Origin: Gammaproteobacteria bacterium
Lineage (GTDB): Bacteria; Pseudomonadota; Gammaproteobacteria; Steroidobacterales; UBA11654
Assembly: GCA_002717445.1 (NCBI GenBank)
Contig: PBDY01000002.1
Location: 39,186 to 103,185 of the forward strand
DNA: 64,000 bases
Reading direction: 5' to 3'
The notes under the pieces are model-generated. The model did no database searches, was not told the origin of the DNA, and saw nothing but the letters and a program-made list of their open reading frames with translations. This document shows, piece after piece, positions 1-64,000 of this stretch. The position numbers and the translations under genes are program-made. Position 1 is the first letter of the stretch; each line of letters starts with the position of its first letter.

Positions 1-8
1 GACTTCTT

Positions 9-488
9 CTAGAGAATTAATTCTATTTCTTTCTCAATTTCACTCGGTGTCGTCTTAGGCGCAAATCGATGCAGAACCTTGCCATCTCTGCCCACCAAGA
101 ATTTTGTAAAGTTCCACTTGATGCCTTTTGACCCCATTATTCCTGGTTGCTCGGATTTTAAATGACCAAACAAGGGTTCTTCATTTTCCCCATTGACATC
201 AATCTTTGCTAAGACAGGGAAAGTAACATCAAAATTTATTGAACAAAAATCTTGTATTTCTGAATTGGACCCCGGTTCTTGCTTTCCAAATTGATTGCAT
301 GGGAAAGCCAGAACAGAAAAGCCCCGATCAGAATACTTTCTTTGCAGTTCATTTAGCCCGTCGTATTGAGGCGTGAAGCCGCATTTACTGGCAGTGTTTA
401 CAATGAGTAGAACTTTATCCTTATAATCACTCATTTTAATTTCAGAGTTATCCTTATCATTCACTGCGTATTCATAAATATCTACCAT
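9..488 (-). CDS. Glutathione peroxidase (Cys-type, Gpx/BtuE family)
   Basis: 159-aa ORF with the three GPx signature blocks: NTASKCGFTPQY (Cys rather than Sec at the peroxidatic position), LAFPCNQFGKQEP and KWNFTKFLV. Confidence 0.9.
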   Translation of the reverse strand: MVDIYEYAVNDKDNSEIKMSDYKDKVLLIVNTASKCGFTPQYDGLNELQRKYSDRGFSVLAFPCNQFGKQEPGSNSEIQDFCSINFDVTFPVLAKIDVNGENEEPLFGHLKSEQPGIMGSKGIKWNFTKFLVGRDGKVLHRFAPKTTPSEIEKEIELIL

Positions 489-577
489 TCTTGATCTCCA
501 TAAAATCGATTTTTCGATACAATTATGTATACAATAAATGTTACCTGATCAAGTAACAATATTTAACCAATAAAACC

Positions 578-1621
578 ATGAAAAACTTTCCACTTTTGAG
601 TCTGATTCTGATTTTTATATTTCTTTCGGGGTATTTTAACGCACATGCCAGCTCACTCGACCCAATAACTGAAAAACCCTGGCAGGAAGTAGTCATCAGC
701 GTTACCGACCTTGATAGGACTGCTGAATTCTTCAAGAAGATCGGAGGTTTTAAAGAGATTTTTAGAGGTCAATCCAGTAATTCCTCCATTGAACATTATG
801 GTCTTTCAGCGCAGGCAAGTGCAGAGGAATTATTGCTCGCTGCCAAAGGTTCTGATGTCGGGTTTATTCGTTTGATTCGTTTTGATAATTCGGGTTATAA
901 GGAACCCATGAGGCCAGGCTCTAGAGCCTGGGACACAGGATGCTACTTCAGTCTTATGGTGAGAATGAAGGGATTGAGGAACATCTATGATGAAGCAATA
1001 GAAATGGGATGGTGGACCGAAACCCCAGTTGCACAAATTTCTTTTGGAGAATCAACACTAGATGTAGTGATCTTTAAAGGACCCGACGGTGTTCAGATCC
1101 AAGGATACGATAGGCTTAAACCGCCTTTACCTAAGGCTTTCCCAGAATTTGACCGAATATCCCAACCATTCAATATCATGCAGATGATCAGAAGCAGGGA
1201 AAACAGCCGACAATTCTTTGTTGATTTGCTTGGATTCGATACTTTTTTCTATGGCGTTCCTTTTACGGCTAAAGAAGAGGCGGTAACACCGCTTGGTATA
1301 CCTCTAAATTTCACCACAAAGACAAAATATAGAACCGCAATTTATTATCCTGTTGCAGGTGAATTGGGTAGGGTTGAGATGATTGAGTTCATGGATATAA
1401 GGGGCTTGGATCACAGTGACAAGTGTCTTGCTCCAAATTTAGGCCTGCTTTCCATTAAGTATCCAGTTGAAGATATTCAACAAACACTAGAAGTTCTGAA
1501 AGAAAGAGGCCAGGGATCAATCGATATTAATCGTGTTAAACTGCAGCCATATGGAGACATTTCAATCTTTTCGCTTTCTTCACCAGATGGTGCAATCATA
1601 GAATTTTATGAGCAAAACTAA
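578..1621 (+). CDS. Secreted two-module VOC/glyoxalase-fold protein, function unknown
   Basis: 347-aa ORF with a signal-like N-terminus (LLSLILIFIFLSGYFNAHA). The fold call rests on overall resemblance to paired VOC modules only. Confidence 0.45.
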   Translation: MKNFPLLSLILIFIFLSGYFNAHASSLDPITEKPWQEVVISVTDLDRTAEFFKKIGGFKEIFRGQSSNSSIEHYGLSAQASAEELLLAAKGSDVGFIRLIRFDNSGYKEPMRPGSRAWDTGCYFSLMVRMKGLRNIYDEAIEMGWWTETPVAQISFGESTLDVVIFKGPDGVQIQGYDRLKPPLPKAFPEFDRISQPFNIMQMIRSRENSRQFFVDLLGFDTFFYGVPFTAKEEAVTPLGIPLNFTTKTKYRTAIYYPVAGELGRVEMIEFMDIRGLDHSDKCLAPNLGLLSIKYPVEDIQQTLEVLKERGQGSIDINRVKLQPYGDISIFSLSSPDGAIIEFYEQN

Positions 1622-2039
1622 TAACCCTCTCCACCCATTTCACTTGGCAATTCCTGTCAAGAATTTGGAAAGTGCAAAAATTTTTTATCATCACTCACTT
1701 GGCTGTGAAATAGGCAGAAGCTCTGAAGAATGGATCGACTTTAACTTTTATGGGCACCAATTGGTCTGTCATCTCAGTAAAGAATCTCCAAGTGAAATCT
1801 CAAATACAGTTGATTCAAATGATATTCCTGTGCCTCATTTTGGGTTGGTTTTAAGCTGGACTGATTTCGAAAGTATCACTAGTGATCTCAATAAAAAGAA
1901 GATAGAGTTTCTGATAGAACCAACGATAAGGTTTAAGAATGAGGTTGGTGAGCAAGCCATAGCATTCTTAAGGGATCCATCGGGCAATGCGATTGAATTA
2001 AAAGCATTTAAGAATATGAATAACTTATTTAGGTCATAA
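1608..2039 (+). CDS. VOC family protein (glyoxalase/extradiol-dioxygenase-like)
   Basis: 143-aa ORF. HPFHLAIPVKNLESAKIFY at the N-terminus and FLRDPSGNAIELK near the C-terminus are typical VOC blocks. It overlaps the upstream VOC gene by 14 nt. Confidence 0.6.
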   Translation: MSKTNNPLHPFHLAIPVKNLESAKIFYHHSLGCEIGRSSEEWIDFNFYGHQLVCHLSKESPSEISNTVDSNDIPVPHFGLVLSWTDFESITSDLNKKKIEFLIEPTIRFKNEVGEQAIAFLRDPSGNAIELKAFKNMNNLFRS

Positions 2040-2068
2040 TAATTAATCTAATCGAGGAGTAAAACAAG

Positions 2069-2347
2069 ATGGAGAATGTGTTTTTTGATGGCGATATTTT
2101 CGGCATTGTTGATAATGGAGTATTGGCAGTGCTTGCTATTCTCGGCATTGATATCGATAAAAAACTAGGTGGTTCTGGAGTAATGGGAGGATTATTCGGA
2201 GCACTTCTTGGTAATTCGTTGAGCGATCTTTTTGCAGCATTATTAGATCCCAGTACACGCGATCTTGCCGGAGGTATTTTTGCTGGTTGCATGTATGTCG
2301 TGGTGATTGTTTATGCTTATATTAAAGTTTCCAAAAAAACACTCTGA
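2069..2347 (+). CDS. Small Gly/Leu-rich membrane protein, unknown function
   Basis: 92-aa ORF with hydrophobic segments. It is joined to the next ORF by a TGATG junction. No family recognised. Confidence 0.4.
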   Translation: MENVFFDGDIFGIVDNGVLAVLAILGIDIDKKLGGSGVMGGLFGALLGNSLSDLFAALLDPSTRDLAGGIFAGCMYVVVIVYAYIKVSKKTL

Positions 2348-2727
2348 TGAGTAAATTTTTAAGTCGCTGGCATAACAGTATAGAAGACAAGGTTGTTGAT
2401 TCCTCGATGATGGTTGACGAGGTAGAATTTTGTTCACCACTCGTTTACAAGCCAATAATAGGAGTTGAGATGGTCACAAAGTATCTTGTTGCTGCAAACG
2501 ATGTCTTAAATAACCCTCATTTTAAATATATCTCAGAGTTCACGGATGAAAAAAAAGCCTGCCTTGTTTTTGAAACAAAGTTGGATGATGTTGAAGTGAC
2601 TGGGATTGATTTAATTGAATGGAATAATGAAGACAAAATGGTGAAGCTATCAGTCTTTATAAGGCCTTTCTCTGCATTAACCAAAGTCGGCGAGCAGATG
2701 TCCATGAAATTAACCGAAATTTCATGA
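2347..2727 (+). CDS. Hypothetical protein (possibly NTF2/SnoaL-like fold)
   Basis: 126-aa ORF coupled on both sides (TGATG upstream, ATGA downstream). The fold guess is from size and pattern only. Confidence 0.35.
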   Translation: MSKFLSRWHNSIEDKVVDSSMMVDEVEFCSPLVYKPIIGVEMVTKYLVAANDVLNNPHFKYISEFTDEKKACLVFETKLDDVEVTGIDLIEWNNEDKMVKLSVFIRPFSALTKVGEQMSMKLTEIS

Positions 2728-2990
2728 GCAACCGAAGTAAGAATATAGATCGATATTGGAAGAAAAATATCCAGATCGTCTCAATACTCCTGCTTATATG
2801 GTTTTTGGCCTCTTTCGGTTTCGGCATAATCTTTGCAAACAACCTTGATGAGATCAGTTTCTTTGGTTTCAAGCTTGGTTTCTGGTTTGCTCAACAAGGG
2901 AGTATTTTAATCTTTGTGGCAATTATTTTTGTTTATATCGGATTGATGAAAAATCTAGATCATCAGTTCAATAAAGACAGAGATGATTAA
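2724..2990 (+). CDS. DUF4212 small membrane subunit associated with sodium:solute symporter
   Basis: 88-aa ORF with two TM helices directly upstream of an SSS transporter. The GFKLGFWFAQQGS block fits the DUF4212 family. Confidence 0.75.
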   Translation: MSNRSKNIDRYWKKNIQIVSILLLIWFLASFGFGIIFANNLDEISFFGFKLGFWFAQQGSILIFVAIIFVYIGLMKNLDHQFNKDRDD

Positions 2991-2999
2991 AGAATAGTC

Positions 3000-4748
3000 A
3001 TGAGTATTCAATCTTTGACCTATCTTTTTGTGGGCATCAGTTTTGGGCTTTATGTATTTATCGCAATTAAATCAAGAGCTGGGTCTACAAACGAGTTTTA
3101 TATCGCTGGCAAAGGGGTTCATCCAATTGCAAACGGGATGGCCACTGCTGCAGATTGGATGTCTGCTGCTTCTTTTATTTCCATGGCAGGGTTGATTTCT
3201 TTCATGGGTAGAGATGGTGCAGTTTACTTGATGGGGTGGACAGGAGGTTATGTTTTATTGGCATTGCTTTTGGCACCATATCTGAGAAAGTTTGGTCAAT
3301 ATACTGTTCCAGACTTTATAGGAACTCGCTATTACTCGACAACAGCCAGAGTTGTGGCTGTGATTTGCCTCATCATTGTCTCGTTTACATATGTAGCTGG
3401 GCAGATGAGAGGGGTCGGTATTGTTTTCTCAAGATTTCTTGAAGTTGAAATTGAACTCGGTGTCATCATTGGCATGGGGATTGTTTTCTTTTATGCCGTT
3501 TTAGGTGGGATGAAGGGCATTACTTACACTCAGGTTGCACAGTATTGTGTCCTGATCTTTGCATATTTGGTTCCAGCAATCTTCATTTCAATTTTGATCA
3601 CAGGGAATCCAATTCCTCAATTCGGTTTTGGTGACAGATTAATTGATCAAGATATTTACCTTTTAGAAAAGTTGGATCTGATCATGTCTGATATTGGTTT
3701 TCAGCCATATACGAGTGGATTAAAAGAGACCATTGATGTTTTCTGTATCACGGCTGCATTGATGCTGGGTACTGCAGGATTACCACACGTCATCGTTCGC
3801 TTCTTTACAGTTCCAGATGTGGCATCAGCCAGAAGATCTGCAGGCTATGCGCTGATTTTTATTGCCATTTTATATACGACCGCTCCTGCGGTTTCTTCCT
3901 TCGCAAGATACAATTTATTTGAGTCAACACACAATGTTTCATATCAGCAAGCTCCTGAATGGTTTAAGAATTGGGAAGACATCGGTCTGATCGCATGGAG
4001 AGATAAAAACAATGATGGATTGATTCAGTATGCACCTGGAAATGCGTTCGATCCAGTCAAGCCAAAATACCTAGATTCTAATGGTGAATTTGGCGAAAGA
4101 ATCATAGTGAATAATTCACAAGTCTCATCAAACAATGAAGTTTATATTGACCGAGACATTATGGTTTTAGCAAATCCTGAGATTGCGGAGCTACCACCAT
4201 GGGTAATTGCTCTGGTTGCCGCAGGCGCACTTGCTGCAGCATTATCGACAGCTGCAGGGCTTTTGCTCGTGATCTCAGCGTCTGTTTCACACGATCTCAT
4301 TAAAAAAACTTTAGCCACCAACATTAGCGAAAAGAAAGAGCTCTTTTATGCACGTTTTTCAGTGTTCATTGCTGTGATTATTGCCGGTTTATTTGGTATA
4401 TATCCACCCGGGTTTGTGGCTCAAGTGGTTGCATTTGCATTTGGCCTTGCCGCAGCCACACTTTTCCCGGCACTTCTTTTGGGGATCTTTACCAAATCGA
4501 TAAACAAAGAGGGTGCCGTTTCAGGAATGTTAGCAGGACTCATTTTTACGCTTGGTTATATAGTCTATTTCAAATTTCTGAATCCAGAAATGAATTCATC
4601 GTTAAACTGGTTGTGGGGTATTTCACCGGAAGGAATTGGGACTATTGGAATGTTGATAAATATTTTTGTCAGCATAATGGTCTCTAAGTTCACATCTAAG
4701 ATCCCTTATGAGATAGAAGAGTTGATTGATAACATAAGGCAACCATAG
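3000..4748 (+). CDS. Sodium:solute symporter family transporter (VC_2705/ActP-like subgroup)
   Basis: 582-aa polytopic ORF with SSS blocks AGKGVHPIANGMATAADWMSAASFISMAG and GLPHVIVRFFTV. Pairing with DUF4212 is characteristic of this subgroup. Confidence 0.85.
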   Translation: MSIQSLTYLFVGISFGLYVFIAIKSRAGSTNEFYIAGKGVHPIANGMATAADWMSAASFISMAGLISFMGRDGAVYLMGWTGGYVLLALLLAPYLRKFGQYTVPDFIGTRYYSTTARVVAVICLIIVSFTYVAGQMRGVGIVFSRFLEVEIELGVIIGMGIVFFYAVLGGMKGITYTQVAQYCVLIFAYLVPAIFISILITGNPIPQFGFGDRLIDQDIYLLEKLDLIMSDIGFQPYTSGLKETIDVFCITAALMLGTAGLPHVIVRFFTVPDVASARRSAGYALIFIAILYTTAPAVSSFARYNLFESTHNVSYQQAPEWFKNWEDIGLIAWRDKNNDGLIQYAPGNAFDPVKPKYLDSNGEFGERIIVNNSQVSSNNEVYIDRDIMVLANPEIAELPPWVIALVAAGALAAALSTAAGLLLVISASVSHDLIKKTLATNISEKKELFYARFSVFIAVIIAGLFGIYPPGFVAQVVAFAFGLAAATLFPALLLGIFTKSINKEGAVSGMLAGLIFTLGYIVYFKFLNPEMNSSLNWLWGISPEGIGTIGMLINIFVSIMVSKFTSKIPYEIEELIDNIRQP

Positions 4749-4757
4749 GAGAAGAGC

Positions 4758-5567
4758 ATGATTGAAACTATTTTTTTTGAAACTTCAATGCCCCAATTTG
4801 CATACTTCATCAACTGGTTAGCACTCACTTTGCTTTGGTTGATCAGCATTAAAATAAAGGATTCAAGCATTATAGATATTTATTGGGGTTTTGGCTTTGT
4901 GCTGATTGCTTGGGCTTGCTCTTATCATAATGATATCAATGGATTGGCATCGACCGACACACGAGAGCTATTGTTAGTAATGGTCTCTGTTTGGGGTTTG
5001 AGATTAACCTATTATCTTGCAAGAAGAAACTTAGGACACGGCGAGGATTACAGATATACAAAAATGAGGAATGCCTCAAAGAGAGACTGGAGGATTGTCA
5101 GTTATTTTAGAGTTTTCATGCTTCAGGGTGCACTTCAAGCAATCATTTCTTGCCCAATTATTCTGATCTTTAGCCGAAACCTTAATAGTGAATCATCATC
5201 TTTAATTGTGTTGGCGATTATATTTTTTATTATGGGCTTCTTATTTGAATCGATTGCCGATCAGCAAATGAAGAAATTTAAGTCAGATCCAAATAACTCA
5301 TCTAAGATCATGAACAAAGGCCTATGGAAATACTCAAGGCACCCAAATTATTTTGGTGACTTTCTACAATGGTTTGCAATCTTTGTATTATCTTTATCAA
5401 CGGGATCTTTCTTAGGTGTGGCCGCCCCTGCAATGATGTTATTCATCTTTTTCAAGCTGACAATTCGTTTGTTGGAAAAACCTCAATCTAAAAAAAGACC
5501 TGGCTACAACCAATACATCGATCAGACAAATATGTTTTTTCCAGGGCCGACCAAGACAAAGGATTAG
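4758..5567 (+). CDS. DUF1295 / steroid 5-alpha-reductase-like membrane protein
   Basis: 269-aa polytopic ORF with the C-terminal motif GLWKYSRHPNYFGDFLQW. Confidence 0.7.
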   Translation: MIETIFFETSMPQFAYFINWLALTLLWLISIKIKDSSIIDIYWGFGFVLIAWACSYHNDINGLASTDTRELLLVMVSVWGLRLTYYLARRNLGHGEDYRYTKMRNASKRDWRIVSYFRVFMLQGALQAIISCPIILIFSRNLNSESSSLIVLAIIFFIMGFLFESIADQQMKKFKSDPNNSSKIMNKGLWKYSRHPNYFGDFLQWFAIFVLSLSTGSFLGVAAPAMMLFIFFKLTIRLLEKPQSKKRPGYNQYIDQTNMFFPGPTKTKD

Positions 5568-5569
5568 AT

Positions 5570-5597
5570 AAGGCTTATTACTTAATCCTTAAGCCTT
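5570..5597. terminator. Weak hairpin between convergent genes (possible bidirectional terminator)
   Basis: AAGGCTTA (5570-5577) pairs with TAAGCCTT (5590-5597) around a 12-nt loop. The stem is AT-rich and partly inside the 3' end of the LOG gene. Confidence 0.3.
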
Positions 5598-6184
5598 TCA
5601 TACCATGTTGATGTATCTTTAGGTGTAAAATTTCTAATTTCTATGATTGCTTCGTCAACATTATTCACTAGAACCAATTCTTCACTCGTTGATTGAGGTA
5701 GAAACCCTTCTTTGACTGCGTGCTCAATGAACACCCTTAGTTTTGAGTAATAATTTCCAATATTGAGCAAAATGATTGGTTTTGTTTGAAGACCAAGTTG
5801 ATTCCAAGTCAAAGACTCAAAAAACTCTTCCCATGTTCCCACTCCACCAGGAAGGCAGACCACGGCTTGAGATTTATCAGCCATCATCTTTTTTCTTTCA
5901 TGCATGTTTTTCACAATGATTAATTCATTCAAGCCTTGATGGCCGACTTCAATTTCATCCAATTGTTCCGTGATGATTCCAGTAATAAAACCTTTGGCAT
6001 CAATGGCGTTGTCAGCAAGTATTCCCATTAGGCCATTGCTCCCTCCGCCAAAAACAATTCCATAGTTATTTTCTGTCAGTTTTTGAGCCAGCTCTTTTGC
6101 AGTTTCAGAATAGGTCTTTCTATTTCCAGGGCTTGAGCCTGCAAAGACGCAAACATTTTTAATTTCTAGGGGATCTCGAGACAT
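5582..6184 (-). CDS. LOG family (TIGR00730) nucleotide 5'-monophosphate nucleosidase
   Basis: 200-aa ORF with GGGSNGLMG and PGGVGTWEE (PGGxGTxxE) motifs. Confidence 0.85.
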   Translation of the reverse strand: MSRDPLEIKNVCVFAGSSPGNRKTYSETAKELAQKLTENNYGIVFGGGSNGLMGILADNAIDAKGFITGIITEQLDEIEVGHQGLNELIIVKNMHERKKMMADKSQAVVCLPGGVGTWEEFFESLTWNQLGLQTKPIILLNIGNYYSKLRVFIEHAVKEGFLPQSTSEELVLVNNVDEAIIEIRNFTPKDTSTWYERLKD

Positions 6185-6186
6185 AT

Positions 6187-7629
6187 TTATAATAGGAATA
6201 ATGGAACAAGATATAGGACTGCGAACGATACAACAACAATAGCAATTAAATTGATAACAATGCCCGCTCTAACCATTTGAGGCACCTTGATCAATTCTGA
6301 CCCAAACACAATCGCATTGGGAGGGGTTGCAACTGGCAACATAAAGGCACAGCTGGCAGCAATAGCAACCGATGCAGTGAGCATCAGAGGGTCAAAACCA
6401 AATTGGGCTGCTATGATGGCAACGATCGGTAGGAATGTTGCGGTGGTCGCCAAATTAGATGTCAATTCAGTGAGAAATATAATCAAGGTCGTGAACATGA
6501 TGACTAAGAGCGCCATACTAAGACCGAGAGGCATCATATTGCCAATCCATGCGGCAAGGCCTGTGCTTTGAGCAGCAGCCGCAAGCGATAACCCACCACC
6601 GAATAACAATAAAACACCCCATGGGACACCTTCTTGTGCATCTTTCCATTCTAAAAGATTTTGATTTGTGCTTTTGCTCGGAGTCAGAAATAGCATCAGT
6701 CCACATAGCATCGCAATTCCTGGATCCGATAAACCTTCTAATCCAGGTATATCATTGATCATGCCTCTTGTGATCCACAGCGTTGCTGTCAGGAGGAATA
6801 TTATTAGAACTCTCATCTCGGATGTTTTTATCTTACCCAGTTCAGATCTCATATTTACAATGATGTCTTGAGTTTGTTCTGATGATTGAAATGAAACAGG
6901 AAAGGTTATTCTTGTGAGTGTAAACCATGCAAGTGGAAGCAAAGTTAAACTAACAGGTACCCCGACCTTCATCCAATCAACAAAAGATATTGAGACATTG
7001 TATTGCTCTTCCATAAAACCATTTAATGTCATATTTGGTGCAGTACCAATTAATGTAGCAATACCTCCGATGTTCGCTGCATAAGCAATTCCCAATAGAA
7101 GGGCAACTTGAAAGTTTACTTTTTCGGAATCGGTCAAATTTGTCATTGATTCTTTCACAACCGAAATAATTGCAAGACCAATTGGAAGAAGCATCACGGT
7201 TGTCGAGGTATTCATTATCCACATGCTAAGAAGGCATGAACTCAACATAAAGCCTGCTATGATTGATCTCCCTGCAGTTCCAGTTAGATTGAGCACATTG
7301 AGCGCAATTCTTTTATGAAGATTACACTTCTGGATTGCAATCGATAGGAGAAACCCCCCCAAAAAAAGATAAACATTTTTATTGGCATAAGGTGCAGAAG
7401 TTTCTTCTATGGATGAAACCCCAAGGAGTGGAAAGAAAACCAATGGAATGAGTGCAGTTATCGCTATATGAACTGCTTCCGTTGCCCACCAGATGGCCAT
7501 CCAGACAAAAACTGCTGCAGCTCTTTGAGCTTCGATCGGCAAGCCTTCTGTATCCGGAAGAATAAGAATAACAATAGCTGCGATCAAGCCTAATAAAAAA
7601 CCAGTTTTTGATTTTGAATTATTTTTCAT
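6187..7629 (-). CDS. SLC13/DASS family anion:sodium symporter
   Basis: 480-aa polytopic ORF. Duplicated hairpin-tip motifs (MNTSTTVMLLP and LTSNLATTATFLP) are typical of DASS transporters. Confidence 0.8.
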   Translation of the reverse strand: MKNNSKSKTGFLLGLIAAIVILILPDTEGLPIEAQRAAAVFVWMAIWWATEAVHIAITALIPLVFFPLLGVSSIEETSAPYANKNVYLFLGGFLLSIAIQKCNLHKRIALNVLNLTGTAGRSIIAGFMLSSCLLSMWIMNTSTTVMLLPIGLAIISVVKESMTNLTDSEKVNFQVALLLGIAYAANIGGIATLIGTAPNMTLNGFMEEQYNVSISFVDWMKVGVPVSLTLLPLAWFTLTRITFPVSFQSSEQTQDIIVNMRSELGKIKTSEMRVLIIFLLTATLWITRGMINDIPGLEGLSDPGIAMLCGLMLFLTPSKSTNQNLLEWKDAQEGVPWGVLLLFGGGLSLAAAAQSTGLAAWIGNMMPLGLSMALLVIMFTTLIIFLTELTSNLATTATFLPIVAIIAAQFGFDPLMLTASVAIAASCAFMLPVATPPNAIVFGSELIKVPQMVRAGIVINLIAIVVVSFAVLYLVPLFLL

Positions 7630-7727
7630 GAATGAATGTCCTGATTTGAATCATTATTAGAATACTAGAAGTTATAAGGGTTTCATATATGAATAATTAG
7701 TTTACTTTTTAAGTTAGAATTAAGGAC

Positions 7728-9032
7728 ATGAATATCGAGATATTGTATTGGATTGTATTAATAGGGGTTTTTACTGGCCTTGCTTTTTTGGGCCAAAGAA
7801 CAAATCTAAAATTATGGGTGAGGGTTGTCACTGCTCTGGTGATTGGTGCAATTCTTGGTTTTATTTTCGGGGATGTTGCTGCATCGTCAAAATGGATTGG
7901 CGACCTATTTGTTCGATTTATAAAGATGTTGGTTGTGCCACTTATCTTTACATCACTTGTCGCGGGCGTGGTTTCAATGGGAGATCCAAAAAGACTGGGT
8001 TCTATCGGTATTAAGACCATTACTCTATATTTACTGACCACTCTTTTTGCAATCAGTATAGGCTTGGTATTGGGAACTCTTTTTTCTCCCGGTGCTGGGA
8101 TTGATTTAACTGGGGTGGATCCATATAGTGCAGTTCAATCTTCACAAAGTGTAAGCGATCGATTGTTTGGCATTGTGCCCCTCAATCCAATTGGTTCGCT
8201 GGCAGATGGCGATGTTTTGCCGATCATCTTTTTCTCCATACTCTTAGGTATTGGAATCATAATGGGCGGGAATAAAACAGAAAAGATTGGTGAGGTGTTC
8301 TCTTCAGCAGCGGAAGCCATCTTACAAATTGCTCACATGGTCATGCAGATGGCACCATATGGTGTTCTAGCCTTAGTTGCCTGGGTATCAGGAACAATGG
8401 GCTTGGCAGCACTTCAAAATTTATTTGTTTTGACTATTATTCTGTATGTTGGATGTATACTACACATGATCTTGGTCTATGGAGGTCTTATCCGCTTTGG
8501 AGCAAGATTGCCACTTAAAGCATTTTTCAAAGGAATTTTGGACGCACAAGCAGTGGCATACTCAACATCATCCAGCTCTGCAACACTTCCTGTCACGCTT
8601 CAATGCGTTGAAAATAATTTAGGCGTAAAGAAAACAGTCGCATCATCCGTTCTTCCTCTGGGCGCTACCATTAATATGGACGGCACAGCCCTCTATCTTG
8701 GAGTGGTTGCTCTCTTTTCAGCACAAATTTTTGGTGTGCAGCTTGAACTCTCGGATTACCTTTTGATTGCAATGACTGCTACATTGACTTCAATAGGTAC
8801 AGCCGGCATACCATCGGCATCTTTGTTTCTTTTGGCAACCGTTTTATCCGTCATAGGAATCAGTGATGCACAAACCGCACTGATAGTTGGATTTGTCCTA
8901 CCATTTGATCGAATCCTTGACATGGCAAGAACCGTGGTAAATATCACTGGGGATGCAACGGTTTCTGTTCTTGTTGCTAAATCCGAGGATGATATTGATG
9001 AAGATGTCTTTCGTAGCGAAAGCGTTTTATAA
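7728..9032 (+). CDS. Dicarboxylate/amino acid:cation symporter (DAACS family)
   Basis: 434-aa ORF with STSSSSATLP and ATINMDGTALY motifs. Confidence 0.85.
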   Translation: MNIEILYWIVLIGVFTGLAFLGQRTNLKLWVRVVTALVIGAILGFIFGDVAASSKWIGDLFVRFIKMLVVPLIFTSLVAGVVSMGDPKRLGSIGIKTITLYLLTTLFAISIGLVLGTLFSPGAGIDLTGVDPYSAVQSSQSVSDRLFGIVPLNPIGSLADGDVLPIIFFSILLGIGIIMGGNKTEKIGEVFSSAAEAILQIAHMVMQMAPYGVLALVAWVSGTMGLAALQNLFVLTIILYVGCILHMILVYGGLIRFGARLPLKAFFKGILDAQAVAYSTSSSSATLPVTLQCVENNLGVKKTVASSVLPLGATINMDGTALYLGVVALFSAQIFGVQLELSDYLLIAMTATLTSIGTAGIPSASLFLLATVLSVIGISDAQTALIVGFVLPFDRILDMARTVVNITGDATVSVLVAKSEDDIDEDVFRSESVL

Positions 9033-9051
9033 AAATGACATTAATTAACGC

Positions 9052-10488
9052 ATGAGACGAACAAAAATAATTGCAACATTTGGTCCATCAATTGCGGATC
9101 GGGAAACATTAAAAAATGTTTGTGAATACGCAGATGTCATTCGAATCAATTTAGCCCATGGAACATGGGATGAGGATGAAAAATATAATCATAAAAGAAA
9201 TATCGAGCTGATCAAAAAGACTTCCAAAGAACTTGGTAAGCCCGTTGCGATATTGGTTGATCTTAAGGGCAATAAGATCAGAATCAGTGACTTTTCTGAC
9301 CATGCGATTGACTTAGAGCACGGATCTGAAATCAGAGTTGTATTCACCAAAGAGAAAGAAACAAATAACCATGAGATCTTTATCGATGCTGAGTATTGCT
9401 TTTCACAAATAGAAGTTGGAGATCGAATCTTGCTCGATGATGGCCTTATTCAGTTGAATGTCAAAAGTATCGATGCAGACGGCAGGAACCTTAATTGTAT
9501 GGTGGATAAAGGGGGCTTGCTCAGAAGTAATAAGGGTTTTGAGGTGGAAGATAAGATAATTCATCGCTCAGGACTAGGAGAAGAAGATAAAAGAGATATC
9601 AGGAGACTGGCTGAACTGGGAATTGATTGGATTGCATTATCTTTTGTCAATGAGGCAAGCGATGTAACTCAGGCAAGAGAGGTTTTGACTGAAGCAGGAA
9701 GTACAATCAATCTGATCGCAAAGATTGAACGCCTTGAAGCACTCAAGCAACTCTTCTGGATAATCAAGGCCAGTGATGGAGTCATGGTTGCCAGAGGCGA
9801 TCTTGCCCTAGAATCAGGCCCTGGTGAGCTTACAGGCCTTCAAAAGGACATCATTAAACAAACCATTAAAGGAAAAAGAATCGCAATAACTGCAACACAG
9901 ATGATGGAATCGATGATCTCTAACCCAACGCCAACCCGAGCAGAAATGACAGATGTTTCTAATGCAGTACTAGATGGAACCGATGCCGTGATGCTCTCGG
10001 CAGAGACTGCAATTGGAAAATATCCTGTGGATACTGTAAAAGCGATGCATGAAGTTTGTGAGGGCGCAGAAACATACCAAGAATCAATTACAAAGAATGA
10101 AGAATACAAATTCTCTGAAATCAATAAAATTGATGAAGCCATTGCTATAAGCTCAATGAGCATTGCTAGAAATATGGAAATCAAAGCCATTGTTGCTCTC
10201 ACAGAGTCGGGTTCAACAGCATTGATGCTCTCTCGATATCGAACAAATATTCCAATATATGCATTTACTCGAAATGAGGATACACAAAGGAGAGTAGGTC
10301 TCTACAGAGGTGTCATTTCATACCAATACGAATTTATGGTCAATAGCTTGGCTGATGTGATTGATGATGTGAGGGATGAGCTTGTTGGTTCTTCGATACT
10401 TAATTCTGGGGATCTCATTGTGCTTACTTCTGGATCACCATTGAGAGTGAGCGGAGGAACAAATTCTCTTCGTTTGATCCATATCTGA
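9052..10488 (+). CDS. pyk: Pyruvate kinase
   Basis: 478-aa ORF with RRTKIIATFGP, KIERLEAL...SDGVMVARGDLA and AVMLSAETA blocks. Confidence 0.9.
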   Translation: MRRTKIIATFGPSIADRETLKNVCEYADVIRINLAHGTWDEDEKYNHKRNIELIKKTSKELGKPVAILVDLKGNKIRISDFSDHAIDLEHGSEIRVVFTKEKETNNHEIFIDAEYCFSQIEVGDRILLDDGLIQLNVKSIDADGRNLNCMVDKGGLLRSNKGFEVEDKIIHRSGLGEEDKRDIRRLAELGIDWIALSFVNEASDVTQAREVLTEAGSTINLIAKIERLEALKQLFWIIKASDGVMVARGDLALESGPGELTGLQKDIIKQTIKGKRIAITATQMMESMISNPTPTRAEMTDVSNAVLDGTDAVMLSAETAIGKYPVDTVKAMHEVCEGAETYQESITKNEEYKFSEINKIDEAIAISSMSIARNMEIKAIVALTESGSTALMLSRYRTNIPIYAFTRNEDTQRRVGLYRGVISYQYEFMVNSLADVIDDVRDELVGSSILNSGDLIVLTSGSPLRVSGGTNSLRLIHI

Positions 10489-10558
10489 AAAAACCCCGAA
10501 AGACCTTTTAGATAGAAAATATAAGTAATACAATCCCAGTATCTATATAGAGAAATTC

Positions 10559-12025
10559 GTGAACCAGAAAGTCGGAATCAGTGCAATTACAACCTATGTC
10601 CCTCCTTATCGAGTTGGGCTCGAGGATTGGTGTCATTGGACCAATAGCTCATGGAGTAAGATCAGTAAAATTATCGGCTCTGGCTTCAGAATGCTTGGCC
10701 CTGATGAAAGCATATATACGATGGCTGCAAATGCCGTCCTTAATCTAATTGTCGATAATGAGATTAACCCGGATGAAATCGGTTTTTTGGCACTGGGCAC
10801 TGAATCCAGTACCGATAACTCTGCTGGGACAGTCATCATTAAAGGAATGGTTAATGAAGAACTTAAAAATAGAGGCATGGATCCAATATCCAATCAATGT
10901 GAAGTTCCTGAATTTAAGCAAGCTTGCCTATCAGGCATATATGCACTAAAGAATGCTGTTCGTTACGTTAAATCTGATGCGCCTGAGAAGAAAGCGATTG
11001 TGGTCTGTTCTGATATTGCACTCTATCAGATTGGATCATCGGGGGAACCAACTCAGGGGGCGGGAGCAGTTGCAACATTAATTGAGTCAAATCCTCAGAT
11101 CGCTGAGGTTAAGACTGCATTTTCTGGAAGTTCTTCAGAATATCGTCAAATAGATTTTAGAAAGCCAATTCAGTATCGGGCTCAAAATTTAAATGGACAA
11201 TCTGCTTCAGACTTAGATTTGCCCATTTTCAACGGAAAATATTCTGCAAGTTGTTACATCGATGGAACAATTTCAGCTCTATCAAATATGAGTGAAAACA
11301 GAGGTAAGAGTCTTTCCAAATTATTAAAAGAAGCAATGGCTGTGTTCATGCATAGACCTTTTCATAAAATGCCCATCAATGCGTTTTCTATTTCATACCT
11401 TTATGCATTAGCCAATGGTGACGAAAATGACAATCAAGAACTCGATGATTTAATAGCGCAAGCCGATGTTTCTGAGGGTGAAATTAAAAAAGAGCTTCAA
11501 GAAAAGCCTGATCTCATGTCTTTTCTTCAAACGAATATCAATAAAGATTTATTTCCTCAAACAAATATGGCATTGAAGTTGATACATCAAATAAAACCTT
11601 TCAAGGATCGAGTATTGTCTAAGTTAAAATTGGGTAATGAGTTAACGAAAGAATTGGGTAACATCTATTCAGGCTCTATTTTTGCCTGGTTGGCAGCGGG
11701 TATTGAGGATTCAATGAAAAATGGCAAAACTCTCAATGGCCAAGAAGCATTGTTAATCGGTTATGGAAGTGGCGATGCTGCTGAAGTCATTCCTATTTCC
11801 TTCACTCAAAACTGCTGTGAGAATGAGAGGAATATTAAATATTCTGCCGCATTCATCGAGCCAGTTAATCTGGATCACAATCAATACATAGAACTTAGGA
11901 CAAATAAGGTTCTTGAAGGTGCGGGAGCCAAAAAATCAAAAGGTTTTATCATTAGCAAGATTGGTACACAAGAATCTACCGATTTTCAAGATGCGGGAAT
12001 TGAGTATTACGAGTATCTCAATTAG
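10559..12025 (+). CDS. Hydroxymethylglutaryl-CoA synthase family protein
   Basis: 488-aa ORF with a GTG start. Thiolase-like fold with HMGS-type catalytic residues in context: Glu (LALGTESSTDNS), Cys (EFKQACLSG) and His (MHRPFHKM), plus GNIYSGSIF and GYGSGDAAE blocks. Confidence 0.7.
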   Translation: MNQKVGISAITTYVPPYRVGLEDWCHWTNSSWSKISKIIGSGFRMLGPDESIYTMAANAVLNLIVDNEINPDEIGFLALGTESSTDNSAGTVIIKGMVNEELKNRGMDPISNQCEVPEFKQACLSGIYALKNAVRYVKSDAPEKKAIVVCSDIALYQIGSSGEPTQGAGAVATLIESNPQIAEVKTAFSGSSSEYRQIDFRKPIQYRAQNLNGQSASDLDLPIFNGKYSASCYIDGTISALSNMSENRGKSLSKLLKEAMAVFMHRPFHKMPINAFSISYLYALANGDENDNQELDDLIAQADVSEGEIKKELQEKPDLMSFLQTNINKDLFPQTNMALKLIHQIKPFKDRVLSKLKLGNELTKELGNIYSGSIFAWLAAGIEDSMKNGKTLNGQEALLIGYGSGDAAEVIPISFTQNCCENERNIKYSAAFIEPVNLDHNQYIELRTNKVLEGAGAKKSKGFIISKIGTQESTDFQDAGIEYYEYLN

Positions 12026-12028
12026 TCT

Positions 12029-14050
12029 TTACTCTTCTAAGTATTTTTCATACCAGTCTAAATATCGATCTAATCTATCTTTAATATAGCTTGGCTTACT
12101 TAAGCCATGATTTTCATCTGGATAAATGATCAACTGGGTTGGAATATTGAGATGCTTCAGTGCCTGATACATCTGCTCAGAACCAATTAAAGGGACGTTG
12201 TAGTCTTTTTCTCCAACCAAGAATAATGTCGGTGTTACGATATCATCTGCATTCAGGAATGGATGTGAAACGTTCAGCCATGCATCTAGATTATCCCAAG
12301 GTGTTCCCATCTCAATGATATATTCTCTTATATAATGATCATCCCCAAACCCACTTAAAATATTTGAGATTCCTGCTCCTGAGGTTGCCGCATGAAAACG
12401 GTTATCTTTAGCGATTACGTAGTTTGTAAGCATACTTCCATAACTCCAGCCTCCAATGCCTAACTTGTTATCATCGATATAATCAAGATCGAGTGCAAAA
12501 TCCAATGCTGCACTTATGTCTTTAGAATCTTCAATGCCCCAATTTGCAAAAATAGATTTCTGGAATTCAAAACCCCTTCCTGAGCTACCTCTTGGATTGG
12601 TTACCATCACAACATAACCATTTGAGGCAAAGAGTTGCCAATCAAAATCAAAGTATCTTCCATATTGAGAAACTGGACCACCATGAATTCTTATCATCAA
12701 GGGATATTTCTTTTTTGGATCAAAATCATGCGGCTTAATCATCATTCCATTTATTACAAGATTATCAAAGCTTTGGAATGATATAAGCTCGGTAGGTCCA
12801 ACCAACCTATTTTTTATGAAATCTTCATTCTCTGTGGTAATAGCATCAATTTGACCTTCCTTTAAAAGATATATTTCACTTGGAATATTTGCTGTTGAAG
12901 ATTCGAAGAGAATCTTATCATCTCTTACATAGTAGTTCCTTGAGTAACCATCTAAATACATGTTCTCAGGCGTCACTTCTTCAGAAGTATTATCCATCAA
13001 TGAGTATTTTATGAGTTGACTCTTCATATCATCCTCGAGAATGAAATAAATATTTTGTCCATTTTTTGACCATTGAGGCATAGTCGTATTTCGATCAAGA
13101 TCTTTTGTAATAAAATCAGTTATGCCACTTTCTACATCAATAATTGATACTTCTTGAAGTGCATACCAAAGCATTGCGTGATCACCGCCATGAAGATATG
13201 CAATCTTACTTCCATCAGGACTCCACTGAGGTCTCGATCCCGAGAGAGGTGATGAATCCTCGCTATTATTAGAAGTGAGTTTTCTAGGCTCTTTAGCCTC
13301 TTTTATTTCTTTTATGAAAATATCCCAGTCATTATGTCGATCAAACTCTCCTTCTTTTGTCATAAAAGCGACGTTTTTTCCATCAGGAGAAATAGCAGGA
13401 TGATAATGATCTCTTTGCCCTGATGTTATCTGTTCTTCTTTCTTGGATTTTGTATCAAAAATAAATAAATGATCTCTATTCTTTCCAAGGAATCCTTCAT
13501 AATCTCTTTTAAACTGATAACGATCGATAACGATTGGGGGAGGCGTCTCATCACTGATCTCTTCCTCAGAATTTTTGACGCCTATGAAAGCAATTGTTTT
13601 TTCATCTTTGGATACATCATAGTCAGTGATATTTCCATCGAAATGAGTCACTCTTTTTTTAACTCTGTTAGAAAGATTCAGAGACCATACTTGGGTATTA
13701 TTTTTTCTAGATTCGCTTATTCCAGATGATAGGAAATAGATTGATTTTGAGTCACTTGAGAACTTCACTGATGAGAAACTCATACCTTTCTCCCCTAGGG
13801 ATTCTAATAATTTTAGTTTCTTCCCTTTTTTAGTATCAAGAAAATAAAGGGTTCTTCTAAAATCATCTTCTTTTTTATTTGCCTTGCCGGTTATAAATAC
13901 GAGACCACTTCCATCATTGGAAACATCAGAAAGAAAGACACTTCTCATAGAATATACGTCTTCAGTCTTGAATGAATTATCTGCATGTAAGGGTGAAAAT
14001 ATGAATATTGAAACTAAAAAGAAAATAAACTTGTTTTGATTCATAACCAT
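12029..14050 (-). CDS. S9 family serine peptidase with N-terminal beta-propeller (secreted)
   Basis: 673-aa ORF with a signal peptide, TolB/WD40-like repeats (SPDG.. motifs) and a C-terminal catalytic domain carrying GGWSYGS (GxSxG) and DENHGLS. Confidence 0.85.
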   Translation of the reverse strand: MVMNQNKFIFFLVSIFIFSPLHADNSFKTEDVYSMRSVFLSDVSNDGSGLVFITGKANKKEDDFRRTLYFLDTKKGKKLKLLESLGEKGMSFSSVKFSSDSKSIYFLSSGISESRKNNTQVWSLNLSNRVKKRVTHFDGNITDYDVSKDEKTIAFIGVKNSEEEISDETPPPIVIDRYQFKRDYEGFLGKNRDHLFIFDTKSKKEEQITSGQRDHYHPAISPDGKNVAFMTKEGEFDRHNDWDIFIKEIKEAKEPRKLTSNNSEDSSPLSGSRPQWSPDGSKIAYLHGGDHAMLWYALQEVSIIDVESGITDFITKDLDRNTTMPQWSKNGQNIYFILEDDMKSQLIKYSLMDNTSEEVTPENMYLDGYSRNYYVRDDKILFESSTANIPSEIYLLKEGQIDAITTENEDFIKNRLVGPTELISFQSFDNLVINGMMIKPHDFDPKKKYPLMIRIHGGPVSQYGRYFDFDWQLFASNGYVVMVTNPRGSSGRGFEFQKSIFANWGIEDSKDISAALDFALDLDYIDDNKLGIGGWSYGSMLTNYVIAKDNRFHAATSGAGISNILSGFGDDHYIREYIIEMGTPWDNLDAWLNVSHPFLNADDIVTPTLFLVGEKDYNVPLIGSEQMYQALKHLNIPTQLIIYPDENHGLSKPSYIKDRLDRYLDWYEKYLEE

Positions 14051-15597
14051 TACTCTATATCCTGAGGACGATGTTTATCATGCTTAAGTGTTTTTAACAT
14101 GCAATATATAAAAATTGGAAATAAGATCAGTAAAGGCGGTGACATGAGTAAGATAACATCCATTGCGATTCGATTACTGTCTATTAAAAATAAGCATGCT
14201 GGGAGTATTGAGAGTACAAATGCCCAAATCAATCGGTTATTTTGGTTTGGCTCGGTTTCTTCGTTTGTTACCTCTTGAACATGAGATGCCAGAATGTATG
14301 AAACTGAATCATAAGATGTGGCGATAAATATAATCACAATCAAGCAATACGCCAATACAAACATTTCACCAAAGGGTAGGGTCATGAGAACTTTAGTGGC
14401 TGTTGCCTGGTGTCCAATATCTGTGAGTGTTTGTGAAACATTCATTTGCCCAGTTAATTCCAAATTCATCGAATAGTTTCCTAAAATGGAAAAGAACAAA
14501 AAGCACCCAAGAGACCCAAAAACTAACATTCCCAAAACCACTTCTTTTAAAGTTCTCCCTCTTGAGACTCTGGCTACAAATAGTCCAACCTGAGGCCCAA
14601 GTGCTATCCACCATGCCCAATAGAATATGGTCCATGCTTCAGCAAATTCTGAATCCTCTGTAATACCAAGAGTATTCATTGCAAAAAAGTTCCTGCCCAT
14701 TTCTACCAATGAATTAGCAGTCAAAGTGAGTATTTCAGTGGCGGGGCCAAGGACTAAAATTGCCAAAAGAAAAATGATGGAGATCAAGATATTAATATTA
14801 CTGATAACCCTGATACCACTATATATTCCTCGATAAACACTGAAGGCAAATAGCCCTGTGCAGACAGCGAGCATTGATAAATCAAGATTAAGATCATGAT
14901 CTATATTCAGAAGCTCTGAGAAACCTGCTCCAATCACAGGAACATACATCCCAATTGTTCCACCAGATGCCCCAATTAAAACAATCACAAATATGAAATC
15001 GACGATTCGTCCCATCGTTGTCTTTTCAATAACATTTTCTTTTGAGGTTCTTAATGCTGAGCTTAGCCGAAGAGATCCAATGTTGTATTTATAAAATGGA
15101 ACAGCCACCGCTATGGCTGGTATGGTGTAAAGAGCCCATCCCGTGAGCCCCCAGTGAAAAACACCATAAGCAGATGCAAGGTGATAAGCTCTATCTGAGA
15201 ACGGCTCAATGCCAAATAAACCTTCGCCCGCATAATATGCCCATTCAACAACCGACCAATATAGAATTCCTCCACCGATTCCTGAGCAGAAGAGCATGGA
15301 TGCCCAACTGAATAAAGAGTAGTCTGGATCGATATCATTTCCACCTAATCGGTGGTTGCCAAATCTTGAGAAAGCAATGAACAGGACAAAGAGAAGCATG
15401 CATGCACCAAATAGCATATACGTTGGCCCAAAGATATCCACGGTCCATAAATAGGTACCTCTAATAAATTCAGCGGATTCTTTTGGGTAAAATGCAATAG
15501 GTGTTGCGATTAATAGAATGGCCCCCAATACTGAGAACATAGTGACCTTATCGGTAGTTCTATTTTTCCCCATCAATGACCATTTTAGATTCGGCAT
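14050..15597 (-). CDS. BCCT family transporter (betaine/carnitine/choline type)
   Basis: BCCT signature WTIFYWAWWIALGPQVGLFVARVSRGRTLKE. The start is placed at the ATG (MPNLKW..) rather than the TTG at 15651, so it is uncertain by about 50 nt. The stop forms a TAATG junction with the peptidase start. Confidence 0.85.
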   Translation of the reverse strand: MPNLKWSLMGKNRTTDKVTMFSVLGAILLIATPIAFYPKESAEFIRGTYLWTVDIFGPTYMLFGACMLLFVLFIAFSRFGNHRLGGNDIDPDYSLFSWASMLFCSGIGGGILYWSVVEWAYYAGEGLFGIEPFSDRAYHLASAYGVFHWGLTGWALYTIPAIAVAVPFYKYNIGSLRLSSALRTSKENVIEKTTMGRIVDFIFVIVLIGASGGTIGMYVPVIGAGFSELLNIDHDLNLDLSMLAVCTGLFAFSVYRGIYSGIRVISNINILISIIFLLAILVLGPATEILTLTANSLVEMGRNFFAMNTLGITEDSEFAEAWTIFYWAWWIALGPQVGLFVARVSRGRTLKEVVLGMLVFGSLGCFLFFSILGNYSMNLELTGQMNVSQTLTDIGHQATATKVLMTLPFGEMFVLAYCLIVIIFIATSYDSVSYILASHVQEVTNEETEPNQNNRLIWAFVLSILPACLFLIDSNRIAMDVILLMSPPLLILFPIFIYCMLKTLKHDKHRPQDIE

Positions 15598-15789
15598 GAT
15601 TCTTTGCCATTTCACCAACCATGAAGAATTCAAAGGTCGTAAGCACAACAAAGATTAAAAAAAATACAGACAGGGTTATGATCGTTTCTCTCACTTTTCA
15701 CTCGAAAATAATTGTTATACGGTGCGTCTTTCTGTGAAGACATAAGAAGTGTATCATATAAGATTCTAGCCTTAATTTTAATTAGAAAT

Positions 15790-16596
15790 ATGACTACAGC
15801 CAAAGATATTGATAGAAACCAAGGAAAGCTTCCACAGAAAGAAAAAGGTTCGTTGACTCCAATTGCAACAAAAAACGTAGAAGAGTTAAGAAGACAACAA
15901 TTGGAAAGGCTTGCAGCTTCGTTTAGATTATTTGCACATTATGGTTTTGATGAGGGATTGGCTGGACATATAACGCTTAGAGATCCTGAATTTAATGACC
16001 ATTTTTGGGTCAATCCATTGGGCATGAATTTTTCTCACATAACAGTTTCAGACTTACTTTTAGTAAAAGAAGACGGGGAGATTATTCAAGGGGCTAGACC
16101 AATCAACCCTGCAGCTTTTTTCATCCATTCTGCGATTCATAAAGCAAGACCCGATGTGAACTCAGCGGCACACGCTCATTCAATATATGGGAGAACTTTT
16201 TCCACATTGGGAAAAGTTTTGGATCCAATCACTCAAGATGCAGCTATGTTCTTTGAAGAACAATCACTTTATTCTGATTACGGCGGCGTGGCTTTTGATA
16301 AAGACGAGGGCGAAGAGATAGCCAAAGCATTGGGAGATAAGCGCACTGCAATTCTTCAAAACCATGGTCTTTTGACAACAGGTCAGACAGTGGATGTGGC
16401 CGCATGGTTATTTATTTCTATGGATAAATGTTGCCAAAGTCAGTTAATGGCAGAAGCCGCTGGAGACCCAATTATTATTGATGATGAGACGGCAGAACAT
16501 GCCAAGAAGCAGGCAGGCACTGATTTAATTCTTTGGGCAAGTTTTCAACCTCTGTATGATCTTATATACGAATTATCCCCCGACTTTTTGGATTAG
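15790..16596 (+). CDS. Class II aldolase/adducin family protein
   Basis: Adducin-head/class II aldolase blocks (GHITLRDP, SAAHAHS, ILQNHGLLT). The start is set at ATG 15790; the 26-codon upstream extension begins with TTG and looks non-coding. Confidence 0.8.
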   Translation: MTTAKDIDRNQGKLPQKEKGSLTPIATKNVEELRRQQLERLAASFRLFAHYGFDEGLAGHITLRDPEFNDHFWVNPLGMNFSHITVSDLLLVKEDGEIIQGARPINPAAFFIHSAIHKARPDVNSAAHAHSIYGRTFSTLGKVLDPITQDAAMFFEEQSLYSDYGGVAFDKDEGEEIAKALGDKRTAILQNHGLLTTGQTVDVAAWLFISMDKCCQSQLMAEAAGDPIIIDDETAEHAKKQAGTDLILWASFQPLYDLIYELSPDFLD

Positions 16597-16599
16597 AGC

Positions 16600-18006
16600 A
16601 TGCATCAAATATTAGAAAAACAAAAAATTCAATCCAGGCGTCAAACATACCCCAGCCTCTCCATTCGAATGGATCGATTGGACCGCATGCTTGATATGAT
16701 GCTGGAGTATCAAACCCAAATACCAAAAGCGCTTTCAGAAGATTTTGGTCATCGGCCAGAAATGTTGTCTAAATTGTCTGAATTAGCAGCCACATTCGAA
16801 TCAATACACTACATTAAGAAGAATCTAAAATCGTGGATGAAGCCCGAGAAAAGGAAGGCCTCTGCTCCTTTTAACTTGTTTGGCGCTAAAGCCTATATAG
16901 ATTATCAACCCTTGGGCGTTGTAGGCATTATTAGCCCATGGAATTATCCATTTAATTTAACCTATGCACCCCTGGCAGTGATACTGGCTGCCGGGAATAG
17001 GGCAATGATTAAACCATCTGAGTTTACCCCCAGGTCTTCGAGTTTAATGAAATCCATGATCAACAAATATTTTGATGATGATGAAGTTGAGGTATTTCCA
17101 GGAGATGCTTCTGTGGGCCAAGAGTTTAGCTCACTTCATTTTGATCACCTTTTATTTACTGGCTCGACTTCAGTGGCAAAAAAAGTCATGGAAGCTGCAT
17201 CTAAAAACTTAGTTCCAGTGACCCTTGAGCTCGGAGGAAAATCACCTGCAATCATTGGTGATAGTGCAGACTTAAAGAAAGCATCAGATAGAATCTGGAA
17301 TGGAAAACTAATGAACGCAGGACAAACTTGCATCGCTCCTGATTATGTTTATATCAAAGAAGAAATGCTTGGCGATTGGATCGAAGCATCTAAAAATTCG
17401 ATTTCATTGATGTATCCCTCTATTTTTGACAATGATGATTACACTTCAGTGATCAATCAAGGCCATTATGAAAGGCTTCATAGCTATATTGAGGATGCCA
17501 GTAATCAAGGAGCTGAAGTCATTGAGATCAATCCGTCAAATGAGTCTAAATCAGAGAAATCTCACAATAAGATGATGCCAACAATTATTCTGAATGCAAC
17601 CGATGACATGCTGGTGATGAAAGAGGAAATATTTGGCCCCATCATGCCGGTGAAAACCTATAACCAGATTGATGAAGCTGTGGATTATATTAATCTTCAT
17701 GAGAGACCACTTGGACTTTATTATTTTGGAAGCAAACAGAGCGAAGAAAAATTCGTGATGTCCAATACGGTTTCAGGTGGAGCAGCGCTGAATGACGTCA
17801 TTTTCCAATTCGTTCAAGAGGATCTACCATTTGGTGGGATTGGCCCAAGCGGAATGGGGCATTACCACGGAATAGAAGGGTTTAGAACCTTTTCTCATGC
17901 AAGAGGTGTTTATAAGCAAACACCGATGGAGAGTGTTTTAAAACTAATGCGACCACCTTTTGGTAAATTGCTTGACCAAGTTATTTCAACCAAAATAAAA
18001 AAGTAA
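16600..18006 (+). CDS. NAD(P)-dependent aldehyde dehydrogenase (coniferyl-aldehyde dehydrogenase-like)
   Basis: 468-aa ORF with ELGGKSP and NAGQTCIAPDY catalytic blocks. The N-terminal region resembles the CalB-type ALDH group. Confidence 0.85.
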   Translation: MHQILEKQKIQSRRQTYPSLSIRMDRLDRMLDMMLEYQTQIPKALSEDFGHRPEMLSKLSELAATFESIHYIKKNLKSWMKPEKRKASAPFNLFGAKAYIDYQPLGVVGIISPWNYPFNLTYAPLAVILAAGNRAMIKPSEFTPRSSSLMKSMINKYFDDDEVEVFPGDASVGQEFSSLHFDHLLFTGSTSVAKKVMEAASKNLVPVTLELGGKSPAIIGDSADLKKASDRIWNGKLMNAGQTCIAPDYVYIKEEMLGDWIEASKNSISLMYPSIFDNDDYTSVINQGHYERLHSYIEDASNQGAEVIEINPSNESKSEKSHNKMMPTIILNATDDMLVMKEEIFGPIMPVKTYNQIDEAVDYINLHERPLGLYYFGSKQSEEKFVMSNTVSGGAALNDVIFQFVQEDLPFGGIGPSGMGHYHGIEGFRTFSHARGVYKQTPMESVLKLMRPPFGKLLDQVISTKIKK

Positions 18007-18372
18007 TTGACCCTTCCGATTAATTCACTGATAAAAGACAAGTTACATGATCTCGGCATCGATGTAATCGACAGGCATATTTTTCTCTGCGCTGATCAAA
18101 CTGAACCCAAGTGTGCGTCTAAGATGAAAACCCTGGAATCTTGGGAGTTCCTTAAATCCAGGCTGACTGAACTCGAGATTGATAATCGGGGCGGCATATA
18201 CCGCTCAAAAGTTAATTGCTTAAGGGTTTGTACAAGTGGTCCGATCGCGGTTGTCTATCCGGATGCTGTTTGGTATCAAAATTGCACCCCAGAAGTTCTA
18301 GAGATGATCATCCAGGAGCATTTGATTGGTGGTAAGGTTGTTGATGAATATGTTATTTCAAAGCCGAATTAA
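18007..18372 (+). CDS. Thioredoxin-like [2Fe-2S] ferredoxin family protein
   Basis: 121-aa ORF with a TTG start directly after the ALDH stop. The Cys pattern [11 protein letters not shown] (C-x7-C) plus CLRVCTSGP (C-x3-C) fits this family. Confidence 0.6.
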
Positions 18373-20455
18373 TGGTTTCGAATAAGTAGGTCTCATTTGC
18401 TCTTTGGATAAGATATGCATGAATGTCTTTTGCATCCTGTTCACTCAAACGGCTTGCAAAGCCAACCATTCCTTTCTCGGTATAAAGACCGCCAAGTGTG
18501 ATGGCATTGAATTTTTTATGTGTGCCTTCAGACATATATCGAAGGTCTGCCAATACTCCTCCCCCCACAGCACCAGCACCGTGACACATATGACACTCCC
18601 AGTGATACAAATCTTCACCTCTGGCGATACTGGTTTGATCTTCGATTGGTGAAGGGGGTTTAGGCATTTCCCTACTGGCGGGTCTTTCAGGCAACAGAAC
18701 ATCTCCATCCAGAGCAAAAGTTACGATCCGAGCATTTATAGGACCGCCTGAATATTTTGGCGGGAGACCAGCTTGAAGCGCAAACACTCCACCATAACCG
18801 GCAACTACAGTGACGTATTGTTTTCCATCAATGCTATATGTAATGGGTGCGGCAATGATTCCAGTTTTTAAATCTTTGCTCCATTTTTTCTCACCAGTCT
18901 TTGCATTGTATGCAATCAGTTCACCATCAGATGTGCCCTGAAAGACGAGATTACCATTTGTCGATAGGGTCCCACCGTTCCATGGAAGGGTTAAGTATTG
19001 GTTCCAGACCTCCTTTTGTTGGACCGGATCCCATGCGCTCAGTCTCCCTCTGACACTTTTTGCCAATAGCATTAATTGAAGGAGATTCTTAGGAGGTGCC
19101 ATGACTGTTAAATCTCCAGCAGTATTCCACCCTTTTTGATCGTATTCATAATCATCATCTTTCTTCATTGGCATGTATAGTTCTTGTGCTGGAATATATA
19201 CCAATCCTGTCTCAGGATTGTATGACATTGGCATCCAGTTATGTCCACCCAGAGCCCCAGGGAAGATTAATATTTTGGCTTCATCGTAATCGCCAAGCTC
19301 TGTTTTGACAGGTCTTCCTGTTTCCAGATCAATACGGCTGGCCCATGTCGCTTGAACGTACTTTTCCGCAGACAAAAGCTTCCCGTTAATCCGATCGATG
19401 ACATAAAAAAATCCATTCTTTGGCGCCTGCATTAGAACTTTTCTTGATTCACCATTGATAGTGATGTCGGCTAGGATTATGTGCTGGGTTGCGGTGTAAT
19501 CCCAATTGTCTCCAGGAGTTGTTTGATAATGCCACACATATTCACCAGTGTCTGGCTTAAGCGCAACAATCGAGGATACGAACAGATTGTCTCCACCACC
19601 CGGGCTTCTGATTTTATAATTCCATGGTGAAGCATTGCCTGTTCCAATGTAGAGAAGATCCAGTTCTGGATCATATGCCATTGAGTCCCAAACGGTTCCA
19701 CCACCACCATATTTCCACCATTTGGAGCCTTTCCAAGTTTCTGCAGCCATTTCCATTGCTGAATTCTCAAATCCTTCTTCAGGGTTTCCAGGTACTGTAT
19801 AAAAACGCCATTCCATTTTCCCATCGAGTGCATCATAAGCACTGACATATCCTCTGACCCCAAAGTCTGCGCCACCATTACCAATGATGACCTTTCCTTT
19901 AATAACTCTTGGCGCACCCGTGATACTATATGGCTTAGTGTCATCTACGGTCATGGTTTCCCAAATTAATGTTCCCTTATTCGCATCAAGTGCGACGAGT
20001 CTCCCATCCAATGTACCTACAAATACCTTACCTTCCCAAATGGCGACTCCTCGATTAACGACATCGCAACATATAAAATAAGCTTTTTCTTTTGGCACTT
20101 CAGGGTCAAACTTCCAAAGCAATTCACCTGATAGAGCATTGTGTGCATAAACAACACTCCAAGCACCGGTTGTGAACATTACCCCATCGGAAACAATGGG
20201 AGTTGCTTCATGACCCCTATTGCTATCAAGATCGGCAAACCATTCGATTCCAAGACGATCTATATTCTCATTGCTGATTTGCTTCAGTTCACTGAATCGT
20301 TGTTCATCATACGTTCTGCCATGCGACAGCCATTCTTGACTGTTCTTTTTTGATGAGATGATGGAATCTTCATTGACTTGAAAATCATCTCCGTGAGCAT
20401 TCCATAGAAATAGAGCACAGATTGGAATGGCTATTTTTTTTGAGAAGAATTTCAT
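18353..20455 (-). CDS. PQQ-dependent quinohemoprotein alcohol dehydrogenase (type II)
   Basis: 700-aa ORF with a signal peptide, the vicinal Cys pair [11 protein letters not shown], propeller W-repeats and a C-terminal heme-c site CHMCHG. Confidence 0.85.
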
Positions 20456-20574
20456 AAAAATATTCTACAACAAAAATGTTTTGATTATTTTGAAGTTAAA
20501 AACTTCTTCGAGGTTGTTTGACTTTTGGTTGAATTTATATTTCTCTATGAAAACTAGAAATTAAAGGGGGAATC

Positions 20575-21990
20575 ATGATTCTTAATCCCAAATATTCATT
20601 TTTAATAACAGGCGTAACAATTATTCTTTTTGGAGCGCCAAATATTCAATCTCAAATCAATGAAAAAGAGCTAATCAATTATGCTTATGAATCGACTTAT
20701 GAGCCTGAAACGAGCAGCAAGACAATCATAACCAATGCCAATATTCTAACCGGTCGTGGCGATTCAATTTTAGACGCCTCTATTTTAATGGATAAGAATA
20801 AGATTATTGCTGTTGGCAAGGACTTGGATTCTTCCGACGCCACTGTTGTGGATGCTGAAGGGAAATGGGTAACACCAGGCATTATCGATATACACTCTCA
20901 CATGGGGGTCTATCCGGCGCCAAGCCTAAGATCAAACTCTGACGGAAATGAGGCAACCAGCCCAACCACGCCTCATGTTTGGGCAGAACATTCTGTTTGG
21001 ACTCAAGATCCACAATATACGCTTGCATTAAAAGGCGGTATCACCTCTTTTCATGTTTTGGTGGGATCTGCAAATTTAATCGGTGGAAGAGGGGTCACAC
21101 TCAAGAATGTTCGCAGCAGGACGGTTCAAGGTATGAAATTTCCAAATGCACCGTATACATTGAAAATGGCATGCGGCGAAAATCCTAAAAGGGTTTATGG
21201 AGGAAGAAACTCCGAACCATCAACACGCATGGGCAATGTTGCAGGCTATCGAAATGCTTGGATTGAAGCGCAAGCTTATCAGAGACGCTTAACTGAATAT
21301 GCAGAGAAATCCGATGAAGCAAAAGAGATGTCCTATAGTCCATCTCGTGATTTGGGTTTGGAAACATTGGTTGGAGTGTTGGAGGGGGATATTTTGGTTC
21401 AGATGCACTGCTATCGTGGAGAGGAAATGGCAGTCATGTTGGATGTCGCCAAGGAATTTGAATATAAAATCACCACCTTTCATCATGCGATTGAGGCCTA
21501 TAAGGTTGCTGATATATTGGCACAGAATTCTGTCTGTGCTGCAATGTGGGCAGATTGGTGGGGATTTAAGCACGAGGCTTTCGATATGGTTTGGGAGAAT
21601 ACTGCCATTGTTGATCAGGCTGAAAATAAAACAGGCTGTGCAATTGTCCACTCTGATTCTGCAGTTGGAATACAACGACTTAATCAAGAGGCTGCAAAAG
21701 CGTTGGCAGCTGGGCAGAAGATCGGTTTGGATCTGAATAAGGAAAGAGCCATTCAATGGATTACATTGAATCCTGCCAAAGCCTTGGGCATCGATGACCA
21801 TGTTGGCTCGATTGAACCTGGAAAAATGGCAGACATTGTTGTTTGGTCTCATGACCCATTCAGTGTTTATTCAAGAGCAGAGAAGGTCTTTATTGATGGG
21901 CATTTGAAATTTGATATAAATGACCCCGGTTCTTTTCAAAGAACTGATTTTGATATTGGAATTATTGATCCAGAAGGAGACCGACTATGA
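20575..21990 (+). CDS. Secreted amidohydrolase superfamily enzyme (metal site intact)
   Basis: 471-aa ORF with a signal-like N-terminus, the HxH motif PGIIDIHSHMG, further His/Asp candidates (VQMHCY, TFHHAIE, IVHSDS) and a C-terminal GSIEPGKMADIVVW block. Confidence 0.8.
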   Translation: MILNPKYSFLITGVTIILFGAPNIQSQINEKELINYAYESTYEPETSSKTIITNANILTGRGDSILDASILMDKNKIIAVGKDLDSSDATVVDAEGKWVTPGIIDIHSHMGVYPAPSLRSNSDGNEATSPTTPHVWAEHSVWTQDPQYTLALKGGITSFHVLVGSANLIGGRGVTLKNVRSRTVQGMKFPNAPYTLKMACGENPKRVYGGRNSEPSTRMGNVAGYRNAWIEAQAYQRRLTEYAEKSDEAKEMSYSPSRDLGLETLVGVLEGDILVQMHCYRGEEMAVMLDVAKEFEYKITTFHHAIEAYKVADILAQNSVCAAMWADWWGFKHEAFDMVWENTAIVDQAENKTGCAIVHSDSAVGIQRLNQEAAKALAAGQKIGLDLNKERAIQWITLNPAKALGIDDHVGSIEPGKMADIVVWSHDPFSVYSRAEKVFIDGHLKFDINDPGSFQRTDFDIGIIDPEGDRL

Positions 21991-23234
21991 AGCTTTTTAG
22001 ATCTATATTTCTGGGTGTAATTGGACTGTTATCGTTCTCAGTCTTTGCCAAAACACAGGACATTCTGATAAAAAATGCAACCGTTATAACTTCGAGTGAA
22101 CAGGGAACTCTTGATGAAACCGATGTATTGATTCAAGGCGGGATAATTTCTTTAATTGGTAAAGACATCAATAGTGGAGGAGCCTTAATTATCGAAGCAA
22201 ACGGTCGAATTCTCTCGGCTGGAATATTGGCTCCTGTCACCAATTTAGGTTTGATTGAAATTGAGCTTGAAGCTCAAACAAGGGATGATCGAACTGATCA
22301 TTACTCAGCAGGATTCAGCATTTCTTCTGCATTTAATGCGAGTTCAACATTGATTCCTTATAATCGAACTGCAGGAATTACCTCTGCGATCGTATTCCCA
22401 TCTTCTGGAAGAGGTGATGTATTTTCTGGTTTGGGCTCTGCTTTTAAAACACACGGCAAAATCGATACTCAGCCGATTGCCACTGATATTGCTATGGTTA
22501 TGCAAATGGGCGGCAATCGAGATTCGAGGGCCTCCCTCTTCTTGGAGCTTGAAGATGCCTTTATGAAGGCAAAGCAATTCAAGAAATCTCGAAATATCAT
22601 TCAAAGAGGAGGGTTCTTTGATGCAGGAGAATACTCTGAAAGAGATCTAGAGGCTTTATTAAATTTAATAGAGAAAAGGAAACCTTTGATTGCAAAAACC
22701 AACCGAGCCAGCGATATGTTGAGAATGATTGAATTCTCTAAAAAGCATGAAATCAATATTATTTTTCATGGCGCCAAAGAAGCATGGAGAATTACAGATC
22801 AGTTGGCTGAAGGAAATATACCCGTGATTATTGATCCAATGGATAATATTCCGAGTTCATTTGATTCAATCGGTGCAAGGATCGATGCAGCCTCCCTTCT
22901 CACAAAATCAGGAGTCACTGTTTTGATTGGCATTGCCGATGCCCACAATTCTTTTTTGAGTCGACAAGGTGCTGGAAATGCAGTTGCTAATGGAATGGAT
23001 CAGAATGAAGCAATGAAGGCACTGACCATAAATATTGCAGAGGCATTTGGATTGGATGATTCAGTCGGCAGTATTGAGGTTGGAAAAGATGCAGACCTGG
23101 TTCTTTGGGATGGAGACCCTCTTGAAGTGACGACTTTCTCTGATGCGGTTATCATCAACGGAAAATTAATGAGTGATATGACGCGATCAAAAAGACTGCG
23201 TGATCGTTATTTAGAGGTTATTGGATTGAAATAA
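21987..23234 (+). CDS. Secreted amidohydrolase-fold protein lacking the HxH motif
   Basis: 415-aa ORF with an ATGA overlap onto the upstream amidohydrolase. It has the same architecture (signal peptide, GSIEVGKDADLVLW), but the strand-1 position reads SAGILAPVTNLG. Confidence 0.7.
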   Translation: MKLFRSIFLGVIGLLSFSVFAKTQDILIKNATVITSSEQGTLDETDVLIQGGIISLIGKDINSGGALIIEANGRILSAGILAPVTNLGLIEIELEAQTRDDRTDHYSAGFSISSAFNASSTLIPYNRTAGITSAIVFPSSGRGDVFSGLGSAFKTHGKIDTQPIATDIAMVMQMGGNRDSRASLFLELEDAFMKAKQFKKSRNIIQRGGFFDAGEYSERDLEALLNLIEKRKPLIAKTNRASDMLRMIEFSKKHEINIIFHGAKEAWRITDQLAEGNIPVIIDPMDNIPSSFDSIGARIDAASLLTKSGVTVLIGIADAHNSFLSRQGAGNAVANGMDQNEAMKALTINIAEAFGLDDSVGSIEVGKDADLVLWDGDPLEVTTFSDAVIINGKLMSDMTRSKRLRDRYLEVIGLK

Positions 23235-23235
23235 A

Positions 23236-25008
23236 TTAATTTCTTTTTGAAATCGTTTCATCCACTGATGCCAAATAATCTGACAGGCTTTTTTCATTTG
23301 ATATTTGTGAGAGTTGGTCAATGATTTCATTGGTTGATTGAGACTGAGGCGAATAATCAGCAAAAGCAGTATCTCCTCGTTCAAGAGACGTTTGATCAAT
23401 GAGCGATATTATCGAGGAGAGTTCGCTGTCATTGAAAGACACGAATTGAATAATGTCCTCATCAATTGGCTCAATAGTTGCAGTCGTTTCATCACCGACC
23501 TCAATAAGCTCAATGTATTCTGAAAAGTCCCTTACTTTTTGCTCAGAGAGATCGAGTGAATTAACCCAAGCAACATAGACTCTCGGATCTTTTTCAGATG
23601 ATCCAGATATTTTGTCTTTATAAATATCAAAACCCAGCCCAACATCAAAGCTTCCAAGCGGAATATCATACCAATAAAGATCAAATTGATAACCCAAATT
23701 GAAATTCAAGAAATCAGTCGCATTTTGTGAAAATAAATATCCTGACTCAGATCCTCGATTGATTCTGCCAATTGCAAGCGTTGACTTATATAGCTGTGTG
23801 TCGTCTAGAACAAGAATTCCACCCAATGAGATTGCTAGAGAGTCTCCGTCAAGTGGGTATCCAATATTGCTGCGATCATTGTGATATGCAGACGGATATT
23901 TTTCATTTTGATAGGCACACCCATATTTACTTTGACCATCAATAATTCCACATGATGTGGAAGAAAATTCTGTAAAAAATCTGTAAGACTCAAATTTTTG
24001 GCCTCCACCAACGCTTCCCCATGTTTCTAGACCTAAGAGTCCAATAGAATTATTAAGAGATGTCCCAGATATCTGTCCATACGAAGCATATGGAGTATCG
24101 AAGATATTGCCTGATACACGATAGTCTATAGTATTGAGATCATAGACATCATCAGACCCAATTAATCCATCAATGATCTTGCTGAATCCACAGCCGCTCC
24201 CCTTATCACAAACAACTGCTGATTTAGAAAAACCTATCTCAACGTTATCTTTTGGACGTATTCCTATTCTGAGAGCCGTAAAGCGACGATCAGGCATCAG
24301 GTTTGCATTTTGAATATCGCCAAGAATAAAGGCCAAGTCCCAATTTCCAAGTAGTCCTAGATAGCGATTCTGAAATGGATCTGAAAAGTTTCTTTCAATC
24401 GATAGTCCCTTTATTGGCCTTGCGTTTGTTGAAAGAGCAGTGCTTCCCATCCAGCCTGGACCCCACCAATTTTTCTTTGACCCCAATGTCATGGAATAAT
24501 TTCCCCTGGCCAGAGAGATGTAAGACTCATCAAGTAACTCATAGGAGTCTGTTTTTTCGAATTTGAGATTTATTGCCATGTTTTCTGACAGGTATGAAGC
24601 AGAGGATGCGGCAAGTTTTTTTGTATTGACTGGATCAAAAAATGTCATGATCCTGTCAGGGTTTTTTGCAAACTTAATTTCAGCATTAGCCGAAATGCCT
24701 CCCAGTTCCTCATCTATCAGTCTTTGTTTAATTCTTTGGAGGGACAGAAGTGTTTCTGGAGAAAGGTCTTTGACATTCTCAACTTTTAAGTTGTATGCAA
24801 CATCGCCCCAAGCAATCGGCCAAGTATTTATCGGAATATTCAATAATCCCGAATCTGTAAGCATTTGCAGGTCATGCTTTGCCAATAAATCATCCGGTGT
24901 CGCCCATGGAGATGAGTTGGCATCATTTATGGGTAGACACAATAAGAGGATTAAAAAGAGAGATTCTGCACCATATTTTTTGATTAAATTTATTTGCATG
25001 TGTAGCAT
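23236..25008 (-). CDS. Outer-membrane protein, capsule-assembly Wzi-like
   Basis: 590-aa ORF with a signal peptide. The N-terminal block SPWATPDDLLAKHDLQMLTDSGLLNIPINTWPIAWGDV resembles the Wzi family as I remember it. It also has beta-barrel-like alternating segments and an acidic C-terminal extension. Confidence 0.45.
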   Translation of the reverse strand: MLHMQINLIKKYGAESLFLILLLCLPINDANSSPWATPDDLLAKHDLQMLTDSGLLNIPINTWPIAWGDVAYNLKVENVKDLSPETLLSLQRIKQRLIDEELGGISANAEIKFAKNPDRIMTFFDPVNTKKLAASSASYLSENMAINLKFEKTDSYELLDESYISLARGNYSMTLGSKKNWWGPGWMGSTALSTNARPIKGLSIERNFSDPFQNRYLGLLGNWDLAFILGDIQNANLMPDRRFTALRIGIRPKDNVEIGFSKSAVVCDKGSGCGFSKIIDGLIGSDDVYDLNTIDYRVSGNIFDTPYASYGQISGTSLNNSIGLLGLETWGSVGGGQKFESYRFFTEFSSTSCGIIDGQSKYGCAYQNEKYPSAYHNDRSNIGYPLDGDSLAISLGGILVLDDTQLYKSTLAIGRINRGSESGYLFSQNATDFLNFNLGYQFDLYWYDIPLGSFDVGLGFDIYKDKISGSSEKDPRVYVAWVNSLDLSEQKVRDFSEYIELIEVGDETTATIEPIDEDIIQFVSFNDSELSSIISLIDQTSLERGDTAFADYSPQSQSTNEIIDQLSQISNEKSLSDYLASVDETISKRN

Positions 25009-25082
25009 TCTACTCTTTCGTTAAAAAATCTAAACAAATTCTGCATTTTCAACGAATATTATATGTATTATCGTTACCAATT

Positions 25083-26945
25083 ATGTTTTCAGGCAATTTA
25101 AAAAAAATTATTCTAATCATCCTGGCAGGTTATCTTACCTCCTGCAGTATTCCAAAGACCGATCTTGGACCGGATGAAAGAACCCTTCTCACAATCCAGA
25201 AAGGGTCAGTGATTGGCTCAAACAATGGTAAGTCCTATCAATGGCTTGGTATTCAATATGGCTCGATTCCAGATGCAAGTTTTCGATGGAAAAAAGCGAG
25301 CGAAACCAAAGAATGGGAAGGAGTCTATGAAGCCTTGTCATTTGGGAGTACATGTGCTCAAAGAGGCTCACTCATTAATACTTCAAAAAGAAGAAACTGG
25401 GGCGAAATTGTCGGATCAGAAGATTGTTTGTTTCTCAATGTTTGGACACCATTGGATGCACTTGGGCCATCATCAAGTAAAATACCTGTAATGGTATGGA
25501 TTCATGGCGGAAGCAATGTTTCTGGTAATGCCAATTTTTATGACCCAAGTGAATTGGCCAGTAGTCAAAATGTCATAGTTGTTAGTATCAATTACCGATT
25601 GGGACCATTTGGATGGTTTAGGCATCCTGATGTAAATTCAAATTCTGAAAATATTGAAGATCGATCAGGTAATTACGGAAATTTAGATACTATACAGGCA
25701 CTTGAATGGGTACAAAGGAACATCGAATATTTTGGTGGGGATTCTTCTAATGTCACGATCTTTGGAGAATCTGCTGGAGGATATAACGTAGCAGCATTAT
25801 TGTCTGCAAAGAATGCTAAAGGGCTGTTTCACAAAGCCATTATTCAAAGCGGTGGAGTTAAGCCTGGTGATATAAAGCATTCAGAATCATACCTCAAAGA
25901 AAATTTACCTTGGAAAAATTATTCTTCAAGAGAATTGCTGAATCAGCTGATTATAGATAAAGGCATGGCTTCTGATCGAGAATCTGCAACGATGTTACAA
26001 AAAGAAATGTCTCAAGTTGGAATAGAAGCTTTAATGAGGAATGCTACAACCCTTGAAGTTTATGAGGCTTACTTGATGGTAAGGAATAATACCAATGATA
26101 TGTTGAGACCATTCCCAGATGGCGAAGTGCTGAGCGAGCTAGGAATTCTAGGCTCATTAGAGAGTGGATTCAATAGTGATGTTCCAATTATGATCGGAAC
26201 AAATCGAGATGAAATGAAATTATTTCTCCTTAATAACCCTCGCTTGACAAGAGAGTTTCTAAGAATACCTAGGATTAGAGATCTAGATTTATGGAATGCA
26301 GTTAACAGACACAGAACCAATGCTTGGAAGTTTCTGGCTGTGGATGATCCTGCTCAAAGTCTCACTAAATCTGGAAGAACCAATATCTATGCTTATCGTT
26401 TTGATTGGGATGACGAACCAAGAAAATATGGTGTAGATTTAAAGAATCTGCTTGGAGCATCACATGCTTTTGAAATTCCTTTCGTGATGGGTAACTTCGA
26501 TGAAGACGCACTTACAAAATACATACTGAGTAAGAAAAATATAGATGAAGTCAAAACATTGTCTCATGCAATGATGAGTTATTGGGCTGAATTTGCTTAC
26601 AGTGGAGATCCTGATAGAGGCAGAAAAGGGGATCTAACCGATTGGGAATCTTGGGATCCCAGAGAGGATAGTAATAAGTTTATTATATTTGATTCCACCA
26701 TTGATGGAGGAATAAGGATGACAGAAGATTTTCTGACAGAAGAAAAATTAATTAAAATGTTAGCGACGGATATGAGAATAAAGGATTATAAATGGAAATG
26801 TGAAATTCTTGATGCTGCAATCATGTTTGATGATCTTACCACCCAAAATGTATTGTCTGAGTTTAATAATAACCAGTGTAGTGACCTTGATCCTTCTACA
26901 GAATGGAGAAAATACTGGTACGATGAAAAGGAGCAACGATACTAG
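25083..26945 (+). CDS. Type-B carboxylesterase/lipase family lipoprotein
   Basis: 620-aa ORF with a lipobox-like LTSCS, the oxyanion block VWIHGGSN and the nucleophile elbow FGESAGG. Confidence 0.8.
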   Translation: MFSGNLKKIILIILAGYLTSCSIPKTDLGPDERTLLTIQKGSVIGSNNGKSYQWLGIQYGSIPDASFRWKKASETKEWEGVYEALSFGSTCAQRGSLINTSKRRNWGEIVGSEDCLFLNVWTPLDALGPSSSKIPVMVWIHGGSNVSGNANFYDPSELASSQNVIVVSINYRLGPFGWFRHPDVNSNSENIEDRSGNYGNLDTIQALEWVQRNIEYFGGDSSNVTIFGESAGGYNVAALLSAKNAKGLFHKAIIQSGGVKPGDIKHSESYLKENLPWKNYSSRELLNQLIIDKGMASDRESATMLQKEMSQVGIEALMRNATTLEVYEAYLMVRNNTNDMLRPFPDGEVLSELGILGSLESGFNSDVPIMIGTNRDEMKLFLLNNPRLTREFLRIPRIRDLDLWNAVNRHRTNAWKFLAVDDPAQSLTKSGRTNIYAYRFDWDDEPRKYGVDLKNLLGASHAFEIPFVMGNFDEDALTKYILSKKNIDEVKTLSHAMMSYWAEFAYSGDPDRGRKGDLTDWESWDPREDSNKFIIFDSTIDGGIRMTEDFLTEEKLIKMLATDMRIKDYKWKCEILDAAIMFDDLTTQNVLSEFNNNQCSDLDPSTEWRKYWYDEKEQRY

Positions 26946-26953
26946 GAGATGAT

Positions 26954-27406
26954 ATGCAGTTTTGGCTTATGAAATCAGAACCTGAAACCTATAGCATAGA
27001 TGATCTTAAGGAATTTCAAGCTGATCATTGGGATGGGATTCGTAACTATCAGGTGAGAAACTTTTTTAGGGATCAGATGAAGATAGGTGATAAAGCATTT
27101 TTTTATCATTCGAATTGCAAGGAACCAGGCATAGTTGGACTGATGGAGATCGCAAGCGAGGCCTATCCTGATCACACTGCTTTCGACTCAGACGAGAAAT
27201 ATTTTGACGCAAAAAGTGACCCTGAAAATCCAAGATGGCTGATGCTCGATGTAAAGTATATTCGTCACACCAAAAGAAATATTACACTTTCTGAATTACG
27301 AGAACACAACTCTTTGAAAGAGATGAGGCTTTTGCAAAAAGGTAATCGTTTATCAGTAATACCGATGACAAAGAGAGAATGGGATTATATTCTCGGATTG
27401 GAATGA
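26954..27406 (+). CDS. EVE domain protein
   Basis: 150-aa ORF with FWLMKSEPETYSIDDL, WDGIRNYQVRNF and FFYHSN blocks. Confidence 0.85.
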   Translation: MQFWLMKSEPETYSIDDLKEFQADHWDGIRNYQVRNFFRDQMKIGDKAFFYHSNCKEPGIVGLMEIASEAYPDHTAFDSDEKYFDAKSDPENPRWLMLDVKYIRHTKRNITLSELREHNSLKEMRLLQKGNRLSVIPMTKREWDYILGLE

Positions 27407-27807
27407 GGCAATTTACACATATTATTTCTATCTTTTTATTATTGATCTCCACGCCCATCTATACGGAAGATTCAAAAGTATTTTTTATCCAGCCCCTTAA
27501 TGGAGATATTGTTGATCGTACATTTGAAGTCGTTTTTGGCATCCACGGAATGAAATTGGCAGCTGCTGGAACCTATGAGGCTAAAACCGGCCATCATCAT
27601 TTGATTATTGATTCACCACTTCCTGATCTTGCGATGCCTGTTCCAGCAACCAAGCAATATCTTCACTTTGGTAAAGCACAGGATCGAGTGGTGATCAGCT
27701 TGGAGCCTGGTAAGCATACACTTCAAATGATTTTAGGAGATGGGAATCATATCCCTCATGATCCACCAATCTACTCTGAGATCGTTGTCATTGAAGTTAA
27801 GCCTTAG
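27403..27807 (+). CDS. DUF4399 domain protein (secreted)
   Basis: GHHHLIID motif. The start is set at ATG 27403, which forms an ATGA junction with the EVE stop and yields a signal peptide (MRQFTHIISIFLLLIS). Confidence 0.7.
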   Translation: MRQFTHIISIFLLLISTPIYTEDSKVFFIQPLNGDIVDRTFEVVFGIHGMKLAAAGTYEAKTGHHHLIIDSPLPDLAMPVPATKQYLHFGKAQDRVVISLEPGKHTLQMILGDGNHIPHDPPIYSEIVVIEVKP

Positions 27808-28618
27808 TGATCTCGGCTCTTTTCATAAATAAAGAAATGAGCTGAACCGTCTCTGTTGTTCTGATCTCGGTTGAAGCTATCCCTGATTCAGCAAGAGACT
27901 CAATCTCAACTTCATGAAGATCATCTTTTATGATTTCTAATTTATTATGAAAGAAATCATCAATGGCTGACATGACCATGATTGGCGTACTTAATGTTTT
28001 TATTAATGATTTAAAGTCTTGATCCCAGACGGCTGCAAAAGCTTGTTCACGACCTTTGATTGATCTTATGGCACCTAAAAACTCGGTATTCACTAAATCA
28101 GAGTCATACGATGGAAAGAGAGACTTTATTAATTCAAATGTTTCTAAAAGATATTTTCCTTCAACGTCTTGCTCAATCCCAGATGAGGTCATTTTCTTGA
28201 ATGACTCTCTTTCATCCTTTTCCAGATAGGCCACTCCATTGAGCATCAGTGATACAGTCCGGTCTTTCCAGATATTTGCGATCTCAGCAGCAATGTGTGT
28301 ACCTGTGTGATGAGCATAAATATGAAAATTATCAATTCCAAGCGCTTCGATGGATTCACAGATCCAGTCACGATAATTTTCCATATTGGGATATCCCTTT
28401 GGATTAAAGGAAGATCCGAATCCAGGAGTGTCAAAAGCATATAAAGGCCTATCATCTAGCATCTCTTTCATCATCGGTTCATACATTATTGAACTTGTCG
28501 GCGTGCGGTGCAGAAGAATGAGAGGTATTCCGTCTTCACAATTATTCGTTCTATAGTGAATCTGACCGATTGGAAGAGATAAATATGATTTTTTTATAAG
28601 ATTATTATTCACTTTCAT
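27797..28618 (-). CDS. Alpha/beta-hydrolase fold protein (atypical nucleophile elbow)
   Basis: 273-aa ORF. ILLHRTPTSS and DTPGFGSS blocks fit the alpha/beta-hydrolase fold, but the elbow reads YAHHTGTHIA instead of GxSxG. Confidence 0.6.
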   Translation of the reverse strand: MKVNNNLIKKSYLSLPIGQIHYRTNNCEDGIPLILLHRTPTSSIMYEPMMKEMLDDRPLYAFDTPGFGSSFNPKGYPNMENYRDWICESIEALGIDNFHIYAHHTGTHIAAEIANIWKDRTVSLMLNGVAYLEKDERESFKKMTSSGIEQDVEGKYLLETFELIKSLFPSYDSDLVNTEFLGAIRSIKGREQAFAAVWDQDFKSLIKTLSTPIMVMSAIDDFFHNKLEIIKDDLHEVEIESLAESGIASTEIRTTETVQLISLFMKRAEITKA

Positions 28619-28668
28619 TATGATTCTTAGACTAATCTAATTGATGATAAATTGATATAATCGTCACC

Positions 28669-29232
28669 ATGAAAAGAATAATTATTGGAATCTCAGGCGC
28701 AAGCGGCGTTATTTATGGCATTCGGCTTCTTGAGATACTCAAAGAAATTGAAGGTGTTGAGTCACATCTCGTGATGACCAATGGTGCCAAACTTAATATT
28801 TCACTAGAAAGTGAGTTTGACTCAAAGACTGTCAAAGAGCTTGCTGATGTTGTGCATAGTGATAAAAACTTGGGAGCCAGTATCGCCAGTGGTTCATATG
28901 AAACAGAAGGCATGATTATTGCCCCATGTTCCATGAAAACGCTTTCTGGTGTTGCAAACTCATATGCTGTAAATCTTATCGTCAGAGCGGCAGATGTGGT
29001 GTTAAAGGAGGGCAGAAGCCTAATCATTATTCCGAGGGAAACACCCCTCCATTTGGGACACATTGATCTGCTTAGGAAGGTGTCGTTGATGGGCGCTCAT
29101 GTGGTTCCACCAAATCCAGCTTTCTATAACCATCCAGAATCAATTGATGACATCATTAACCATACCGTTGGAAGAGTTTTGGATTTGATTGGTATAGACA
29201 ATGAAGTGGTGAGCCGGTGGAAGGGCGTATAG
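28669..29232 (+). CDS. ubiX: Flavin prenyltransferase UbiX
   Basis: 187-aa ORF with IIIGISGASGVIYGIRLLE, APCSMKTLSG and RETPL blocks. Confidence 0.9.
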   Translation: MKRIIIGISGASGVIYGIRLLEILKEIEGVESHLVMTNGAKLNISLESEFDSKTVKELADVVHSDKNLGASIASGSYETEGMIIAPCSMKTLSGVANSYAVNLIVRAADVVLKEGRSLIIIPRETPLHLGHIDLLRKVSLMGAHVVPPNPAFYNHPESIDDIINHTVGRVLDLIGIDNEVVSRWKGV

Positions 29233-29238
29233 CAGAGC

Positions 29239-29751
29239 ATGACCGAATCATCTGTTGAAGGAGTTCAAAACAATGCCACTGAGATGCTCAAAGAGCACCA
29301 CACTCTCACCATCTCAACAAGAGACAATGCATCCGTTTGGTCTGCGACAGTGTTTTATGTCTCAGACTCAAATCTGAACCTGTTTTTTCTATCTTCAGAA
29401 AAGAGCAGGCATATACAACACATCAATATGAACCCCGAGGTTTCTGCAACAGTCTATAAGGATCAAAAAGATTGGGAAAAGCTTAAGGGAATTCAGATCT
29501 CAGGAACGGTCGAATCGGTCAAAGGATTGGAGAGGGAACACACCATCGATCAATATCTTGAAAAATATGAATACCTGAATCGCGTGATCAATCATCCATT
29601 AAATGAAGACGAAGAAAAAATTGGCTCACGATTTAAATCCATACTATTTTTTAAACTGAAGCCAAGTTTGATAAGGATCATTAATAACCAAGTGGCGTTT
29701 GGTCATAAAGAACAAATTGAGAAAAAAGGAGGGAAATGGGAGTTATCTTAA
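29239..29751 (+). CDS. PNPOx-fold (FMN-binding split barrel) protein, YhbP/UPF0306-like
   Basis: 170-aa ORF starting 6 nt after ubiX. It resembles E. coli YhbP as I recall it (..W.A.VFY...FFLS.EKSRH.. and a C-terminal LFFKLKPSLIRIINN..FGHK). Confidence 0.6.
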   Translation: MTESSVEGVQNNATEMLKEHHTLTISTRDNASVWSATVFYVSDSNLNLFFLSSEKSRHIQHINMNPEVSATVYKDQKDWEKLKGIQISGTVESVKGLEREHTIDQYLEKYEYLNRVINHPLNEDEEKIGSRFKSILFFKLKPSLIRIINNQVAFGHKEQIEKKGGKWELS

Positions 29752-30536
29752 AGATCGTCCGTTGAGTATTTTGGAAGCTGCCCTAGGTGAGCACCACTGT
29801 CAACGATTAAGACCTCTCCTGTAATCAAAGGTGCCCCTTCCAAAAACCAGACCAATACTTCTGCCACATCTTCAGCAGATGCCACTTTCTTAAGCGGAAG
29901 GTTGGTTTCGCCCTGTTTTATAAGAGATTCATATGCTTCATCACTCATTCCGCCTTTTAGCCATCGGGTTTTGATTGGGCCAGGAGCCACTGCATTGATT
30001 CGAATTTCAGGCCCTAAAACATGAGCCAAAGATTTAGTCATTGCATTGAGAGCCGCTTTTGAAGCAACATAAGCTATAGAGGACCCCACTGCGTTGACTC
30101 CTGCCAGTGATGAGTCATTTACGATGGCGCCCAAACCCTGTTTTTTCATGTGCGGGACGACCGCCTTTATCATTTGATAAGCTCCGACCACGTTCACTGC
30201 ATAAATTGACTGAAAATCATCCATGGACAAGCCATCTAAGTTTTCAAACGGATTGAATTTGGTGCGACCTGCATTATTGACAAGATAATCTATTTGACCC
30301 CATTGACTAATGGCTGCAGAAACCATCGCTTGGCATTCATCATCTTTTGAAACATCTGCTTGAAAAACAATTGTCTCTGCACCATGCTCTTCTGCCAGTT
30401 TAGCTGTCTCTAAGGCTTCATCTTTTGATCGCGTATAATTGATGACAACATTGCATTCTTTTTCTGCTAGAAGAATCGCAGTAGCTGCACCAACACCAGT
30501 TGCAGACCCGGTAATAATGGCTACTTTTTTACCCAT
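29748..30536 (-). CDS. SDR family oxidoreductase
   Basis: 262-aa ORF with TGSATGVGAA (TGxxxGxG), NNAG and YVASKAA (YxxxK) motifs. Confidence 0.85.
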   Translation of the reverse strand: MGKKVAIITGSATGVGAATAILLAEKECNVVINYTRSKDEALETAKLAEEHGAETIVFQADVSKDDECQAMVSAAISQWGQIDYLVNNAGRTKFNPFENLDGLSMDDFQSIYAVNVVGAYQMIKAVVPHMKKQGLGAIVNDSSLAGVNAVGSSIAYVASKAALNAMTKSLAHVLGPEIRINAVAPGPIKTRWLKGGMSDEAYESLIKQGETNLPLKKVASAEDVAEVLVWFLEGAPLITGEVLIVDSGAHLGQLPKYSTDDL

Positions 30537-30656
30537 ATAATCTCACTCGATATTGATTTTCTATTGTATCGGTTAAACTTAACAAAATCTTTGATTTAAT
30601 TTGGATACCTGACAAGGCACAATAATCCTATAGATTAAGATTCGAGGAGATAGAGA

Positions 30657-32153
30657 GTGCAATTTAATGACATGAGAGGATACATTGATGTCCTTAGAAA
30701 AGAAGACTTGCTGCATGATTTGAATATTCAACTCAATGTAGCCAGAGAAACATCTGAGCTTCAAGCGCTGATGAGACATTTGCATAATGAAAACGGTCCC
30801 GCACTCTTGTTAAATAATCTTGAAGGTTACAACATGCCGGATATACCTCTGCTATTTAATCCCTATGGAACTCGTGAAAGAACAGCAATGATTTTGGGAG
30901 AGAGAGATCCACTCAAAGCAAAAGCAAAGCATGCAAAAGTTTTAACCGATCAATCCAGTTGGATTGAACCAAATATTATCAGCAAAGAAGATGCGCCCTG
31001 TAAGCAAAATACAATAACAGATCGGAATATTGACCTCGCGAAGCAGCTTCCTCATGCATGGTTTGGCAAAGAGGGTCCATCGTATATTACTAATGCTGTT
31101 GTGATCACAAAGGATCCAGAAACAGGTGTTGCGAACACAGGCTGTTATCGACTGACACAATTATGGAATGCATCACATCCTCATGGGGAAATATACTCTG
31201 AAGAGGAGCAAAGAAGATGTTTATCGATCTTTGCATTCTGGAATCCCCCTGGTAATCATATCGGTCTTCACTGGGCAAAAGCGCAAGAAATGGGAAAACC
31301 ATTGGAAATTGCCATTGCATGTGTTGTTGACCCAGTGATCCAATTGGCCGGCGCAACCAGTTTGCCGTTTGGCTTGGATGAAATGAATTTTGCGGGTGGA
31401 TTAAAAGGAGAAGCGATCGATGTGGTTCCTTGCGAAACCGTTGATATTGAAGTGCCCGCAAGAGCAGAATTGATCATAGAGGGTCAATTTCTTCCAAATA
31501 GAGATATCACGATTGGTCCTCATTCTAACCCAATTGGTTACTATGATGATGAGCAATTATTTCCTCTTATGGAGGTTCAATGCATCACCCATAGAGATCA
31601 ACCTTTGTGGTATTCAACAATGGAAATGATGCCCCCATTTGATCACAACTATATGGCTTGTTTGCCAATAGAGGGTGAATTACTCAGCGATCTGCAAAGC
31701 AAGATTCCAGAGGTTAAAGATGTAGTGGTTACTCCAAACCTCAGCTATTTTGTTCAGCTTTCCGTTGACGGAGCTCAAAAGCCACATCCTGAGTTTGGAA
31801 AGTATGTTTTGCATGCAGTATGGGGTGCAAGCGGCAGATGGGGCAGAACGGCAAAAATTGCAGTTGTGATTGGACCGGATGTAAACCCTTACGATCTTAA
31901 TGAGGTTGAATGGGCAATATTGACTCGTGTGCAGCCACATACAGACACGATCATCAATCAATCCGGACAGGCATTCCTCATGGATCCATCAGCGCCAAAA
32001 GATTCCGGTCATGGAATTGCACTTCAATCCGAACAAATGGGCATTGATGCAACCATAAAGGTGTTTGAGCGTTTTCATTCATACCCTGAATACAGCAATG
32101 CTGACCAAGAAGCTGTTTCAGCCATTGCTGAGAAATTAAAGGGATCATTCTAG
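30657..32153 (+). CDS. UbiD family (prFMN-dependent) decarboxylase, substrate uncertain
   Basis: 498-aa ORF with a GTG start 7 nt after GAGGAG. It has the UbiD architecture ([24 protein letters not shown]), but it diverges from E. coli UbiD as I recall it. Confidence 0.8.
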
Positions 32154-32169
32154 TCTGCTGAATCAAAAG

Positions 32170-33789
32170 GTGACTGTGAGCAAGAAAACAAAGCTGTTTA
32201 GAGAATTACTACTGAGCAAAAATCTTGAATTCTTGCTTGAGGCACATAATGGAATCAGTGCAAAAATTGCAGAAGAGGCAGGCTTTAAGGGTCTTTGGGC
32301 AAGCGGACTAGCAATATCTGCCCAATACGGTGTCAGAGATAGCAATGAGGCCAGCTGGACACAAGTGCTTGAAAACATAGAGTTCATGTCAGATGCCAGC
32401 AATATCCCAATCATGCTCGATGGCGATACTGGCTACGGTAACTTTAATAATGTTAGGCGTTTGATTAAAAAACTCGAACAGAGAAACATTGCGGCAGTTT
32501 GCATTGAGGATAAGCTTTACCCTAAAACCAATAGTTTCATAGATGGAGATAAGCAAGAACTTGCTGATATAGACGAATTTTGTAGTCGAATTAAGGCAGG
32601 CAAGGACGCCCAGATTGATGATGAATTCTCAATCATCACTAGGATTGAGGCTTTCATAGCCGGATGGGGATTAAGTGAGGCTTTGAAAAGAGCAGAGGCA
32701 TATCATCAAGCAGGCTCGGATGCGATTTTAATCCACAGTGCAAAATCTGAGCCAAGTGAAGTTTTGGCTTTCAAAAAAGAGTGGGGTGACACTTCGCCTG
32801 TGATTGTGGTTCCAACAAAATATTATTCCACTCCAACAGAGGTGCTGGAGCAAGAAGGATTTTCCATTGCAATTTGGGCGAACCACATGATCAGATCTTC
32901 AATCAAAGCCATGCAAGAATCCGCAGAAGAAATCTTTGCATCATCGTCAATTCTATCAACTGAAGGTGAGATTGCTTCTGTCAAAGAGGTTTTTCGGTTA
33001 CAAGGCGTTTCTGAATTAAAAGAGGCTGAAGAAAATTATTTACCAAAAAAAGAAAGGACAACAGATGCACTCATTCTTGCTGCTTCCCGAGGAGAAGCCA
33101 TGGGCAGTCTGACCGATGAACAACCCAAAACCATGATCCCACTGAAAAATAAAAGCATGTTAGAGCACATTACTGATATATATCGGAATCACGGAGTCAG
33201 TAAAATTCATGTTGTCCGAGGATACAAAAAAGAAGCAATCAATTTTCCCGAGTTGAACTATATAGACAATGATGATTTTGAGACCACTTCTGAGCTGTCT
33301 TCTTTTCATATGGCCATTGATCAGACCGATTCCGATATATATTGTTCATTTGGGGATGTTTTATTTAAGCCTTATTTGCTTCAATTAATGGATGATTTAG
33401 AAGACGATTTAGTGATTGTTGTAGATACACAATGGCAGGATTCTGTAAATAAAGACAGAGCAGCTGACTATGTAAAATGTTCCGAACCTCATTCCAGAAC
33501 TAATTATGGAAATCCAATATTTATAAAGTCTGCAGGAGAAGCACTGGATCAGGAGTCCATTCATGGAGAATGGATGGGTGTTATTAAAATTTCCTCTAAG
33601 GTTATGCCATTGATAAAAAAAGAGGTGAATCACCTATCAAAGGGAGAGGATTTTCATTCAATGAAAATGCACCATTTATTGGAACATTTATGCAAAAATA
33701 AGCAACCAATCAGAGTTGTTTACACCACGGGAAATTGGCTAGATGTCGACACACTCGAAGACGTCATAAGGGCTAATAATTTCATATGA
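32170..33789 (+). CDS. pepM: Phosphoenolpyruvate mutase fused to a C-terminal nucleotidyltransferase domain
   Basis: 539-aa ORF with a GTG start. Residues ~1-295 are near-colinear with known PEP mutases ([65 protein letters not shown]-type blocks). Residues ~300-539 form a LicC/MobA-like NTP-transferase fold ([26 protein letters not shown]). Confidence 0.9.
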
Positions 33790-34931
33790 TTTGTGCTGAA
33801 AAATTTTTAGATGAAGCATTTTATCTGGGTTTTAACGCCTATACAGGTGTTCCTTGTTCATTTTTGAAGCCTTTGATCAATGCATCAATTGAGACCGATC
33901 ATTTATCATACATTCCTGCTGTCAATGAAGGTGACGCAGTAGCTATTGCGGCTGGAATATATCTTGGTGGAGGTTTGCCTGTCGTCATGTTTCAAAATTC
34001 AGGATTGGGCAATGCCGTCAATCCATTTACATCCTTGATTCAAACCTTCGAAATACCCATTTTAATGATTGCCACACTGAGGGGTGACCCAGAGAATGAG
34101 CCTGACGAGCCTCAGCACCAACTTATGGGTAAGATCACAACCCAGATTCTTGATTTGATGGAAGTCAGTTGGTCTTGGTTTCCTGGAAACGAAGATGAAT
34201 TGACTGTAACAATGGAGACGATTAAAGATCGGATAATCGATTACCAAAAACCACATGTTTTAGTGATGAAGAAAGGTTCGGTTGAGCCGTATGAGCTTAC
34301 TGACCAATCTAAACATAAGAATGACCAAGCTTTAACCATAGATGATTGTGTGAACGAAACATCAGATTTGGTGAGTAGAGGCGATGTCATGAAGATGATC
34401 ATAGAGAAAACAACCGAAAAAGATGATTTGATCATCGCTACCACAGGTTATTCTGGAAGAGAGCTTTATGCTGCCGAGGACCGGAACAATCATTTCTATA
34501 TGGTTGGCTCAATGGGCTGTGCGATAGACATAGGATTGGGTTTATCAATGATGCAGCCGAATAAAAGAGTGATTGTCATCGATGGCGATGGGGCCCTCCT
34601 CATGCGTCTAGGTGCCATGTCAACAGTTGGTTTTATGGCTCCTGAGAATCTCACCCATATTGTTTTGGACAATGGTGTGTATGAGTCTACAGGCTCTCAA
34701 AAAACAGTTTCCTCAATACTAGATTTTAAAATGTTTGCGCATTCAAATTGTTATAGAAACTCATCGAAATTGAATTCCTTGGAAGACCTCGATTCGTTGC
34801 TTGAATCAAATAAGAAAGGACCAAACTTCATTCATTTCCCAATTAAGGCAGGAGTACCAAACAAACTTCCTCGCCCTTTAATCTCACCAAATGAGGTTGC
34901 ACAAAGATTTAGAGGAAATATAAATGATTAA
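33786..34931 (+). CDS. ppd: Phosphonopyruvate decarboxylase (ThDP-dependent)
   Basis: 381-aa ORF with an ATGA overlap onto pepM. It has ThDP enzyme blocks ([32 protein letters not shown]...[10 protein letters not shown]), and its position directly after pepM is canonical. Confidence 0.85.
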
Positions 34932-36021
34932 TCAAAAGCAAAATATTTTACTTAATCCAGGCCCAGTCAATATGTCGGATCGTGTAAAGAGACGCATGAT
35001 CAATGAGGATTTCTGTCACAGAGAGAATGAGTTCTCAAGTTTGATACAAGAGGTTAATTCTCAGCTGGCGAGTATTTATGACGATATGGAGGATTATGAA
35101 TCTGTGATCCTAACCAGTTCTGGAACTGGAGCCGTTGAAGGCATGTTGACCTCTTTTATACATGACGAGAAGTCACTGGTGATCAGCAATGGTGTTTATG
35201 GTGAGAGAATGGAAAAGATTTTACGTGTTCAGGGTAAGGCATACCAGACGATCCAATTTAACTGGCTTGATACAATTGATGTTCAATCAATTGCAGACTG
35301 TGTTGATGCCGATCGGAGCATTAAAAATCTAATCATGGTTCATCATGAAACGACCACTGGTCGTTTGAATCAATTAAGAAAAATAGGCCAATTGTGTAAG
35401 GACTATGGTCTTAATTTATACCTTGATGGTGTCAGTAGTTTTGGCGCAGAAGAAATTATGGCAAATGAAATCAACCTGAAAGCCGTTGCTGCATCTGCAA
35501 ATAAATGCCTCCATGGCGCACCCGGTCTTGCTTTTGTGATTGCACATAAGGATCAATGGGAAAAAGCTCCCAGGGAACCCTCTGGTGTGTACTTTGATTT
35601 ACATCAGTATTATGGCATGCAAAAAACAGACGGATTCTCGCCATTTACTCAAGGCACCCATTTGGTTGCCGCTCTTCATGAGGCAATTCTTGAATTCAGA
35701 GAAATGGGCGGATGGCAGGCAAGAAATACTTTATTTCAGCAAAGGGCAGAACAAATCTATGTTTGCTTGCATCAACTTGGTATTGAAACACTGATACCGA
35801 ATGAAGATTACTCATCGGTACTGAGGTCTTATCAACTGCCACAAGGCATTGGGTATCAAGATTTACATGCCTACATGAAAAGCAATGGATTTGTGATTTA
35901 TCAAGGACAAGGCAGCTTCAAGCAAAACATTTTTAGAATTTCAACAATGGGCCACATTGAAGAATCGGATATCACTTTATTGTGTGATTTGTTTAAAAAT
36001 TTTTTCAAAAACCATGGTTAA
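34924..36021 (+). CDS. 2-aminoethylphosphonate:pyruvate aminotransferase (class V aminotransferase)
   Basis: 365-aa ORF with an 8-nt overlap onto ppd. LLNPGPVNMSDRVK at the N-terminus and SANKCLHGAPGLAF (PLP-Lys context) fit the class V family, and the context completes the PepM-Ppd-transaminase route. Confidence 0.8.
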   Translation: MINQKQNILLNPGPVNMSDRVKRRMINEDFCHRENEFSSLIQEVNSQLASIYDDMEDYESVILTSSGTGAVEGMLTSFIHDEKSLVISNGVYGERMEKILRVQGKAYQTIQFNWLDTIDVQSIADCVDADRSIKNLIMVHHETTTGRLNQLRKIGQLCKDYGLNLYLDGVSSFGAEEIMANEINLKAVAASANKCLHGAPGLAFVIAHKDQWEKAPREPSGVYFDLHQYYGMQKTDGFSPFTQGTHLVAALHEAILEFREMGGWQARNTLFQQRAEQIYVCLHQLGIETLIPNEDYSSVLRSYQLPQGIGYQDLHAYMKSNGFVIYQGQGSFKQNIFRISTMGHIEESDITLLCDLFKNFFKNHG

Positions 36022-36772
36022 AGAAGCTGTAATTTTAGCAGCAGGGATGGGAAGCCGATTGGGTGGTCAAAATGATCAAAAGCCTAAAGGGCTTTTGCAG
36101 TTTGGTAGTCAATCCATTATTGAGGAGTCCATCAATAAGCTGATCAAGAATGGCATTGAGAAAATATGGATTGTCACGGGCTATCAATCTCAATACTTTA
36201 AAGAATTAACCAATCATTACAATTCAATCGTAAGCCTTGTGGATAATGCAGAGTATGATCAATCGGGAACATTGCATTCACTGTCGATGGTTGCAGACAA
36301 GGTTCGCTCTCCATTTTTATTGCTAGAGTCCGATATTATTTTTGAATACAGGGCAATTCAAACGATTCTAAATCATCAAAGTGAAAACTGTATTTTATTG
36401 AGCGGTTTCAGTGATTGTGGCGATGAGGTATTCGTTGAAGCCAATCAGGAAGAATTGGTAATGATGTCAAAAGACATGAGTGAGCTCAGCAGCCCGCCAG
36501 CTGGAGAATTGGTTGGAATTACAAAAATAGGGGAAGAATTATTTAAAATGATGATGCAGTTTCATGAAAGCGATGAAAAAAACAAATTGGCTGATTATGA
36601 AACCGATGCATTGGTTGCAGTTGCTAAAGTGATCTCAATTTCCTGCCTAAAAATAGAAGACTTAATATGGTCAGAAATAGATGATCAAGATCATCTCAAA
36701 CGTGCAAGGGAAGAAATTTATCCCATGGTTGTTGAAACTGATTTAAAATATTTTCCTAATTCATCGAAATAA
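36014..36772 (+). CDS. Stand-alone nucleotidyltransferase (LicC/MobA-like NTP-transferase fold)
   Basis: The start is set at ATG 36014, giving an 8-nt overlap (ATGGTTAA) with the transaminase stop. The N-terminus AVILAAGMGSRLG...KPKGLL is the canonical NTP-binding loop. Confidence 0.7.
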   Translation: MVKEAVILAAGMGSRLGGQNDQKPKGLLQFGSQSIIEESINKLIKNGIEKIWIVTGYQSQYFKELTNHYNSIVSLVDNAEYDQSGTLHSLSMVADKVRSPFLLLESDIIFEYRAIQTILNHQSENCILLSGFSDCGDEVFVEANQEELVMMSKDMSELSSPPAGELVGITKIGEELFKMMMQFHESDEKNKLADYETDALVAVAKVISISCLKIEDLIWSEIDDQDHLKRAREEIYPMVVETDLKYFPNSSK

Positions 36773-36784
36773 AGGCATTTATAG

Positions 36785-36982
36785 GTGACAAAAAGGATAA
36801 TAATTTTCTCAATGGTATCGGTTTGTTATGTCAATTCAGCTCATGCATACCTTGATCCCAGTACAGGAGGCATGCTGATTTCAGCAATACTGGGAATGTT
36901 TGCAACACTGGGTTTGGTGATTAAATCATATTGGTATAAATTAAAGTCACTCTTTAAAAAGAAAGAAAAAAGGATTGATTGA
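36785..36982 (+). CDS. 65-aa membrane peptide, unknown function
   Basis: GTG start 12 nt after the previous stop. A hydrophobic N-terminus ending in SAHA is followed by YLDPSTGG, a TM segment (MLISAILGMFATLGLVI) and a Lys-rich tail. It is kept because it sits inside a tightly coupled operon. Confidence 0.45.
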   Translation: MTKRIIIFSMVSVCYVNSAHAYLDPSTGGMLISAILGMFATLGLVIKSYWYKLKSLFKKKEKRID

Positions 36983-36991
36983 TCATTCGAT

Positions 36992-38122
36992 ATGACGACT
37001 TTTTTTAAAGGATATCAAGGATATCGAACATACAAAAAACTACCCAAATCTTTCAAAAAGATTGTTTTTTATTCAGAGAGTTTTCAAGACTGGCATCATC
37101 TCAAGCCTCTCTTGAATACATTACTAAATCAAGAAATAGATACCACCTATGTTGCTTCAGACGAGAAAGACCCTGGATTGCTAAAGCAGTCTCCAAATTA
37201 CAAATCGATCTTCATAGGAAAGGGTTTCTTTAGGATTTTGTTCTTTCAGTACTTAAAGGCAAAGTTGTTTATTTTAACGATGATGGATTTGAATAATTTT
37301 GAACTAAAGAGATCCATGCACTCAGTGCACTACGTATATATTTTTCATAGTTTAACCAGCACACACATGGTGGATACAGAAGAATCATTCGATCACTATG
37401 ACACCATATTATGTGCTGGCCCCCATCAAAAGAAAGAAATTGAATTGAGGGAGCAAAACAAAGATTTGAATGCCAAGAATCTTGTTTCCTATGGGTATCC
37501 GAGACTTGAAAGGTTGATCGAAATGAATGCGAAGCCGGTTACCCATAATAAAGTGATACTTTTGGCTCCCACATGGGGCGAGCAGAGCATTATCAATCTT
37601 ATAGGAATGGAGATATGCTCGATCATCATTGATCATGGTTATTCCTTGATCTTGAGACCGCATCACGAAACCCTTAAGCGCTCACCAGAGCTAATCAATG
37701 AAATAGAAAATCAGTATTCACACACTGAAAAATTTCGATTGGTCACAGAGATGGGGGATTCTCAGTCGCTCTTGCAGTCTGACTTATTAGTTTGTGATTG
37801 GTCGGGAACTGCAATTGAGTATTCACTGGGATTAGAAAAGCCCGTCATTTTCATCGACATACCCCCAAGAGTCAGGAATCCAAATTGGGAGGAGATTAAA
37901 TCTGAACCATTGGAAATGAGCATCAGAGAAAAAGTGGGTCGAATCATCTCTCCATCAGAACTTGAAGAGCTGCCGTCAACCATTGATGAATTACTCAATG
38001 ATGATCAACTCTTTTCAGATCAGATAGAATCACTGCGTGAAGAATTTGTATATAATTTAAGTCATTCAGAAAGCGTTGGTCTAGAAGAGATAAAGAAATT
38101 ACTAAAAACACTCAAAAACTAA
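36992..38122 (+). CDS. TagF/TagB-like CDP-alcohol phosphotransferase family protein
   Basis: 376-aa ORF. The blocks YIFHSLTSTH, SYGYPRLERL, ILLAPTWGE, ILRPHHE and LLVCDWSGTAIEYSLGLEKPVIFID parallel the TagF-family blocks (WHG.., GYPR.D, YAPTWR, KPHP, LITDYSS..KP) as I remember them. Confidence 0.6.
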   Translation: MTTFFKGYQGYRTYKKLPKSFKKIVFYSESFQDWHHLKPLLNTLLNQEIDTTYVASDEKDPGLLKQSPNYKSIFIGKGFFRILFFQYLKAKLFILTMMDLNNFELKRSMHSVHYVYIFHSLTSTHMVDTEESFDHYDTILCAGPHQKKEIELREQNKDLNAKNLVSYGYPRLERLIEMNAKPVTHNKVILLAPTWGEQSIINLIGMEICSIIIDHGYSLILRPHHETLKRSPELINEIENQYSHTEKFRLVTEMGDSQSLLQSDLLVCDWSGTAIEYSLGLEKPVIFIDIPPRVRNPNWEEIKSEPLEMSIREKVGRIISPSELEELPSTIDELLNDDQLFSDQIESLREEFVYNLSHSESVGLEEIKKLLKTLKN

Positions 38123-39894
38123 ATTATTCTTCAGCATGGTTCCTCTGGTATGGCTTTTTTAATGGGCTTATAGCCTTTCTCATTGGAATTCAGTATCTCC
38201 TTTTTTTTCCTTCAAGCACGACATTGCTTTCTGCAAGCTATGTTCTGTTTGCAACCTTGACTCATTTTATATCAATACATTTTCTACCCCTTCTCTTGCT
38301 CTCTTTGGTGCATCGGATTGCAGGCATGAAAAAATTCCTTATCCTCTTAGCAATAATTTACGCATCAACCATTAATACACTGATTGTCATGGATGCAAAC
38401 TTCTTTGCAGTAAACCGATTTCACATGAGTCTTATGACTGCGATCCTTTTTGACAGTGAAACTTATCTTTTTTCAATCCTCCAGTTCATCATTATGGTCG
38501 TCTTTCATTATTTTCTTGGTAATGAAATCGGGAAGTCTCTGGAAAGGAGAAGAAATAAGTCTTTTATTGGTGTTTCTCTCGCAGTAGCCACCATGAGTGC
38601 ATGGATTTATGTCCAAGGTGTCCACATTTGGGCCGATGCAAGCTATCAATCTTCCATCACCACTTTTACGCGATATTTGCCATTGTTCAGACCTATTCAC
38701 GCCAAAAGAGATCTTGCTAGATTGGGTTTAATCGATTCGGATCAATTGAGGAAACAGAATTTGTCTAAGAAAACAATGGATTCTGAGTTACTTTATCCAA
38801 AGAATGAGCTGCTTTGTCGCAGCGATACACAATCAGAAAATGTTTTGGTTATTTTAATCGATGCTTTGCGTCCTGAGATGATCAATGGTGAGATCATGCC
38901 CAATACTGCAAAACTTTTTTCTGAAAGCATCAGTTTTGATAATCACTACTCAGGCGGAACCTCCTCAAGAATGGGTATGTTTTCACTCTTTTATGGTTTG
39001 CCCTCTACATATTGGAGAGTGTTTCATGACAATCTAAAACCCGCATTAATGATTACAAAGTTTGATGAGAGCAATTATGACATACACGCCATCAGTTCAT
39101 CGGGCTTGGGAAGTCCTGCAGTGCTTGATAGGACCGCCTTTGCAGGCATTTCCAGTATCAACCTCAGACCACTTGGTGCTTCCGAAAAAGCCAGCCTAAA
39201 ATTGGTGACAAATGGTTGGGTAGAGACAATCAAGCAAAACCAAGATCCTAAATTCTTCACATTGCTTCATTATGACCCTCCAATCGATGAAGCCAACCCA
39301 AGTGAATCTTTAAATATCGCCAACAAATTTTCAAGAAAGAATGATACATCTCACAATCTTGAGGTCTCAAGATATATACAGTCCATTCGTGATGTGGATA
39401 TGGAAATTGGAAGGTTAAGCAATGTTTTACGAGAAAGGGATATGCTCAAAGACACCATTGTAATTCTAACCTCAGACCACGGTTATGAGCTCGATGATTA
39501 TCAAACCAATTATTATGGCCATTCCAGTAATTATAGTCCCGCCCAAACCAAGGTTCCTTTAAAAATCATTTGGCCAAACAGGGATTCTCAGAAATATTCT
39601 TTTCGATCATCGCACCATGATTTTGCACCAACTTTATTAAAGGAAGTATTGGGTTGTACAAACAGCTACTCTGATTACAGCACTGGCAATAATTTATTTC
39701 AGCAAAAGCCTTGGAAATATTTGATTGCCGGGAGTTATGATTCATTCGCTGTCTTGACGCCTGAAAAAGTCATCATATCCTATGGAAGTTATTTTGAGGT
39801 CAGAGATAAAAATTACAATCTCTCTGAAATTGAAGGCAAGGATTTGAAAGACATGGAGGATGCAATATCCAATATGAGTGAGTATTACAAATAA
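38098..39894 (+). CDS. YejM/PbgA(LapC)-like inner-membrane protein with periplasmic alkaline-phosphatase-superfamily domain
   Basis: Colinear with E. coli YejM from memory (VHIWADASYQ, FSLFYGLPSTYW). It also carries an ILTSDHGYE metal motif. The reading frame is open from 38056 and encodes the conserved first TM (SAWFLWYGFFNGLIAFLIGIQYLLFF) upstream of the first canonical start (TTG 38224). The start is provisionally placed at ATT 38098, and confidence in that start is only about 0.4. Confidence 0.7.
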   Translation: MTKNTQKLNYSSAWFLWYGFFNGLIAFLIGIQYLLFFPSSTTLLSASYVLFATLTHFISIHFLPLLLLSLVHRIAGMKKFLILLAIIYASTINTLIVMDANFFAVNRFHMSLMTAILFDSETYLFSILQFIIMVVFHYFLGNEIGKSLERRRNKSFIGVSLAVATMSAWIYVQGVHIWADASYQSSITTFTRYLPLFRPIHAKRDLARLGLIDSDQLRKQNLSKKTMDSELLYPKNELLCRSDTQSENVLVILIDALRPEMINGEIMPNTAKLFSESISFDNHYSGGTSSRMGMFSLFYGLPSTYWRVFHDNLKPALMITKFDESNYDIHAISSSGLGSPAVLDRTAFAGISSINLRPLGASEKASLKLVTNGWVETIKQNQDPKFFTLLHYDPPIDEANPSESLNIANKFSRKNDTSHNLEVSRYIQSIRDVDMEIGRLSNVLRERDMLKDTIVILTSDHGYELDDYQTNYYGHSSNYSPAQTKVPLKIIWPNRDSQKYSFRSSHHDFAPTLLKEVLGCTNSYSDYSTGNNLFQQKPWKYLIAGSYDSFAVLTPEKVIISYGSYFEVRDKNYNLSEIEGKDLKDMEDAISNMSEYYK

Positions 39895-41339
39895 TGTCAA
39901 TATTGATCAGAATTTATCTGCTGATTTTGATATTTTCTCATCAAGTACTGGGGCAGGAACAATCTCTCGATCAGAATCATTTTGACCAGATCACATTTGA
40001 TCAAGACACACCTCTGATCCAAAAGTGGGTGACGTGTTATCCAGATTGCTCATCCCAAAATAAAAACTCTTTTGAGATCAATACTGATTTCAGAACAGTC
40101 TTAAAAATCATGAATAGCAAAGGAGATTCTCACAATGACTATGTGATGACATCAAGAAAAGTAGGCGATGACTTTAAGATTTCGTACGCCCGAAGCAATT
40201 ATGAAGATGGGATATCAGAAGTGATTTTCACAACTGACACAAAGTTTGGTTTTTTGGAGCTAACGGTTCGATCTGATGCTGATATTCAGATTGAAATCAA
40301 CCCAAAGAATTTATTAAAAGAAGGCGATATCTATGGAATGGGCGGTATCTACAATGGCACATGGCTAGTAAGGGTTGATGATCGTGGCTCTGAAAACCTA
40401 TCCAATTTGAGTCAAGCTATTACTCAGGAAGGTTCATGGATTGGTGTTCGAACAAGATTCTGGTCTTTCCTTGTTTCCCCTAGAAATAATGAAGCATTGG
40501 TCAATAAAATCAATGAATCAGAGCTGGGATTAAGATTTAGATCAACTGCTGTAGATGGCTTGCATCGGTTTGTCTTGTATTTTGGCCCTCTGAGTACAAA
40601 ACAGTTTGTAGGCTCAGAGTCAGAACTAAGGAAACTTATGTACGCTGCACTTTGGGACTGGTTGAGACAATTATGCTTCTTTATTGAGTGGATCTTCATT
40701 TGGCTTTTAGAATTTTCTGGAAATGCAGGTTTAGCAATTCTTCTGCTTGCATGCGTACTAAAAGTCATCATTTATCCTCTCAATCGAATTGCTGAAAAAT
40801 GGCAGGACGATGTGAATGTTATTCACTCTATGCTGCAACCTAAGATCAATGAAATAAAATGCAATTTCTCAGGCGAAGAGGCCAATCACAGAATCATGAA
40901 ACTGTATAAAGATAAAAACATAAGTCCTTTTTACTCAATAAAGAGTTTTTTTGGTTTTCTGATACAGATACCAATATTCATAGCGGTCTTTGATGTATTG
41001 GGAGAATCAATATATCTATTGGGAGAGCCTTTTGTTTTTATTAATGACCTAAGCAAGCCTGATCAATGGGCAATGTTGCCATTCTTTATTCCTTATTTTG
41101 GGTCTTCAATGAATCTTTTACCATTTTGCATGATGATCATCAGCATTTTGAGCGCATATCTTTATACAGATAAAAATTTAAACAAAAATTTATTAAGCAA
41201 CCAAAAAAGAAAATTATATTTGATGTCTTTCTTATTTTTTGTCTTGCTGTTCACTTTTCCATCCGGGATGGTGCTTTATTGGACAACTTCGAATTTCCTT
41301 CATTTGATGCAAATGCAAATAAAAAAGGCTCTTCATTGA
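39894..41339 (+). CDS. YidC/Oxa1 family membrane protein insertase homologue
   Basis: 481-aa ORF with a TAATG junction to the upstream gene. It has an N-terminal anchor/signal, a shortened P1-like domain (WIGVRTRFWSFLVSP; LYFGPL) and a core with GNAGLAILLLACVLKVIIYPL, MLQPKINEIK, MKLYKDKNISPF, LIQIPIFIAVF and FPSGMVLYWTTSN. Confidence 0.75.
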   Translation: MSILIRIYLLILIFSHQVLGQEQSLDQNHFDQITFDQDTPLIQKWVTCYPDCSSQNKNSFEINTDFRTVLKIMNSKGDSHNDYVMTSRKVGDDFKISYARSNYEDGISEVIFTTDTKFGFLELTVRSDADIQIEINPKNLLKEGDIYGMGGIYNGTWLVRVDDRGSENLSNLSQAITQEGSWIGVRTRFWSFLVSPRNNEALVNKINESELGLRFRSTAVDGLHRFVLYFGPLSTKQFVGSESELRKLMYAALWDWLRQLCFFIEWIFIWLLEFSGNAGLAILLLACVLKVIIYPLNRIAEKWQDDVNVIHSMLQPKINEIKCNFSGEEANHRIMKLYKDKNISPFYSIKSFFGFLIQIPIFIAVFDVLGESIYLLGEPFVFINDLSKPDQWAMLPFFIPYFGSSMNLLPFCMMIISILSAYLYTDKNLNKNLLSNQKRKLYLMSFLFFVLLFTFPSGMVLYWTTSNFLHLMQMQIKKALH

Positions 41340-41350
41340 AGAGCCTTTTT
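41321..41350. terminator. Bidirectional rho-independent terminator
   Basis: AAAAAA, then GGCTCTT (41327-41333), loop CATTG, AAGAGCC (41339-41345), then TTTTT. It sits between the convergent yidC-like gene and the 41366-41971 gene, and the yidC-like stop codon lies in the hairpin. Confidence 0.65.
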
Positions 41351-41365
41351 AGGATTGATGTTTTT

Positions 41366-41971
41366 TTACATGAAAAATCCGTGACCAGCACCTACCATGC
41401 TCATCAGCATTGGAATGGACAACATTGTGTTGGTTCTTGAAGCGAGAAAAGCAGTTCTTGCTGCTTTTGCTTTTTCTTCTGCAGTGGCCTCAACGATCCC
41501 CAAAACTTTTTTCTGGTTTGGCCAAATTAAAACCCAAACGTTGAACAACATAATGGTCCCCATCCATGCACCGATACCAATTGTTGTGGCATATGCATTC
41601 CCTGTTCTCATACCCAGTTCAAAAGCATCTCCAAGTACACCATTTAGATGCAAATAAGTTGCACCAGTCAACCATGTGACTAAGGCTGCCCATCTAAACC
41701 ACAGAAGCGCTCTTGGAGCGACATACTTAGTGATTGCTGCTGGCCCTGGCCCACCTTCATCAGCATTTGCTTCCGCGACGGAGGGAACTTGGACAAAATT
41801 AAAGTAATAAAGAAGACCGATCCAAGCCACACCTGCCGCCACATGTAACCAAATCACGATTGATTGGACACCATTAACTGAAGCGGTTGAATTTCCAATT
41901 GCAATCACTACAGCGATAACCAGTCCAGTTATAATCGTTCCAGTGATTTTATCCAAAGGATTCATAAACAT
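41366..41971 (-). CDS. Integral membrane protein, unknown function (resembles the N-terminal membrane domain of PuuD-type proteins)
   Basis: 201-aa ORF with 4-5 hydrophobic helices. The WLHVAAGVAWIGLLYYFNFVQ block resembles the WLH..A..WIG..FYF block of urate hydroxylase PuuD N-termini as I recall them. The functional call is weak. Confidence 0.5.
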   Translation of the reverse strand: MFMNPLDKITGTIITGLVIAVVIAIGNSTASVNGVQSIVIWLHVAAGVAWIGLLYYFNFVQVPSVAEANADEGGPGPAAITKYVAPRALLWFRWAALVTWLTGATYLHLNGVLGDAFELGMRTGNAYATTIGIGAWMGTIMLFNVWVLIWPNQKKVLGIVEATAEEKAKAARTAFLASRTNTMLSIPMLMSMVGAGHGFFM

Positions 41972-42101
41972 ACCCCTAATAATTTCTTAACAAACAGAAT
42001 TATAACAATTTTTCTATGAATCAAACAAATCGTCCAAAAATTATTCATTATTTTTAGGATTTTAGAATCTATAATATAACCATCTTAATTAGGAGTAATC
42101 G

Positions 42102-42419
42102 ATGACACTAGATGAACGAATAAAGAATCAATTGGAAGAGTTTCCTTTAATTCTGTACATGAAAGGTACGCCAGATTTTCCACAATGTGGATTCTCAGCG
42201 AAAGTTTGTGGAATCCTCAAAGCCTCAAACAAACGATTTGCCTTCGTCAATATTCTCGAAGATCATGAATTAAGAGAGGGCCTTAAGACCTTTTCAAATT
42301 GGCCAACTTTCCCTCAACTTTATGTCAATGGTGAGCTGGTCGGGGGATCAGATATCATTGAACAACTGTTTGAATCCGGCGAACTCACGACATTTCTTGA
42401 TTCTGTTCAAGAAAACTAG
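42102..42419 (+). CDS. grxD: Monothiol glutaredoxin (Grx4 family)
   Basis: 105-aa ORF with the CGFS active site (FPQCGFSAKV) and WPTFPQLYVNGELVGGSDI. Confidence 0.9.
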   Translation: MTLDERIKNQLEEFPLILYMKGTPDFPQCGFSAKVCGILKASNKRFAFVNILEDHELREGLKTFSNWPTFPQLYVNGELVGGSDIIEQLFESGELTTFLDSVQEN

Positions 42420-42442
42420 TTGCTTGTATCGGAGGATAGGTC

Positions 42443-43741
42443 ATTTCAGAAAAAAAGAAAATATCAGTTCCTGATCTTGGTGATTTCAGCGATGTAGAGA
42501 TCGTTGAAATGCATGTGCAGCCTGGAGACAACCTTAATATAGATGACCCAATCCTCACTTTAGAGACTGAAAAAGCAGCCATGGAGATTCCCAGTCCTAT
42601 TTCTGGGGCATTAATCGAGGTGTATGTCCAAAATGGAGACAAAATTAATCAAGGCGATGATCTGTGTTTGATCGAGGCTATAGAGACTGATCCTGTAGCC
42701 GAAGAAAATGAGGAGAAGGATACAGAACCAGAAATAAACAATGAAGGATCTCCCCAGATGACACGGGCTCAAAAGCCAGTTGAGCGGAGTCAAAAAAATG
42801 ATCGCCAATTCTTCAATACCTCTTTCGCCTCTGTGCATGCAAGCCCTTCAGTTAGAAAACTGTCACGCGAGCTGGGCGTAGATCTAAATCAAGTCAATGG
42901 ATCCGGAATGAAGGGCCGGATTCTTCCAGAGGATCTTAAATCATTCGTCAAAGGAGTAATGAGTGGAAAGATTGCTAGCGTTCAATCTGCTCTTCCAAAA
43001 CTGCCTGAAGTTGATCATTCTGCATTTGGAGATATCGAAAGCGTTCCATTGAGTCGGATAAAAAAGATATCGGGACCAAGACTTCAAGCCAGTTGGATCA
43101 ATATACCTCATGTCACGCAGCATGATGAGGTCGACATCAATAATCTGGAACAACTGAGAATGGATTTAAAGAAATCTTATCAATCAGATGGTATATCTCT
43201 TTCAATTCTTCCATTCATTGTTATGGCAGTTTGCCAACTCTTGAAGCAAATGCCTGATTTCAATTCATCGCTGGACGAGAAGAATTCAGCACTCATCCAT
43301 AAAAAATACATCAACATAGGATTTGCAGCAAATACCGATCAAGGGCTTATGGTTCCTGTCATAAAAAATGCAGATCAGAAAAGCTTAAAGAAAATCTCAC
43401 AAGAGCTTGTCAGGTTGAGTGAAGATGCCAGAAGCGGAAAGATCAAGTTAGAAGATCTTCAAGGCGGAACCTTTACGATATCGAGTCTGGGCGGTTTTGG
43501 GGGAGTTGGATTTACACCAATCATTAATCCACCCGAGGTTGCTATACTTGGCGTGGCTCGAGCACAAATAAGACCCATCATGATTAAAGGAAAATTCTTA
43601 CCAAGACTTATTCTTCCTCTTTCATTGTCTTATGACCATCGAGTCATTGACGGCGTTGGAGGCATTCAGTTTACAACTGCACTCAAGCAACTGCTTGAGA
43701 ATCCAGATTCATTTCTGTCTCAGGAGATCAGCGATGGTTGA
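42443..43741 (+). CDS. aceF: Dihydrolipoyllysine-residue acetyltransferase (E2 of a 2-oxo acid/pyruvate dehydrogenase complex), single lipoyl domain
   Basis: Lipoyl domain (TLETEKAAMEIPSP), E3-binding domain (SPSVRKLSRELGVDLNQVNGSGMKGRI) and catalytic domain (SLSYDHRVIDG). The start is placed at ATT 42443, 6 nt after GGAGGA, because the first ATG (42509) would truncate the lipoyl domain. Confidence 0.8.
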   Translation: MSEKKKISVPDLGDFSDVEIVEMHVQPGDNLNIDDPILTLETEKAAMEIPSPISGALIEVYVQNGDKINQGDDLCLIEAIETDPVAEENEEKDTEPEINNEGSPQMTRAQKPVERSQKNDRQFFNTSFASVHASPSVRKLSRELGVDLNQVNGSGMKGRILPEDLKSFVKGVMSGKIASVQSALPKLPEVDHSAFGDIESVPLSRIKKISGPRLQASWINIPHVTQHDEVDINNLEQLRMDLKKSYQSDGISLSILPFIVMAVCQLLKQMPDFNSSLDEKNSALIHKKYINIGFAANTDQGLMVPVIKNADQKSLKKISQELVRLSEDARSGKIKLEDLQGGTFTISSLGGFGGVGFTPIINPPEVAILGVARAQIRPIMIKGKFLPRLILPLSLSYDHRVIDGVGGIQFTTALKQLLENPDSFLSQEISDG

Positions 43742-45464
43742 GGTAAGAATACCTGATCTCGGTGATTTTGATGAAGTAGAGGTTGTTGAGATTCATGTGG
43801 CAAAAGGCGATACCATTCAGGAAGGAGACCCAATATTAACCCTTGAGACTGAAAAGGCTGCGATGGATGTTCAAAGTACTGTTTCTGGTGTTGTTGAAAA
43901 TGTTGTTGTTGGGCTTGGAGATAAGGTATCCAATGGAGATTTGGTCAGTAATGTCTCGTCTCAATCCCGACAGGATCCAGAAATACCCATTCAATCCAGA
44001 AATAATGAGCCAGATCAAAAGAATGAGTCCCACAATGAAACAATTCAGCCAATGCGATCTGAGCATGATTACGACCTGGTTGTACTGGGTGCAGGCCCCG
44101 GCGGTTATGCGGCTGCGTTCAGGGCTTCTGATCTAGGTTTAAATGTAGCTTTGGTCGATAGGAATGCAGATTTAGGAGGGGTTTGCCTCAATGTAGGATG
44201 CATTCCTTCAAAGGCCTTTCTTCATGCAGCAAAAATTTTAGACGACTCAAAAGATGCAGAGATCAGCGGTATAAAGTTCAATGAACCTGAAATTGATCTT
44301 TTCAAAATGAAAGCTTGGAAAAACAATATCATTGGAGGATTAACCGCAGGTCTCAAAGGACTTGCTCAGAAAAGAAACGTTGACGTGATTCAAGGTACAG
44401 CAACATTTTTATCAAAGACCGAGATTGAAATCATTCATGATGGTGAATCTAAGAAAATATCGTCTAAACAATTCATCATTGCAGTTGGTTCCGAACCGGC
44501 TGAGCTCCCTTTCTTCCCTGAGGATCCTAGGATTATTGATTCCACTGGCGCGCTGGAGCCTGATGATATTCCCTCAGATATTTTAATCATTGGTGGGGGC
44601 ATCATAGGTCTTGAGATGTCGACAATATACTCAGCCCTGGGCAGCGAAGTTACGATTATTGAGTTAACAAAAGACTTGATGCCAGGAACGGATCCTGATC
44701 TTGTAAGACCGCTTGAAAAAATTCTTAAAAAGAAGTGCAAAAATATCATGAAATCGGCCCAGGTGATTTCAGCTGAGCCTTCTGACCAAGGCATCAATGT
44801 TTTCTTTAGGCAAGACGACAAAGAATTCAGCGAAATATATCAAAACATTCTCGTTGCAGTTGGAAGAAAATCCAATGGACATCTTCTTGGCTTAGAGGAG
44901 ATAGGAGTGAAAGTAGACGATCGAGGCATCATCAGTGTCGATAAACAATTCAGAACCAATGTTGAATCCATTCTTGCCATTGGTGATGTGATTGGTGACC
45001 CCATGTTGGCCCACAAAGCAAGTCATGAAGGCAAAATTGCCGCTGAGGTAGTGGCAGGGCATAAAGTCACAAATGATGTTCGGTGTATTCCATCCGTTGC
45101 ATACACTGATCCTGAGGTAGCTTGGGTCGGGCTTTCAGAGGAAGAGTGTAAAGCCAAAGGGATGGATTATGGGAAAGGAATCTTTCCATGGTCAGCCAGT
45201 GGCAGATCGCTCACGATTGGTAGAAATGAGGGCATGACCAAATTACTCTTTAATCAATCAACCAAAAAGATCATTGGCGGTGGCATTGTTGGAACCAATG
45301 CCGGTGATTTAATCGCAGAGATTGTTTTAGCAATTGAAATGGATTGTGACGTGAATGATGTTGCTCTTACGGTTCACCCTCATCCCACATTATCTGAAAC
45401 GGTTGCAATGGCAGCAGAAGTGTTTGAAGGAACGATCACCGATTTATATATAAAAAGCCCATAA
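43734..45464 (+). CDS. lpd: Dihydrolipoyl dehydrogenase (E3) with N-terminal lipoyl domain
   Basis: ATG 43734 overlaps the aceF stop (ATGGTTGA). It has an N-terminal lipoyl domain (TLETEKAAMDVQS), the FAD motif DLVVLGAGPGGY, the redox disulfide GGVCLNVGCIPSK and a C-terminal HPHPTLSE. Confidence 0.9.
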   Translation: MVEVRIPDLGDFDEVEVVEIHVAKGDTIQEGDPILTLETEKAAMDVQSTVSGVVENVVVGLGDKVSNGDLVSNVSSQSRQDPEIPIQSRNNEPDQKNESHNETIQPMRSEHDYDLVVLGAGPGGYAAAFRASDLGLNVALVDRNADLGGVCLNVGCIPSKAFLHAAKILDDSKDAEISGIKFNEPEIDLFKMKAWKNNIIGGLTAGLKGLAQKRNVDVIQGTATFLSKTEIEIIHDGESKKISSKQFIIAVGSEPAELPFFPEDPRIIDSTGALEPDDIPSDILIIGGGIIGLEMSTIYSALGSEVTIIELTKDLMPGTDPDLVRPLEKILKKKCKNIMKSAQVISAEPSDQGINVFFRQDDKEFSEIYQNILVAVGRKSNGHLLGLEEIGVKVDDRGIISVDKQFRTNVESILAIGDVIGDPMLAHKASHEGKIAAEVVAGHKVTNDVRCIPSVAYTDPEVAWVGLSEEECKAKGMDYGKGIFPWSASGRSLTIGRNEGMTKLLFNQSTKKIIGGGIVGTNAGDLIAEIVLAIEMDCDVNDVALTVHPHPTLSETVAMAAEVFEGTITDLYIKSP

Positions 45465-45469
45465 TTCAG

Positions 45470-46618
45470 CTATCCCGTCCGGTCCCGGAAGAGCATAAAG
45501 TAAATCAGAACAGACAATGCAATAAATAATCCGGAGAAGTAGTTTATGAGCAAAGGATTTCCTGTATTTAATAGGGATGCAATGACCGCATGGCCAATTG
45601 AGATTCCCCCTAATTGTGCAGCAGGTATCATGACCGAATAATTGCCAGATTTATCTACCGATGCAACCATGCCCATTAAAAATGGTCCGACAAAGTTCCA
45701 CGCAACTTGAAAGAAAATGGCTCTCAGCGTGAATCCAATCCAGCTGATTTCTCCAACAAAGCTTAAGACAATCAATATTTGAACTGTAAGGGCTCCTAAA
45801 ACTGCATGAGATCGATCAACTTTATCAATCAACATAGAAGCTGAGATTGGACCAATGATGCTCATCGCAGTACTTATGAATAAAGCCCTACCAATGGCAT
45901 CACTGGCTAGGCCATTATTTATTCCATATGGAACCAAGTTGTTAAAGAAGGGCCCAACACCCATTTGCCAGATCACCATGATTAAAAGACCAATAAGTGG
46001 AAGAAGAGTAAGCTTTGCTTGACCTTGACTCGTTGAGCCATCAATTTCAGACTGGTTTCCGTTGAAAAGGTACCTGACAAAGAAAAGTCCGACAAAAGCT
46101 AGTGTAATAGCTGGTATTGTCATTCCTGAAATACCATATTTTGACATCGCAACTGGGACAAAGAGAGCAGTCAATGATCCCATAACAACTTGAGCAGCCA
46201 CGGTATAGGCGAAGTTTTTATCAGGGTTATGGGTGCGCCCGATTGCTGCCACGCCAAGCGAAAAGCATACACCATGCCCAAATAATCCAGTCATAAATCG
46301 AACCATCACAAGAAAAGAAAATGATTGACCTCCCGAAAACTCGACGCTGGATGCTATATTACCCAGTATGATTATAGCGATTGAAAAGAATGCAATTGTT
46401 CTCCATGGGAATCGTTTTATCCAAAAAAATCCCAACATTGAGGATAACGCCATCCCCGCAATCTCAGCAGAAGATACCAAGTTGGCTTGAGATTGACTGA
46501 ACCCCAGTTCTGAAATGATGCCTCCAACAAAAAATGGCATACCAAAAACAAAGAAAACCCCCACACAGCTGATGATGATTGCTGAGATAACTTCAATTTT
46601 TTTATCTTTCAAAGGCAT
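45470..46618 (-). CDS. MFS transporter
   Basis: 382-aa ORF with about 12 TM segments in a 6+6 arrangement. No substrate inference. Confidence 0.7.
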   Translation of the reverse strand: MPLKDKKIEVISAIIISCVGVFFVFGMPFFVGGIISELGFSQSQANLVSSAEIAGMALSSMLGFFWIKRFPWRTIAFFSIAIIILGNIASSVEFSGGQSFSFLVMVRFMTGLFGHGVCFSLGVAAIGRTHNPDKNFAYTVAAQVVMGSLTALFVPVAMSKYGISGMTIPAITLAFVGLFFVRYLFNGNQSEIDGSTSQGQAKLTLLPLIGLLIMVIWQMGVGPFFNNLVPYGINNGLASDAIGRALFISTAMSIIGPISASMLIDKVDRSHAVLGALTVQILIVLSFVGEISWIGFTLRAIFFQVAWNFVGPFLMGMVASVDKSGNYSVMIPAAQLGGISIGHAVIASLLNTGNPLLINYFSGLFIALSVLIYFMLFRDRTG

Positions 46619-46644
46619 TCATTTATTATGCTACATTTGGTTTT

Positions 46645-47298
46645 ATGAATAAATCAGATAGGGCAAATATCATCATTGACGCTTTGAATGAAGCGTATCC
46701 AGAAACACCAATCCCATTGGATCATAAGGATATCTATACTTTATTGATCGCTGTGTTGCTCTCCGCTCAATGCACAGATAAAAGAGTTAATGAAGTAACG
46801 CCTGAGTTATTTGCGATGGCATCGGACCCTTTTGCAATGACAAAACTATCGGTTGAATCTATCTATGAGATCATAAAACCATGTGGCTTAGGACCAAAAA
46901 AATCAAAAGCAATCAGTAATTTATCTCATACATTGGTCTATGAATATGATCAAAAAGTCCCTGAAAGCTTTGAGGCACTAGAGCAATTGCCTGGCGTTGG
47001 ACATAAAACAGCGTCAGTGGTTATGAGCCAGGGTTTTGGTCATCCAGCTTTTCCAGTGGATACCCATATTCACCGTTTGGCTCATCGCTGGGGTCTTAGC
47101 AATGGAAAGAATGTTCAAAAGACCGAAAAGGATCTCAAAAATATTTTCCCTGAATCAGATTGGAGCAGACTTCATCTGCAAATCATTTATTGGGGGAGAG
47201 AGCATTGCCAAGCAAGAGCTTGTTATGGGCTTGAGTGTTATATATGTAAGTCTTGTTATCCGAGAAGAAAGACTCCCGTTAAACACAAACGAGGATAG
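46645..47298 (+). CDS. nth: Endonuclease III
   Basis: 217-aa ORF with a HhH-GPD region (LPGVGHKTASVVM), VDTHIHRL and a C-terminal Cys cluster. Confidence 0.9.
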   Translation: MNKSDRANIIIDALNEAYPETPIPLDHKDIYTLLIAVLLSAQCTDKRVNEVTPELFAMASDPFAMTKLSVESIYEIIKPCGLGPKKSKAISNLSHTLVYEYDQKVPESFEALEQLPGVGHKTASVVMSQGFGHPAFPVDTHIHRLAHRWGLSNGKNVQKTEKDLKNIFPESDWSRLHLQIIYWGREHCQARACYGLECYICKSCYPRRKTPVKHKRG

Positions 47299-47302
47299 GT
47301 AA

Positions 47303-47644
47303 TCAACTGACTCTTTGCCCCGGCTCTGCTCCATCATCTGGTGAAATCAAGAATACCCCTGAATCGTCATCGCCCGATGCAAGTAACATGCCTTCAGAAA
47401 CCCCAAAACGCATTTTTCTCGGCTTAAGATTGGCAACGACAACGATCAGTTTTCCAATCAGTTCGGAAGGGTCATAGTATCCTTTGATGCCTGCAAAAAT
47501 GGTTCTTTCATCTGAACCGATATCCACCCTTATTTCAAGAAGCTTGTCGGCCTCTTCGACGTCTTTTGCATCGATGATTTTAGCCACTCTTAGGTCAACG
47601 TTGATGAACTCATCAAAGTTGATAATGTTTTCTTCATTACTCAT
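47303..47644 (-). CDS. Stand-alone tRNA-binding (Trbp111/EMAP-like) domain, equivalent to the C-terminal domain of MetRS ('MetRS beta')
   Basis: 113-aa [48 protein letters not shown] and GAEPGQRV match the C-terminal domain of E. coli MetRS. Its ATG overlaps the metG stop (ATGA). Confidence 0.85.
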
Positions 47645-49275
47645 TTTTTAATTATCCTTTCAATATCTTCCTCACGAATTCTAGTGAGGAGGTTTTCATA
47701 ATCATTTATTTTATGATCTTTGATCACATCAGAAATATTTGACCAATTGAGGTCAGATAGATTCATGAATGATTCGACATTTTTTGCGACCTCAGGCATC
47801 ACGGGTTTTAACATGATGGTTAATTTTAAAAACATATTGAGTGCATTGGTGCAGACCTTTTGAACATTTTCTTTTTCATTGTCATCCTTGATCATGATCC
47901 ATGGTTTTTCTTGATCCAAATATTGGTTTGCTTTGTCAGCCAAAAGCATGATTTTTCTCATTGATTGACCCAATTCACGTTTCTGATAGAGCCCTTTGAC
48001 TATCTTGGCTTCGTTATTGAATATTTCCAATAAATCGTCATCGATATCTTCTGATAGGCAATTTTCAAAATGATCTCTGATGAATTTTGAACTTCGGCTG
48101 GCAATATTGATCCATTTTCCAATCAGATCTGCATTAATTCTGTTTTGAAAATCTACCGTATCGAGATCAAAATCATCAATCCCCGACGAGCTCTTGTAAG
48201 CGAAGTAATAACGAAGATATTCTGGATCAAGATGATCAAGGTAGGTTCTGGCCTTAATAAAAGTTCCTCTGGATTTAGACATTTTCTGACCATTTACCGT
48301 TAAGAAACCATTGACATAAATCGCATCAGGCTTCTTGAGACCGGCACCTTCCAAAACAGCAGGCCAAAAAAGTGCATGGAAGTATATGATGTCTTTGCCG
48401 ATAAAATGAACCATGTGTGTTGTTGGATCATCATGAAAATATTCTTCAAAATGAAGTTTGGATTTATCCGATAGGTTTTTTAGCGATGCAAAATACCCAA
48501 TCGGTGCATCCAACCATACATAAAAGTATTTATCCTCTTCACCCGGAATGATAAAGCCAAAGTAGGGTGCATCCCTTGAAATATCCCAATCCCTTAATCC
48601 AACATCAAACCATTCTTGGAGTTTTGATTTGACCGATGGATGAATATCGATTGTTTCAATCCACTCTTTAAGCATATTGTTGAACTTAGTCAGTTTCATG
48701 AAGTAATGTTCGGATTCTTTCAAGCTCGGTGTTTTGCCGGAAATGGCAGAGATAGGGTCAATCAGATCGGTCGGTTTATATGTCGCACCACACTTTTCAC
48801 AATTATCCCCATATTGATCTGGTTCATTGCATTTGGGGCATGTACCCCTGACATACCGATCGGGCAGGAACATGTTTTCCTTGTCGTCATAGGCTTGTTC
48901 GATGATTTCTGTTCGGATGCAGTCATTGTCCTTGAGTTTTCCATAAATTTCTTTCACCAAACTTTCATTCTCTTCAGAATGAGTTGTGTGATAGTTGTCA
49001 AAGGATACATGAAAGTCTTTGAAGTCATTCTCATGTTGGCGAGTGTATTCCGCTGCTAGTTCTTCAGGTTCTACGCCCAAATCCTCGGCACTCAGCATAA
49101 TGGGGGTCCCATGCGCATCACTTGCACAAACAAACACCACATCATGATCATGCATTTTCAAAAACCTGGACCAAATGTCAGCTTGAATGTAACCGACCAT
49201 ATGACCAATATGAATCGATCCATTGGCATAGGGCAGCGCACTGGTTATAAATATTTTTTTATTTTCAAGACTCAT
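47641..49275 (-). CDS. metG: Methionine--tRNA ligase, catalytic core only
   Basis: 544-aa ORF with HIGH (SIHIGH), a zinc knuckle ([18 protein letters not shown]) and KMSKS. It ends where the classical monomeric core of E. coli MetRS ends. Confidence 0.92.
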
Positions 49276-49290
49276 GGTGTTTGGATCATT

Positions 49291-51771
49291 TTACCTGAGT
49301 TTCATTAACAACACAGGCAGCAGTGTTAAATTGGCAAACAAAGCAAGCAACATTGCAAATGCGGTGAATAGACCAAAATAGATTGTCGGGATGAAGTTTG
49401 AAAATGCCAATATCGAGAATCCCAAGACGATAATGACAGAGGTGTAATAGATCGCTTGACCGGTACTGCTGTGAGCATTACGTATGGCAACACCAACATC
49501 AGAATACTCAAGCATTTCCTCTCTATAACGATGAACATAATGAATCGAGTGATCCACACCAATGCCGATGCATATGGCAGCAATTGTGATGGTCATAATA
49601 TCGAGCGGAATATTCATTAAGCCCATTAAGCCTAAGACTGAAGAAGAAGCAATGATGCTAGGAATCACAGCAATGATCGCAAATTTGATTGATCTGAATA
49701 AAAATAAAAACATGACCATGATCGCAGCAAAAACAAATCCAATCGTTAGAATTTGAGAGGTGATTAGGCTTTCAAGAACATTATTGTATAAAACCAGCAT
49801 TCCGGTTAACTTCACTTGAGAGTCTTTAAGCCCAAGTTCTGTCGTTAAATCACGTTTGATTTTTCTTAATAATTCACCTCTTTGTAAATCTGGATAAGAT
49901 TCAAGCACCCTAAAAGAGATCCTGAGTTGATTGCCATCTTCTGAAAGATATGGATCAAAGAGAGCCTCCTTAACATCATCTGGCACTTTCTTATAAAGAA
50001 CGGATAGAAAGAAAGTATCCATCTCATCGCCATCATTTAAGGTTTCAAGAACATCCATTGTGGTGTCAAATGAGATCACCTTTCCAGCTTCATTCAATGA
50101 TTCCAAATATTCATGCACAGCCTCAATCGTCTTGAGTCGATATGAGTTATACCAATAGCTGTCACCACCAATGTCATATTCACCATCTTCTTCGAAGAAC
50201 ATCTCATCAAAGAAATCATCCTCAATCATTGCTTCATCTTCGCTGGCATTAAAAAAATCAGGGTCCGCTTCAATGATGATATCAAGGGGTGTTGTTCCGC
50301 CAAGCTGGGTGTCAATCACGGTCAAGCCTTGGAAAATTTCAGTGTCTTCCTTGAAAGCCTTGATGAATTGGTTCTCAGCTGTCAGCTTTGTGATTCCAGA
50401 GACACTGATCGCAAACATGATCGTAAATAAGACAAGAATCTGTATTGGCTTATGAATTACAAGATTTGCAAAGGCATTCGTCAGCATATGGGTTTTGTCT
50501 TTCTTAATCTCATGATCAATTTTGGAGAACAGACTAAGCAATGCTGGGAAGAGGTTGAATACCAGAATAAAAATTACTCCCATACTGATCAACATCATCC
50601 ACCCAAAGTCAATCACTGGTCGAATGCCAGCTATCAGGAGGGACCCAAAGCCAACCATCGTTGTTATTGTCGTAAAGAGGCAGGGTTCAAACTTATCTCG
50701 CATGGTCATTGTGATCAATGATGAATGTTTTTCATCAGGAAATAGTTTTACAAGTTCACGATATCGAACAGTGAGATGAACGGTAATCGAAAGACTAAAA
50801 ATTAATAATAGAGCCACAAAATTTGCTGAAACAACGGTGACAGGCCATGACATAAAACCCAATACTCCTGTCATAATCAACAATCCAATCAGACAGCAAG
50901 CCATTGAAATGACCATCCATTGAGGGTTTTTAAATATCACTAAGAGTGCAATCACCAGAAACATCAATATCAATAATCCAAATAGTTGAATGTCATTTTG
51001 AATATAATCGATCATATCCACAGTGATCATTGGGACACCTCCCAGGAAGATTTCAGCGAATGACTTGTATTGATCAAGTACATTTCTTACGTCTGAAACC
51101 ATTCTTTCAGTTTCATTTCTTTCATCTTTTCTAAGTCTTTTTACTTCTGAAGTGAGTCGACTGAGTTCTTTAAGTTCTGCTGTAGAAAGATCTGAATTCA
51201 ATCTTTTTGCCCTGAGCGCGTCTCTTTGGTCAATCAGTCTTTCCAGTTCATTATTGAGCCTTATATTTAGAAGCATGGCAGTGGTTTTTGAATCCTCACT
51301 GATGATTAGATTCCTATAAAGATTGCTTGTCGTGAGTTCAATCTTTGCCAATTTTCTATCGGTCTCTGGGCTTAAGAAAGTTGGTGCTGAGTCGGCAATC
51401 TCAGAAAGACTTTTTGGTGGTGATTTCAACAATGGAACATCCAAAATACTCACAACCGATTCAATCTGTTCCAATTTAGATAGATCTCCTTTAAGACTGC
51501 TTAGGAAGTCGATTGTTTTTTCTTCAAATAAACCACTCTTGGGACTGATGGTAACCACTAAAAACTCATCATCGCCATATCTTGCTTTGATGTTTCTGTA
51601 ATATCGTAAGTCTTCATCGTCCTCTAGTAAGAGCGAGTCTGATGAGGCATCAAGCTCAAAATACTGAATATTGTATGAGAAAAAACCCAAAAGAGAGAGG
51701 ATCACCAAGATCGTAATGAACGGATTCATGGTTGGTTTCTCCAATTGCCAATTGATGATCTTATTAAGCAT
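49291..51771 (-). CDS. RND superfamily / MMPL-type transporter (HpnN-like architecture)
   Basis: 826-aa ORF with two 6-TM bundles, each preceded by a large extracytoplasmic loop. No adjacent MFP/OMF genes. Confidence 0.7.
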   Translation of the reverse strand: MLNKIINWQLEKPTMNPFITILVILSLLGFFSYNIQYFELDASSDSLLLEDDEDLRYYRNIKARYGDDEFLVVTISPKSGLFEEKTIDFLSSLKGDLSKLEQIESVVSILDVPLLKSPPKSLSEIADSAPTFLSPETDRKLAKIELTTSNLYRNLIISEDSKTTAMLLNIRLNNELERLIDQRDALRAKRLNSDLSTAELKELSRLTSEVKRLRKDERNETERMVSDVRNVLDQYKSFAEIFLGGVPMITVDMIDYIQNDIQLFGLLILMFLVIALLVIFKNPQWMVISMACCLIGLLIMTGVLGFMSWPVTVVSANFVALLLIFSLSITVHLTVRYRELVKLFPDEKHSSLITMTMRDKFEPCLFTTITTMVGFGSLLIAGIRPVIDFGWMMLISMGVIFILVFNLFPALLSLFSKIDHEIKKDKTHMLTNAFANLVIHKPIQILVLFTIMFAISVSGITKLTAENQFIKAFKEDTEIFQGLTVIDTQLGGTTPLDIIIEADPDFFNASEDEAMIEDDFFDEMFFEEDGEYDIGGDSYWYNSYRLKTIEAVHEYLESLNEAGKVISFDTTMDVLETLNDGDEMDTFFLSVLYKKVPDDVKEALFDPYLSEDGNQLRISFRVLESYPDLQRGELLRKIKRDLTTELGLKDSQVKLTGMLVLYNNVLESLITSQILTIGFVFAAIMVMFLFLFRSIKFAIIAVIPSIIASSSVLGLMGLMNIPLDIMTITIAAICIGIGVDHSIHYVHRYREEMLEYSDVGVAIRNAHSSTGQAIYYTSVIIVLGFSILAFSNFIPTIYFGLFTAFAMLLALFANLTLLPVLLMKLR

Positions 51772-51869
51772 TTCTTTATCTTACTCTTACTGGTGGATGT
51801 TTAAATTTTAGTGCATCATACTATCTACAATAAATAGTTTAATTTATTTCTTTTAATTATCTTTAAGCG

Positions 51870-52436
51870 ATGGCAATTAAATCTGACAAATGGATCAAAA
51901 GAATGGCTGATAATCATGGAATGATAGAGCCGTTCACTGATTCCCAGATAAGAAAAAAAGATGGAAATGATCTGATTTCTTATGGGACATCAAGCTTTGG
52001 TTACGATGTTAGATGTGCGACTGAGTTTAAAGTTTTTACCAATATCAATTCAGCCGTCGTTGACCCCAAGTCATTTGATGAGAATAGCTTTGTCAATTTT
52101 GATTCCGATGTATGCATCATTCCTCCGAATTCATTTGCCCTTGCAAGGACAATTGAATTTTTTAGAATTCCAAGAAATGTTTTGACCATTTGTTTAGGCA
52201 AATCAACCTATGCACGATGTGGAATCATAGTGAACGTGACGCCACTCGAACCAGAATGGGAAGGACATGTCACTCTCGAGTTTTCAAACACCACACCATT
52301 GCCTGCAAAGATATATGCCAATGAAGGCGTTGCTCAGATGATATTTCTTGAATCAGACGAGGATTGCGAGGAGTCATATCTCGACAGAAAAGGCAAATAC
52401 CAAGGTCAGACTGGAGTTACATTGCCCAAAACCTAG
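51870..52436 (+). CDS. dcd: dCTP deaminase
   Basis: 188-aa ORF. It is near-colinear with the Pseudomonas-type Dcd as I recall it ([71 protein letters not shown]). Confidence 0.9.
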
Positions 52437-53095
52437 CTTTTTTTGATAATTCTGGGTTCGGATAGTGGAGCGCCATCTAGGCAAAGTTTCTCAGATTCAA
52501 ACGATAGCCTGTCTTCGCTAAACCACTGAATTGCTTTTGAGTAGATGATGTATTCACCTCGCTGCACTTTTTCTTGAAGCGAATGACGGTCATCATGATT
52601 TTCAATATTGAATTGATATTGTATGATGACGGGGCCATCATCCAGTTCTGGGGTCACAAAGTGAACACTCGCTCCGTGTAATTCTTCTTGATCATCGATC
52701 ACTCTTTGGTGGGTGTTCAGGCCTTTATATTTTGGCAGTAGAGACGGATGTATATTTAGAATCCTGCCTGTAAAACGAAGACAAAAACTTCTACTCAGTA
52801 TCTTCATGTATCCAGCTAAAATAATTAGATCAGGATTGAGGGCAATCATTTCTTTTTCAAAGCATTCATCAAAATCTTTACGATTTTGAAATGAAGAGTC
52901 ATCGATTATTTTTGTATTGATCCCTTCTTTTTCAGCCCTATCGAGTCCTTTTGCTTTAGGATTATCTGATATCACTGAGATCAGATCGATCTGCAGAGCT
53001 TTATCGTTTATGTTGTCTATGATGGCTTGAAGGTTGGTTCCATTGCCAGAAATGAAACAAACTGCTCTGCATTTTGATCGACTTTCATCACCCAT
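52433..53095 (-). CDS. purN: Phosphoribosylglycinamide formyltransferase
   Basis: 220-aa ORF with [38 protein letters not shown] and [18 protein letters not shown] blocks. Confidence 0.9.
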
Positions 53096-54128
53096 GATTG
53101 ATGATTACAGATTTTTCTCCACTCTCGATGAATCCGATGTCATAAGCTTCTATGTCGGCATTTTGAAAATGCTTGATGACTGCATCTTTAAGATTACTCC
53201 TGACAATGACCACGTATCCTATGCCACAATTAAATGTTTTAAGCATTTCATCCGAATCAATATTTGCCTCTTTTTGAATCCACTGAAAAACAGGCGGTAA
53301 GTTCCAACAATTTGTATCAATAATCGCCTTAAAACCTTTCGGTATGGCTCGGATGATATTGTCTTGGAATCCGCCCCCAGTGATATGTGCCATTGATTTA
53401 ACTTCAAAATTGTCGAGACAGCTTAGAACTGGACGACTGTATATGGTCGTAGGATTAATGATTTGTTTCCCAAGCTTCTCACCATTTTGGATTTGATCTA
53501 GGTCTACTGAATTCTGCTCAATTAATTTTCTAATCAGTGAATATCCATTTGAATGAGCCCCGGATGATGCCAGACCTATGATTGCATCACCTTCTGAAAT
53601 ATTCGATCCATCAATGATCTTATCGTAATCAACAATGCCGACGCAAAATCCAGCAAGATCAAAGTCACCCGACTGATAAACACCTGGCATTTCAGCAGTT
53701 TCTCCACCAATGAGTGCCATTTCAGATTGCAGGCATCCATCGGCAATTCCTTTTATGATTCTTTTAGCTTGTGAATTGTCGAGTGCTGAGGTTGCAAAAT
53801 AATCAAGAAAAAAGAGGGGTTTTGCGCCAGATGTAATAATGTCATTAACACACATCGCAACCAGATCAATACCAACCCCTTCAAGGATATCGAGTTGTTG
53901 TGCCAGCTTCACTTTTGTCCCAACTCCATCCGTGCCAGAAACAAGAACCGGCCGCTCAAAGTCTTTAGTGTTTAACTCGAATAATGCTCCGAAACCACCA
54001 ATATTAGACAGTACGTCATCGTTTAGGGTTTCTTTGATCATTGGCTTGATTTCATCAATCAAATCATTGGCCTTGCCAATGTCTACACCGGAATCCGAAT
54101 ATGTTATTTTTGATTTTTGGTTACTCAT
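53088..54128 (-). CDS. purM: Phosphoribosylformylglycinamidine cyclo-ligase
   Basis: 346-aa ORF with YSDSGVDI, LVSGTDGVGTK, GGETAEMPG and AHITGGG blocks. It overlaps purN by 8 nt. Confidence 0.92.
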   Translation of the reverse strand: MSNQKSKITYSDSGVDIGKANDLIDEIKPMIKETLNDDVLSNIGGFGALFELNTKDFERPVLVSGTDGVGTKVKLAQQLDILEGVGIDLVAMCVNDIITSGAKPLFFLDYFATSALDNSQAKRIIKGIADGCLQSEMALIGGETAEMPGVYQSGDFDLAGFCVGIVDYDKIIDGSNISEGDAIIGLASSGAHSNGYSLIRKLIEQNSVDLDQIQNGEKLGKQIINPTTIYSRPVLSCLDNFEVKSMAHITGGGFQDNIIRAIPKGFKAIIDTNCWNLPPVFQWIQKEANIDSDEMLKTFNCGIGYVVIVRSNLKDAVIKHFQNADIEAYDIGFIESGEKSVIINHG

Positions 54129-54183
54129 TCCTAAAAAGTGTGTTCTTTCTAATCCGAGCTATGATAATTAAATGAAAGACTAT

Positions 54184-54200
54184 ATTATCATCATGATAAT
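54184..54200. promoter_or_regulatory. Perfect 17-bp palindrome (candidate operator, Fur-box-like) in the purM / PgsA-like divergent region
   Basis: ATTATCAT-C-ATGATAAT at 54184-54200, with an extra ATGATAAT half-site at 54161-54168. By hand count, 54189-54207 matches the 19-bp Fur consensus GATAATGATAATCATTATC at 15/19 positions. Confidence 0.3.
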
Positions 54201-54223
54201 CATTAATCTTTGAGATATTCTCG

Positions 54224-54802
54224 ATGAGTTCTTATTTTCAGCTACGAATGTCATATATTCCGAATGCAATTTGCATTCTTAGGATAATTTTAGTGATTCC
54301 CATCATCGATTTTTTATGGGACAAGCAGTACGAAAATGCTCTAGGGTTAATTGCAATTGCTGGTATCTCAGATTTTCTAGATGGTTTTTTGGCCAAAAGA
54401 AATAATTGGCGATCGAATCTAGGAGCTGCACTTGATCCAGCGGCAGATAAAATTCTCTTAGTGAGCTTGTTTGTGACGCTTTATCTTATGGGTTTGGTGC
54501 CATTTTGGTTAATGGCAACGGTCTTGCTGAGGGATTTTATGATCTTATTTGGACTGGCTCTGTATTATTATTTCATAGAAAAACCGAGCCCCAATCCGTC
54601 ATTCATCAGTAAGTTAAATACTTTTCTGCAGATCTTTTTTGTTCTTTTTGTTATTGCAGGGCAGGCTCTGACACCAAGCTTTGATCTTTTGATCCAGTTC
54701 ACAGGGTCATTAGTCTTTCTCGCTTCGATTCTGAGTGGTTTGGATTATTGGATTTCATGGTCAATCAGAGCGAAGAAGATAATCACTGCCAAGGCCTCAT
54801 AA
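54224..54802 (+). CDS. CDP-alcohol phosphatidyltransferase family protein (PgsA-like)
   Basis: 192-aa ORF with the motif DFLDGFLAKR...G.ALDPAADKIL (D-x2-DG-x2-AR...G-x3-D-x3-D). Confidence 0.75.
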   Translation: MSSYFQLRMSYIPNAICILRIILVIPIIDFLWDKQYENALGLIAIAGISDFLDGFLAKRNNWRSNLGAALDPAADKILLVSLFVTLYLMGLVPFWLMATVLLRDFMILFGLALYYYFIEKPSPNPSFISKLNTFLQIFFVLFVIAGQALTPSFDLLIQFTGSLVFLASILSGLDYWISWSIRAKKIITAKAS

Positions 54803-54806
54803 AAAA

Positions 54807-55487
54807 GTGAAACAACTCCCGCTTCCAGTAGAGATCTCTCAATACATGACTTTTGAGAGTTTTTTTGTTGGCCAAAACTCAGCATTAATAGATGCACTCA
54901 AAGGTGAGGATCAAAAACTAATATGGATCGCAGGAGAGTCGGGGAACGGTAAAACACATCTTCTCAGCTCGTTATGTAACCAATACGATATAAACAACAA
55001 GAGGATTCAATATTTAAGTATGGCAGAAGCAAAAGACTATTCACCAGAGATCATTGAAGGTCTAGAGGGATTAGATTTGATTGCGATAGATGATCTTGAT
55101 TGTGTAGTGGGGCAATATACGTGGGAAGAGAAATTAATGCATCTTTATGAGAGCATCCTAAGTTCGAGCTCACGATTAATCGTTGCGTCTAAAGAGACAC
55201 CAAAAGGTTTGAGTTTTAAGATTCCAGATTTGGCATCTCGGTTTTCATTGGGATTATTATTCAGGATTGATCCGCTTGATGACGATGAGCTTGTTTTCGC
55301 AATTCAGTATCATGCCAATGCCAGAGGATTCGAGCTGCCCGATGATTCTGCTAAGTTTATCATTAAGCGAACCGTTAGAAGTGTGACTTCTTTGATGGAT
55401 ATTCTAGACATCCTTGATTATGAGTCATTATCCAATAAGAGAAAGCTAACCATACCTTTTGTTAAGTCAGTATTGAAGCTCAATTGA
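54807..55487 (+). CDS. hda: DnaA regulatory inactivator Hda
   Basis: 226-aa ORF with a GTG start. It has a QLPLP N-terminus, a Walker A-like GESGNGKTHLL, a DDLD box and a C-terminal KLTIPFVKSVLKL as in E. coli Hda. Confidence 0.8.
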   Translation: MKQLPLPVEISQYMTFESFFVGQNSALIDALKGEDQKLIWIAGESGNGKTHLLSSLCNQYDINNKRIQYLSMAEAKDYSPEIIEGLEGLDLIAIDDLDCVVGQYTWEEKLMHLYESILSSSSRLIVASKETPKGLSFKIPDLASRFSLGLLFRIDPLDDDELVFAIQYHANARGFELPDDSAKFIIKRTVRSVTSLMDILDILDYESLSNKRKLTIPFVKSVLKLN

Positions 55488-55561
55488 ACCATCCACTGAT
55501 TATCATATAGACGTTGTTTGATTTGATTGATATTCTTTGATCTATTGATTAAATCATTGAA

Positions 55562-55864
55562 ATGAAGAATTACTTAATATCTCTAATCATCATATTTGCG
55601 CTGAGCGCATGTGCAACTTTGCCTCCGTTGCAAGAGATGAGTAATGCCAGACAAACCATTGCAGCGGCAAAGGAAATGAATTCCGGTGCAGATCAATCTC
55701 AGAAAATCCTGGAAGCAGAACGCCTTTTATCCAGGGCCGAAAGAAGGATGGAGGTCAATCTTTATGAACCTGCCAGGCAGGATGCCTTAAGGGCTCAGAA
55801 AGAAGCAATTGAGTTCATTGAGTGGGCAATTTCGCAATCGTCAAATCAGAAAAAGGGCGACTAA
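55562..55864 (+). CDS. Small lipoprotein (DUF4398-like)
   Basis: 100-aa ORF with the lipobox LSAC and a helical body (ARQTIAAAKE.., AERLLSRAE..) typical of DUF4398. Confidence 0.55.
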   Translation: MKNYLISLIIIFALSACATLPPLQEMSNARQTIAAAKEMNSGADQSQKILEAERLLSRAERRMEVNLYEPARQDALRAQKEAIEFIEWAISQSSNQKKGD

Positions 55865-57103
55865 TCAATCCTTGAGATGTTTGATAACCTCATCCATCTT
55901 GACATCCCTTTTTTCACTTGTTCTCCTTGAAGTAATTTCAATTTTCTTTTGTTCAATACCCCTTTTGCCAACAATCACATGAGTGGGGATGCCCATTAAG
56001 TCTGCATCTGCGAATTTAACTCCCGCTCTTTCATCGCGATCATCAATCAGAACTTCAACGCCATCCGTTTTGAGCTCTTGATAAATTTTCAATGCATGAT
56101 CCATGACACTGGAATCGTTTTTATCATTGAGGACGATAATCAATATCTCAAAAGGTGAAATAGCTTTCGGCCAGATGATTCCTTTTTCATCATGGTTTTG
56201 TTCAATCGCAGCCGCAACGATTCTTGAGATACCAATGCCATAGCAGCCCATATAAGGATTGACATTCTTACCACTGGAATCAAGGACATCAAGCTTCATC
56301 GATTTACTGTACTTATCACCCAGTTGAAAAATATGTCCCACCTCAATTCCACGTGCATAGGTCAACTCTCCACCATTCGGGGCATTCTTGGAGTCTAATG
56401 TTTCAACATTTGCAGCAAAATTTTCATCATCACAAAAAGCGATTTCATCTTCACCAGACTCTGCAATGACATGAAATTCATGGGACACCGATCCACCAAT
56501 CTCTCCGCTCGTAGCTTCAACCTTCCTGAAATTAAGTTCTAATTTTTTAAAGATGGTTTCATAGGTCTGACCCATCTTTTCATACTCCTCTTCAAGAGAA
56601 TCTTGGTTTAAGTGAAACGAGTAAGCGTCTTTCATCAAAAACTCTCTTGCCCTCATCACACCAAACCGAGGCCTGATTTCATCTCTGAATTTAGTCTGAA
56701 TTTGGTAGAAATTTACAGGCAACTGTTTGTAGCTTTTTACACTTTTTCTAAGTATGTCTGTAATCACTTCTTCATGCGTTGGTCCATAGCAAAATAGACG
56801 ATCATGACGATCATGGATTTGTAGCAGTAGATTTCCATAGTCTTCCCACCGTTCGGTTTCTTGCCAAAGCTCTGAAGGTTGAATCGTTGGCATAAGTACT
56901 TCAAGCGCGCCAGACTCATCCATTTCTTTTCGCACAGTCTGCTCAATCTTTCTTAATACTTTTAGACCAAATGGCATCCAAGTGAATATCCCAGAGGCCA
57001 ATTTCTTTATGAGTCCAGATCTCAGCATGAGTTGATGCGAGATCAATTCTGCATCAGATGGCGCATCTTTGAACGTTCTAAGAGGATAATTCGATAATTT
57101 CAT
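55865..57103 (-). CDS. proS: Proline--tRNA ligase, bacterial type, lacking the INS editing domain
   Basis: 412-aa ORF. It is colinear with E. coli ProRS at the N-terminus (ISHQLMLRSGLIKKLASGIFTW), motifs 2 and 3 (RGIEVGHIFQLG, GCYGIGISR) and the anticodon-binding C-terminus, but it is about 160 aa shorter. Confidence 0.85.
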   Translation of the reverse strand: MKLSNYPLRTFKDAPSDAELISHQLMLRSGLIKKLASGIFTWMPFGLKVLRKIEQTVRKEMDESGALEVLMPTIQPSELWQETERWEDYGNLLLQIHDRHDRLFCYGPTHEEVITDILRKSVKSYKQLPVNFYQIQTKFRDEIRPRFGVMRAREFLMKDAYSFHLNQDSLEEEYEKMGQTYETIFKKLELNFRKVEATSGEIGGSVSHEFHVIAESGEDEIAFCDDENFAANVETLDSKNAPNGGELTYARGIEVGHIFQLGDKYSKSMKLDVLDSSGKNVNPYMGCYGIGISRIVAAAIEQNHDEKGIIWPKAISPFEILIIVLNDKNDSSVMDHALKIYQELKTDGVEVLIDDRDERAGVKFADADLMGIPTHVIVGKRGIEQKKIEITSRRTSEKRDVKMDEVIKHLKD

Positions 57104-57215
57104 AATGAAATAGTATGTAAAAACCCAAGTAAATGCATCAAATCATCAGATATATTATTTTCATATTTTTTAAATCCAATTTTTACATGTCTCATGATTT
57201 ATTTATAATGTCGCG

Positions 57216-58001
57216 ATGGATCTGAGAAAAGAAAAAAACAGAGAAAAGGTAAACTTAAAGAAAGGCATATTTATTTTGCCTAATTTATTTACTTCAGCAA
57301 ATTTATTTGCGGGATGTTTTTCTATCTTCTGTTCGATTGACGGAGAGTTTGAGATGGCAATCATTTCAATCATTGTTGCTGTCTTTTTAGACGGTTTAGA
57401 TGGGAAGGTTGCAAGAGCCACAAATGCTGTTTCTGATTTTGGCAAAGACTACGACAGTCTTTGCGATTTAATTTCATTCGGCGTTGCTCCGTCCATATTG
57501 TTCTATTCTTGGGCCACAGATCATTTCATCGATATGATTGACATTAAATTTATGTGGCTTCTTTCATTTTTCTATATTGCGACAACAGCATTGAGGCTTG
57601 CCAGATTTAATAATCATCTTCTTCTTAAGTCCGAGAACTATTTCTTAGGATTACCATCTCCTGCCTCTGCAACATTGGTCACTGTCATGCTTTGGCAGTG
57701 CGTCATTCATTCATTTGATCAGCTGATTGCACTGATTGTGATATCACTTTTTTATGTCACTGCATCAATGCTCATGGTCACAAAGATTCACTACAACAGT
57801 TTCAAAGATCTCAGAACATTAAATAAAATGCCATTTAACGGAACTCTATTGATTCCATTGGTATTCATTATGATTATTCTTGATGCACCAAATGTACTAA
57901 GCCTTTTATCAGTTATTTACCTTTTCTCCGGATTATTAGGAGTTTTGACTAGATTTGTAAGGAGTCGTCGCAAAGGGCGAGAAAAAAATGCCACACAGTA
58001 A
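57216..58001 (+). CDS. pssA: CDP-diacylglycerol--serine O-phosphatidyltransferase (type II)
   Basis: 261-aa ORF with LPNLFTSANLFAG and DGLDGKVARATNAVSDFGKDYDSLCDLISFG motifs. Confidence 0.85.
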   Translation: MDLRKEKNREKVNLKKGIFILPNLFTSANLFAGCFSIFCSIDGEFEMAIISIIVAVFLDGLDGKVARATNAVSDFGKDYDSLCDLISFGVAPSILFYSWATDHFIDMIDIKFMWLLSFFYIATTALRLARFNNHLLLKSENYFLGLPSPASATLVTVMLWQCVIHSFDQLIALIVISLFYVTASMLMVTKIHYNSFKDLRTLNKMPFNGTLLIPLVFIMIILDAPNVLSLLSVIYLFSGLLGVLTRFVRSRRKGREKNATQ

Positions 58002-58004
58002 AGC

Positions 58005-58652
58005 ATGCCATCAAGGTTAAAACTGCTTAAATCATTAGAGATTGATGCTTATCAATTAAGAAATATTTCGGAAAATCCTGACCCCAATGGTCAAACTGAT
58101 TGGTCAATAATTGAGTCCCAAGTATCCACTTGCAAAGCATGTCAACTTCACAAAGGGCGAAACAATCCCGTGTTCGGAGATGGAGATATGAGTTCTGATT
58201 GGTTTTTTATTGGCGAGGCACCCGGTAAAGATGAGGATCTCCAAGGAAAACCATTTGTGGGCAGAGCAGGGCGCCTTTTAACAGAGGTTATTTTTTCAAT
58301 GGGTTTATCAAGGGAAGAAGTTTTTATTGCAAATATTCTTAAATGCAGGCCTCCCGATAATCGAGATCCCAAGCCCGGAGAGGTAGCAAAATGCTTTCCT
58401 TATTTGGAAAAGCAGATCGAGCTGGTTAAACCCAAAGTCATTGTTGCAGTAGGAAGGATTGCTGCACATTCTCTTCTAGGCACTGATCTTCCTATGGGTC
58501 AATTAAGAGGCAAAATTCATGATTTTGGAAACAACAATATTCCCACATTGGTTATATACCATCCTGCTTATCTTTTAAGAAGTCCGTCTAAAAAAAGAAA
58601 AGTATGGGAAGATTTACAATTGGTAGAAAATATTCTAGACAATGATTCTTAA
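58005..58652 (+). CDS. Uracil-DNA glycosylase, family 4
   Basis: 215-aa ORF with a Cys cluster (CKACQLH) and GEAPGKDEDLQGKPFVGRAG, NILKCRPP and HPAYLLR blocks. Confidence 0.85.
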   Translation: MPSRLKLLKSLEIDAYQLRNISENPDPNGQTDWSIIESQVSTCKACQLHKGRNNPVFGDGDMSSDWFFIGEAPGKDEDLQGKPFVGRAGRLLTEVIFSMGLSREEVFIANILKCRPPDNRDPKPGEVAKCFPYLEKQIELVKPKVIVAVGRIAAHSLLGTDLPMGQLRGKIHDFGNNNIPTLVIYHPAYLLRSPSKKRKVWEDLQLVENILDNDS

Positions 58653-59901
58653 AAAATTCAAAAAAGATGCAGTCTCTTGGGCTTTCTATGATTGGGGTAA
58701 TTCAGCTTTTGCAACCACAGTGATGGCGGGTTTCTTTCCAATTTTCTATAAATCTTATTGGGCAAGTGATTTATCAAATTTGGAAAGCACTGCCATGGTT
58801 GGTTATGCGAATTCTGTATCAGGGCTTATGGTGGTTTTAATAGCTCCGATATTGGGCGCGTATGCTGATATTGGAACCAAAAGAAAAAAACTTCTAATCT
58901 CTTTTGCGAGCCTAGGTATTTTCTGCACTGCATCATTCTATTTAATCCCACAAGGCGAATGGTTGATTGCAGCTCTTCTTTATGCTTTTGCAGCAGTTGG
59001 TTTCTCAGGAGGAAACGTCTTTTATGATTCATTGATGACCTCGGTATCTAATAATGAGGACAGAAATATTGTTTCAGCATTGGGTTATTCACTGGGTTAC
59101 TTGGGCGGAGGATTGCTATTCCTAATCAACGTCATTATGTTCTTAAACCCTGAATTATTTGGTATTGACAGTCAATCAGATGCAATTTTAATCTCTTTTC
59201 TTATGGTCGCTATTTGGTGGGCAATCTTCAGCATCCCCCTTATGAAAAATGTTAAGGAATCAAGTCATGAAAAGAATGAAACTCGCCTCCTTGAGGCACT
59301 AAAACAGTCATTTAAAGAGGTTTATCAGACGCTAATTGAAGTTCGAAAGTATAGAAATGTAGCAATCTTTCTTTTGGCTTATTGGTTTTATATGGATGGC
59401 ATTGACACAATCGTAAGGATGGCAACTGCTTATGGTTCTGATATCGGATTAGAGGCTTCATCTATGATCATTGCTTTGATATTGACTCAGTTTGTGGGTT
59501 TTCCATCAACACTCATCTTTGGTCACTATGCAGATAAGGTTGGATTTAAGAAAATACTCAGCATCGGTATTTTGATCTACATCTTAATATCAGTTTTTGC
59601 CAGTCGAATCACAACGGCCACAGAGTTTTATATAATGGCAATTGTGGTTGGGTTGGTTATGGGAGGCATACAGTCAGTCAGCCGTGCTTATTTCAGCAGT
59701 ATTATTCCTAAAAATAAAGAAGCACAATTTTTTGGTTTCTATAACTTAGTGGGTAAATCAGCAGTGGTTGCGGGACCAGCTCTGCTTGCTTGGATATCAA
59801 TGATCTTCAATACTCCAAGAGCAGGAATTCTAGGTTTATTGATTCTATTTATTCCGGGTTTAGTTTTGCTTTGGATGGTGCCAAAGCACCAGAATTCATA
59901 A
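58642..59901 (+). CDS. MFS transporter, UMF1/Atg22-like family
   Basis: 419-aa ORF. The N-terminal SWAFYDWGNSAFATTVMAGFFPIFY is the family hallmark. Confidence 0.75.
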   Translation: MILKKFKKDAVSWAFYDWGNSAFATTVMAGFFPIFYKSYWASDLSNLESTAMVGYANSVSGLMVVLIAPILGAYADIGTKRKKLLISFASLGIFCTASFYLIPQGEWLIAALLYAFAAVGFSGGNVFYDSLMTSVSNNEDRNIVSALGYSLGYLGGGLLFLINVIMFLNPELFGIDSQSDAILISFLMVAIWWAIFSIPLMKNVKESSHEKNETRLLEALKQSFKEVYQTLIEVRKYRNVAIFLLAYWFYMDGIDTIVRMATAYGSDIGLEASSMIIALILTQFVGFPSTLIFGHYADKVGFKKILSIGILIYILISVFASRITTATEFYIMAIVVGLVMGGIQSVSRAYFSSIIPKNKEAQFFGFYNLVGKSAVVAGPALLAWISMIFNTPRAGILGLLILFIPGLVLLWMVPKHQNS

Positions 59902-62643
59902 CAACTTAATTTGTTCTTCAATTCTGGATTGATCAGAAATTAATCCTTTAAGCTTTGCTTTCAGGTCATCAACGACATCGCTCGGAGCTTTTTCAATAAA
60001 AGCATCATTGGAGAGTCTATTCTGAACCGATTCGAGTTCTTTATTTAGTTTGGATAACTTCTTTTCCAGTCGACCTTTCTCTTCTTCGATATCCACCAGT
60101 CCTTCCAAAGGAATAAACACCTTCATTTCACCCAGAAGCGCAATGGCTGATTTTGGCAAAACATCAGAGCTTTCTTTGTGCATGATTGCCTCAACCGACC
60201 CTAAATTACGAATGAATGAACCAAGTGACTCGAGCCTTTCGCAGTCCAAACTTGAGGCATCTTCGACGATGATTGAAATCGACTGTTTTGGTGGAATATT
60301 CATTTCGGATCGAATCTGACGAACCGAGGATATAAAATTCTTGAGCCATTCAGTATTTTCAGCGCTTTCATCATCAGTTTTCCAATCATCGGAGGAGGGG
60401 AAAACAGATTTCATGATGCTTCGTTTAGCATTTTCTTCATTCAGTGATTGCCAAATTTCTTCAGTAATGAATGGAATCGTAGGGTGTAGCATTCTCAAAA
60501 TTGCATCCAACATGTTTATGAGATTGTTTTTTGTATAATCTTTTTTTGAATCCGCTATCCCAGGATCATTGATATGTGTTTTTGCCAATTCGATATACCA
60601 GTCACAAAAGTCATTCCAAACAAACTCATACATTGCTGTTGCTGCAAGATCGAAACGATATTGCCCGAATTGTTTTTCTACCTCATCGATTGTTTTTGCA
60701 TATCTTGATTGAATCCATTGATCGATGGCATGCCCCTGTGAATCTTTTATATTTAATAATTCAAAGTCATTGGTGTTCATTTTTATGAATCGAGATGCAT
60801 TCCAAATTTTATTGCAAAAATTCCGATAACCTTCCACTCTATTTAAATCAAGGCGAATATCTCTCCCAGTCGAAGCCTGAATTGCAAAATTAAAGCGAAG
60901 CGCATCGGTTCCAAAATCAGGAATTCCATTCGGAAATTCTTTTTTTGTATCATTGATGATTCGTTGTTCCATTTCTGGTTGCATAAGGCCTTGCACCCTT
61001 TTTTCAAGAAGATCATCAAGACTGATGCCATCAATTAAATCAATCGGATCCAGAATATTTCCCTTCGATTTGGACATCTTTTGACCGTTTTTATCTTTTA
61101 TTAGGCCATGAATATATATTTCATTGAATGGGATCTCATCCATAAATTTAAGACCCATCATCACCATTCTCGCTACCCAAAAGAATATAATATCAAAGCC
61201 CGTGACCAGTACATTGGTTGGATAAAACGTTTTTAGGTCATAAGTATCATCTGGCCACCCAAGACTCGAGAAAGGCCATAGAGCAGAAGAAAACCATGTA
61301 TCGAGTACATCTTGGTCCTGTGTCAGAACAATTGATCCGTCTAAGTTATGTTTTTTCCGAATCTCTGGTTCATTTTCTCCCACGAAAACATTCCCTTCAT
61401 TGTCATACCATGCTGGAATTCGGTGACCCCACCACAGCTGTCTTGAGATACACCAATCCTGAATGTTTTCTAACCATTCGAAATAAGTTTTAGACCAATT
61501 CTCAGGAACGAATTTTAATTCACCATTTTTCACGACCTCTATGGCAGGTTTTGCCAGCGGTTCCATTTTTAAGAACCATTGGTTTGTAATCAGTGGTTCA
61601 AGAATTGCTCCACTTCGATCTCCTCTAGGGATGGTGAGTAGATAATCTTCAATTTCATGCATCAGACCGAGTTCTTCTAGGTCCTTCACAATCTTTCTTC
61701 TTGCCTCAAAACGGTCAAGCCCTCCATATTCTGATGGTGCTGACTGACTAATTTTAGCAGCTTGATCTAAAACACTGATGACCTCGAGACCGTGCTTTTT
61801 GCCAATTTCAAAGTCATTGAAATCGTGAGCAGGTGTTATCTTTACACACCCCGTTCCAAACGCTTGATCGACATACTCATCGGCAATAATTGGAATCTTT
61901 CTTTTTGTCAGGGGAAGAATGATATGCTTACCGACAAGATGTTTATAGCGTTTGTCATCTGGATGGACTGCTACAGCAGTATCCCCCAACATTGTCTCCG
62001 GTCTCGTAGTTGCAACAACAATGTAATCCTCTTGGCCATCCAATGGATATCTCATGTGCCACAAAGAACCTTTTTCCTCTGAAGTAGCTACCTCAAGATC
62101 TGAGAGTGCCGTTTGTAAAACTGGATCCCAATTCACAAGTCTCTTACCTCTATAAATCAACCCCTCTTCGTACAGTTGAATGAAGACTTTTGTGACGCCT
62201 CTAACGAGATTTTCATCCATAGTGAATTTTTCTTTAGTCCAATCTGTTGAGGCACCCAATCTCTTCATTTGTTTTGTTATGGTGCTTCCAGATTCTTCCT
62301 TCCATTTCCAGACTTCTTGTTCAAATGTTTCTCTACCGAGTTGTTGTCTTGATGTTCCATTTTTTTCCAATTGCCTTTCCACAACCATTTGCGTGGCAAT
62401 TCCTGCATGATCTGTACCCACTTGCCATAGAGTATTTTTACCTTTCATTCGTTCATACCGAATAATGATGTCCATGATGGTGTCTTGGAAAGCATGTCCC
62501 ATGTGTAGGGTGCCTGTGACATTTGGCGGTGGTATTACAATGCAAAAGGGAGCACCAGATTTTGAGGGTGAGAAATATCCTGAATCTTCCCACGATGCAT
62601 ATATTCTGGTTTCTATTTCTTTTGGATTATATGTTTTTTCCAA
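59896..62643 (-). CDS. valS: Valine--tRNA ligase
   Basis: 915-aa ORF with PPPNVTGTLHMGHA (HIGH), KMSKSKGN, a CP1 editing region and a C-terminal coiled coil. Confidence 0.95.
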   Translation of the reverse strand: MEKTYNPKEIETRIYASWEDSGYFSPSKSGAPFCIVIPPPNVTGTLHMGHAFQDTIMDIIIRYERMKGKNTLWQVGTDHAGIATQMVVERQLEKNGTSRQQLGRETFEQEVWKWKEESGSTITKQMKRLGASTDWTKEKFTMDENLVRGVTKVFIQLYEEGLIYRGKRLVNWDPVLQTALSDLEVATSEEKGSLWHMRYPLDGQEDYIVVATTRPETMLGDTAVAVHPDDKRYKHLVGKHIILPLTKRKIPIIADEYVDQAFGTGCVKITPAHDFNDFEIGKKHGLEVISVLDQAAKISQSAPSEYGGLDRFEARRKIVKDLEELGLMHEIEDYLLTIPRGDRSGAILEPLITNQWFLKMEPLAKPAIEVVKNGELKFVPENWSKTYFEWLENIQDWCISRQLWWGHRIPAWYDNEGNVFVGENEPEIRKKHNLDGSIVLTQDQDVLDTWFSSALWPFSSLGWPDDTYDLKTFYPTNVLVTGFDIIFFWVARMVMMGLKFMDEIPFNEIYIHGLIKDKNGQKMSKSKGNILDPIDLIDGISLDDLLEKRVQGLMQPEMEQRIINDTKKEFPNGIPDFGTDALRFNFAIQASTGRDIRLDLNRVEGYRNFCNKIWNASRFIKMNTNDFELLNIKDSQGHAIDQWIQSRYAKTIDEVEKQFGQYRFDLAATAMYEFVWNDFCDWYIELAKTHINDPGIADSKKDYTKNNLINMLDAILRMLHPTIPFITEEIWQSLNEENAKRSIMKSVFPSSDDWKTDDESAENTEWLKNFISSVRQIRSEMNIPPKQSISIIVEDASSLDCERLESLGSFIRNLGSVEAIMHKESSDVLPKSAIALLGEMKVFIPLEGLVDIEEEKGRLEKKLSKLNKELESVQNRLSNDAFIEKAPSDVVDDLKAKLKGLISDQSRIEEQIKLL

Positions 62644-62644
62644 C

Positions 62645-63079
62645 TCAATTCACCTTATGAGATTTAATTGTGTAGTTTAAACCCTTGTATGTTTTCCACT
62701 TGATTCTGGCTAAGCTTTTTTTCTCTTCTGAAGCCGGAACAATCTCGTGTATTTTCTTAGTTTCTAATGCAGGATCCTCTGCTTGGTCTGAAAGATTAAT
62801 TATGACATCGAAGTGCATGTCCGGAAATCTCTCACAACCGATCGAGATCGGTGCATTATGAATTTTGTCTTCCGATCTTGAATGCGGAACAAAGCTTTCT
62901 TGTCTAAAGGTCCAAAGTTGATCGTCAATGAGTTTTGCTTGTTCTTCATTACAGGCATGGATATAAATCTTTCCAAACCTCTTCTTGTAGCCTTTTTCAA
63001 TCAAGCGATAGACATAGTTCATCTGTTTTTTTTCGTCATCGTTCTCAAAATGATGAAAAGTGACTTCGATATCTTTCAT
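62645..63079 (-). CDS. holC: DNA polymerase III subunit chi
   Basis: 144-aa ORF located between pepA and valS, which is conserved gammaproteobacterial synteny. The N-terminal region is chi-like (FHHFENDD...LIEKGYKKR..IYIH). Confidence 0.8.
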   Translation of the reverse strand: MKDIEVTFHHFENDDEKKQMNYVYRLIEKGYKKRFGKIYIHACNEEQAKLIDDQLWTFRQESFVPHSRSEDKIHNAPISIGCERFPDMHFDVIINLSDQAEDPALETKKIHEIVPASEEKKSLARIKWKTYKGLNYTIKSHKVN

Positions 63080-63090
63080 TTATCAGATGA

Positions 63091-64000
63091 TTACGTTTTT
63101 GATTCGTTGATTAGAAATTCTGACATTAAGCCCATCGGTCTTCCGGTTGCACCTTTGTTTGTACCTTCAGCCCATGCAACGCCTGCAATATCTATGTGAG
63201 CCCAATCGTGTTCACCAACAAATTTCTGCAAAAAACAGCCCGCTGTAATAGTGCCAGCTCCGGAGCCACGGGTACTAATATTTGCAACATCAGCAAAGTT
63301 ACTGACTATTTGGTTGGCATACTCCTCAGTCAAAGGTAGCCTCCATGTGACATCATCGGTGGACTGACCACATTGAAGCAATTGATTCGCCAACTGATCA
63401 GAATTACTCATGAGACCTGAGTGATGGGACCCCAATGCCACGACACAAGCTCCTGTCAGAGTTGCCATGTCTATAATTAGTTTAGGCTTAAATCTTTGTG
63501 TATAGGTCAGCGCATCAGCCAATATTAATCTTCCTTCCGCATCTGTATTTAATACCTCTATCGTCTTTCCAGACATTGATTTCACGATATCACCAGGTTT
63601 TGTTGCTGTACTGCTGGGTACGTTTTCACAAGCAGGTACAACGAATACAGCGTTGATGGGAAGATTGAGTTCAGTAACCATCTGTAAGAGGCCAATTGTG
63701 GTTGATGCTCCGCACATGTCGTATTTCATTTCATCCATTTTATTAGAAGGTTTTAGTGAAATACCTCCTGTATCAAATGTAATTCCTTTTCCTACTATTG
63801 CGATTGGTTTTTGGCTTTTTGGACCATTATTGAACTCAGCAATAATCATTTTCGCAGGCTCTGAAGCACCAGCTGTTACAGAAAGAAGTGAGTTCATTCC
63901 CAGCTTTTTCATTTGAGCTTCATTGAGGATTTTCAATGATGCTGATTTGTTTTTGTTTACAATTTTTCTAGCCATTGATGTGAGGTAGCTCGGTGTACAA
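63091..64000 (-). CDS. pepA: Leucyl aminopeptidase (M17), 5'-truncated by the window edge
   Basis: NTDAEGRLILADAL signature, VGKGITFDTGG and DMKYDMCGA blocks. The frame stays open upstream of Met-63975 to the window end, so only the C-terminal ~300 aa are present. Confidence 0.9.
   Translation of the reverse strand, partial: CTPSYLTSMARKIVNKNKSASLKILNEAQMKKLGMNSLLSVTAGASEPAKMIIAEFNNGPKSQKPIAIVGKGITFDTGGISLKPSNKMDEMKYDMCGASTTIGLLQMVTELNLPINAVFVVPACENVPSSTATKPGDIVKSMSGKTIEVLNTDAEGRLILADALTYTQRFKPKLIIDMATLTGACVVALGSHHSGLMSNSDQLANQLLQCGQSTDDVTWRLPLTEEYANQIVSNFADVANISTRGSGAGTITAGCFLQKFVGEHDWAHIDIAGVAWAEGTNKGATGRPMGLMSEFLINESKT

Follow-up and report, generated by a model that had tools for sequence, protein, structure and literature searches.

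YidC-family insertases and their paralogues

In Gram-negative bacteria, the usual picture of YidC is that of an essential general insertase present as a single copy. M13 procoat and Pf3 coat are the classical YidC-only substrates, and both are laid out as a signal peptide, a short acidic loop, a transmembrane helix, and a basic tail. Some Oxa1-family paralogues are dedicated to one or a few clients, such as Cox18/Oxa2 (for Cox2) and Alb4. Unlike the protein described here, these are eukaryotic organelle proteins that have no operon linkage and no P1 domain. We know of no YidC-family protein that serves as a pathway-specific flippase. Only generic scrambling has been shown, namely of glycerophospholipids by E. 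coli YidC and other insertases of the Oxa1 family, both in vitro and in simulations (PMC11047089). These in vitro results raise the possibility of translocation by the Oxa1 fold, without a link to physiology.

The precedent for two partly specialised YidCs comes from Gram-positive bacteria, with SpoIIIJ/YidC2 in Bacillus and YidC1/YidC2 in Streptococcus (PMC2706819, PMC8595059). These proteins are lipoproteins without P1, one has a long ribosome-binding tail, and they are not encoded in a biosynthetic operon. The initial annotation of the locus described here remarked that a second YidC would be unusual in a Gram-negative genome, in agreement with a survey of 589 bacterial species in which two copies were found only in Gram-positives (PMC2706819).

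A phosphonate cassette that ends in a YidC-like gene

The locus lies in a 64,000-nucleotide stretch of gammaproteobacterial DNA, referred to as the window (Table 1). A YidC-like gene had been placed at the end of a phosphonate operon, and it is a conserved terminal member of a cassette whose order is PepM-PntC, Ppd, AEP (2-aminoethylphosphonate) transaminase, second nucleotidyltransferase, microprotein, TagF/TarL-like protein, YejM paralogue, and YidC-like protein.

Table 1. Features of the cassette and its borders in the window
Feature	Coordinates	Strand	Basis
UbiD-family decarboxylase	30657..32153	+	PF01977; ends 16 nt before pepM
PEP mutase-MobA-like nucleotidyltransferase fusion (Ppm-PntC type)	32170..33789	+	TIGR02320, PF13714, PF12804
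Phosphonopyruvate decarboxylase (Ppd)	33786..34931	+	TIGR03297, 402 bits (cut-off 312.5)
2-Aminoethylphosphonate aminotransferase, PhnW/AepZ type	34924..36021	+	TIGR03301, 346.9 bits, slightly below cut-off 360.8
Second nucleotidyltransferase, stand-alone, IspD/LicC-like	36014..36772	+	PF12804, PF00483
Microprotein, 65 aa from GTG 36785	36785..36982	+	Translation; conserved in homologous loci
TagF/TarL-like protein, distant (CDP-glycerol glycerophosphotransferase family)	36992..38122	+	PF04464, E=3e-10
YejM/LapC paralogue	38098..39894	+	DUF3413 transmembrane domain and periplasmic sulfatase-fold domain
YidC-like gene	39894..41339	+	481 aa; YidC/Oxa1 family
Hairpin, 13 bp, G+C-containing, flanking T/A runs	41322..41350	.	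Between convergent genes

The first cassette protein scores 380 bits against TIGR02320 PEP_mutase (cut-off 319.6) and has the Ppm-specific 10-residue motif at residue 113. Fusions of Ppm to PF12804 have already been described (PMC6697681), and this one forms the C-P bond and probably also synthesises CMP-AEP. The protein identical to the aminotransferase, MBI32380.1, is named 2-aminoethylphosphonate aminotransferase by NCBI. The gene for the second nucleotidyltransferase, for which the gene caller chose an ATG start, is conserved in 55 of 80 loci.

At the upstream border, the UbiD gene is confined to the window clade and to MAGs with the label Woeseia (L007-L011, L014, L016, L017). It is outside the conserved cassette and may be co-transcribed with pepM in this lineage only. 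At the downstream border, the terminator that had been noted after the YidC-like gene was located as a hairpin whose loop contains that gene's TGA stop, and it is probably a bidirectional terminator.

Relatives of the YidC-like gene occur at 311 sites among 185,579 species genomes. The cassette was examined in 80 species-representative genomes, in which identity to the YidC-like protein extends down to 31%. The YejM-like gene is present in 76 of these, and the TagF-like gene in 63 of the 65 loci that have sufficient upstream DNA. All seven cassette genes occur in 45 of the 80 genomes (colinear in 43), and independent metagenome contigs show the same gene order. The TAATG stop/start coupling of the YidC-like gene to the YejM-like gene is real in the window, and a 1- or 4-nt overlap of the two genes is found in 74 of 83 sequences.

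Two kinds of variant depart from this arrangement. In four loci without the YejM-like gene (L020, L023, L030, L094), the YidC-like gene persists with all of its invariant residues, including those of P1 and C1. It directly follows the TagF-like gene, which it overlaps in L094, and an MFS gene is nearby. In three other loci (L051, L054, L073), the last four genes, from the microprotein to the YidC-like protein, form a membrane module without pepM upstream.

The 80 genomes carry the NCBI labels Woeseiaceae, Steroidobacteraceae, Chromatiales, Thermodesulfobacteriota, and Fibrobacterota. Thousands of environmental cassette copies exist, and one host is an abundant Tara Oceans gammaproteobacterium. 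This distribution, together with the near-constant linkage within the cassette, is the pattern of an accessory, horizontally moving unit. In the window, there is no compositional sign of recent horizontal transfer, and the G+C content of the operon is 38% and that of the window 39%. The host is a diderm with LPS machinery, as indicated by Wzi inside the window and by LptF/G and BamD just outside it.

The YidC-like protein

The YidC-like protein is a member of the YidC/Oxa1/Alb3 superfamily with a five-helix core and a cytoplasmic coiled-coil hairpin. All five motif blocks that were first read as the YidC core are present in the translation. Residues 279-476 match Pfam PF02096 60KD_IMP (E=5e-30, 105.1 bits, cut-off 35), and the score against TIGR03592 yidC_oxa1_cterm is 108.8 bits (cut-off 84.3). 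By BLASTP, the protein is 27% identical to E. coli YidC over 327 residues (E=2e-25). The AlphaFold2 model (pLDDT 82.8, pTM 0.78) has E. coli YidC 6AL2 as its top PDB match in Foldseek (E=9.5e-19, TM 0.63) and also matches B. halodurans YidC (3WO6/3WO7) and the isolated E. coli P1 domain (3BLC/3BS6, TM about 0.5, target-relative).

The likeness to housekeeping YidC (6AL2, 3WVF; PRK01318 equivalogs) extends to the five-helix core, the positively charged hydrophilic groove, the C1 hairpin (residues 294-345), the short C-tail, and the N-terminal periplasmic beta-sandwich. The differences include a Lys for the groove Arg and a location in a biosynthetic operon. As originally pointed out, Lys replaces the groove Arg of E. 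coli. K290 aligns with R366 in BLASTP, so the positive charge at the centre of the groove (R366 in E. coli, R72 in B. halodurans) is kept. Among 30 family members with 31-80% identity to the window protein, K290 is invariant in all 30, and the groove and core residues are likewise invariant. About 60 positions are invariant among members down to about 30% identity. The conserved residues proposed to line the hydrophilic groove are K290, Q358, and N467. Two invariant acidic residues at the periplasmic end of TM3, D367 and E371, are specific to the family; E. coli has Tyr and Gly in their place. Conservation is 84% in TM3, 65% in the C1 hairpin, and 40% in the P1-like domain.

The P1-like domain had been called shortened and divergent, and residues of about 28-232 are modelled as a reduced beta-sandwich. 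At about 205 residues, it is roughly one third shorter than the P1 of housekeeping YidC (about 320) and has a conserved Cys48/Cys52 pair. No Pfam family matched residues 1-269, including PF14849 YidC_periplas, even at E<=10. Though housekeeping YidC has an uncleaved TM1 anchor, residues 1-20 of the YidC-like protein resemble a signal peptide, and a cleavable signal peptide is the probable replacement for TM1. The N-termini of the family end in AxA-like sites. The lipobox Cys is absent and the sandwich is present, so the protein is not of the Gram-positive type.

Partner proteins in the membrane module

The TagF-like protein is given the same family name by NCBI and JGI. Its family profile matches TarL 8VA1 marginally (E=0.11) at the D-[YW]-S region. 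It is presumed to be a phospho- or phosphono-transferase of the cytoplasmic face.

The gene between the TagF-like and YidC-like genes had been described as YejM-like. The relationship stands, since the top PDB match of its product is YejM 5I5H (E=1.5e-45) in an end-to-end alignment, and the protein shares the DUF3413 transmembrane domain and periplasmic sulfatase-fold domain of YejM/LapC/PbgA (5I5H, 6XLP). It is, however, a paralogue that keeps catalytic motifs absent from YejM. E. coli YejM has AGRG at the DHG position, whereas the cassette protein keeps both the DHG metal motif and the nucleophile Ser-Ser. D269, S303/S304, D474-H475-G476, and H520 are conserved in 72 to 77 of 77 sequences. 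From these motifs, the paralogue is predicted to be an active transferase or hydrolase, rather than an LPS sensor that regulates LpxC. The start annotated for its gene is probably incorrect. Coding conservation reaches upstream of the first ATG, GTG, or TTG, and in seven genomes a conserved ATT follows a purine-rich stretch, from which ATT 38098 is proposed as the true start.

The microprotein consists of a signal peptide, an AHA|YLDPSTGG junction, one transmembrane helix, and a basic tail (KSYWYKLKSLFKKK), a topology that resembles that of M13 procoat. Of 88 sequences, 71 have it, and its core hardly varies; Y13, L14, D15, P16, and T18 show no variation at all. Within the window clade, the upstream GTG start is kept as well. 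No Pfam family matched the microprotein. A profile search returned at least 6902 clusters at E<=1e-3, and the three matches that were looked up all lie again in cassettes with the YidC-like gene. The initial annotation did not mention the microprotein, though it and the TagF-like enzyme are the constant partners of the YidC-like gene.

Proposed role of the YidC-like protein

The four-gene membrane module is composed of the procoat-like microprotein, the TagF/TarL-like transferase, the YejM paralogue with its catalytic motifs, and the YidC-like protein. In most genomes it follows the genes for AEP synthesis and CMP-activation, and it would most likely decorate some component of the Gram-negative envelope with AEP or with a unit carrying AEP. 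The most likely role of the YidC-like protein, put forward tentatively, is that of a dedicated insertase and assembly partner for the membrane components of the cassette. Its groove would take up the microprotein's helix and short acidic loop (YLDPSTG), in the way that canonical YidC handles M13 procoat or Pf3 coat. The microprotein is a candidate client because its layout matches that of the classical YidC-only substrates. The YidC-like protein might also help to fold the co-translated YejM-like enzyme and remain associated with it. A dedicated insertase for the enzymes of the operon had been suggested at the outset, and the suggestion is weakened for the YejM-like enzyme specifically. The YidC-like gene persists in the YejM-less variants, and thus that enzyme is not its essential client. 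An argument against the insertase role is that a housekeeping YidC, if present, should already insert such clients.

Ranking close behind, and nearly as plausible, is a role as a scramblase or conduit for a phosphonate-bearing intermediate, in line with the other option raised at the outset, a repurposed groove acting on the amphipathic product. The repurposed groove, in the YidC-like protein alone or bound to the microprotein, could possibly scramble or translocate the AEP-bearing head group of a membrane-anchored intermediate, made by the TagF-like enzyme on the cytoplasmic face and used by the YejM-like enzyme on the periplasmic face. The topology demands such a transbilayer step. TagF-family enzymes use cytoplasmic nucleotide-activated donors, and the YejM-like protein has its catalytic domain in the periplasm, with the D/S/DHG/H motifs found in active transferases of the LtaS/EptA type retained. 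The main cassette contains no gene for an ABC, Wzx/MOP, or MFS exporter. The lack of a recognisable flippase, although the two enzymes should act on opposite membrane faces, favours the scramblase role. The flippases LtaA, Wzx, TacF, and TagGH fill the pathway slot that is vacant in the cassette, between a transferase in the cytoplasm and a sulfatase-fold transferase outside it; the analogy is functional only, as their folds are unrelated to that of the YidC-like protein. The generic glycerophospholipid scrambling by Oxa1-family insertases (PMC11047089), the retention of every invariant residue in the YejM-less loci, and the family-specific D367 and E371 also favour scrambling, and the modules without pepM are as expected of a generic head-group transfer unit. 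However, the scramblase role is purely inferential, with a hypothetical lipid or carrier intermediate. The task could fall instead to host flippases or to the YejM-like protein's DUF3413 domain, and in the YejM-less variants the nearby MFS gene could be the true exporter. Moreover, scrambling needs neither the C1 hairpin nor a complete insertase architecture, yet both are retained.

A bolder proposal, which we regard as less likely than not, is that the YidC-like protein and the microprotein make up a dedicated translocation device instead of a general insertase. The groove would move a polar group that bears a phosphonate across the inner membrane, either on a lipid or on the invariant Thr/Ser of YLDPSTG after cytoplasmic modification by the TagF-like enzyme. 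The YejM paralogue, as an active enzyme, would then hand this group over to LPS, capsule, or surface proteins. If true, the device would be the first case in which the Oxa1 fold exports a metabolite or a modified loop for one particular pathway, and it would offer a molecular route to the protein-associated phosphonates of the sea, which are a large share of marine organic phosphorus (bioRxiv 10.1101/2020.11.04.368217).

None of the papers covered by a literature search connects YidC with phosphonate clusters. The distinct accessory clade described here is tied to one module in hundreds of uncultured species and thousands of metagenomic gene clusters. A divergent YidC type fixed in a widespread AEP-envelope cassette of uncultured Gram-negatives suggests a specialised and hitherto undescribed job. 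Two questions become testable: whether proteins of the Oxa1 fold can become dedicated to one small client, or even to moving lipids or head groups across the membrane, and how AEP, a major marine phosphonate, is delivered beyond the inner membrane. Three parts of the module that were unannotated or misannotated, namely the microprotein, the ATT start of the YejM paralogue, and its intact active site, are absent from phosphonate cluster surveys.

Relationship to the housekeeping YidC

The YidC-like gene might instead be the sole yidC of these genomes, moved beside the phosphonate genes and diverged, but this is very improbable. The intact groove, core, and C1 hairpin make general insertase activity conceivable, and about 84 kb of chromosome, comprising the window and 10 kb on each side, contained no second yidC. 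Against relocation, all 17 NCBIfam YidC equivalog models score the protein at 101.5 bits or less, with cut-offs of 282-1094; the best is NF002356 (101.5 bits, cut-off 460). With six canonical proteobacterial YidCs, the core identity is 29% (23-37%), whereas these six are 55% identical among themselves (45-74%), across classes. The check by phylogeny proposed with the initial annotation gave a clear split. In a neighbour-joining tree of 239 core columns, the YidC-like members separated in 200 of 200 bootstraps from the clade of the six canonical YidCs, which were drawn from alpha, beta, gamma, and Acidithiobacillia and not from the cassette-host lineages.

Gene context points the same way. The rpmH-rnpA-yidD-yidC-mnmE cluster, cited earlier as the usual setting of yidC, could be confirmed for E. 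coli and Pasteurella, and for Acidithiobacillus with mnmE missing. RpmH, RnpA, YidD, or MnmE was a neighbour, within about 10 kb, of none of 88 YidC-like sequences. The gene is linked to the cassette, never to rnpA, yidD, or mnmE, and its spread looks horizontal. Together, these comparisons of sequence and context support the conclusion that the YidC-like gene is not orthologous to the housekeeping proteobacterial YidC. From phylogeny, context, and patchy distribution, we infer that cassette genomes have a separate housekeeping yidC.

No canonical YidC is among the best 120 homologues listed for the YidC-like protein, and a search of representative sequences gave a continuum of accessory-like YidC relatives and not canonical forms. 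Three relatives of 540-566 aa (P0278, P0285, P0231) were considered as the host housekeeping YidC and rejected, as they have signal peptides, weak PF14849 matches, and equivalog scores below threshold, and fall outside the canonical clade. A plasmid origin is also unsupported: the only tblastn matches in PLSDB were canonical yidC genes with about 25% identity, and they lay on mislabelled chromosomes.

Finally, a decaying or non-functional duplicate that is carried passively is refuted by the conservation pattern: the reading frame is intact, the invariant positions and the coupling are conserved, and the cassette has thousands of environmental copies.

Identity and fold of the YidC-like protein

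The YidC-like protein was initially annotated as a full-length YidC/Oxa1 homologue, and all of the motif blocks quoted for it are found in the 481-residue translation of its gene. The protein passes the core models PF02096 (105.1 bits, cut-off 35) and TIGR03592 (108.8 bits, cut-off 84.3). BLASTP aligns it to E. coli K-12 YidC with 27% identity across 327 residues and places K290 opposite R366, bearing out the Lys reported at the groove Arg position of E. coli. An AlphaFold2 model made from an alignment of 30 family members (pLDDT 82.8, pTM 0.78) starts with a hydrophobic helix, followed by a domain rich in beta-strands (residues ~28-232) and by the helical core of YidC, whose cytoplasmic hairpin consists of two helices. 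In Foldseek, the top PDB match of the model is E. coli YidC (6AL2; E=9.5e-19, TM 0.63), and the model also matches the isolated E. coli P1 domain (3BLC/3BS6) and B. halodurans YidC. The shortened, divergent P1-like domain described earlier is recognizable here: the beta-rich region matches E. coli P1 structurally, and residues 1-269 match no Pfam family, PF14849 included, even at E=10. Sequence and fold place the protein in the YidC/Oxa1/Alb3 superfamily. It differs from the lipoprotein type of Gram-positive bacteria.

Four other YidC-like proteins of 545-566 aa (P0231, P0265, P0278, and P0285) have signal peptides and weak PF14849 matches and fall below every equivalog cut-off. Non-canonical YidC relatives form a continuum among representative sequences (275 at E<1e-30).

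Separation from housekeeping YidC

Against all 17 NCBIfam YidC equivalog models, whose cut-offs range from 282 to 1094, the YidC-like protein scores at most 101.5 bits. Related loci were collected from metagenome contigs (L001-L007) and from 80 species-representative genomes (L008-L087), 87 in all. In the window and these 87 loci, neither RpmH, RnpA, YidD, nor MnmE is encoded within ~10 kb of the YidC-like gene. In the control contexts, the order rpmH-rnpA-yidD-yidC-mnmE is found in E. coli and Pasteurella, and Acidithiobacillus has the same order without mnmE.

Over 239 core columns, the family is 29% identical (23-37%) to six canonical YidCs drawn from Alpha-, Beta-, and Gammaproteobacteria and Acidithiobacillia, and these six are 55% identical (45-74%) among themselves. 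An orthologue from a gammaproteobacterium is expected to nest with the YidCs of E. coli, Pasteurella, and Aeromonas. The phylogeny against housekeeping YidC that had been proposed for this gene, made by neighbour joining only and from sequences other than the canonical YidCs of the host lineages, splits the canonical six from every family member in 200/200 bootstraps of the same columns. It places the YidC-like protein outside the whole proteobacterial YidC clade. The protein lies outside the housekeeping proteobacterial YidC orthologous group, and none of the four defining features tested was found in it. That the gene is simply the sole yidC of these genomes, moved to a new site, is highly improbable. 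The evidence for a second YidC in cassette-bearing genomes is indirect though consistent. Among 589 bacterial species surveyed phylogenomically, two YidC copies were confined to Gram-positives (PMC2706819).

On a complete Xanthomonadales MAG chromosome (L083, OY760942.1), a related YidC-like gene is not part of any phosphonate cassette. It has a PEMT/ICMT-like methyltransferase gene on one side and a DUF6165 gene, then a GT2 glycosyltransferase gene, on the other. At the aligned columns, its product does not have the groove Lys, and several family invariants are missing as well.

Coordinates of the cassette genes and of other features discussed in the text
Feature	Sequence	Start	End	Strand	Remark
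Wzi homologue	window	23236	25008	-	capsule assembly lectin
UbiD-family decarboxylase	window	30657	32153	+	end 16 nt before pepM
PepM-nucleotidyltransferase fusion	window	32170		+	
Ppd	window	33786		+	
AEP aminotransferase	window	34924		+	
Second nucleotidyltransferase	window	36014		+	
Microprotein	window	36785	36982	+	65 aa; signal peptide, YLDPSTG loop, one helix, basic tail
TagF-like	window	36992		+	
YejM-like	window	38098		+	likely start
YidC-like	window	39894	41339	+	481 aa
YidC-like gene outside a cassette	L083	9857	11278		

Conservation and coupling of the cassette

A search for homologues gave more than 120 related proteins of ~415-515 aa, with identity down to 33% among the matches listed. 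A genome scan found 311 sites with YidC-like relatives in species-representative genomes, of which 80 were examined; the 80 genomes examined are all MAGs or SAGs. NCBI labels these 80 as Woeseia/Woeseiaceae, Steroidobacteraceae, Chromatiales, and Xanthomonadales, with a few Thermodesulfobacteriota, Fibrobacterota, and 'delta'. The YejM-like gene is present in 76/80 loci, in 75 cases immediately before the YidC-like gene and in one case after it. Of the 65 loci with sufficient upstream DNA, 63 have the TagF-like gene. Seven genes (PepM-nucleotidyltransferase fusion, Ppd, 2-aminoethylphosphonate (AEP) aminotransferase, second nucleotidyltransferase, TagF-like, YejM-like, and YidC-like) occur as a full set in 45/80 loci and are colinear in 43. 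Independent metagenome contigs have the identical gene order at 34-43% identity. PepM has the Ppm-specific EDKxxxxxNS motif, and Ppm-PF12804 fusions of its kind are of the CMP-AEP-forming PntC type (Rice et al., PMC6697681).

The TAATG start/stop coupling to the YejM-like gene can be read in the sequence, as can a hairpin directly 3' of the YidC-like stop codon, in agreement with the terminator placed there initially. Since the YejM-like stop and YidC-like start overlap by 1 nt (TAATG/TGATG) or 4 nt (ATGA/GTGA) in 74/83 sequences, translational coupling is a conserved property and no accident of the window.

Upstream of pepM, the gene content varies. In the window, the UbiD-family decarboxylase gene may be co-transcribed with pepM, and it is kept before pepM only in the window clade and in MAGs labelled Woeseia. 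Many soil and sediment cassettes (L003, L006, L094, and L097) have aconitase large- and small-subunit-like genes there, together with a second PEP-mutase/isocitrate-lyase-family gene; L003 and L006 additionally have a PhyH-family dioxygenase gene.

A conserved microprotein

Between the second nucleotidyltransferase and TagF-like genes lies a microprotein ORF missed in the initial annotation. Its core, AYLDPSTGsMilSAIvGlFATlGLaiKTYWYKLKslF, is conserved above every cassette enzyme. The microprotein is found in 71/88 sequences, and most of the others have no DNA upstream of the TagF-like gene. In the window clade, its start is a conserved GTG (36785) that restores a normal signal peptide, TKR-IIIFSMVSVCYV-NSAHA, which the gene caller's start, ATG 36812, would remove. 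No Pfam family matches the microprotein, and it is apparently unannotated in the NCBI MAG, where the numbering MBI32379-MBI32387 leaves it no accession. A profile search matched at least 6902 metagenomic clusters at E<=1e-3, and 3/3 randomly chosen matches on long contigs were again a cassette with a YidC-like gene. M13 procoat, the classical YidC-only substrate, has the same layout, in which the signal peptide is followed by a very short, acidic loop in the periplasm, a single helix, and a basic tail in the cytoplasm.

Cassette variants

The YejM-like gene is absent in four loci (L020, L023, L030, and L094), where the TagF-like gene is directly before the YidC-like gene, overlapping it in L094. 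Each has an MFS_1 transporter gene downstream of the YidC-like gene, start/stop coupled to it in L030. The YidC-like proteins of these variants keep all family-invariant residues: W45, C48, C52, G148, G150, Y153, W182, G184, R186, R188, and W190 of the P1-like domain; W303, Q304, N308, and E328 of the C1 hairpin; and K290, Q358, D367, and E371 of the groove. Because these invariants persist, the YejM-like protein is a frequent, non-essential partner. The constant partners of the YidC-like gene are the microprotein and the TagF-like enzyme.

No pepM lies within the 6-7 kb preceding the four-gene module (microprotein, TagF-like, YejM-like, and YidC-like) in L051, L054, and L073. This may mean that the module is not restricted to a single activated head group, or that these genomes have pepM at another site. 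The YidC-like proteins of L005 and L004 are identical, but in L005 the module is preceded by unrelated genes instead of the AEP genes pepM-ppd-aepT; this difference could reflect a strain variant or an assembly chimera.

YejM-like and TagF-like enzymes

Over its full length, the YejM-like protein aligns with YejM/LapC/PbgA (5I5H, E=1.5e-45). E. coli YejM/LapC has AGRG at the DHG position and has lost the catalytic motifs, whereas its paralogue here keeps the Asp, the Ser-Ser pair, the D-H-G motif, and the His. Among 77 homologues from L003-L087, the D-H-G metal motif and first Asp are present in 77/77, the downstream His in 76/77, and the two Ser residues at the nucleophile position in 75/77 and 72/77. 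By the alkaline-phosphatase superfamily logic of LtaS, EptA, and OpgB, these metal and nucleophile motifs predict an active periplasmic enzyme. The YejM-like protein is probably an active phospho-/phosphono-transferase or hydrolase rather than an LPS sensor.

The annotated starts of the YejM-like gene, TTG 38224 and ATG 38389 (gene caller), both exclude conserved coding sequence, which spans 38056-38224 before the first ATG, GTG, or TTG. The proteins called automatically from them (556 and 501 aa) would be missing transmembrane segments at the N-terminus. Further upstream than either start is a conserved segment, WFLWYGFFNG, for which none of these three start codons is available. In seven genomes of the window clade, a conserved ATT (38098) follows the purine-rich stretch AGAAGAGATAAAGAA, and more distant relatives have ATG at this position. 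This ATT is likely a non-canonical start, one that would give a 25-nt overlap with the end of the TagF-like gene.

The TagF-like protein matches PF04464 (E=3e-10) and has the same family name in NCBI and JGI; its family profile matches TarL only marginally. In the cluster of the TagF-like protein (P0413), JGI annotation names some members 'YidC/Oxa1 family membrane protein insertase', presumably a naming error.

Host and novelty

The host is an uncultured, AT-rich (39% GC) gammaproteobacterium that occurs commonly in metagenomes from the ocean, Tara among them. The window is part of a chromosome and carries several aminoacyl-tRNA synthetase genes; its local synteny is common to MAGs labelled Woeseia. 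With the Wzi homologue in the window and LptF/LptG and BamD genes just past its right end (L101), the host is a diderm that has LPS and probably a capsule, both candidate AEP acceptors.

YidC goes unmentioned in surveys of phosphonate clusters and marine phosphonate producers. Searching full texts for papers that connect YidC to phosphonate or to Gram-negative gene clusters gave no relevant result. The association between the YidC-like gene and the phosphonate cassette is both conserved and widespread and appears to be undescribed, so the finding holds and is stronger than the initial annotation had it.

Possible roles of the YidC-like protein

Two readings share the same facts: the protein has a YidC fold whose groove and hairpin are intact, it is not an orthologue of canonical YidC, and its gene is obligatorily linked and translationally coupled within a membrane module that also encodes a procoat-like microprotein, a transferase of cytoplasmic type, and one of periplasmic type predicted to be active. 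The conservative reading, which we prefer with some hesitation, is that the YidC-like protein could be the module's own insertase and assembly partner. Its groove would take in the acidic loop and helix of the microprotein, and it would assist the co-translated YejM paralogue and stay associated with it.

Alternatively, and only slightly less likely, the YidC-like protein might provide a flippase or conduit step demanded by the topology of the pathway, in which nucleotide-activated chemistry is inside the cell and the sulfatase-fold transferase is outside. The main cassette has no recognizable flippase, which counts for this alternative, and besides the transferase itself the YidC-like protein is the sole polytopic protein on hand. 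Scrambling of phospholipids by E. coli YidC in vitro (PMC11047089) also backs it. The variants without the YejM-like gene or without pepM fit a flippase or conduit at least as well as an insertase.
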